IMG/VR virus record: IMGVR_UViG_3300050506_000125
Source of the DNA: a virus
Length of the DNA: 30,467 nt
Reading direction: 5' to 3' (one strand)
The stretch's first letter is position 1, and each line of letters starts with the position of its first letter. The position numbers were made by a program, and so were the translations under genes. The notes under the pieces are model-generated. The model ran no database searches and was not told where the DNA came from. It saw only the letters and a list, made by a program, of their open reading frames with translations. Shown here piece by piece: positions 1-30,467 of this stretch.

Positions 1-127
1 ATAATGGCACTAGCTACCGCTACATCCACCAACAAATCAAAGATACTCATTTGTAAAATGGTTCTCCTTTCTTTGGATTTGTCTTGGCTAGTTTTCTAAA
101 GAACTCTAAAGGTTCTCCATAGGTCAT
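1..127. repeat. Left copy of the 127-nt exact direct terminal repeat (circular assembly overlap)
   Basis: Read base by base against 30341-30467; identical. 127 is a common assembler k-mer size. Confidence 0.95.
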
Positions 128-297
128 AGATTGAATTAGATATAGAATTACATAAAGTTTTGTCTTGTTATGTTACATACTCGTTCTTATCTGTACCTGT
201 CTCTATTGTATAATATGGACAAATTGGATCACGTATTGTTTATAGCACTACTCCTAGCAATCATAATATAAAAAAGGTGTGGTGTGGTGGATGTAAT

Positions 298-579
298 TTA
301 AAGAAGTCTGACCACGAATAGTATTGCTACAGCTGCCACAACTATAAGAATTACTCCTAATAGCGTGTATGCTGATTGTGCGTTGGTGTTCTGGTTAAGA
401 CATTGTAGCGCCCATCCTGTGGCGTTAGAAGTTGTCTGGTGTGTACCTGCGTTACCCGGCAGGTTAGAACAGTTTGTCGCAGTTTGTACGTTACCTAAGA
501 TCTGGACACCTATGTTAAGCATGATCGCAATAGCGATAAATGCGCCCACAAGTCCCATGATTGTGCTGGATTCTGGCAT
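298..579 (-). CDS. Putative major capsid protein, SSV1 VP1-like two-helix hydrophobic protein (93 aa)
   Basis: Two long hydrophobic helices flank an N/T/Q-rich loop with NxS/T sequons (NCS, NAT). 'VQILGN' follows helix 1. TATA-like TTATATC lies about 30 nt upstream of the ATG. C-rich stretch plus T6 follows the stop. VP1 similarity is from memory only. Confidence 0.55.
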   Translation of the reverse strand: MPESSTIMGLVGAFIAIAIMLNIGVQILGNVQTATNCSNLPGNAGTHQTTSNATGWALQCLNQNTNAQSAYTLLGVILIVVAAVAILFVVRLL

Positions 580-659
580 CTTAAACTATATCAAAACAAT
601 TTTAGATATAAGCCGATGTCCGTCATATGACCAAAGCTTATAACCTAGTATTTCGTTTA

Positions 660-1040
660 TCACTGTTCATTTGTCTGTGATACTATTACATAATAAATTA
701 GTGTTGCAATTCCAAAGCTAGCCATTATCAAAGCGAAATTAAGAAATTGTGTAGGGAATACGAAGTATGAAATAGGAATGAATAACGTGCCTACAAATAA
801 AGTATATGTGAGCTTGTGATATTTTATGTACGTGAATAGAATAATTACAAATGCAATTACTAGAGAGAAATATCCACCTGTTACATATTGGAAGCCGATT
901 GTAATTGCAGCTAGATAATCTTTACCCATACCGCAATCTTGCCAAATGTTGTTTGATGTATAATTAAGAAAACAGGGATTTGTTTGATTGACTATAATGG
1001 TTTGTAAGAATACTAGCTGCATGTGTAAAAGTTCTAGCAT
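660..1040 (-). CDS. Integral membrane protein (126 aa, about 4 TM helices)
   Basis: Track ORF. Hydrophobic segments throughout. Same strand and tight spacing with neighbours. Confidence 0.55.
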   Translation of the reverse strand: MLELLHMQLVFLQTIIVNQTNPCFLNYTSNNIWQDCGMGKDYLAAITIGFQYVTGGYFSLVIAFVIILFTYIKYHKLTYTLFVGTLFIPISYFVFPTQFLNFALIMASFGIATLIYYVIVSQTNEQ

Positions 1041-1058
1041 TGTTTTTATACTACTCCA

Positions 1059-1223
1059 CTAGACTTTATCTTTTTGTCTTTTTGCTAGTTTTTTCTCTTT
1101 CCAATGATTAGTCTTAGCCTTCTTTTTGCGCTTGATGTTACGTACAGTCCAGTAGAAATAAAGAACTCCTAAGCCTACTACTATTCCTATATAAACTTCT
1201 TGTGCATCATTAAGACCAAACAT
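1059..1223 (-). CDS. Small membrane protein with basic tail (54 aa)
   Basis: Not in track (<60 aa). ATG overlaps the upstream stop as TAATG. One TM helix (VYIGIVVGLGVLYFYW), then a K/R-rich tail. Confidence 0.4.
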   Translation of the reverse strand: MFGLNDAQEVYIGIVVGLGVLYFYWTVRNIKRKKKAKTNHWKEKKLAKRQKDKV

Positions 1224-1510
1224 TAAGCATCCTTTGATTTTAGAGATTCAATGTAAATTTGTGTTGTGTATCTTCCTAGTCTTGATATGCCTGCCATTAG
1301 TATTACGATTGATAAAAACCACATTGGGATGATCATTACAACATAATCACCAGCTGTTATTGTTCCTTTTAGATACAAACCTATTCCTATAAAAGAAACC
1401 AGTATAACAAAATACAAAGTTCTGCGATGTATCTTTAAGTTGTTTGCTTTCCATTGTTTTATCTTTTCTTCCTGTTCTGTTAATGGTTCTTTTGGTTTCT
1501 TGTTGAACAT
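1223..1510 (-). CDS. Membrane protein (95 aa, 2 TM helices)
   Basis: Track ORF. Charged N-terminus, then two hydrophobic helices. Start lies 3 nt after the upstream stop. Confidence 0.55.
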   Translation of the reverse strand: MFNKKPKEPLTEQEEKIKQWKANNLKIHRRTLYFVILVSFIGIGLYLKGTITAGDYVVMIIPMWFLSIVILMAGISRLGRYTTQIYIESLKSKDA

Positions 1511-1513
1511 ATC

Positions 1514-2512
1514 TTAATGATGTGTTGGTGTATAGTTCTTTACTAACTTTTGCACATTTGGTGATAGTTGGCATAGCTTGATATCTCCATCAGATACAGC
1601 TTTGTTTAGATCTTCTGGTAATGGATATTTACTGAATATGGTAGCATCGTCTATGTGTACACATGCATAATTAGTACCAGTTGTTCCACCCCCACCTGTT
1701 GCGCTTGGTGATGTGTTGAACTGTGGGAAGATAGAAGCAAATGGGTTAGCTCCTGATCCGTTAGATATTAGATAGACACCCATGAAAGCTACTGCACCAA
1801 TAATTAAGATTAATGCAGCTATAACAAGATAATTCTTTTTCGCATCTATCTTGGTGTTTAATACTTTCTTTTGTTCCTTGTCAAGTAACATACAAGATCT
1901 AACTACATCTCCTAAGAACTTTGGATCTGTTGCAATAAGATCATCTTCTATAAATTCTGTAATGTCTTTTACTGGTGTAATGATTTGATATACTGCCATG
2001 TTGTCAAAATATGTTTTTAAGTTTGTCATTTGTTGGTTATACTGTTCTGGTTTGTCTGCTACATCTTCAACTAAGTTTTTTAATAGATGTGTTTCAAAAC
2101 CTTTGAACTCTTGTATGGTTGTTGTACCGTCATTGTTTTGTACTATACCAGCACTAGCTTTCTTTTCTCTTTGAGATAGAATCTTGAAAGCTCCGAACAT
2201 TGTTGTATTCATTCTTGGTAATGAATTTAATCTTAGAACTTCTTCTAGTTCTTTATTGTATTCTGGTGAAATTGGTAGATAATGTTTTGTGGAATAATGT
2301 AATATACGAATTGATTTAGCAGCTGTTTCTTTGTATGTTCCTATTCTTGCATCATGTACCTTGAAGCAATAAAGATCCTTATCGATGAATGTCAACCAGT
2401 AATCACCTAACATATGTTTGATATGTCTGAAATGGATTCTTCCTGATGAATCTCTAATTTCAGCTGTAATGTATTTGTGGGTGAATAGATCCTTATGTGT
2501 TATAATACCCAT
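1514..2512 (-). CDS. Single-pass membrane protein, unknown function (332 aa)
   Basis: Track ORF. Soluble N-domain of about 225 aa, one TM helix (NYLVIAALILIIGAVAFMGVYLI), a G/T-rich linker and a small C-domain. Confidence 0.6.
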   Translation of the reverse strand: MGIITHKDLFTHKYITAEIRDSSGRIHFRHIKHMLGDYWLTFIDKDLYCFKVHDARIGTYKETAAKSIRILHYSTKHYLPISPEYNKELEEVLRLNSLPRMNTTMFGAFKILSQREKKASAGIVQNNDGTTTIQEFKGFETHLLKNLVEDVADKPEQYNQQMTNLKTYFDNMAVYQIITPVKDITEFIEDDLIATDPKFLGDVVRSCMLLDKEQKKVLNTKIDAKKNYLVIAALILIIGAVAFMGVYLISNGSGANPFASIFPQFNTSPSATGGGGTTGTNYACVHIDDATIFSKYPLPEDLNKAVSDGDIKLCQLSPNVQKLVKNYTPTHH

Positions 2513-2533
2513 ATGAATTAAACCAGAACATTG

Positions 2534-2854
2534 TTATTTAAAAAGGTGTTGGTTGAATGTAGCACTAACTCTTTTCTTATAATCTTCTATAGTCTCAACA
2601 GGGATTAGAATAGTACATCCAGCAATACGTTTCTTAAAATCTTCCAATGATTCTTTTGGCATTGGTTCAAATGCTGTGTAATGGATCTTCATTTGTTTTT
2701 CTTTTTGAGCTTCCTTCCAAAGTCTTTTCCAATCTGAAAATGAAATACCCGGTGGAGCTTCCCTTCTATATTGTTCACCTAGAATACTATCTAACTGTCT
2801 GTTTTTTTGTTTGATTAATGTATTGTGTTCTTTCTTGGATAGAACTGTTTCCAC
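2534..2854 (-). CDS. Hypothetical charged protein (106 aa)
   Basis: Track ORF with a GTG start. Faces an AT-rich divergent promoter region (2855-2919) containing TATATAAT-type boxes. Confidence 0.5.
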   Translation of the reverse strand: METVLSKKEHNTLIKQKNRQLDSILGEQYRREAPPGISFSDWKRLWKEAQKEKQMKIHYTAFEPMPKESLEDFKKRIAGCTILIPVETIEDYKKRVSATFNQHLFK

Positions 2855-2919
2855 GTGTTCTATTTTATATGAGATATATAATAAAGGTTTATGTTCTAGT
2901 GTATTTCTACTATATAATA

Positions 2920-3396
2920 ATGCCTACCATGCAAGAATCGGAAAAATCTGTAGCTGATTTAGTAGATGTAGTTTTAGAATCTTGGAAAACAGAAAGACTA
3001 GTTGAAACAGAAGATGGTAAGACAAGAATAGAAAGAGTTATTGATTCTAGGCGTGGTTGGTGGCAAACTCATCATATAGCATCTAATCAATTTGGATCTT
3101 TGGCAAAATATCGAGAAGAGCTTGGTAATCTTTTCAAATCAGCAAGTTATCATATGACAGCTCATAGAGCAGCTCCTTTGGTGAAATTGGGAATGATGTT
3201 CTGTGAATCTGTTGATTATTCTATGGATGCGAAAAGTTCTGAAAGTGTAAAGGATGTAAATAATAACCATATGACTTTGTTAACATTGTTAGCTAAAGCA
3301 AAGACAGAAAGACAGTTCAATGTCAAACAAGAATTATCTAAAGGTATCTTAGACGGAATTATCGGCAAGAAAGCAGATCAACAAGCTAATTCTTAG
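2920..3396 (+). CDS. Hypothetical protein (158 aa from first ATG)
   Basis: Track ORF is 2818-3396. The first ATG (2920) sits directly after CTATATAATA, so I trimmed the start. No motif recognised. Confidence 0.5.
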   Translation: MPTMQESEKSVADLVDVVLESWKTERLVETEDGKTRIERVIDSRRGWWQTHHIASNQFGSLAKYREELGNLFKSASYHMTAHRAAPLVKLGMMFCESVDYSMDAKSSESVKDVNNNHMTLLTLLAKAKTERQFNVKQELSKGILDGIIGKKADQQANS

Positions 3397-3471
3397 AAAA
3401 TATAATTAATCTTCTAAATTTTAAATTATCAGAAGTAAAGTATTCAAATAAAATAATTTTGGTTGGTCTAA

Positions 3472-3588
3472 TCAATCTCTGTCAGGATATCTTTCTTTGT
3501 AAACTTTTTCTTCTATAGAATGTTCTGCGTTCTCAGTCCATTGATTAGAACCAATTTCATCTTTTAGTTTGTTTGCTCGTTTATGCAT
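3472..3588 (-). CDS. Mini-ORF (38 aa), in frame with 3595-3753 across a TAG
   Basis: Hand translation: MHKRANKLKDEIGSNQWTENAEHSIEEKVYKERYPDRD. It lies two codons after the in-frame TAG of the upstream mini-ORF. Confidence 0.25.
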   Translation of the reverse strand: MHKRANKLKDEIGSNQWTENAEHSIEEKVYKERYPDRD

Positions 3589-3594
3589 TTTGTT

Positions 3595-3753
3595 CTAGAA
3601 GCTTTCTTCGTTGTGATGTTTCTTTGTGTCTAATGCTCTTTTTTCAAATTCACCTAAGCCTTCGTGATGAAAGCCCTCAGTTTCATTGAGCTCATGTTCT
3701 GTGTGATGAGATGTTCCTATATGGTCTAGAACTTTTTTGCCGAATTCGTGCAT
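3595..3753 (-). CDS. His-rich mini-ORF (52 aa)
   Basis: Hand translation: MHEFGKKVLDHIGTSHHTEHELNETEGFHHEGLGEFEKRALDTKKHHNEESF. Not in track (<60 aa). Confidence 0.3.
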   Translation of the reverse strand: MHEFGKKVLDHIGTSHHTEHELNETEGFHHEGLGEFEKRALDTKKHHNEESF

Positions 3754-3928
3754 GTTTCAATTTTACATTCTGTATTATTTAAGGTTGTGTCTTTTCATTA
3801 AATTTCATCATAAAGAAGAAATAGCTCGGTTGGTTTAGTTCCTTTGCTCAGAAGGTTGACGTATCAACCAACCAGTGATAACTATAATTAATTCCTTAAA
3901 TTTAAACTTTTAAAAAAAAGATTTGATA

Positions 3929-4144
3929 CTAGAGCTTCGTAGTGTCAGGGCTTGGTGTCTGACCTTTTTTTCTCAATTCCTCTTCTGCTTTACGTCTGCC
4001 TTGCTCTTCTGCATCCGCTTTGAGTTTTTGAAGCTCTTTGTATCTTTTTGCAGCTTGTTTCTTTTTTGCGAAATAGCCAGCAATGAACAAGCCACCCATT
4101 GCTACACTAACTTGAAGCCAAGTTACCCAATCAGGCATCCACAT
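3929..4144 (-). CDS. Small membrane protein with charged coiled-coil tail (71 aa)
   Basis: Track ORF. N-terminal TM helix, then a K/E/A-rich helix. Preferred over the overlapping + strand ORF 3923-4156, which is low-complexity F/L/C-rich. Confidence 0.5.
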   Translation of the reverse strand: MWMPDWVTWLQVSVAMGGLFIAGYFAKKKQAAKRYKELQKLKADAEEQGRRKAEEELRKKGQTPSPDTTKL

Positions 4145-4178
4145 AACAACATATAGAGGATTGTACTAGTATATTAGG

Positions 4179-4376
4179 CTATGTCTGTATCTTGTTGTTA
4201 AACATGCTTTTGTGTACGTCTGCTAGGATTTTGTCTGTCTTTGCCTTGATTGTAAATCTTTTACCATGACCTTTTAATGCGCACTTTCTACACTGGATAT
4301 CCGTAGTCTTACGTGTTATAATTTCATGTCCGTCGGGGCAGATGATACGACGTCTCATTAAATTCTTGTTAACCAT
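4179..4376 (-). CDS. Zinc-ribbon mini-protein (65 aa)
   Basis: Track ORF. CPDGH...CRKC pair and basic composition. Confidence 0.5.
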   Translation of the reverse strand: MVNKNLMRRRIICPDGHEIITRKTTDIQCRKCALKGHGKRFTIKAKTDKILADVHKSMFNNKIQT

Positions 4377-4887
4377 TTAAGATCATTTGTCCATGTTGTA
4401 TAGGTTGTAATATGCCACATCTAGCTTTGAAAATATTAAAACATCTCAAAGAACAAAAATAAAACTTGTATTGTACCTTGTTACTTGGTTTTAGTGTTAT
4501 GACTGTATAAATCTTTTTGTATTGATCTATCTTGGATATGTTAGCCATACAAAGATAATTTTTACATTCTGAAACATTGATTGAAGATAATAGTTCTCTT
4601 AGATCAGCTATCTTTCTTAACATTAAACTTTCCTCATAAAATGTATCATTTGCTCTAGCTATTTGCTTTCTCTTTTGATTTTCTGATATTGTGTTTTTTA
4701 ATGCCATTTGGAAAGCTCTTACTCTTTGTGTGTGATCATCTGTAATCATTCCATAATGTAATTTGCATAAATCTATTCTTTCTATGATGCTTGGTGTTTC
4801 TGGATTCAAAAAGATAATTCCTTGTAAATTATATGTCTTGTTGCATCTGTTATCATTATCATCTATAAAGTTACAAGTTCCGATCAT
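4369..4887 (-). CDS. Cys-rich hypothetical protein (172 aa)
   Basis: Track ORF. Cys/His clusters at both ends (CNFIDDNDNRC..C..H; C..C..CSLRC). Overlaps the ATPase stop by 4 nt. Confidence 0.55.
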   Translation of the reverse strand: MIGTCNFIDDNDNRCNKTYNLQGIIFLNPETPSIIERIDLCKLHYGMITDDHTQRVRAFQMALKNTISENQKRKQIARANDTFYEESLMLRKIADLRELLSSINVSECKNYLCMANISKIDQYKKIYTVITLKPSNKVQYKFYFCSLRCFNIFKARCGILQPIQHGQMILNG

Positions 4888-6062
4888 TGTTGTATTACCT
4901 CTGGTTTTTCTCTTTCCTCATCTTCCCAAGGAATAACTTGTACTATGTTTTTATCTGAAAATGAATCTAGGTTTTTATTTTTATCTTTCTCTTGCTCTAT
5001 TAATTTATCTAGCTTGATTCTTTTAGGTGGTGGAGTAAGCTTTAATCCGTAAATTTGACCTAATGCTAATAAATCAAAATTTTGTTCTGTCATGGTTTTA
5101 GATATCTTGTTTACAGCTCTTGTAAGTTCTGGTCTATAGGTGTTTAATCCAAGTTCCTTCATTTTTATCTTAATTGCGTTCTTTGCTATGATTTCACCAT
5201 ATCTTGCATCCAGATCTTGTTTGAACTTGTCCAAGCTAAAATTCTCGTCTTTAGCTCCTTCTGCCATAGAACAGATCGCGCACCCTCTATCCATCCATTC
5301 ACGTTCAGGTGTTACAATAAATCTTAATGATCTTCCATCCCAAAATAAAACAGGGATAAATGGATCTCTGTATCTCATAGTAAAGTTTCGTCTGTTCTTT
5401 CCAATTAGAAAAGTAAATGTTCCTTGTGAATACATCTCTGTTTGTAGTTTTGCGAATTGTGATATAATAAATGGATTAGAGTTTTTTGTAATTGAATTAA
5501 TGTTATCTTCCTCTTCTGATCCAATAGCAGTAAATATCTTAAAATGAGATTGTCTCAAATATTTGTTTTCCGCCTTTGTGTAATGGTAGTTATCTATCTG
5601 TATGATTTTAACATCCTTCTTATCTTTGAAGTGACGTATCATTGATTCACCAGCTTTCAATTCGTTAATCTGTTGTGGTGTTCCTTCCTTCTCAATCCAT
5701 GATACATCATCAAATATGAAGATATAGTTAGCTGCTGGTAGTGCTTCTATTGTTTTCTTAAAACTAAGTAATTCATCTCTTGTAAATATCTTTACTACAT
5801 ATGTGATACCTAAAAGATCCAAGCACATCAAATGTAAGAAATGAGCAAGAAATTTAGCTAGTGTTGTTTTTCCTGTGTGCGGATCTCCTACTATACCTAT
5901 CTTAACATAGTCTAATCTTTTTGCATATTGAGCTATAGAATGTATAGCTGTCTTTGGTGTTTGATTGCGTATCATCTCTATGCCCTTCCATTTGGTAGTA
6001 ATGGGTTTGAAGAACTCTTCCTTCTGACCACCTATTGTAATAACTTTTTGCTCTATTGGCAT
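4884..6062 (-). CDS. P-loop NTPase (AAA-like), 392 aa; possible replication-initiation or genome-delivery ATPase
   Basis: Walker A is GIVGDPHTGKTT. Walker B is YIFIFDDVSW. AGAGGT SD lies 7 nt upstream of the ATG. Acidic/K-rich C-terminal tail. Confidence 0.8.
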   Translation of the reverse strand: MPIEQKVITIGGQKEEFFKPITTKWKGIEMIRNQTPKTAIHSIAQYAKRLDYVKIGIVGDPHTGKTTLAKFLAHFLHLMCLDLLGITYVVKIFTRDELLSFKKTIEALPAANYIFIFDDVSWIEKEGTPQQINELKAGESMIRHFKDKKDVKIIQIDNYHYTKAENKYLRQSHFKIFTAIGSEEEDNINSITKNSNPFIISQFAKLQTEMYSQGTFTFLIGKNRRNFTMRYRDPFIPVLFWDGRSLRFIVTPEREWMDRGCAICSMAEGAKDENFSLDKFKQDLDARYGEIIAKNAIKIKMKELGLNTYRPELTRAVNKISKTMTEQNFDLLALGQIYGLKLTPPPKRIKLDKLIEQEKDKNKNLDSFSDKNIVQVIPWEDEEREKPEVIQQ

Positions 6063-6154
6063 TGACCTCTAAACCTCTTATGACATGAACAAATACAATT
6101 TGGCATCCTACAAAATTCATGCTCACTTGTAGAACATTCGTAACTAAATACCAT
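6053..6154 (-). CDS. Mini zinc-finger protein, CxCxCH family (33 aa)
   Basis: Hand translation: MVFSYECSTSEHEFCRMPNCICSCHKRFRGQCQ. Overlaps the ATPase start by 10 nt. Shares the CxCxCH(K/G)(R/Y) core with ORFs at 11091-11201 and 11785-11928. Confidence 0.35.
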   Translation of the reverse strand: MVFSYECSTSEHEFCRMPNCICSCHKRFRGQCQ

Positions 6155-6156
6155 TT

Positions 6157-6846
6157 CTAATATTTGCTATCCAGTGTAGCTAGTATCTGTTCTTGAATTT
6201 GATCCATTCCTTGTTCATCACCCGGTCTATGATTATCCCATCTTAACTGTGATATCTGTCTTGTTAGTTCTGATACTGCCATGCCAAACCAAGCTTTGTA
6301 TTTAATATGATAAGTTGTACGGTCTGATAAGTTCTGTTTTCTAGAAGGTGGATATGGAACAATCTTTAGGAAGAATGGTTCTTCTAGAATTTGTTTCTCT
6401 ATCTTTGATTCTGATAAAATGTTAGTAGCTTTACATTCATGGCATGTCCATACCTTAGTATGTGTACTACCTGAACCTATCTGTTGTGCTAATGGTAATA
6501 ACATATTCCACATCTTGATATCATCCTTATTGAATTTAGTACCGCAAGGCTTACAGTATATTAGTGTAGGATGTTCTGTAGCAGCTCTATACTTGTCTGT
6601 ATTGAACTCTACTCTATAACCATCCTTGAGAGCTGCATTAACAGAATGTAATGAAGCTGTACATGCGTCATAGTCTTGATGATATAATGCAAAGTAAGCT
6701 CTATCAAGATGTTTCAATGCAAGGATGTTTAGATCAATTAATGCTGGTGTGACCATTTCAATCAATTCCTGTATAACGTTATATATTATAAGGTTGCCGA
6801 TGTAGGTAAGAGAATGTAGCTTTTCATGTATGTTATCTTGTAACAA
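6157..6846 (-). CDS. Hypothetical protein with internal zinc ribbon (229 aa)
   Basis: Track ORF with a TTG start. CKPCGTKF...WTCHECKATN is a CxxC-x31-CxxC ribbon. Confidence 0.55.
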   Translation of the reverse strand: MLQDNIHEKLHSLTYIGNLIIYNVIQELIEMVTPALIDLNILALKHLDRAYFALYHQDYDACTASLHSVNAALKDGYRVEFNTDKYRAATEHPTLIYCKPCGTKFNKDDIKMWNMLLPLAQQIGSGSTHTKVWTCHECKATNILSESKIEKQILEEPFFLKIVPYPPSRKQNLSDRTTYHIKYKAWFGMAVSELTRQISQLRWDNHRPGDEQGMDQIQEQILATLDSKY

Positions 6847-6932
6847 TAGTAGCTAAGGAATAGGCATAGAATAGCTTCTAATCAAACTAAAACCTAAAAC
6901 CTTAAGTAGAACATATCACAAGTTAAAATTAA

Positions 6933-7574
6933 ATGAAGCATGATGAGACTTGGCAGAATAAAGAGACATCTTCTTGGATTCCTTATACAAAGTTCATACA
7001 AATGTTGGATGTAATACCTAGCTTAAAGATACGAAAGTGGAAAGACTCTGATGTTATTATGATGTTCAAGATAACTTACTGGTTGGCTTTACGAATAAAT
7101 GAAACATTGAAACTTACTATGGATAGCTTTGATTTGGTATTAGGTATTTGTTATTTAGGTAAGACCAAAACAGAAGATAATGATCAAAGACTTGTGCCTA
7201 AAATCTTTATTCCAGAACTCAAAGAGTATTTGAAAGATAAGTCAGGTGCGTTATTTCCCGGTATGAATTATGCAATAGTCTATGATTGGTGTAAGAGGTT
7301 AGGCAAGAAATTAAATATCTTAGCTTTCAATACTCCTACTTCTGTTACTAAACAAAAAACTGTTACTCATGCTATGAGAAAGTCTAGAGGGAAGGATATG
7401 TACTATGGTACTTTATCAGGTATCAAAGCGGATATTGGTTCTGTATCTGCAAGGCTAGGACACAAAGGAAATAACAGATTTGCACAAACAATAGATTATC
7501 TAGATCTTGGTAAAGAAGGTACACGTAATTATGATGAAGCAGAAGCAGAAGCACTATCTAAAGAAGTTGATTAG
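6933..7574 (+). CDS. int: Tyrosine recombinase / integrase (213 aa, short archaeal-virus type)
   Basis: Motifs in order: box I Arg (LALRINETLKL), Lys-rich beta-hairpin (GKTKTEDNDQRLVPK), HAMRKSRG (HxxR), LGHKGN (His/Trp position), TIDYLD (catalytic Tyr). Confidence 0.8.
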   Translation: MKHDETWQNKETSSWIPYTKFIQMLDVIPSLKIRKWKDSDVIMMFKITYWLALRINETLKLTMDSFDLVLGICYLGKTKTEDNDQRLVPKIFIPELKEYLKDKSGALFPGMNYAIVYDWCKRLGKKLNILAFNTPTSVTKQKTVTHAMRKSRGKDMYYGTLSGIKADIGSVSARLGHKGNNRFAQTIDYLDLGKEGTRNYDEAEAEALSKEVD

Positions 7575-7894
7575 GTATGATAGTAATCAAACTTTGATCT
7601 ACGTTTCATTTTCCATTCCATCAAGTATCTTTCTATCTTGTACCATCCATGAAATTGTAAAGCCCAAATTCCAAATACAGACATGGGTATAGCTCCTAGA
7701 TCATACATAGTATATTTTCCATAAATAATATCAAATCCTGACAGGAACAAGCTTAACCCACACAGGAATAACCAAAGCCTTTTCATTGGTATCTTTGCGT
7801 TCTCAGTGTCTTTGAACTTGTAAGGCATTGGATAGTATTGTTTATAACCATATACTATAAAAGGTTGATTGTGACCTATCAAGAGAAAGCGCAC
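7571..7894 (-). CDS. Membrane protein (up to 107 aa; start uncertain)
   Basis: Track ORF with a GTG start. Two TM helices in the C-terminal 70 aa. An internal ATG at 7786 (MKRLWLF...) would remove the overlap with the + strand gene. Confidence 0.4.
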   Translation of the reverse strand: MRFLLIGHNQPFIVYGYKQYYPMPYKFKDTENAKIPMKRLWLFLCGLSLFLSGFDIIYGKYTMYDLGAIPMSVFGIWALQFHGWYKIERYLMEWKMKRRSKFDYYHT

Positions 7895-8647
7895 AAATCC
7901 AGACCATTACTTTTTGTATTGTCTCTTCTTTTGATAGGCGCATTTGCTTTTAATGATGTATCTGCTTCTGGTGGATTTAATCAAAATCAAGCAGGCAATT
8001 CTAACAGTTCCAGCTTTGCAAGTTCTAGTCCATTGATAGGGATTCAAAATTCTCAAGCATGTATGATAATGCTAAAGAATCATATTCCAAATAAATGTAT
8101 TACTTATGATCAGATTACATTTCTAGATAATACAAATCCCTTGTTTGCTGGTTTGTGGATCGAAAAACCTTATTTGCATCGTGCAGACGCTAGGGTTTCA
8201 AATCATTACAAGTTTAATATGCATCCATTTGTTGTTATGGTAGATCCAAATCCTGATTTTGAGATACGTTCCAAGATGATTATAATTCAATCACAAAACT
8301 TTACCTGGATAAATCCTGATGAAATTTCCAGTAATGGAATAAGAATAGAACATCATAATAGGTTTGTATCTAATTGTAGTTATGCTTTGGTAGCTCCTGA
8401 TGTTGCATTGATAAATGATACTGTTAATTACTTAGAGAATGGATGTAAATCTACAAACTATAATGATATATTTAAAATTGTTACACATCTGAAACCCTTC
8501 TCTATGAATAATCCTTTTGCGTCATGGCACTATAGTAATTATACCAGAACACATTCATTAGGTGGTAGTGGTTTTGGTGATTGTTTAAGACATCATTGTG
8601 TACAACCAACAGATCCGTATATTAAAAGTAACTGGAATAAGAAATAA
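7871..8647 (+). CDS. Secreted Cys-containing protein, unknown function (258 aa from GTG)
   Basis: Track ORF is 7838-8647. GTG 7871 lies behind AAGGT and gives a standard signal peptide (TYQEKAHKSRPLLFVLSLLLIGAFAFNDVSA). Several NxS/T sequons and 7 Cys. Confidence 0.55.
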   Translation: MTYQEKAHKSRPLLFVLSLLLIGAFAFNDVSASGGFNQNQAGNSNSSSFASSSPLIGIQNSQACMIMLKNHIPNKCITYDQITFLDNTNPLFAGLWIEKPYLHRADARVSNHYKFNMHPFVVMVDPNPDFEIRSKMIIIQSQNFTWINPDEISSNGIRIEHHNRFVSNCSYALVAPDVALINDTVNYLENGCKSTNYNDIFKIVTHLKPFSMNNPFASWHYSNYTRTHSLGGSGFGDCLRHHCVQPTDPYIKSNWNKK

Positions 8648-8648
8648 T

Positions 8649-8888
8649 TTATTCTGTTAATTCTTGGATTGCTTTGGCGTATTTGATAAATTCTTTTGCC
8701 TTGTCTGTTGCTTCAAAATGATTAGTCTTGTTTTCTTTTAACAGACCAGATTTTACCAATAGAGTAAGATAATTTGTTACCTGTGTATATGATAGATAAG
8801 CCTTGTACATGATTCTAGTTTTAGAAACTGGTGTAAGAGCTGTTTCTAGGATTGATTGAATGATCTGACTTTGGGAACGGTATCTCAT
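8649..8888 (-). CDS. Winged-helix DNA-binding protein (archaeal HTH_45/PF14947-like), 79 aa
   Basis: Pattern SQIIQSILETAL..SKTRIMYKAYLSYTQVTNYLTLLVKSGLL......F..TDKAKEFI matches the small archaeal wHTH regulators as I remember them. Confidence 0.7.
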   Translation of the reverse strand: MRYRSQSQIIQSILETALTPVSKTRIMYKAYLSYTQVTNYLTLLVKSGLLKENKTNHFEATDKAKEFIKYAKAIQELTE

Positions 8889-8935
8889 TATATGATATAA
8901 ATCTACTAGAACTATTTAAGGGTTTAATGATATGG

Positions 8936-9226
8936 TTATTGTTTATAGATCCTAGTTATATTATCGATTGAAGCAATTATTGCTGGTAATAAAAAGCATA
9001 ATGAAAAATATCTAAAACCATTAGTGTTATCTTTGCATACTTTAATAGTTTTTTCTAATGTCCAACCAGATTTATCTAATTGTGAACCTTTGAAATCTTT
9101 TTCTGTTATATTACATCCTGTTTCTAAGGTTGGTATTAAAAATAAGTTGATTAATAATATACATAAAATAGAAATTCCAAACATCAAACAAGTTAATTGT
9201 ATTCTAACTTTAGTATCTTTTTTCAT
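8936..9226 (-). CDS. Membrane protein (96 aa)
   Basis: Track ORF with N- and C-terminal TM helices. 4-nt overlap with the upstream gene. Confidence 0.5.
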   Translation of the reverse strand: MKKDTKVRIQLTCLMFGISILCILLINLFLIPTLETGCNITEKDFKGSQLDKSGWTLEKTIKVCKDNTNGFRYFSLCFLLPAIIASIDNITRIYKQ

Positions 9227-9417
9227 TTCAATTTCTCTAATGTTGAGTTAAAATAGAATTTCTTTTGCAATTTCTTAAATCCAAACCATCCCAATCTTAT
9301 ACATAACATCTCAGCTGGTGCAACTAACCATAAACATATTAAAAGAAATTTGAATAGCTTTGGATTAGATTCTTTCTTTGAATCAATGTAATTGATTAAT
9401 TTTAGAATAATATTCAT
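9223..9417 (-). CDS. Small membrane protein (64 aa)
   Basis: Track ORF. One TM helix (FLLICLWLVAPAEMLCI). ATGA coupling at its start. Confidence 0.5.
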   Translation of the reverse strand: MNIILKLINYIDSKKESNPKLFKFLLICLWLVAPAEMLCIRLGWFGFKKLQKKFYFNSTLEKLK

Positions 9418-9575
9418 ATCTTTACAATCCTCACCTTTGTTTTTGTATCATCTTCTATTTCAACTAAGGCACGAAGTACCAAGATAGAAGTTATTATATC
9501 CTTTTCTTGCATGTTCCTTTTCTTACCATCAAACCACATTTCTATCTCTGTAGAGTTGCGTAGCTTTATTTTCAT
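9414..9575 (-). CDS. Mini-ORF (53 aa), hypothetical
   Basis: Hand translation: MKIKLRNSTEIEMWFDGKKRNMQEKDIITSILVLRALVEIEDDTKTKVRIVKI. ATGA overlaps at both ends exactly fill the gap between the track ORFs. Confidence 0.4.
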   Translation of the reverse strand: MKIKLRNSTEIEMWFDGKKRNMQEKDIITSILVLRALVEIEDDTKTKVRIVKI

Positions 9576-9781
9576 TTTGTGTTACTCCATCCCTTAGGTA
9601 ACAGATCAAGATTCCTATTATAACAGGCATTACACAGTCTAGCTTTCTTATTTTCTAATGGTTTGTCACAATTAAAACAATTCTTTGTATCTCTACCAAA
9701 TGATAGTCTACCAGTAAAGAAATAAAATCCAAATGCAGTTAGAATCATTATTGCAAATGCTTCTAGTATAAATACATTCAT
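9572..9781 (-). CDS. TM helix + zinc-ribbon protein (69 aa)
   Basis: Track ORF. N-terminal TM helix, then CFNCDKPLENKKARLCNAC. Confidence 0.5.
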   Translation of the reverse strand: MNVFILEAFAIMILTAFGFYFFTGRLSFGRDTKNCFNCDKPLENKKARLCNACYNRNLDLLPKGWSNTK

Positions 9782-9978
9782 TGTTTAGAACCCTCTTTGT
9801 TATCATCTTTGAAGAAATATACCATGCTAAAAATACCAATTATTGACATGGGAATTTTAATATAAAGTGGAATGTAATTAGTTGAAATATCAAATATCGA
9901 TGGTAAGGCTAAACACATCAATCCTATCAATACCCAATCTCTGTGCCTTTGATAATAAGAGAGCTTTTTATTACTCAT
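9778..9978 (-). CDS. Small membrane protein (66 aa, 2 TM)
   Basis: Track ORF. ATGA overlap with the downstream gene. Confidence 0.5.
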   Translation of the reverse strand: MSNKKLSYYQRHRDWVLIGLMCLALPSIFDISTNYIPLYIKIPMSIIGIFSMVYFFKDDNKEGSKQ

Positions 9979-10035
9979 GGTATTCTATAATATCCACCAG
10001 CTAATAGATACTTGTATGTCATGGAATGATACAGA

Positions 10036-10176
10036 TTACCTGGTGCGTTCAAATTTTGTAGTCGTATAAACGATACACTTTGTTCCATGAAACAAGTAAT
10101 GTTCTTTGCATACTTTACTATTACATACATTACATTTTAGATGTGCCTGGTCATTACATATGTAACAATTATCCAT
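10036..10176 (-). CDS. Mini zinc-finger protein (46 aa), HIT/B-box-like Cys/His spacing
   Basis: Hand translation: MDNCYICNDQAHLKCNVCNSKVCKEHYLFHGTKCIVYTTTKFERTR. TTTAAAG box lies about 30 nt upstream of the ATG. Confidence 0.4.
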   Translation of the reverse strand: MDNCYICNDQAHLKCNVCNSKVCKEHYLFHGTKCIVYTTTKFERTR

Positions 10177-10275
10177 GATATAATTTTGTATCTGATATGC
10201 TTTAAAGTTTTCATGCCTAGACTGGAAACATTTGTGTATCTTTATATTGTACTGTAATTGTTACCGTACTCTTTT

Positions 10276-10448
10276 GTCTGTGTGTGCTTTTTTTAAACAC
10301 ACACATACACACACAATCGAATGTAATCTACTCGATTTTTTAAATTCTACTCTACCTAGTGGAAATATTTAGTTTCTTGTCTAGGAATGGAACAAAAGGT
10401 GTAGGTGTACACACACAATCGAGTAGATTCTACTCGACTTTTTAAATT
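10276..10448. repeat. Duplicated 41-nt composite repeat with GT/CA hairpins; candidate origin, iteron or att region
   Basis: R1 (10306-10346) is TACACACACAATCGA-ATGTAATCTACTCGA-TTTTTTAAATT. R2 (10408-10448) is TACACACACAATCGA-GTAGATTCTACTCGA-CTTTTTAAATT. They match at 36/41 positions. R2 holds a perfect palindrome, TCGAGTAG-ATT-CTACTCGA. TGTGTGTG (10279-86) pairs with CACACACA (10298-305). Confidence 0.6.
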
Positions 10449-10945
10449 AGATCTTCTTTTGATGGTACAAATTCTCTTTCCCATACATGCATACGACCAT
10501 ACTCATTAGGTGCTATGCAATAAGGTGCAGCTCGTGAAGTGAGAGATTCTAACCATCTTTTAACCGTCATTACGTTACAATCAGATACATATGATCCGCT
10601 AGCTATTACTTCACTCATTAGATAATGATGATTATTTTCTTGTAAAGTGGTTCTTAACCATCTTTCAAATAATGGTTTTGATTCAATATTTTTCTTGTGT
10701 GAAGCAGATAGCTCTCTATTCATTATTTCATTTTTTCTTAGTTCTTTTAGTCTATTACATCCATGACATAGAAAAGCAAAGTTTTCTATTCTCAAAGGTC
10801 TTTCATATTTTACTTCATGACATTCTAGATTAGGTACATTTAGATCTCTTGGAGTCTTACTACATCTAGTACATACTTCGCCATGCTTTTCTCTAAGCTC
10901 TGTTCTAATTCTTTTTATTTCATCTCCATTAAGGTGTGATGTCAT
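10442..10945 (-). CDS. HNH (beta-beta-alpha-Me) endonuclease-like protein (167 aa from ATG)
   Basis: CTRC...LECHEVKY...ENFAFLCHGCNRLKE is CxxC + (E)H + N + CxxC(N) in HNH order. ATG 10945 lies behind GGAGTGG. The track start at 10954 is a GTG. Confidence 0.65.
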   Translation of the reverse strand: MTSHLNGDEIKRIRTELREKHGEVCTRCSKTPRDLNVPNLECHEVKYERPLRIENFAFLCHGCNRLKELRKNEIMNRELSASHKKNIESKPLFERWLRTTLQENNHHYLMSEVIASGSYVSDCNVMTVKRWLESLTSRAAPYCIAPNEYGRMHVWEREFVPSKEDLI

Positions 10946-11094
10946 TAATACCACTCCAACCAGGCTTCTAAACCGTCATAGGAATTTAATGTCTTATACC
11001 ATTTAATACCAGAATTAATTTGTATATAATCTAGCTTTGGCGCATCAAAATTTCTTTCTGTTTTCTTTCTTGCTTCGTTTACAAATCTGTTCAA
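10945..11094 (-). CDS. Mini-ORF (49 aa), hypothetical
   Basis: TTG start overlaps the upstream TGA (TTGA). The TAA overlaps the HNH ATG (TAATG). GGAGAT lies upstream. Sequence: NRFVNEARKKTERNFDAPKLDYIQINSGIKWYKTLNSYDGLEAWLEWY. Confidence 0.3.
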   Translation of the reverse strand: MNRFVNEARKKTERNFDAPKLDYIQINSGIKWYKTLNSYDGLEAWLEWY

Positions 11095-11201
11095 GCTGCT
11101 ATCTCCATATGATGATTTGATTTGTAACCATGACAGTCACAATCACAATTCTTATCCATACATTCTGTGTGAATATGATTCTTGCAAGCTTTACTTTTCA
11201 A
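11091..11201 (-). CDS. Mini zinc-finger protein, CxCxCH family (36 aa)
   Basis: Hand translation with TTG start: KSKACKNHIHTECMDKNCDCDCHGYKSNHHMEIAA. Confidence 0.3.
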   Translation of the reverse strand: MKSKACKNHIHTECMDKNCDCDCHGYKSNHHMEIAA

Positions 11202-11322
11202 ATCTATCCCTTTCCTCTTTCATTGTTTTAAGAATTTCCTTTAGATGTTCATAATATCCAAATATGACACCTGAGAATCCTATGATACATAATCCTATTC
11301 CGATTATAAAATTACTTATCAT
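11191..11322 (-). CDS. Mini membrane protein (43 aa)
   Basis: ATGA overlap with the methyltransferase stop. Sequence: MISNFIIGIGLCIIGFSGVIFGYYEHLKEILKTMKEERDRFEK. Confidence 0.35.
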   Translation of the reverse strand: MISNFIIGIGLCIIGFSGVIFGYYEHLKEILKTMKEERDRFEK

Positions 11323-11798
11323 TGTTTTGATCTCCTATTTGGAATGTAACAAGATACATATCCATTTACAGAAGGTTGTTTAGATATTTTTAGTGATCTT
11401 GGAGATAGAAATTTATGCCTTCCAGGAATTATCATCTTCTTTGTAAATTTGATAACAGGTAATAAATATTTTATAGCATAAGCTGAAGTTAGAACATTAA
11501 TAGGTAATAATAATAATGCTCTGCATTTGTTTTTCTTGCATACTTTGACTGTATGTATTACAAATTCTTTTTGCTTTGAATGTGGGAAATTTCCCCATAG
11601 AATATCAGTTCGTTTAAAATCAAATTGCTTAAGATAGTCCTTTTTTCTATCAATAAATCTTTTACATTTTGTATTTTTTGCATCGGCAGCTACATCAATA
11701 TTACATTTAATATTGTATTTCTTTTGAGATAGATTAAACAGATATGATGGAGTAACTAGCTTGTCTGCATAATGTTTTTTCTTGTTATTGATTATCAT
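11319..11798 (-). CDS. Phage-type DNA N6-adenine methyltransferase (Dam, PF05869-like), 159 aa from SD-preceded ATG
   Basis: 'NIDVAADAKNTKCKRF' and 'ILWGNFPHS....ALLLLPINV' match the family pattern DVAA..N.KC.RF / W.NPPYS / LLP as remembered. The catalytic tetrapeptide is NFPH instead of NPPY. Track start is 11846; ATG 11798 lies behind AAGAGGT. Confidence 0.7.
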   Translation of the reverse strand: MIINNKKKHYADKLVTPSYLFNLSQKKYNIKCNIDVAADAKNTKCKRFIDRKKDYLKQFDFKRTDILWGNFPHSKQKEFVIHTVKVCKKNKCRALLLLPINVLTSAYAIKYLLPVIKFTKKMIIPGRHKFLSPRSLKISKQPSVNGYVSCYIPNRRSKQ

Positions 11799-11928
11799 TA
11801 TTATACCTCTTATGGCATTCACATTCACACCTTCCAAAATTCCCATGACATTTTTTATGTCTGCCTTGAAAACAATTAGTAGTGTATTTCAGATCAGGAT
11901 CATAATATGTTAATCTTGCACCACTCAT
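11785..11928 (-). CDS. Mini zinc-finger protein, CxCxCH family (47 aa)
   Basis: GGAGGT lies 7 nt upstream. Sequence: MSGARLTYYDPDLKYTTNCFQGRHKKCHGNFGRCECECHKRYNNDNQ. ATGA overlap with the upstream ORF. Confidence 0.35.
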   Translation of the reverse strand: MSGARLTYYDPDLKYTTNCFQGRHKKCHGNFGRCECECHKRYNNDNQ

Positions 11929-12086
11929 TTCTTCAACCTCCAAATACGATTCCAATATTTAGAACAGCAATAGCTAGAACAAAACCATTTGATCTTTTGT
12001 GCGTTTCTTCCATTGTTAAAAAATTGTTTTCCGCACTCCTTACAGATTTGTGTAATAACCTCTGAAACCGTATTACCTCTTGGCAA
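11925..12086 (-). CDS. Zinc-ribbon mini-protein (53 aa)
   Basis: TTG start behind GAGGGG. Sequence: PRGNTVSEVITQICKECGKQFFNNGRNAQKIKWFCSSYCCSKYWNRIWRLKK. Confidence 0.35.
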   Translation of the reverse strand: MPRGNTVSEVITQICKECGKQFFNNGRNAQKIKWFCSSYCCSKYWNRIWRLKK

Positions 12087-12792
12087 TATCTAATCCCCTC
12101 AGTTTCATATTTGTCGTTAGTAATACTTTAGGATAATGACCAGATAAAACATAATCACTTTTTATTAAATAATTATTGAAACCTGATTTAAACATCCTCT
12201 CGTTTTCTTTTCTGGTTGTTATAATGAACTTGCCTTTTATCTTTTGGCATATCTCTATTACTTCATTATCATAAGCTGCCACTGATACTCTATTAAAAGA
12301 GCTGTACATTTGATCATAAAGAGAACGATTCCAAGGTTGATCTATTAGAAAGAAGGTGTCTTTAGAATCATTATTTTTAATACAGTCTGCAAAGTCTTCA
12401 TTGGTGACTGATATTCTAGCATCATCAAAGTTAGTTGATAACCAATTACAAACAAAATCCGACGTATCATTTAATATAGCAAATGCAAAGCTCTTATCTA
12501 TCTTTCTTAATTCTTGCATTACTTTGACCGTGCCTGCAAACGGTTCAACATATATTTTTGATTTTGGAATTATGGCAGCTATCTTTTTAGAAATGCCTGT
12601 TATCCCTGCGTAGCCTGCCCATCTTTTCTTATCATCTATTCTTGGTAAAGATATGGTTAATTGATTCCATCTGTTTTTTACTGTTAATGGTTTCTCTTCG
12701 TTTATTCTATCTAGCTTTGTTCTTATACCTCTACACTTTATTTTTTCATGATCCTTTTCTGTATGACCACATTTGAGAACTTGTTTATTCAT
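12073..12792 (-). CDS. D12-class (Dam family, PF02086-like) N6-adenine DNA methyltransferase, 239 aa
   Basis: KRWAGYAGITGISKKIAAIIP...YVEPFAGTVKV matches the Dam N-terminus plus motif I (EPFaG). Motif IV region is FFLIDQPWNRS, i.e. DQPW in place of DPPY. ATG 12792 overlaps the upstream TGA; track start is 12816. Confidence 0.75.
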   Translation of the reverse strand: MNKQVLKCGHTEKDHEKIKCRGIRTKLDRINEEKPLTVKNRWNQLTISLPRIDDKKRWAGYAGITGISKKIAAIIPKSKIYVEPFAGTVKVMQELRKIDKSFAFAILNDTSDFVCNWLSTNFDDARISVTNEDFADCIKNNDSKDTFFLIDQPWNRSLYDQMYSSFNRVSVAAYDNEVIEICQKIKGKFIITTRKENERMFKSGFNNYLIKSDYVLSGHYPKVLLTTNMKLRGLDIAKR

Positions 12793-12989
12793 ATCAGATG
12801 AACCATTTCCGCACATTTTTTATGGTAATAATGACGTTTACTTTCTCCTGGCTTGCTATGTATTAAATCACCAATTTCTAGTTTTATAATACAATAATAA
12901 CAGTTAGGGAATGTAGCACTATTGCGTTTCATTTTAGCATATGTCAAAGCAGTTATTACGAATGTTGAGCTATGTTTTGTAATTTTCAT
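12789..12989 (-). CDS. Cys/His mini-protein (66 aa)
   Basis: Track ORF. CYYC....H....HKKC. Overlaps both neighbours by 4 nt. Confidence 0.5.
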   Translation of the reverse strand: MKITKHSSTFVITALTYAKMKRNSATFPNCYYCIIKLEIGDLIHSKPGESKRHYYHKKCAEMVHLI

Positions 12990-13288
12990 ACATTCCCCTT
13001 TAAGAAACTGTTAAGATTCGTTTTTCTTTTTATATCATAGTAATGTATTAAAGCTCTTGCTCTATTTAGTATTTTATAACAATCATCACAATATTGTTTC
13101 TTCCTTTTTAAATCATTAGTAAGGTTTCTTACTTTGACTTCTTTACTACACTTTTTACATATTATACTATCAGGTAGTTTTTTACCAATAACTAACTTGA
13201 TACAAGCTGGACAATAACTCCCAAATTCTATTTGTTCTGTACATCTTGGATTCTTGCATGTCCATGATGGTCTTTGCTGAACTAACAT
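12986..13288 (-). CDS. Multi-CxxC zinc-ribbon protein (100 aa)
   Basis: Track ORF. Four Cys pairs (CKNPRC, CPAC, CKKC, CDDC) and a basic C-terminus. Confidence 0.55.
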   Translation of the reverse strand: MLVQQRPSWTCKNPRCTEQIEFGSYCPACIKLVIGKKLPDSIICKKCSKEVKVRNLTNDLKRKKQYCDDCYKILNRARALIHYYDIKRKTNLNSFLKGNV

Positions 13289-13301
13289 AATCTTTCCTTT
13301 C

Positions 13302-13757
13302 TCATTGGTTGATCATCACATGTGTTCTTAATGGTGTTTGTTGATAGGAATATCTGGAAAGCTTTTCTAATGTATTCCATAGTTCCTTATGTTCTGGTGT
13401 TATCTTGTAATTCTCTTTAGAATTCTTTGATATGTATAATGTTAAAACTCTGTAAGGTATTATGTCATTAATTACTTTTAGACTGATCAGACAACTAAGA
13501 CTAGATTTAGATTTGTGTGAATTAATCATATTATAATATTTAAATTTGCAATTCTTTCTAAAAAATACTTGATCTGGATCTGGTTTTAATATGTATGATA
13601 TAGCTTTACCGTTTCTTATTCTTGTTACTCGTCTTGAATCGATTTTATTTCCACAACCACATTTACAAAATCTTCCCACACCGGGAAGCAAAGCCACATC
13701 AACTGTGTGTCTGCTTACTATGAATAATTTTGGATCATAGTTTCTGTTTTTAATCAA
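13302..13757 (-). CDS. Hypothetical protein with CKCGCG motif (151 aa)
   Basis: Track ORF. TTG start behind AAGGGGGA. Confidence 0.5.
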   Translation of the reverse strand: MIKNRNYDPKLFIVSRHTVDVALLPGVGRFCKCGCGNKIDSRRVTRIRNGKAISYILKPDPDQVFFRKNCKFKYYNMINSHKSKSSLSCLISLKVINDIIPYRVLTLYISKNSKENYKITPEHKELWNTLEKLSRYSYQQTPLRTHVMINQ

Positions 13758-13841
13758 AGTTATTTTCCCCCTTCATTTGTAAAGACTGTTAAAACATTGA
13801 GCTATAAAAGAATTATTGTGTTATGAAATGTTACAAACAAC

Positions 13842-13877
13842 TACTGGTAAAAGTGAGGGGGATCACTCTTACCAGTA
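13842..13877 (-). terminator. 15-bp intergenic stem-loop (terminator, processing or stability element)
   Basis: TACTGGTAAAAGTGA-GGGGGA-TCACTCTTACCAGTA. The single A.C mismatch on the + strand becomes a G.U wobble on the - strand RNA, which is the sense of both flanking genes. Confidence 0.4.
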
Positions 13878-13937
13878 ATTTCAATGGTTGGTTAATTCTA
13901 CGTTAGAATACCTAATAATTAAATATTTGTCTAGTGT

Positions 13938-14402
13938 TTATTCCTGATGATCTCGTTTCTCTCTCTTACACATGTATCTATGATCAAAGATAACTCCTGA
14001 GAACAAATTAAAAAGCCAGACACTAATCAATAGAAAAGCCAGAAAGGCAAACGATAAAGCTTGCCCTTCTGTAAAAGTTTTTTCTTCTAATATTTTTATA
14101 CATGTTGGATCTTTACACTCTAATATTGTAGATGTTCCGTAAGCTGTAAATAGAAATATTCCTATGGCAAATATACCAAATCCAAGTAGCACATATGTAC
14201 TTATTCTATCATATTTTGTAGGATAACTTTCAAGTAAGAATCTTTTACATTCGCATGGTATAGATGTAGTTTCATTTATCTTTCTTATTCCGTTGCATCC
14301 CCTTCTAGCTTGATATTTAAATCCTAAAAATGATTTAGGTGTGTCATGTGTTGGATGTGATAGATGTCCACACTTGCAATATCTAGGTTTCTTATTTGTC
14401 AT
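13938..14402 (-). CDS. Zinc-finger + 2-TM membrane protein (154 aa)
   Basis: Track ORF. N-terminal CKCGH..H..C..CEC, then two TM helices. Confidence 0.55.
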   Translation of the reverse strand: MTNKKPRYCKCGHLSHPTHDTPKSFLGFKYQARRGCNGIRKINETTSIPCECKRFLLESYPTKYDRISTYVLLGFGIFAIGIFLFTAYGTSTILECKDPTCIKILEEKTFTEGQALSFAFLAFLLISVWLFNLFSGVIFDHRYMCKREKRDHQE

Positions 14403-14775
14403 ATGTTAATTCCTTCAAGCAATCTTTGCATAACCAGTTACCGTTATAATCTGTTCCTTCTTCCTTATCGTGAATTACTTTACATTGGAAGCATTTGATG
14501 TTTTGATTTGATTTTAGATATGGAGTAAACATAGCAAACACTATAAATAAAATTCCTCCTACGAATCCACTTATGGGAATATATGTATATGAACCGCTAC
14601 AATCTAAATAAGCTTCTACTGTTGTTTTGTATTGTGGATTTGTTTTGAGATAATAATTTGCCTGTTCCTGATTCATGTTTAGTATGTTTGAACATGGAAG
14701 TAATTCAGTATAAATTGAAGGAAGGATCATTATTGAAATACCTAAGAATAAAACTATTATCGTTCCATACTCCAT
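14392..14775 (-). CDS. Membrane protein with C-terminal zinc ribbon (127 aa)
   Basis: Track ORF with TM helices at the N-terminus and in the middle. CFQC...CKDC at the C-terminus. Confidence 0.55.
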   Translation of the reverse strand: MEYGTIIVLFLGISIMILPSIYTELLPCSNILNMNQEQANYYLKTNPQYKTTVEAYLDCSGSYTYIPISGFVGGILFIVFAMFTPYLKSNQNIKCFQCKVIHDKEEGTDYNGNWLCKDCLKELTYDK

Positions 14776-14870
14776 GATATACTGTTCTATAAGATTGTAC
14801 TATTTAAGAATTGTTGTGTGATATATGATACATACATACTTTATTAAGTTCTAGTCTTTTATTAGAGATA

Positions 14871-14969
14871 ATGAAATGTTGGAATTGTGGTATAGAAAGT
14901 TTAAAATTTTGGTGTGAAGAATGTACACAAAAAGAAAGAATAACGCACACGGGTTTGTTATCACAATGA
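14871..14969 (+). CDS. Zinc-ribbon mini-ORF (32 aa)
   Basis: Sequence: MKCWNCGIESLKFWCEECTQKERITHTGLLSQ. The stop overlaps the next ATG as ATGA. TTTATTAAG box lies about 30 nt upstream. Confidence 0.35.
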   Translation: MKCWNCGIESLKFWCEECTQKERITHTGLLSQ

Positions 14970-15424
14970 ATAATATACCAAAAGAAGATTTGTGTAAACA
15001 ATGTAAAGAGCTTCCAAAAGAACCGGGATTTGAAAGATGCATGTTATGTTTGAAGAAACTAGATACTCCTGTTAAGGTTTATCGCGGTATTATATCAGGC
15101 AGAATTGAAAAGTGGCGTGATGAGAAACGTAACAAGAATACTTTAGCTCCAGCTACAAAGGAAGAGATTGAACAATTAAAACTAGAAAGAGACAGAGCTT
15201 TATTGATGAAAGATATTGCAGAAGCAAAAGAAGTAACCAAGAAGAAAGGTCTTGATGGTTGGAAGATTTTAAGATCTGTTGTTGGTTCTGAGGGATCTCC
15301 AATGCATCAAGAAAGACCACGTAAGAAAAAAGATTCTAGGCATTCGTATGATAGAGCTAGTTCGGTTATGGATAGTGCAGTAGGTAAAAAAGATAAAAGG
15401 GATTACTCGGATCTTACTGGTTAG
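14966..15424 (+). CDS. Zinc-ribbon + highly basic protein (152 aa)
   Basis: Track ORF is 14921-15424. ATG 14966 is coupled to the upstream mini-ORF. CKQC..C.LC, then a K/R/E-rich tail. Preferred over the - strand ORFs 14804-15001 and 14851-15042. Confidence 0.5.
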   Translation: MNNIPKEDLCKQCKELPKEPGFERCMLCLKKLDTPVKVYRGIISGRIEKWRDEKRNKNTLAPATKEEIEQLKLERDRALLMKDIAEAKEVTKKKGLDGWKILRSVVGSEGSPMHQERPRKKKDSRHSYDRASSVMDSAVGKKDKRDYSDLTG

Positions 15425-15426
15425 AA

Positions 15427-15522
15427 ATGAATCGTGATTTAAAGATTAGAATTGGTATTGCAGTTGTAGGTTCTTTGGTTATGTTAGGAATGTTTGCTTA
15501 CAGCTATTCTATCTACCATTGA
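15427..15522 (+). CDS. Mini membrane protein (31 aa)
   Basis: Sequence: MNRDLKIRIGIAVVGSLVMLGMFAYSYSIYH. Starts 2 nt after the upstream TAG. Confidence 0.3.
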   Translation: MNRDLKIRIGIAVVGSLVMLGMFAYSYSIYH

Positions 15523-15581
15523 TTTATCTTTTATTATAGTAAGCTTTCCTTTGCCTAGATTTATCTTGTTTTCTTGGAATT

Positions 15582-17546
15582 TCAAAAGAATTTAACCTTC
15601 CCTTTTTGTGGAGATCCTACAAAACTACCTGATGAAGCTCTCCTTTCTTCTGCCTGTGATCTTGTTTTGATTGTTGATTCTTTGTAAGTTAATTCTTCCT
15701 GTTTTCCTATTCCTATGATATCATCTATTGGAACATTGCCTAGATAATTTTTCTTTGATCCTCCACTAGATACTTTACCTATCAATCCAGGATTTCCACC
15801 AAGCCCTCCAAACTCTGCGCCTGCCTTTGGTGTTTCTCCACCTCCTTTTTCTGTATAAACTAGATCAGAAAATGTTATTGGTTCTTGTGTCTGCTTTGGT
15901 GTTTGTCTTGTTACTTGAGTTTGTAATGTATCAAAGATTGTTGTTTGTTCTGTTCCTTGCTTTGGTGTTTGTATATTTTTTTGTGTTTGTAATAGATCTA
16001 CAATTCCTAATCTTTCCTCTTCCTTTGGTTTTGTCTTTGGTTGTGGTGGTGCTGGAACTGATATTGGTATAACTGGAACAAGTGGATTACGTCTTGTTTC
16101 TTTTGGTGTTGTTCTAGTGCTAGGTGGTCTTGTTAGTAATATAGGGATTTGTTCTTCTGTTGTTTCTGGTTTTACTTTGGATCTAGCTTTTGTGGTTGTA
16201 GGTTCTTTTTCTCTTGTTATAGCTTTATTGATTTGTTCTGTTTTGGTTGTAGTCTTGGTTGTAGTCTTTGGTTCTTTTTCCTTTTCTATCTGTTGTAATA
16301 CTTGACCTGATCTTGACGTGGTTTCTTTTGGTGTTCCTCCACTTGGTTTAGTTCCTCCACCTGTTCCCTTTCCAGATAATACGCCACCTTTACCTTCTGG
16401 TTCTTTACCTGTTCCTCTTCCTAATGATATCTCGGTACTAGTAAATTGTTGAGGTGGTTTTGTTTCTGCTTTAGGTTGTGGTTTAGAAAAGGCAGCTTGA
16501 ACTTTACCTAATAGGGTTTCTTCTGGTGGCTTTACTCCTTTTGGTACTGTGATAGCTTGACTTGAAACTCTTTCCAATCCTTGACCAGTTTTGAAAACTT
16601 CTGGTGTAGATTTTATTGTACCAACTATTGATCCTGTTCCTCTCAAAGCTGCTCTAGCTCCACCTAAACCTATTCCTCCTATTGGTGCAAATTGTAAAAC
16701 ATCTATTATTGATGTAGCAGGAATTTCTTTTGTTCCTTGTTGTTCTGGAATAATAATTTGTACCTTTTGACCTGTTTTTGCACCAGAAGCACCTCTTCCT
16801 CTTGTCTTGAATGTTTCACCAGCTTTTACAGGAACAACAGATACTTTAATTGGAGATTTTAAAGATAAAAATGGAACTGCTTCTGGTTCTGTCTTGCCTG
16901 AAATATCACTAGCTGCTTGTCCTTCTTTGTTGGATAAATTCTGTCTTAGAATGGAATTGATTTGATTTGATTGTGGTGTGCCTTGTGTCTTTTGTGTTGA
17001 TGATGATTGTTTTTGTTGCGGTGGTGTTGCACTTGCATAATTTGTTTTCAATCTTGATATGAGAGCTTGTTCACCTGTTACTGTTCTTGATCCTTTTGGC
17101 GTTGATATGGTTACGGTTTCTTCTTTTGGTTTTTGAATTTGTATTGGTGCGCCTTTGTAAAGGTCTTGGTTTCTAACTGTTGTTTTTCCTTCCTTGTTTA
17201 TTGTACTTGGTAAGCTTGCTGGTGTCTGCGTTGAATAACTAAACGAACCAGCTTTAAGAGCTGCTTCCCTAGCTCCTGCATATTGATCTTTGGTAGCACC
17301 TTTTCCATATCCACCTTCTACCATTTTTTGTTGTTCTGCTTTAGCTGCTTCTTGTCTAACAAAAGTTTCTTGTTCTGATCCTGATTGAATAGCACCGGGT
17401 GCTTGCTCTCTTGTTTTAGTTACATCTTGTGACTTTATCTGTTGTTGCCTTTGTGCTTGTTGTTGTGCTGATAATTGCGCACCTTGTTTAGCTGCGTTTT
17501 GCTCTGCGGTTCTATTAGGTGGAGGCTTACTAAAATCATCAGGCAT
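15582..17546 (-). CDS. Large Cys-free, Q/T/K/P/G-rich low-complexity (probably disordered) protein, 654 aa
   Basis: Track ORF. No C or W seen, no TM helix. Internal repeats such as IVDLLQTQKNIQTPKQGTEQT / IFDTLQTQVTRQTPKQTQEP and KTTTKTTTKT. TTTATATAATTATAACC lies immediately upstream of the ATG. Confidence 0.75.
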   Translation of the reverse strand: MPDDFSKPPPNRTAEQNAAKQGAQLSAQQQAQRQQQIKSQDVTKTREQAPGAIQSGSEQETFVRQEAAKAEQQKMVEGGYGKGATKDQYAGAREAALKAGSFSYSTQTPASLPSTINKEGKTTVRNQDLYKGAPIQIQKPKEETVTISTPKGSRTVTGEQALISRLKTNYASATPPQQKQSSSTQKTQGTPQSNQINSILRQNLSNKEGQAASDISGKTEPEAVPFLSLKSPIKVSVVPVKAGETFKTRGRGASGAKTGQKVQIIIPEQQGTKEIPATSIIDVLQFAPIGGIGLGGARAALRGTGSIVGTIKSTPEVFKTGQGLERVSSQAITVPKGVKPPEETLLGKVQAAFSKPQPKAETKPPQQFTSTEISLGRGTGKEPEGKGGVLSGKGTGGGTKPSGGTPKETTSRSGQVLQQIEKEKEPKTTTKTTTKTEQINKAITREKEPTTTKARSKVKPETTEEQIPILLTRPPSTRTTPKETRRNPLVPVIPISVPAPPQPKTKPKEEERLGIVDLLQTQKNIQTPKQGTEQTTIFDTLQTQVTRQTPKQTQEPITFSDLVYTEKGGGETPKAGAEFGGLGGNPGLIGKVSSGGSKKNYLGNVPIDDIIGIGKQEELTYKESTIKTRSQAEERRASSGSFVGSPQKGKVKFF

Positions 17547-17704
17547 GGTTATAATTATATAAAGGTTCTAGAAAAGGTTTTGTCTCTTAGACGTGACTAG
17601 AAGCTTGTCATTCTCGCTACGTTCATGAAATATGATAATATTCGGCTTTCGCCCATAGGTCATTGAATGACTTGTAAACATGTTAAATTGAAGGTAATCG
17701 GAAG

Positions 17705-18139
17705 TCATTGTTTACAAATCACCTTATAATCAACTATAGCTTGTTCATAGTAAATTTTCTGATCAGCAATATAACTTTGTAATGATGGGCATGATAAAGA
17801 TAGAAAATAACTATCTTGTTGTGCTTCTGTTGGTTCTGAATCTTTGAATGTTAAAGATACACATTGACTATGAAACTTATCTCTAACTATATGAAATGAT
17901 GTGTTGTTTACAACATAATTATTAATTTGTTTCATCTCTTCACTATACAACTGGTCACAGTTCATATTTTTAATGTAATTTGTTTCTACTGAATTTTCTT
18001 TTGCATCTTCACCAGAAGCCCATGATATGTATACTACTGCACCTGACATAATAGCAAATGAAATGATTACAAAAGCCCATAAACGATAATCTGGTGGACT
18101 TGCTTCTATTGGCTCTCGTCTTTTCCCTAATGCATCCAT
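17705..18139 (-). CDS. Type-II-like membrane-anchored protein (144 aa)
   Basis: Track ORF. One N-terminal TM helix (LWAFVIISFAIMSGAVVYISW), then a soluble Cys-containing domain. Confidence 0.55.
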   Translation of the reverse strand: MDALGKRREPIEASPPDYRLWAFVIISFAIMSGAVVYISWASGEDAKENSVETNYIKNMNCDQLYSEEMKQINNYVVNNTSFHIVRDKFHSQCVSLTFKDSEPTEAQQDSYFLSLSCPSLQSYIADQKIYYEQAIVDYKVICKQ

Positions 18140-18282
18140 TAGCTTGTCGACTCCTTATCTGTCATATCTTCTGAATGTTTTATTGGTTTAATTAACTCCC
18201 AAATTGTTTCTCTTTGTGTAAAGATAAATATTCCTAGACATGGAAGAAAGACAAATATAAAAAAGCCAAATAAACCATTCAT
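18139..18282 (-). CDS. Mini membrane protein (47 aa)
   Basis: TAATG overlaps at both ends. Sequence: MNGLFGFFIFVFLPCLGIFIFTQRETIWELIKPIKHSEDMTDKESTS. Confidence 0.4.
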   Translation of the reverse strand: MNGLFGFFIFVFLPCLGIFIFTQRETIWELIKPIKHSEDMTDKESTS

Positions 18283-18545
18283 TATTTTCTATACTCCTTA
18301 TCTGTAGTGTCATTGGATTCTTTAAGATGTAATAACCATTTATAAAATAAAACTCCCCATATTATGATCGCAGTAATAATAGGAACTATAGAACCTTCAT
18401 TTGGATATACATTGAAGAATTGATTATCTTTTTGATTTGGTGTTATGATGAAATAACATAAAGCCCAAGTACAAAAAGAAACAAAAGTGATAAATAATAA
18501 TGCTATTGGGTTTAGTTTTCTTCTCATAGAAATATTTGTATTCAA
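18282..18545 (-). CDS. Membrane protein (87 aa, 2 TM)
   Basis: Track ORF. TTGA overlap with the upstream stop. Confidence 0.5.
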   Translation of the reverse strand: MNTNISMRRKLNPIALLFITFVSFCTWALCYFIITPNQKDNQFFNVYPNEGSIVPIITAIIIWGVLFYKWLLHLKESNDTTDKEYRK

Positions 18546-18829
18546 CTTATAGACCTCTTAGAGTAAGCGTTATCGAGTCCTTCTGTCTTTAGAAGTTTGA
18601 AATATATCACTATTGTAAAGATTCCTAAACCTATTGAAAGTAAGTTTAAACCAGAACTTTCTATATTAAATTCATTACATTTACTATTCCAATATCCTTG
18701 AGGTAGTGTTTTACAATCATAGGAATGATTTGATAAAGTCATCCATAAGCCTAGACCAATACAGAATATTCCTAAGAATAATACTGGTATAAATCTATTC
18801 AACCCGTTAACCTCTCTTTGTAATTGCAA
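18542..18829 (-). CDS. Membrane protein (95 aa, 2 TM)
   Basis: Track ORF with a TTG start. Confidence 0.5.
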   Translation of the reverse strand: MQLQREVNGLNRFIPVLFLGIFCIGLGLWMTLSNHSYDCKTLPQGYWNSKCNEFNIESSGLNLLSIGLGIFTIVIYFKLLKTEGLDNAYSKRSIS

Positions 18830-18983
18830 TCAGACTTTTGTTATCAATATTTCCTTGGTCAATCCATGTGTAAACTTTATAATTGAACTTCCCATTTACA
18901 GCGTTTAGTTTGATTACTAGAGATGAGCCATAGAAAACCTGACGGGTTGTTAGCTCGGTAATTCGGTCTTGTGCAGTTTGCAT
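18807..18983 (-). CDS. Hypothetical small protein (58 aa), possibly DNA-binding
   Basis: TAATG coupling to the RHH-like ORF. Sequence: MQTAQDRITELTTRQVFYGSSLVIKLNAVNGKFNYKVYTWIDQGNIDNKSLIAITKRG. Beta-rich pattern; fold not assigned. Confidence 0.35.
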   Translation of the reverse strand: MQTAQDRITELTTRQVFYGSSLVIKLNAVNGKFNYKVYTWIDQGNIDNKSLIAITKRG

Positions 18984-19123
18984 TATCTCTTTTTCTCCAA
19001 CTTGTCTAATACAAAATTAATCATCCAATCGATAGAAGTGTTTGGTGCAAACTCGCCATGAGTTTTTAATCGTTCTATTGTATTGCACTTGATCTCTGGT
19101 CTAACTATTGATTCTTCTTTCAT
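18983..19123 (-). CDS. Candidate ribbon-helix-helix (CopG/Arc-like) regulator, 46 aa
   Basis: Sequence: MKEESIVRPEIKCNTIERLKTHGEFAPNTSIDWMINFVLDKLEKKR. Pattern fits strand (IVRPEIK), helix A (NTIERLKTHG), turn, helix B (SIDWMINFVLDKL). It is the first gene of the leftward unit at the divergent promoter. Confidence 0.45.
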   Translation of the reverse strand: MKEESIVRPEIKCNTIERLKTHGEFAPNTSIDWMINFVLDKLEKKR

Positions 19124-19133
19124 TGTACTAATC

Positions 19134-19217
19134 CGTACGTTAGCGTACTATATAACTTGCTTGGTGTCATTCGTAATAGGCATGAAGGCAATAACTATAT
19201 AACGTACGTTCCCGTAC
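19134..19217. promoter_or_regulatory. Divergent promoter pair with two copies of a 15-nt box, CGTACGTTnnCGTAC, each abutting an ACTATATAAC TATA element
   Basis: Box A is 19134-19148, followed by TATATAAC at 19149-19156. TATATAAC at 19196-19203 is followed by box B at 19203-19217. The ATGs at 19123 (-) and 19226 (+) lie about 27-29 nt from the respective TATA centres. Confidence 0.6.
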
Positions 19218-19225
19218 ACTTCTCT

Positions 19226-19381
19226 ATGGCAGAGTCATTAATCAAATGTCCGCAATGCAAAAGACCAGCGACACAGTTAGGTCAAGCATACGGAAAATCA
19301 TTTGTTCCAGTTGTAGGAATTATCTATTGTTGCTTATGTGATAAAGTCTTTCATACTCCAAGGGAAATGATCTCCAAATGA
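19226..19381 (+). CDS. Zinc-ribbon mini-protein (51 aa from ATG)
   Basis: Track ORF is 19157-19381 with a TTG start. ATG 19226 fits the TATA spacing. CPQC....CCLC. Confidence 0.5.
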   Translation: MAESLIKCPQCKRPATQLGQAYGKSFVPVVGIIYCCLCDKVFHTPREMISK

Positions 19382-19656
19382 CTTCCGAGGAATTACGTCT
19401 AGAAGGAAAGAAGTTTTGGGCTACAAGAGATCAGAAACTATGGGATGAAACTAAACTTAAAACCAATCAAGAACTTTTAGATATTATACAAAGTTATTGG
19501 TCAGACCTCTCAGGTGATAATGAATTTTATTTCCCTATTCAATTACTTAGACAGAGGTTAGGCGTTAAAGTAGACGAAGAATATTTTGGTAGTACATATA
19601 AAGAATATAAAAATGATGGTTATCCAGATAATGAAATAACGGAGAGAAAGCTTTGA
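19378..19656 (+). CDS. Hypothetical acidic protein (92 aa)
   Basis: Track ORF with ATGA coupling. Confidence 0.55.
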   Translation: MTSEELRLEGKKFWATRDQKLWDETKLKTNQELLDIIQSYWSDLSGDNEFYFPIQLLRQRLGVKVDEEYFGSTYKEYKNDGYPDNEITERKL

Positions 19657-19877
19657 CGACATCCCCATCTAAGCGGAATCAGAAGGTCGTAGAACCAATT
19701 AATCTCACTGATGAGGATAGAAAAAAAGAGCCTCCTTTGGTTGCAGAACTTATGGATATATCTGATAAACTCATAGAAAAGAAACTTTGTGGTTTCTCTA
19801 TTACATTACGAAATGGATGGAGAATTTCGTTCAAGAACAATAGGTTTGCTAAACAGATTGGAGTTCCTATGCCATGA
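19653..19877 (+). CDS. Hypothetical protein (74 aa)
   Basis: Track ORF with TTGA coupling. Confidence 0.5.
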   Translation: MTTSPSKRNQKVVEPINLTDEDRKKEPPLVAELMDISDKLIEKKLCGFSITLRNGWRISFKNNRFAKQIGVPMP

Positions 19878-20056
19878 TGGAAATATCAATGAAGGGCGTA
19901 GCAATGCAACAAGTAGTTAATGATGGTCAATATCACACTTGCATGATTTGTTTAAAATTTATGGATAAAGACTGTGATGTGGTTGAAGATCACATAATGA
20001 AAACCCATACTAGAATACTTGCCTTGATTGCAGAGGAACAGAAGTCCGATGACTAG
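19874..20056 (+). CDS. C2H2 zinc-finger protein (60 aa)
   Basis: CMIC-x12-H-x4-H (CMICLKFMDKDCDVVEDHIMKTH) has classical C2H2 spacing. Confidence 0.6.
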   Translation: MMEISMKGVAMQQVVNDGQYHTCMICLKFMDKDCDVVEDHIMKTHTRILALIAEEQKSDD

Positions 20057-20225
20057 CAAGTTATCTTGTAATCAAGAACTCTTGGCAAAATTAATCATTA
20101 TGAAAGAGTTTTGTGATTATATGACAATAGTCAATTTCCTAAAGGGTTCTGAGTATTGCAAGGTCTTTTATGATGTCTATTTCGAATGTTCTAGAATATT
20201 GAGAAGGTACGGAGTAATAAATTGA
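20049..20225 (+). CDS. Hypothetical protein (58 aa from ATG)
   Basis: Track ORF is 20028-20225. The first ATG is at 20049 (MTSKLSCNQ...). Confidence 0.4.
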   Translation: MTSKLSCNQELLAKLIIMKEFCDYMTIVNFLKGSEYCKVFYDVYFECSRILRRYGVIN

Positions 20226-20710
20226 TACCAAAGACATCTCTTTACAAAGGAACTGTAGTTGATTCGGTTAAGACCATGATAGATGTAAACAAGCTTCTTG
20301 CTAAATTTGGCATACAAGAGAAACGACTAACTCAACAAGGTGGTGACAAATCCTATTTTGAATTTATAATAAGAAAAGACAATGATGTATCATTGATGAT
20401 TAAAATCAAAATACCATTCATAGAGAAAGGTTCAAGGTATTCAAAAGAATATGACGAAGCTAGGTCTTACAGATATTTTTACCATTATCTCAAAGCTTTA
20501 CTGTCTGCAAAAGAAGCAGAGATGTATTCCATTGAAGAGATATTCATGGCTCACATAGTTATGAAGCTTCCAAGTGGCGAGTCAGTTACATTAGGAGATC
20601 AGCTTGTCAAACAGATTGAATCAGGTAATACACCAATGCTAAATGATTTTGAAGTTGTGGGTAGTAAAGAGAAACCCAAGCTTGAGTTAAGGAAGATTGA
20701 GACCCAATGA
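20222..20710 (+). CDS. Hypothetical protein (162 aa)
   Basis: Track ORF with TTGA coupling. No motif I can name with confidence. Confidence 0.55.
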   Translation: MIPKTSLYKGTVVDSVKTMIDVNKLLAKFGIQEKRLTQQGGDKSYFEFIIRKDNDVSLMIKIKIPFIEKGSRYSKEYDEARSYRYFYHYLKALLSAKEAEMYSIEEIFMAHIVMKLPSGESVTLGDQLVKQIESGNTPMLNDFEVVGSKEKPKLELRKIETQ

Positions 20711-20729
20711 CATCCCGAGGTGCAAGTAA

Positions 20730-21092
20730 TTGAGTTTAGTTCATAAATTAAACTTTAAAGCTATTGTAGTCGGTATTCTAGTTTGCATAGGAACTGCTTT
20801 TGGAATGTATGAAGTAAGCCCGTCTATTATTAAATTTATGAATCCAAATACAGACTTATCATGTAATAGTATTACTATTGAAGATTGGCAGAAATCTCCA
20901 ATACATGATGAAGCTAAATCTTTAGATGAGTTTAAACAACTTTGTTTAAAATATAATCATCAATTAAATGACGTAATGCCTCAACAAATACAATTTGTTA
21001 TGACCGTCTTACCTTCTATTCTTGTAATATGTGCTTTCGCTATGTTTCGATTACATATCAAAGACTTCGATAACCAGATGGAGAGCAAGTAA
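20730..21092 (+). CDS. Membrane protein (120 aa, N- and C-terminal TM helices)
   Basis: Track ORF with a TTG start. Linked to the previous gene through an 8-codon bridging ORF (20707-20733, MTSRGASN). Confidence 0.5.
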   Translation: MSLVHKLNFKAIVVGILVCIGTAFGMYEVSPSIIKFMNPNTDLSCNSITIEDWQKSPIHDEAKSLDEFKQLCLKYNHQLNDVMPQQIQFVMTVLPSILVICAFAMFRLHIKDFDNQMESK

Positions 21093-21397
21093 TGAAACTA
21101 GATTCAAGTAATCTCTACTTACAAAAGAATCAGAAAGGCTATGAAGTTTGTATTGCTATGCCTGATGGATCAAGAAACCATCTTCATAATGAACCTTCAC
21201 CTTTAGATGAAGCAATTTGGATAATGGGCGATTTTGATGGTCAATATGAATTAGAAGATGTAAATGTAATCGAGGATGGAAGTTACTTTAGACTTCAATT
21301 AAATCTAACAGATGGTAGAGGTAAACCACAAGTATTCCATTCAAGGAAATTAAACTTAAACGATGCTATTTATGAACGAGGTATCTTACTCCAATGA
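21092..21397 (+). CDS. Hypothetical protein (101 aa)
   Basis: Track ORF with TAATG coupling. Confidence 0.55.
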   Translation: MKLDSSNLYLQKNQKGYEVCIAMPDGSRNHLHNEPSPLDEAIWIMGDFDGQYELEDVNVIEDGSYFRLQLNLTDGRGKPQVFHSRKLNLNDAIYERGILLQ

Positions 21398-21834
21398 CAC
21401 AGCCGTCATCAAGTAATAGGAAGATTGCTTTTGTTGGTACAAGTGTCAATATGACAGATAATGAAGAAAGGGATGTTAGACAGTTCATAGGCTTAATTTT
21501 GAACAGTCGTTACACTGGAAATGAGATAATAATTTCTGGTGGTGCTAAAGGCGTTGATACCATCGCTTTAGATGTTGCCAAGTCATTAGGATTTGAGACT
21601 CTCGTTTACAAACCTGATTATGAAACATGGCAATCTTATAAGAAAAGAAACCTACAGATAGCAAATGATTGTGACGAATTACATTGTATATCCGTACCTG
21701 TTCATAAAACAAAGTGTTATCATCACGAAGATCCAGAAGAAAGAAACCATGAGAAAACTGCTGGATGTTGGACAATGAATAAGGTTTTAGAGTTAGGTAA
21801 ATCCGCACAATTAATGGTGACTTTCTCCCGATGA
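21394..21834 (+). CDS. SLOG-superfamily Rossmann protein (DUF2493 / DprA-Smf-like), 146 aa
   Basis: IIISGGAKGVDTIALDVAKSLG...YKPDY......YKKRNLQIANDCDELHCI matches the GGAxGxD...RN...D pattern of DUF2493/DprA-type SLOG domains as remembered. Confidence 0.6.
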   Translation: MTQPSSSNRKIAFVGTSVNMTDNEERDVRQFIGLILNSRYTGNEIIISGGAKGVDTIALDVAKSLGFETLVYKPDYETWQSYKKRNLQIANDCDELHCISVPVHKTKCYHHEDPEERNHEKTAGCWTMNKVLELGKSAQLMVTFSR

Positions 21835-21974
21835 CAAGCAAACCAAAGAGTAATTACAAACAACATGAATTTGAAGTAGTAGGATTTCATGTTATTTGTA
21901 AGTGGTGTGGTGCTTCAAAATATGGATTTAGAAAAAGAAAAGAATGTATCCCTAGCAGGAGATTAATCCAATGA
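21831..21974 (+). CDS. Mini-ORF with CxxC (47 aa)
   Basis: ATGA overlaps at both ends. Sequence: MTSKPKSNYKQHEFEVVGFHVICKWCGASKYGFRKRKECIPSRRLIQ. Confidence 0.4.
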   Translation: MTSKPKSNYKQHEFEVVGFHVICKWCGASKYGFRKRKECIPSRRLIQ

Positions 21975-22345
21975 CATCTACAACAAACGGTCTGGAAGTG
22001 CCTGATAGATTGAATCCAAGATCAATACTAGTATGCAATTTAGCATTAATAGAATGTGGTGGAGAAATGATAAACACTCCTAAATCAATAATGGAACACA
22101 TGATAAATAATCATGGTTGGAGAAAAGTTCCAGAAATGGCTCAGGAAGATATAGACCAAAAGAAGCCTCATCCAAAGACAAAGGAGATAATGACAGAAGA
22201 AAGTTATCTCAAATTTATAGATGAACATCCCGAAGAATGGTGGTTAGATATGCAGTTCATTTGGACTGATATAAGAAACATTCACTTTCTGCATAAAAAC
22301 TCAAAAGGTGTTAGAAGTCTAAGGAGTTATTACCATGAGTGCTAA
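21971..22345 (+). CDS. Hypothetical protein (124 aa)
   Basis: Track ORF. Cys/His cluster near the N-terminus (C..C...H....H). Confidence 0.55.
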   Translation: MTSTTNGLEVPDRLNPRSILVCNLALIECGGEMINTPKSIMEHMINNHGWRKVPEMAQEDIDQKKPHPKTKEIMTEESYLKFIDEHPEEWWLDMQFIWTDIRNIHFLHKNSKGVRSLRSYYHEC

Positions 22346-22475
22346 ATCCTCGTCAACAAAAGATAACAACGGTTTAGATGAGGGCGGTAGTGTTGGCGAC
22401 ATTTCCCTGATGGGACAAAGGGGTTCGAAACCCCAAGCCCTCATTACATTTCAAAAGGAGAGTCCGAGAGAATGA
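22335..22475 (+). CDS. Possible 46-aa ORF spanning the tRNA-like GC island
   Basis: Sequence: MSAKSSSTKDNNGLDEGGSVGDISLMGQRGSKPQALITFQKESPRE. Its TGA overlaps the next ATG as ATGA. Hydrophilic and low-complexity. It competes with the tRNA-like reading of the same bases. Confidence 0.3.
   Translation: MSAKSSSTKDNNGLDEGGSVGDISLMGQRGSKPQALITFQKESPRE
22380..22443 (+). other. tRNA-like fragment (T-arm + acceptor-like ends); candidate attP core
   Basis: GGGG-TTCGAAA-CCCC T-arm followed by AGCCCTC-A. GAGGGC at 22380-85 is complementary to GCCCTC at 22437-42. At 64 nt it lacks proper D and anticodon arms, so it is not a functional canonical tRNA. It is a conspicuous GC island in an AT-rich genome. 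Confidence 0.35.
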
Positions 22476-22705
22476 CTTTAGATAGAGAAAGATTTGAAAA
22501 AACAGGTGCGAGTGTAGGCACTTGGTTTTATCAATTAGATGTTACAGAAACAGAGATGAATGATATTCTAAGAAATCAAAAAATTGTATCTAAATTAAAT
22601 ACACTGGTTGATTCAATGGATGTAGAAGGCTCTATTCCTAATCATTGGGTTAAAGAAGTTTTAAGTAACCTTCTCAAAGACGGTTCGGTGAATTTGTCAA
22701 AATGA
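22472..22705 (+). CDS. Hypothetical protein (77 aa)
   Basis: Track ORF. AAGGAGAG SD upstream. Confidence 0.55.
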   Translation: MTLDRERFEKTGASVGTWFYQLDVTETEMNDILRNQKIVSKLNTLVDSMDVEGSIPNHWVKEVLSNLLKDGSVNLSK

Positions 22706-22866
22706 ATCTAAAATGTCTTTTTGGAACACATGATTATCGTATTCAATATTTAGACTATAATGAAAATGCAAAACGTACATATCAGATAATCTGCCAAAGA
22801 TGTGATAAAATCCTGAATATGACTAATATGACTTCATTAAAGGAATACACTAGGAGACAAAGGTAA
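22702..22866 (+). CDS. Mini-ORF with CxxC (54 aa)
   Basis: ATGA coupling. Sequence: MNLKCLFGTHDYRIQYLDYNENAKRTYQIICQRCDKILNMTNMTSLKEYTRRQR. Confidence 0.4.
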   Translation: MNLKCLFGTHDYRIQYLDYNENAKRTYQIICQRCDKILNMTNMTSLKEYTRRQR

Positions 22867-22872
22867 TTAGAA

Positions 22873-23010
22873 ATGCCTTGTATTCATTGTGGATGTAATC
22901 GAGAATGGCATGAGTATCAAAGAGATGGTGGTTCACATAGTGGAGATTGTACGAATCCAGATTGTAAAGCAGGTGAGCATTTTTATGATTCGGGGAGAAA
23001 AATTAGATGA
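22873..23010 (+). CDS. Cys/His mini-protein (45 aa)
   Basis: Sequence: MPCIHCGCNREWHEYQRDGGSHSGDCTNPDCKAGEHFYDSGRKIR. The stop overlaps the next ATG as ATGA. Confidence 0.4.
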   Translation: MPCIHCGCNREWHEYQRDGGSHSGDCTNPDCKAGEHFYDSGRKIR

Positions 23011-23216
23011 TCTTATACGGTGGAAGGAAATATGAAACGAATAAAAGTATACTAAAACGTTATCAGAAAAGTAAGTACGTTAAGATCCTAACTACATTTG
23101 AAAAAGGTTTCAATGATGAGAATTTCAGAGAGGGTGAATGTCAATTATGTGGTGGTATCTTTAAACTCGCTGGAATAGGTGGACATCTTCATTACAAACA
23201 TGGAGTAAAAAGGTAA
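23007..23216 (+). CDS. C2H2-like zinc-finger protein (69 aa)
   Basis: Track ORF. CQLC-x11-H-x-H-x2-H. Confidence 0.55.
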   Translation: MILYGGRKYETNKSILKRYQKSKYVKILTTFEKGFNDENFREGECQLCGGIFKLAGIGGHLHYKHGVKR

Positions 23217-23441
23217 TTGAGAGAATTTGCTACTGCTTGTTATACATGTACTAATGTAAAAACTGGTGCTGTTCCTATAGTCTTTACCACAATGAAAAAG
23301 AATGAGACCAAAATCAAGATACAAGGAGATTTTTATGATAAGCATATAGCCAAAAATCATCAAGTAAAAACAGTAGAGATTTCTTCAATCACTCAAGCAA
23401 AGAAAAAACCTAAAGTCTCGATTACTAAAGAGAGGGCGTGA
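23217..23441 (+). CDS. Hypothetical basic protein (74 aa)
   Basis: Track ORF with a TTG start directly after the upstream TAA. CYTC...H....H. Confidence 0.45.
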   Translation: MREFATACYTCTNVKTGAVPIVFTTMKKNETKIKIQGDFYDKHIAKNHQVKTVEISSITQAKKKPKVSITKERA

Positions 23442-23442
23442 C

Positions 23443-23544
23443 GTGAAGCTTTGTATGTGTAAGATCCATATGTTTCATCAATCCTGTAAACCAGAATGTA
23501 ATTGTATGAAAGAAGTAACTGCTAGCTTTTCAATTATAAAATAA
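23443..23544 (+). CDS. Possible Cys-rich mini-ORF (33 aa, GTG start)
   Basis: Sequence: KLCMCKIHMFHQSCKPECNCMKEVTASFSIIK. Weak: non-ATG start and no clear SD. Confidence 0.2.
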   Translation: MKLCMCKIHMFHQSCKPECNCMKEVTASFSIIK

Positions 23545-23554
23545 AAAGAATTGA

Positions 23555-23587
23555 CGATCTAGATATGGGGTTGGTATAACTAGATCG
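23555..23587. terminator. Stem-loop at the convergence point of the two transcription directions
   Basis: CGATCTAG (23555-62) pairs with CTAGATCG (23580-87), and 3-4 further pairs follow an A.A mismatch. On the - strand it is followed directly by TTCTTTTTATTTT. Confidence 0.45.
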
Positions 23588-23682
23588 CCAACACTACATT
23601 TTCCTGGAAGGCTTGTCAACCATTCAGTTGTTTAATAATTGATTTGGTACTTATTAAATATTATTGTGTAAGGTTCTGGTAA

Positions 23683-23997
23683 CTAACAATTAAGCAAATG
23701 TAATATTTGTGTTATTATACTAGGTGTTATCCCTGCATTGTTTAGAATCGACCTTTCACTAAAACAAACTACTATTGGTGCAGAGCAATGATGATATTTA
23801 TCTATATTACAAACTACTGGTGGTGGAGATGTTACACCGTGTGGTACTACTTTTTTGTGGCAAAAAGTTAAACCACCAAAATAACTACATGGATTCCACC
23901 CAACACGACCTCCTGCATAGGCTTGTTGGGATGTTGCACTAAAGAAAACTATGCTTGAAATAGAGGCTATAATTAAAACAGCTACCAATTTATTCAT
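23683..23997 (-). CDS. Secreted Cys-rich protein (104 aa)
   Basis: Track ORF. Signal peptide MNKLVAVLIIASISSIVFFSATSQQAYA. 8 Cys in the mature part. Last gene of the structural operon. Confidence 0.6.
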   Translation of the reverse strand: MNKLVAVLIIASISSIVFFSATSQQAYAGGRVGWNPCSYFGGLTFCHKKVVPHGVTSPPPVVCNIDKYHHCSAPIVVCFSERSILNNAGITPSIITQILHLLNC

Positions 23998-24055
23998 GTT
24001 ATTTTAAGGTATCATATCTTAATAAGCATTATCATGTTATTTTTAGAAATTACAA

Positions 24056-27000
24056 CTATCCTTTATTCTTTAATAGAATTTCAGGCACGCTTGAAGTGCT
24101 TAGTGTGGCATTTGTATAAAATGGACTAGGTAAAGCAGTTGGTGAACTTGTACCCATTGTATGTGAAGTTGTGTACATTGTATTACCGTTTGTTGCGCCC
24201 ATTGTATTTATCATTCCTAGATATGGAGCTAATGAAGAAGCTGGTATTGCTCTAAATACTGGTAGAGATGACACAGCGGGCGGATTTAATTCAATTAAAA
24301 CATCTGCGGTATTTTGTCTATTGGCAGCTGGTAAAGCCCAATTCCAAGTCATTTTATTAGCTGAATTTATTATTGGATTTGTTTTATATTGTGAAGCACC
24401 AGCTACTTGATTAGCGCCTGTTATACTATTCCAAGCCTGTGTATTTGATGGAGCTTGTGGTATTGCTTCATTAAGTCCGCCCGCTGTATCTATACCAAAT
24501 ATGTTTTCAATCAACCATGCATTAGTATGTGTTGGCGTTCCAGAAATTGAACTTGTTCTGGTTGTTGTACCATTACTAGATGTAATACCTATTGGTGTTG
24601 TTTGATGTACATTGTATAACGAATAACCACCAGTTATCATATAATATGATGCTGTAGTTACTGGTGTTATAGTTACGGTTTGTAATCCTGTTGGTGGATT
24701 TACTAGATACCATATCTCACTATCCAAAGCAAAGTTAGCTGTGGCATTATTTCTAGTAAAGTTTACAGCTTTAGTAAAAGATGTACCGCCTATTGCTACA
24801 CTAGATATAACAGCATTGTTAGTATTTGGTGTACTAGCTCCTTTTCCATAAGATATAGGAACAACCAATATACGATTTGTATTACTTCCTATTGTTATTG
24901 TAAATGTTTGTGTCGCACTTGTTGAAGCTCCGGCTGTTGTAGATGATGTAATAACATCGGTTGTTATTGTATTTACTACGGTTCCAGCATTACAATCTAA
25001 TGCGTTAAAATATCTTCCTTCCGGTAAATGTATATCACTTGTAAAGTTATTTATTATTGTTCTAGTAGTCCGTGTCTGTGTTGTTAATGCACCAACATCT
25101 GAACCAGAAATTTTATTGTATGGATATCCATTATAATCAGAATATAATGCCATTCTACAATTAGAAGCCGATCCAGCTGTTGTTACTTCCGATTGTATGG
25201 TACTTAGAGAAGTGGTACGATCTAATTTGAACGGAATGGCGTAAAGTGTATTATTTGTTACAGCTAATGTAGTTGGTGTACCTTGATTATTCCATGAACC
25301 ATAATAACTATTAACTGTATTTTTTAATGAATTGATTGCTATACTAGATTGTATAGGAGTTTTCTTAAACCATGTTGTACCGTTGTTATCAATTAATAAA
25401 GTATCCATAGGATTTGTCATGTTTAAATTGGTAAAGTAATCTATGGTTGAGCTTGTTGGAACTATCTCAATATAATTATTAGAATAATCAATCTTCTTTA
25501 TCATTAGTTCTTTTCCCGTACTCATTGTTGCTATAGTAGGAATAGTAATAGTATAGTTACCTCCTGTTGCATTTACTAATATAATATCATCTGTAGATGC
25601 AACAGTATAAGAATTAGTTTTACTTACTGCATTAAGTAACATTTTATTACATGTAGAATCTGAACTGTTTGATATTGCTGATATAAATTGATTGTTTGTA
25701 CAAGCCTTTGTATTAATTTTAAACTGGAAGCTAGGTGTAATTGATGTTGTATTATGATTCCATAATACATAAGCTGTTGAATTACGTAATGATTTTAATT
25801 TTGTTTCTGTTGCATTAAATTGTGAACTAATTAAACTTACTCCATTGTCTGCGCTTACTACTTGAGCTGTATTAGTGGGTGTTGCACATGTATAAATTCC
25901 AGTTGAATTTGTAAATGCAGAAATGAATTGATTCGTACATGCAATAGTATTAGATTTGAAACTAGAAGCTAGATTAACATTATTAGAAGATTGAGTTATT
26001 GTAAATAGATCAGATCTTGAAGTAGTTAAGTTTCTTAGATTAATATTATTATTTGTACTGTTCTTGAAGAAACCAAAACCAGAAGTACCGATATTAGATC
26101 CACCAGTGATTGTTCCAGTTGTACTAGAACATGTTGGACATGATATAGCTATATCTGTATCATTTGTTTTTGTAACTACAATAGGACTAGTACCTGTCAT
26201 GTTTCTGCCTTTGATTAACGTAGTTGTAGGTGTTGATAATACACCAACTGAACCAGTAGCTTTACCAGCGTTTGCACTTCCTGTTATAGTTCCTGTTGTA
26301 GTTGAACAAGTAGGGCAAGAAACATTTACTTGACCAGTTGATGCGTTAACTACAACTGGTGATGTTGCAGCTAATTTTGTCACACCCGTATTAGTTACTA
26401 AAATATTTCCTGATGTTTGATTTACCGATATTCCAGTACCAGCAATTAATTTTGTTACAATACTTGGAATATTAAATATAACATTGGTGGAGTTTGTTGT
26501 TATACTTAGAAAGGAATTTGATGATATTAGTTTTAAGAATTGCAATATTGATCCACTCATTGAAGCAAAGACACCAGAACCACTTGTACCTAAATTAGAA
26601 CCCGTATTGTTTTGCCAACCAGCTGCGTTTATGGTTATAGTATTACCAGCTGCGGTTATGGAATTGATGTTTGTTCCTTTGGCTATTGTTAAAGCACCTG
26701 TCAAACTATTTAATGATGTTACACCAGAACCAGATCCAGTTTGATTTAACAATGCACAAGCTAGAATATTTGTCGTTGCGTTATAAGAAACAAATCCAAA
26801 GTTAGCAGGACAATAAGTAGTTGGTAATCCTGATGATGGATTAGGAGCTGTTAGATATATTGTTTGAGAACTGTTAGAACCTGTTACACCTAAACCATTC
26901 TTTCCTACTATATTAACAGAAGCAATAAAGTTCTTTGCTGAAATGGTAGCATTGCTTACATTAAATTGATTGTACGCATTTGTTGGTGGTATGTTAACGG

Positions 27001-27094
27001 TTGGTGGTTGAATTGCGAATTGTGCGTTAGCTGATGAAATGTAGATAGATGATATAAAAACTATTAGGATTAGAAGGTAAGTTCTTCTTATCAT
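24056..27094 (-). CDS. Large secreted S/T/N-rich adhesin-like / terminal-fibre candidate (1012 aa)
   Basis: Track ORF. Signal peptide MIRRTYLLILIVFISSIYISSANA. Internal repeats (..SCPTCS[TS]TTGTITG.. twice; ..ACTN(N)QFISA.. twice). Very many NxS/T sequons. No C-terminal TM helix. Confidence 0.8.
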   Translation of the reverse strand: MIRRTYLLILIVFISSIYISSANAQFAIQPPTVNIPPTNAYNQFNVSNATISAKNFIASVNIVGKNGLGVTGSNSSQTIYLTAPNPSSGLPTTYCPANFGFVSYNATTNILACALLNQTGSGSGVTSLNSLTGALTIAKGTNINSITAAGNTITINAAGWQNNTGSNLGTSGSGVFASMSGSILQFLKLISSNSFLSITTNSTNVIFNIPSIVTKLIAGTGISVNQTSGNILVTNTGVTKLAATSPVVVNASTGQVNVSCPTCSTTTGTITGSANAGKATGSVGVLSTPTTTLIKGRNMTGTSPIVVTKTNDTDIAISCPTCSSTTGTITGGSNIGTSGFGFFKNSTNNNINLRNLTTSRSDLFTITQSSNNVNLASSFKSNTIACTNQFISAFTNSTGIYTCATPTNTAQVVSADNGVSLISSQFNATETKLKSLRNSTAYVLWNHNTTSITPSFQFKINTKACTNNQFISAISNSSDSTCNKMLLNAVSKTNSYTVASTDDIILVNATGGNYTITIPTIATMSTGKELMIKKIDYSNNYIEIVPTSSTIDYFTNLNMTNPMDTLLIDNNGTTWFKKTPIQSSIAINSLKNTVNSYYGSWNNQGTPTTLAVTNNTLYAIPFKLDRTTSLSTIQSEVTTAGSASNCRMALYSDYNGYPYNKISGSDVGALTTQTRTTRTIINNFTSDIHLPEGRYFNALDCNAGTVVNTITTDVITSSTTAGASTSATQTFTITIGSNTNRILVVPISYGKGASTPNTNNAVISSVAIGGTSFTKAVNFTRNNATANFALDSEIWYLVNPPTGLQTVTITPVTTASYYMITGGYSLYNVHQTTPIGITSSNGTTTRTSSISGTPTHTNAWLIENIFGIDTAGGLNEAIPQAPSNTQAWNSITGANQVAGASQYKTNPIINSANKMTWNWALPAANRQNTADVLIELNPPAVSSLPVFRAIPASSLAPYLGMINTMGATNGNTMYTTSHTMGTSSPTALPSPFYTNATLSTSSVPEILLKNKG

Positions 27095-27501
27095 TCGACT
27101 TCATTATCTTCCCTTACGCCCTGAGCTGGTGCTTTTGTTAACAGGTTCAAGATTTGTTTTATCATATAGAATATTAGAGTAATAGCTAACAACCAATGGA
27201 ACATTGACCATACTGGATTTTGAAGTATGATAGTATTTGATTGTGTCGTAGCTTCTGTCCATGTTTGTGTAGTGTTTATGGATTTGATTAAGTTGTTTGT
27301 TGTTACTGTATTTACATCTATGTTTATTCCAGAGCTTGCAAGAATCATTAATGCTATGATACCGGGAAATAAATAAATTACTCTAACTAAAGATAAGACT
27401 CTACTATCTGGAATTTCTTTAACAGCTGAAACAATTAGAACAGCGAAAGAAGAATATCCAATTAAAGCGTACACAATATATTCAAGAATAGAAATTTCCA
27501 T
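27091..27501 (-). CDS. Membrane protein (136 aa, about 3 TM)
   Basis: Track ORF. 4-nt overlap with the adhesin gene. Confidence 0.6.
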   Translation of the reverse strand: MEISILEYIVYALIGYSSFAVLIVSAVKEIPDSRVLSLVRVIYLFPGIIALMILASSGINIDVNTVTTNNLIKSINTTQTWTEATTQSNTIILQNPVWSMFHWLLAITLIFYMIKQILNLLTKAPAQGVREDNEVE

Positions 27502-27504
27502 AAA

Positions 27505-27921
27505 CTAAATGCCACGCACCAATCCCATTATGGAACGACCTAAAAAGAAAGTGTATAATGCCATGAATCCCATTATGAAAATTATTGGTACTTGCATATC
27601 ATTCATTATACCAAATATGTAAAATCCAGATATTAATAAAATCATATCCCAAGCTATTATAGCAGCTGATCCTAAATATGTCGCAGGGTTTTGTATCTGA
27701 CTAATCCAAGAAGAAGTCTGGTTAGTAAATGCTTGTTGTTCTTGGTTTAGTGTTGCTGTCTGTATATTAGAAAATATATCTGTCTTAATTGGTACACCAG
27801 AGAAATTAGTTAGTTGAATGTGCATCACATCACCAAAGATAAATTGTCCACCTAACATTGAAATATTTACACAGTACACGAAAATTACTGCTAATAAACT
27901 TTTCTCAATTACAAAGACCAA
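27505..27921 (-). CDS. Membrane protein (138 aa, about 4 TM)
   Basis: Track ORF. TTG start behind AGGGTGAT. Confidence 0.6.
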   Translation of the reverse strand: MVFVIEKSLLAVIFVYCVNISMLGGQFIFGDVMHIQLTNFSGVPIKTDIFSNIQTATLNQEQQAFTNQTSSWISQIQNPATYLGSAAIIAWDMILLISGFYIFGIMNDMQVPIIFIMGFMALYTFFLGRSIMGLVRGI

Positions 27922-27935
27922 GCTAATTTATCACC

Positions 27936-29344
27936 CTAACCAAAATCCTGTGATTTGCGTGTCGAGAGATATATGAGCATTGTTATCACGATCAAAGCTC
28001 CTATGATTGCTGTATTTATTGTTATGATTTGTATCAGTCCTTCTATGCCTAATATTGCTAGTGCAAAGAAAGCACCCACTGATTCATTCTTTCTATTGAA
28101 TCCTATCATGGCTATTATTATTCCCACTAGTGAAATTAAATCAAATACTCCAAATTGTCCATGTGTTCCAAATGTTCCGTTTCTAAAACCTGATACCTGA
28201 GTTTGTAAAGGAAAACCAGTTTGAGTTAAAATGTATTTGCCTGTTGAAGATGATATAGTATCAAGACAAGATACAGTTATTATTTCATTGTTTACTTTAT
28301 GGAATATGAAGCTAGAGTTTACATGATTTGGATCTGGTGTATAAGGAACATTAGGTAATGGAGCTCCATAGGTTTTGTTTGTGAAGGCATATGTATAAGC
28401 TAGGTTACATTGCAGATTCATTGTATTAGGATATATCACTGACAATCTTTTATCACTTGCGTTTATCTGTGTTGTTATGAAATAGATAGGAAGCACGTTT
28501 GTATTGGTTTGATTAAAGTTTAACGAACCCGGTCTAAATGAATTAAATATTAAATTAAACGGTGTAGATGTTATTACACTTACTTGCGTTGGTGTTGATA
28601 CAATAGCTTCTTCTGTATAGGTAATAGTTCCAACTGGATTTGATATGTCACGTAAAGTAATTGGAATAGTAAGTTGTGTACCAGCTACCAAAGGGAAAGG
28701 TGGATTAAATATTATAGAGTCTTGTAAACCATTTTGATTAAATAAAAGTAATGCAGTAAGATTAGAATTAACAGGACTGGATAAAGTTATGTTTGAATTA
28801 GAAAATACACCAGCTCCACTTAGAATAATTCCTTTTATTGTAAAGCTAGATGATGTAATAGAACCAGCTACCCATGATATGAATATGGTATGATGTGTAC
28901 CCGGACTGATTTGAGTCATGGTATTACCACCAGTATATGACCATGTAGATCCATATGGTTGTATAACTCCATCTAGCTTAACCTGTTGGATTAATCCTAG
29001 AATAGTAAATGTTGGATTAACTGGATTGTTTGTTATTTTGAATGTAGCGTTTACACCTTCATGGAAAGATGTAATGTTAGCGTTTACTGTATTTCCAATC
29101 CATACAATATCATATGATGGTGAACCAAGAAATATATGATTAGTGTTTGTTGTTATGGAACTAACAGTAAAGAATGGATGTACATCAGCTGTATAATTTG
29201 AATAAGGATGAGGTGCGCTGTTTTGTATTTGAGTACCGGGATAAACATCTACTGCATAAGCATCATGGATATAAAATATGGATAGTACAGAAATTCCTAA
29301 CAGGACGAGTAAATAGAACTCGTTTTTTTTTTATTCCGTTCCAT
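27936..29344 (-). CDS. Structural glycoprotein with signal peptide and 2-3 C-terminal TM helices; about 469 aa only if an A10 run is read with a -1 shift (or is really A11)
   Basis: The track ORF (327 aa) starts at ATG 28919, but the same frame is open for 137 more codons up to 29330. That stretch encodes KKNEFYLLVLLGISVLSIFYIHDAYA|VD, a signal peptide with no start codon. The only ATG (29344-29342, TAATG with the upstream stop) reads MERNKKK into the A10 run (T10 at 29323-29332), then TSSIYSSC* in the other frame. Confidence 0.6.
29323..29332 (-). other. A10 (T10 on + strand) homopolymer at the frame junction of the glycoprotein gene
   Basis: Counted as cg-tttttttttt-att on the + strand. 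It contains the A_AAA_AAC-type slippery pattern in the ATG frame. Confidence 0.9.
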
Positions 29345-29955
29345 TATGATCCCTGATAGATTATTAGTCTGTCAATTATTCCAGTAGTATCTAAACCAAA
29401 TATTCCTATATATTTTCCATCACTTGATATAGATACACCTTCATTGGATAAGTTTGTACCATCATTAAACTGTGATGTGTTAATGAATAGAGTTTGTAAT
29501 ACCGCATCATTCTTTGATACTGTTATTTTCTTTGTAGAATCATTGTAAGCTATTTTATATTTCCCCCCGAATGATTGATCATTTTGTGGAGTATTCTCGA
29601 CTACTGCACCAGAATTAGAAAATGAATTAATTACTTGTTGTGTACTGTTTATCATATAACCCTGTACAAAAGTATCTGAAACTAAGACTGATTTGTCATT
29701 ACCAATTTGAAACTTATTTATAAAATGAATATTAGTTGTTGCTATTGTATTATTAAAAACTAAAGCATAAGAATTAAAACTACCAGCACCACCACAACCT
29801 GAACAAGTTCCTGTTACTGTAAGATTAGTTGTTGTAATTCCAGTATCAGTTATTATGGTACTAGCTGCATAAGCTGAACTGGAAATAGCACCAGCAAGAA
29901 TAATTAATATGATTGAGGTTTTAGGATGTGATGATATAAAAGAAAGTCTTTTCAT
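29344..29955 (-). CDS. Secreted protein (203 aa)
   Basis: Track ORF. Signal peptide MKRLSFISSHPKTSIILIILAGAISSSAYA. T/N/S-rich with several sequons and a CSGC pair. Confidence 0.65.
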   Translation of the reverse strand: MKRLSFISSHPKTSIILIILAGAISSSAYAASTIITDTGITTTNLTVTGTCSGCGGAGSFNSYALVFNNTIATTNIHFINKFQIGNDKSVLVSDTFVQGYMINSTQQVINSFSNSGAVVENTPQNDQSFGGKYKIAYNDSTKKITVSKNDAVLQTLFINTSQFNDGTNLSNEGVSISSDGKYIGIFGLDTTGIIDRLIIYQGS

Positions 29956-29995
29956 GGTATCATTTCTCTATAACAATAATTAATAAAGTTTATGC

Positions 29996-30265
29996 CTAGT
30001 CACTTCCTTTAACCGAAGCTGCCATAAGCACTTTCAAGACTAGTAGAAAAACTCCAATACTAGGAATTAACGGTACTAGAAATTTAGTAGTGTTTTCATT
30101 TTGTGTATAAATTGCTTGCCAACTAGATGACATGGTACTGGTAAGATTGTATGAATCAAGTACAGTAAAGAAGTGTCCTAGTATTTGCGGAACAAGTAGA
30201 AATACAATTCCGTATGTTATTATGAATACGATTGTAGAAAGTCCAAGAAATACAAGACTACTCAA
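29996..30265 (-). CDS. Second VP1/VP3-like two-helix hydrophobic protein (89 aa); minor capsid candidate
   Basis: Track ORF. TTG start behind GGGGTGA. It has the same architecture as the 298-579 product. It carries 'PQILGH' after helix 1 (versus 'VQILGN'), sequons in the loop (NLT, NTT), and 'FLVPLIPSIGVFLLVL' in helix 2. Confidence 0.5.
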   Translation of the reverse strand: MSSLVFLGLSTIVFIITYGIVFLLVPQILGHFFTVLDSYNLTSTMSSSWQAIYTQNENTTKFLVPLIPSIGVFLLVLKVLMAASVKGSD

Positions 30266-30390
30266 TCTTTCACCCCTAAGGCTTCATACTTGGAATTATC
30301 TGATTCTTTAGTATCATCTGATAGCTTCTTTGTAGTTTTTATAATGGCACTAGCTACCGCTACATCCACCAACAAATCAAAGATACTCAT
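30262..30390 (-). CDS. Mini-ORF (42 aa)
   Basis: Sequence: MSIFDLLVDVAVASAIIKTTKKLSDDTKESDNSKYEALGVKD. ATGA overlap upstream and TTGA overlap downstream. Part of it lies in the terminal repeat (same as 1-50). Confidence 0.35.
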   Translation of the reverse strand: MSIFDLLVDVAVASAIIKTTKKLSDDTKESDNSKYEALGVKD

Positions 30391-30467
30391 TTGTAAAATG
30401 GTTCTCCTTTCTTTGGATTTGTCTTGGCTAGTTTTCTAAAGAACTCTAAAGGTTCTCCATAGGTCAT
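30341..30467. repeat. Right copy of the 127-nt exact direct terminal repeat
   Basis: Identical to 1-127. Confidence 0.95.
30387..30467 (-). CDS. Mini-ORF (26 aa), first cistron of the structural operon
   Basis: Sequence: MTYGEPLEFFRKLAKTNPKKGEPFYK. Same bases as 47-127. In the circle, TTCTATATC lies about 20 nt upstream of its ATG (rc of 128-150). Confidence 0.25.
   Translation of the reverse strand: MTYGEPLEFFRKLAKTNPKKGEPFYK

Follow-up and report, generated by a model that had tools for sequence, protein, structure and literature searches.

A homopolymer tract separates the start codon from the body of a putative surface-protein gene in spindle-shaped viruses related to those of Nitrosopumilaceae

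Transcriptional slippage has been described for the A9 run of Thermus thermophilus dnaX, the U-run of Shigella flexneri mxiE, and the transposases of IS elements, in which at least nine A/T lie at the junction of two frames, one non-templated base fuses the frames, and homologues share both the run and the arrangement of the ORFs (PMC1088944). The addition of one nucleotide joins ORFa and ORFb in mxiE, and the reported threshold for productive slippage, about 9 nt, is the length of the RNA:DNA hybrid (PMC1088944). Within A/T runs, transcription errs mostly by inserting one nucleotide, and such insertions increase exponentially as the run lengthens (PMC5574713). In Ebola virus GP (A7) and potyvirus P3N-PIPO (GA6), the viral RNA-dependent polymerases stutter on shorter runs, a structural or membrane protein is limited to the minority of transcripts with one extra A, and both frames are functional (PMC1088944, PMC4552492, PMC5027478). 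Recoding in archaea comprises one experimentally proven -1 ribosomal frameshift, at the 7-nt A-AAA-AAT site of Saccharolobus solfataricus fucA1 with its flanking rare codons and stem-loop, and a few predicted shifts in tail-chaperone-type genes of head-tailed haloviruses such as HVTV-1 and HCTV (PMC8211752). In our literature search, no published case was found of an archaeal polymerase expressing a gene through transcriptional slippage, nor of slippage of archaeal RNA polymerase on such tracts in Nitrososphaeria. Poly(A) frameshifts were reportedly found in insect endosymbionts by Tamas (2008) and Wernegreen (2010), with rescue by transcriptional slippage as the proposed explanation. A genome-wide study of Buchnera, however, detected no transcripts whose broken frame had been repaired by slippage (PMC5574713).

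The window analysed here is the whole stretch of viral DNA in IMG/VR record IMGVR_UViG_3300050506_000125 (30,467 nt) and represents a circular genome of about 30.3 kb. It is a relative of the "Nitrosopumilaceae spindle-shaped viruses" (NYMAG-47 relatives), a group with genomes of 27-38 kb, an 89-aa alpha-hairpin major capsid protein (MCP), an ATPase, a shared conserved gene cluster, and no family B DNA polymerase (PMC10866085). The window encodes an 89-aa MCP-like ORF, an AAA ATPase, and an integrase, and no polymerase domain was found in the subset of its ORFs that was scanned. The protein studied here matched nine BK0677xx genomes, with ORF59 of NTM1 as the best match (49.6% identity). Megablast of positions 20000-30467 against phage records gave no near-identical record, scans of IMG/VR for further relatives returned NTM1 alone, and the protein pattern had no match in the genome collection. 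The DNA pattern gave one match there, but the sequence came from an "Actinobacteria" MAG of 50% GC with no relation to the family, and this was rejected as a chance match.

On the minus strand of the window, the ORF caller gives a 327-aa ORF that starts at an internal Met (27936..28919) and lacks a signal peptide. The frame of this ORF is open for 464 codons, 137 of them upstream of the ATG at 28919, and the chance of 137 codons staying open was about 7e-5 at the stop-codon frequency of the window. This body frame opens just past the TAA at 29333-29331, reads KKNEFYLLVLLGISVLSIFYIHDAYA (29253..29330) and then VDVYPGT... after the cleavage site, and has no stop until 27936; no ATG, GTG, or TTG was found in it upstream of the signal-peptide cleavage site. 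The sole initiator is the ATG at 29342..29344, which overlaps the stop codon of an upstream 203-aa ORF (TAA 29346-29344) in the sequence TAATG. From this ATG, the zero frame encodes MERNKKK across a run of exactly ten A (29323..29332, T10 on the plus strand), with the codons ATG GAA CGG AAT AAA AAA AAA ACG AGT TCT ATT TAC TCG TCC TGT TAG, and stops 8 codons further on, and the product of standard decoding is the 15-aa peptide MERNKKKTSSIYSSC* (29297..29344). The slippery A10 tract joins the frame of the start codon to that of the body, which lies at -1. One added A yields a coherent 469-aa protein from a gene spanning 27936-29344, of which the 327-aa ORF is the C-terminal two thirds. The first-pass annotation had described the start-less signal peptide upstream of the 327-aa ORF, the single initiator with its early stop, and the protein of about 469 aa gained with one extra A, and all three were confirmed. 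Fusion with the upstream gene was ruled out because the body frame has a stop codon, the TAA, directly ahead of the run. An in-frame near-cognate start was also considered and rejected, as the signal peptide would be cut short and no such codon was conserved. The A10 is the only A/T run of at least 9 nt in the 30.5-kb window, against an expectation of about 2.8 runs of at least 9 nt and 0.86 runs of at least 10 nt in the shuffled window.

The fused protein begins with a predicted signal peptide, probably cleaved off, composed of MERN from the zero frame and the -1-frame codons, with an n-region of charge +2, a hydrophobic core at residues 8-32, and an A-x-A cleavage site (A-Y-A). The N-terminal part of the mature ectodomain consists of 111 codons that have no start codon of their own (28920..29252) and is conserved in homologues; the start-less part of the ectodomain, residues 32-142, includes, for example, the peptide VDVYPGTQIQNSAPHPYSNYTADVHPFFTVSSITTNTNHIFLGSPSYDIVWIGNTVNANITSFHEGVNATFK. 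The ectodomain contains 10 N-x-S/T sequons, and the C-terminal hydrophobic segments (residues 395-418 and 422-464) correspond to a membrane anchor of two to three helices with an invariant IGFNRxNE motif (27954..28163, minus strand). In the in-frame homologues P0003 and P0011, the initiating M is followed by a signal peptide and by NAYA/VTV, with the slash at the cleavage site. AlphaFold predicted a helix at residues 2-22 in a model of low confidence (pLDDT 59), and the fused protein matched no family in Pfam or PHROG scans. Assignment of a function from this model was rejected, since the Foldseek matches were only to generic Ig/FN3-like beta-sandwiches with TM scores of 0.15-0.3. The directly upstream, TAATG-coupled gene encodes a 203-aa secreted protein (29344..29955, minus strand; C-terminus ...R(L/V)xI(F/Y)xG(S/H)*) and also precedes the tract gene in L003, L087, L088, L097, and L099. 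Beyond it lies the gene of the putative MCP (29996..30265, minus strand), an 89-aa protein with two hydrophobic helices that ends in VLMAASVKGSD* and marks the structural module; an 89-aa alpha-hairpin MCP has been described for the Nitrosopumilaceae virus group (PMC10866085). In many relatives, the MCP gene stands directly ahead of the tract gene. The tract-gene product is a putative membrane-anchored protein of the virion module that bears a signal peptide, and the label "structural glycoprotein" was drawn from gene position and sequence features.

The junction was compared among assembly consensuses of related viruses. The soil clade comprised 18 lineages, of which 14 were out of frame, three were in frame (L008, L009, and L087), and one had no tract. 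A run of A9-10 or T10-11 was present in 17 of the 18, about 4-13 nt past the proximal start. The 14 out-of-frame lineages, which are not phylogenetically independent, carried A10 (four), A9 (two), T10 (seven), or T11 (one), and every one needed exactly +1 nt to join the frames ((anchor - start) mod 3 = 2). A second gene, at L023:5573, needed +1 nt as well, and none of the 15 out-of-frame cases needed -1 nt. Two contigs (L001 and L002) had a junction identical to that of the window; both are 100% identical to it and may share its reads. The same out-of-frame layout was found in L003, which is 87% identical to the window, though the flanks differ. T10 was found in 7/7 JGI samples of one virus and in 3/3 samples of another, and no tract-length polymorphism was seen at the consensus level within sets of near-identical contigs (7/7, 3/3, 3/3, and 3/3). 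Among the protein-search clusters, the window's protein had no counterpart in the ON state (A11), a negative of little power since only three contigs represent this virus.

Among the aquatic relatives, T10 or T11 was found in frame at the same place in 19 of 23 loci, and an exact T10 was kept in different codon phases in different lineages. The tract is therefore conserved at the nucleotide level, and since it is in frame in three soil and 19 aquatic relatives, it must also have some other reason to exist. Chance alone was ruled out because the position of the tract is conserved across more than 35 lineages. On the protein tree, A-run and T-run lineages interleave with at least three switches, as in L097 (A10), the sister of L099 (T10), and the in-frame tract lineages form one small clade. 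The sense-strand run is poly-A in the window and in five other lineages; in most T-run relatives, T10 lies 10-20 nt past the MCP stop codon. The tract was the sole run of at least 9 nt in each of three complete genomes. That 17 of 18 soil lineages keep one run of at least 9 nt despite the A/T switches indicates that the tract itself is selected. Three features of the comparison go beyond the first-pass annotation: the tract is family-wide, poly-T can take the place of poly-A, and most aquatic relatives carry it in frame.

The start-less N-terminus evolves under strong purifying selection. Over its 114 codons, dN/dS was 0.05 between the window and L003 (dS 0.67), 0.13 between L089 and L004, and 0.08 between L010 and L102 (dS 1.24), and dS between pairs of out-of-frame lineages reached 0.7-1.5. 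From the tract to the cleavage site, 6, 6, and 18 substitutions fell on body-frame codon positions 1, 2, and 3, and the third-position bias began right after the tract. The changes past the tract between the window and L003 were all non-synonymous in the zero frame and mostly synonymous in the -1 frame. The signal peptide and the AYA/V motif were kept in all lineages, and the 464 codons stayed open in 14 lineages. These patterns indicate that the protein is functional in the out-of-frame lineages.

A recoding event that is maintained by selection and that throttles a virion surface protein is, in our judgement, the probable explanation, and +1-nt transcriptional slippage is favoured over -1 ribosomal frameshifting. 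In this model, the initiation codon would deliberately be one base out of register with the gene body, the two frames would meet in a 9-11-nt A or T homopolymer that begins 4-13 nt past the upstream stop codon and 7-13 nt past the proximal start codon, and the full-length protein would come from the fraction of expression events that effectively gain one base in the tract. The likeliest route would be backward slippage of the host RNA polymerase with the addition of one A (or U) to the mRNA, with -1 ribosomal slippage at A_AAA_AAA or U_UUU_UUU as an alternative or additional route. Standard decoding would yield the 15-aa dead-end peptide, and the surface protein would be throttled relative to the translationally coupled upstream genes, MCP and the 203-aa secreted protein. 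The full-length protein is thus probably made only upon a one-base slip of the RNA polymerase or the ribosome; from the sequence comparisons, we infer that slippage occurs, the level at which it would act, how efficient it may be, and the protein's role in the virion. The need for +1 nt fits transcriptional slippage, and -1 frameshifting delivers the same. As in dnaX and mxiE, an A/T run of about 9 nt or longer lies where two overlapping frames join (A10 in the window, A9-10 and T10-11 in relatives), and the run and the split layout recur in 14 diverged lineages whose downstream frame is under purifying selection (dN/dS 0.05-0.13). The minimum tract length, 9 nt, equals the reported slippage threshold and exceeds the 7 nt sufficient for ribosomal frameshifting. 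An X_XXY_YYZ heptamer is also available, since AAT AAA AAA AAA ACG holds A_AAA_AAA with the body in the -1 frame, and all T-run lineages have U_UUU_UUU or U_UUU_UUA. No conserved stimulatory RNA structure was found beside the tract, around which folding showed no significant stability (z-scores -1.6 to +1.5, near 0). A 5-bp hairpin after the A10 of the window (CGAGT-N7-ACTCG) was absent from L003 and L097, and an 8-bp hairpin after the T-runs was 78% paired with four single-sequence compensatory changes, a weak covariation that is suggestive only. According to PMC2253867, T10 on the sense strand is expected to be a strong terminator signal in archaea, which complicates read-through in the T-run lineages.

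This locus differs from dnaX, mxiE, and the IS elements in that the run lies 2-4 codons past the start in the signal-peptide region, the zero-frame product is a 15-aa stub, poly-A and poly-T interchange among relatives, and the polymerase is that of an archaeal host. The restriction of a structural protein to a minority of +1-A transcripts, as proposed here, recalls Ebola virus and the potyviruses, whereas here a dsDNA archaeal virus would rely on the host polymerase. As in the insect endosymbionts, diverged lineages share frameshifts within homopolymers of about 10 nt in a gene that remains under purifying selection; the endosymbionts, however, have relaxed selection and many such tracts, whereas the tract described here has a fixed gene position and no other long run accompanies it in the compact viral genome. 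The archaeal -1 frameshift genes likewise have full-length relatives that differ by one base in the A-run (PMC8211752), but the tract here is 9-11 nt long, no conserved stimulator was found beside it, and it belongs to spindle-shaped viruses.

The first-pass annotation had left three readings unranked, namely assembly error, programmed recoding, and a phase switch, and had proposed comparing the junction in related contigs, where homologues starting at the internal ATG with a closed upstream frame would have spoken against it. In the comparison, the out-of-frame layout was present in 14 of 18 soil lineages, and the upstream frame was open and conserved in all homologues. Recoding is the best supported of the three because the out-of-frame state is old, goes in one direction (+1 nt), and is accompanied by purifying selection on the start-less N-terminus. 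Indel errors are more frequent in homopolymers of at least 10 nt, and in PCR-based libraries they lean toward deletions. An undercount in sequencing or assembly, with a true tract one base longer (A11, T11, or T12) and an ordinary in-frame gene, would accordingly go in the observed direction, and L001 and L002 may derive from the same reads as the window. On this reading, however, 14 of 17 soil tracts would have been miscalled when all 19 aquatic T10/T11 tracts and those of L008, L009, and L087 were called in frame. The same length came from different assemblers and platforms (JGI, MGnify MEGAHIT, and Logan) and from seven and three separately sequenced samples, the layout of the window recurred in L003 and 12 further lineages, and one JGI project series held both in-frame (L008 and L009) and out-of-frame (L006 and L010) T10. 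An artefact would also leave the existence, the conservation, and the A/T switching of the tract unexplained, and this reading is very unlikely. A pseudogene or defective element, in which a frameshift killed the gene or only the 327-aa product from the internal ATG is made, would fit the use of internal ATGs by ORF callers and by the GenBank TPA annotation (BK067788 ORF59). It is unlikely in the extreme given dN/dS of 0.05-0.13 over the upstream 114 codons, the open frame in 14 lineages with third-position bias from the tract onward, and the conserved signal peptide and AYA/V motif.

DNA-level phase variation, in which replication slippage in the tract toggles the surface protein, the assemblies caught an OFF majority, and ON minorities maintain selection, was judged improbable. 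The site is suitable: a hypermutable simple repeat lies within the signal-peptide codons of a gene for a secreted, membrane-anchored protein, and the 5' end of a surface-protein gene is a classic site of contingency loci. Replication slippage tends to shorten long runs, which would also yield a need for +1 nt, and homopolymer (polyG) tracts reportedly switch the receptor-binding genes of virions in Campylobacter phages. As in these phages and in the Bifidobacterium pilus switch (PMC9187656), a 5' homopolymer is present in a surface gene and both in-frame and out-of-frame alleles occur among relatives. Against this, tract length was uniform at the consensus level in the near-identical contigs, only one out-of-frame phase was found, the out-of-frame state lasts across dS 0.7-1.5, and the in-frame lineages are not scattered but confined to one small clade. 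OFF genomes would not be expected to dominate 14 lineages if virions need the protein, and the dN/dS of 0.05-0.13 is hard to explain if they do not. A primarily transcriptional role, in which the tract is an oligo-T terminator or attenuator past the highly expressed capsid gene and the soil frame breaks are a tolerated side effect, is a rather remote prospect for the window. According to PMC2253867 and PMC8716108, archaeal RNA polymerase terminates at five to six T and the strength of the U-tract sets efficacy, and the T10/T11 versions are likewise sense-strand T-runs of at least five T just past the capsid gene. The exact T10 in different codon phases in aquatic lineages, where recoding is not needed, also points this way. 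The window and five other lineages, however, have a sense-strand poly-A with no terminator signal, the tract of the window follows the 203-aa gene instead of MCP, the run lies inside the coding sequence of the next gene, and a selected N-terminus without a start would still require some recoding. Such a role could hold for the aquatic T10 without displacing recoding as the main explanation for the window.

A broader proposal, which we put forward only tentatively, is that the entire group, whose hosts are ammonia-oxidising archaea, has a 10-nt homopolymer dedicated to control at the nucleic-acid level in codons 3-7 of a virion surface-protein gene. A sense-strand T10 would attenuate transcription past the capsid gene, and the soil-clade A9-10/T10-11 would have turned into an obligatory +1-nt transcriptional slippage site. 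If true, programmed transcriptional slippage would be shown for the first time for an archaeal RNA polymerase, recoding would be new to non-tailed archaeal viruses, and ±1 changes of the tract in the DNA would act as an evolutionary dial for protein dosage. Slip-dependent expression has not been described before for spindle-shaped archaeal viruses. The analysis also sets right the annotation of a conserved, putatively structural gene of viruses that infect ammonia-oxidising archaea, a gene whose start is systematically misplaced by gene callers; ORF59 of BK067788, for instance, is annotated about 50 codons too short and lacks the signal peptide. With 14 out-of-frame, three in-frame, and one tract-less soil lineages and about 20 in-frame aquatic ones, the locus constitutes a phylogenetically replicated natural experiment, and it points to the dosage of a surface protein as something that these uncultured viruses, whose nitrifier hosts are of global importance, need to control.

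On the minus strand of the window, the upstream 203-aa ORF (29955-29344) ended in a TAA stop that overlapped the ATG at 29344-29342, and an A10 tract (29332-29323) lay at the junction of the ATG frame and the -1 frame. Read directly, the ATG frame gave MERNKKK across the ten A's and then TSSIYSSC before a stop. The -1 frame, which started just after the TAA at 29333-29331, read KKNEFYLLVLLGISVLSIFYIHDAYA/VDVYPGT... (the slash marks the cleavage site) and was stop-free to 27936; no ATG, GTG or TTG was found in this frame of the window ahead of the cleavage motif. The first-pass annotation had placed the start codon and the signal peptide in different frames across the A10, and every detail of this arrangement was borne out. 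One additional A yielded a computed protein of 469 aa. This protein combined an n-region of positive charge with a hydrophobic core and an A-x-A site, had 10 N-glycosylation sequons in its ectodomain and carried two long hydrophobic segments towards its C-terminus. The chance probability of 137 codons staying open was ~7e-5, and the A10 was the only A/T run of at least 9 nt in the window (~2.8 expected from shuffles). The 5-bp hairpin CGAGT-TCTATTT-ACTCG directly 3' of the A10 (29306-29322, minus strand) was probably fortuitous, since one pair was gone in the relative L003 and the hairpin was absent from L097.

Because the first 127 nt (1-127) were repeated at the end (30341-30467), the window is a circular genome of ~30.3 kb (~30,340 bp) with an assembly overlap of k=127, consistent with the wrapped-around gene order of contig L001. 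It codes for an integrase, an AAA ATPase and a D12 methyltransferase, and its 89-aa two-helix protein (29996-30265) matched the putative major capsid protein (MCP) of the 'Nitrosopumilaceae spindle-shaped viruses' described in PMC10866085. The fused protein matched nine genomes of these viruses, with the soil isolate NTM1 as the best match (BK067788 ORF59, 49.6% identity). The structural module consisted, in order, of a 42-aa ORF, the MCP, the 203-aa secreted protein, the split gene, two small membrane proteins and a 1012-aa secreted protein. The structure model of the fused protein (pLDDT 59, low) contained an N-terminal helix, a β-sandwich ectodomain and C-terminal helices; since confidence was low and the fold matches were only generic Ig/FN3-like ones, it is the gene context that suggests a virion surface glycoprotein. 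The 1012-aa secreted protein (24056-27094, minus strand) was rich in Asn, Thr and Ser, contained the motif (V/I)SCPTCS(T/S)TTGTITG twice, gave only one weak, sub-threshold Zn-ribbon match and probably serves as a large fibre or adhesin of the virion.

The junction DNA was read in every relative that could be fetched, all tract lengths being those of the assembly consensus. Among the soil lineages, the start codon was out of frame with the body of the gene across A10 in the window (identical to L001/L002), L003, L097 and L098, across A9 in L088 and L096, across T11 in NTM1 (L004/L005/L085), and across T10 in L006, L007, L010, L102, L107, L089-95 (seven samples) and L099-101 (three samples). The frames were joined in L008 and L009 with T10 and in L087 with T11. 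In L086, the tract was lost (L086:1494-1530, GTG TTA AAA AAT TTA ATT...; protein P0003) and a GTG start was in frame, a natural 'fixed-ON' control. Exactly one extra nucleotide was needed in 14/14 out-of-frame lineages, which are not independent events, and a deletion in none. The tract started 4-13 nt past the upstream stop codon and 7-13 nt past the proximal start codon. In the protein tree, A-run and T-run lineages were interleaved with at least three switches (L097, with A10, was sister to L099, with T10), and the in-frame tract lineages formed one small clade. The A-run codes for Lys-Lys-Lys in the n-region of the signal peptide and the T-run for Phe-Phe-Phe in the h-region; the conserved entity is thus a homopolymer, not a peptide. 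NTM1 and L089 differed by a 2-nt upstream indel and a 1-nt tract change, yet both kept the phase that needs one more base. Several soil T-run lineages carried a candidate 8-bp hairpin (CTGATTGG...CAGTTAG) 2-3 nt 3' of the run (alignment columns 22-29 / 39-46, e.g. L007:331-355 and L010:1413-1437), with 78% of cells paired and four compensatory changes, each in a single sequence; it may be a frameshift stimulator or a coding coincidence. A 50%-GC 'Actinobacteria' MAG contig (L109, QZKE01000072.1) matching the degenerate NAYAVTVYPG DNA pattern was discarded as a chance hit, the surrounding protein being unrelated.

The homologous proteins P0003 (461 aa) and P0011 (449 aa) had Met, signal peptide and NAYA/VTV(Y/F)PGT all in one frame. 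For the window and L003, both out of frame, dN/dS was 0.05 at a dS of 0.67 over the 114 codons that follow the cleavage site, and two further pairs with both members out of frame gave 0.13 and 0.08 at dS 0.9-1.2. From the tract to the cleavage site, substitutions numbered 6/6/18 at body-frame codon positions 1/2/3. The low dN/dS and the third-position bias therefore indicate that lineages lacking an in-frame start translate the body frame from the tract on, and a pseudogene is scarcely credible. The annotated start of NTM1 ORF59 in GenBank TPA (BK067788.1, 21281-22480; L004:3001-3136) is an internal ATG; since the open frame and the homology continued upstream for 135 nt or more, as far as the T11 tract, the annotated protein lacks its signal peptide and N-terminus.

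In the aquatic and sediment relatives, homology was confined to the C-terminal ~200 aa of ORFs of 700-950 codons. A T10 (T11 in two) lay 9-20 nt past the start in 19 of the 23 loci with the gene's 5' end (e.g. L037:90, L042:1325 and L056:408 among L011-L072, and BK067792 10832-10841), always in frame and in at least two codon phases; NYM1 ORF9 likewise had an in-frame T10. The uninterrupted, exact-length T-run of these relatives is conserved at the nucleotide level. It sits just 3' of the capsid gene and fits the archaeal oligo-T terminator signal (PMC2253867, PMC8716108); it might act there as a terminator or attenuator behind that gene. No tract was present in L064/L065, L043, BK067784 ORF12 and BK067786 ORF30, several with much larger ORFs (~890-2,200 aa). 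In the sediment relative L023 (SDBT01015127.1), a T10 directly followed the ATG of a second secreted-protein gene (5555-5640), which was likewise out of frame and needed one extra nucleotide (MLALKFFF and a stop versus VFFLIIPLALSLSFFLPEAEA/V...); more than one gene may use this device.

Since the start-less N-terminus is translated and selected while the only initiator is in the +1-shifted register, a gain of one base of register inside the tract is required. The first-pass annotation had also offered a homopolymer assembly error, which is very improbable: a systematic undercount must strike 14/17 soil tracts yet none of the ~20 aquatic ones, T10 was evidently assembled faithfully across many datasets given the 19 in-frame aquatic and sediment tracts, and T10 occurred both in frame (L008, L009) and out of frame (L006, L010) within one JGI project series. 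The contigs L001 and L002 match the window at 100% identity, may share its reads and show assembler independence only. The phase switch suggested by the same annotation, a DNA-level variation in tract length, fits where the tract lies and the fact that both states exist, but it is unlikely, because near-identical contigs had no tract-length polymorphism at the consensus level, the out-of-frame state lasted over dS of ~1 or more in one phase only, and OFF-majority populations are hard to reconcile with dN/dS of 0.05-0.13. That the tract serves primarily as a terminator or attenuator may well hold for the T10 relatives but is improbable as a general account; recoding would still be required, and the sense-strand poly-A of the window cannot act in this way.

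The extra base would be gained either by backward slippage of RNA polymerase on the A/T run, which adds one base to the mRNA, or alternatively by -1 programmed ribosomal frameshifting (PRF) on A_AAA_AAA or U_UUU_UUU. Polymerase slippage gives overwhelmingly +1 insertions, rises exponentially with run length (PMC5574713) and is productive from ~9 nt (PMC1088944). Transcriptional slippage is favoured because the tract was always at least 9 nt in out-of-frame lineages, though 7 nt suffice for PRF, because A and T runs both serve, and because no clearly conserved stimulatory RNA structure was seen around the tract; both processes may contribute. The asymmetry would follow from the +1 RNA insertion being common and the -1 deletion rare: a one-base DNA contraction would be rescued by the former, whereas an expansion would need the latter and be purged.

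In its mode of action, the locus would have counterparts in the transcriptional slippage sites of mxiE, dnaX and IS elements, as well as in the expression of Ebola GP and potyvirus PIPO; in its evolution, it is similar to the poly(A) frameshifts conserved in insect endosymbionts. The differences from these systems are that the tract is 2-4 codons past the start, within the signal peptide, that poly-A and poly-T interchange, and that it uses archaeal host machinery in a spindle-shaped (non-tailed) archaeal virus. A review of archaeal recoding gave only fucA1 and tailed haloviruses (PMC8211752), the paper on the 'Nitrosopumilaceae spindle-shaped viruses' (PMC10866085) nowhere mentions a frameshift or homopolymer, and our literature search found nothing tying archaeal viruses to homopolymer slippage. 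The protein would consequently be made at a low, tunable dosage compared with the upstream genes, with which it is translationally coupled.
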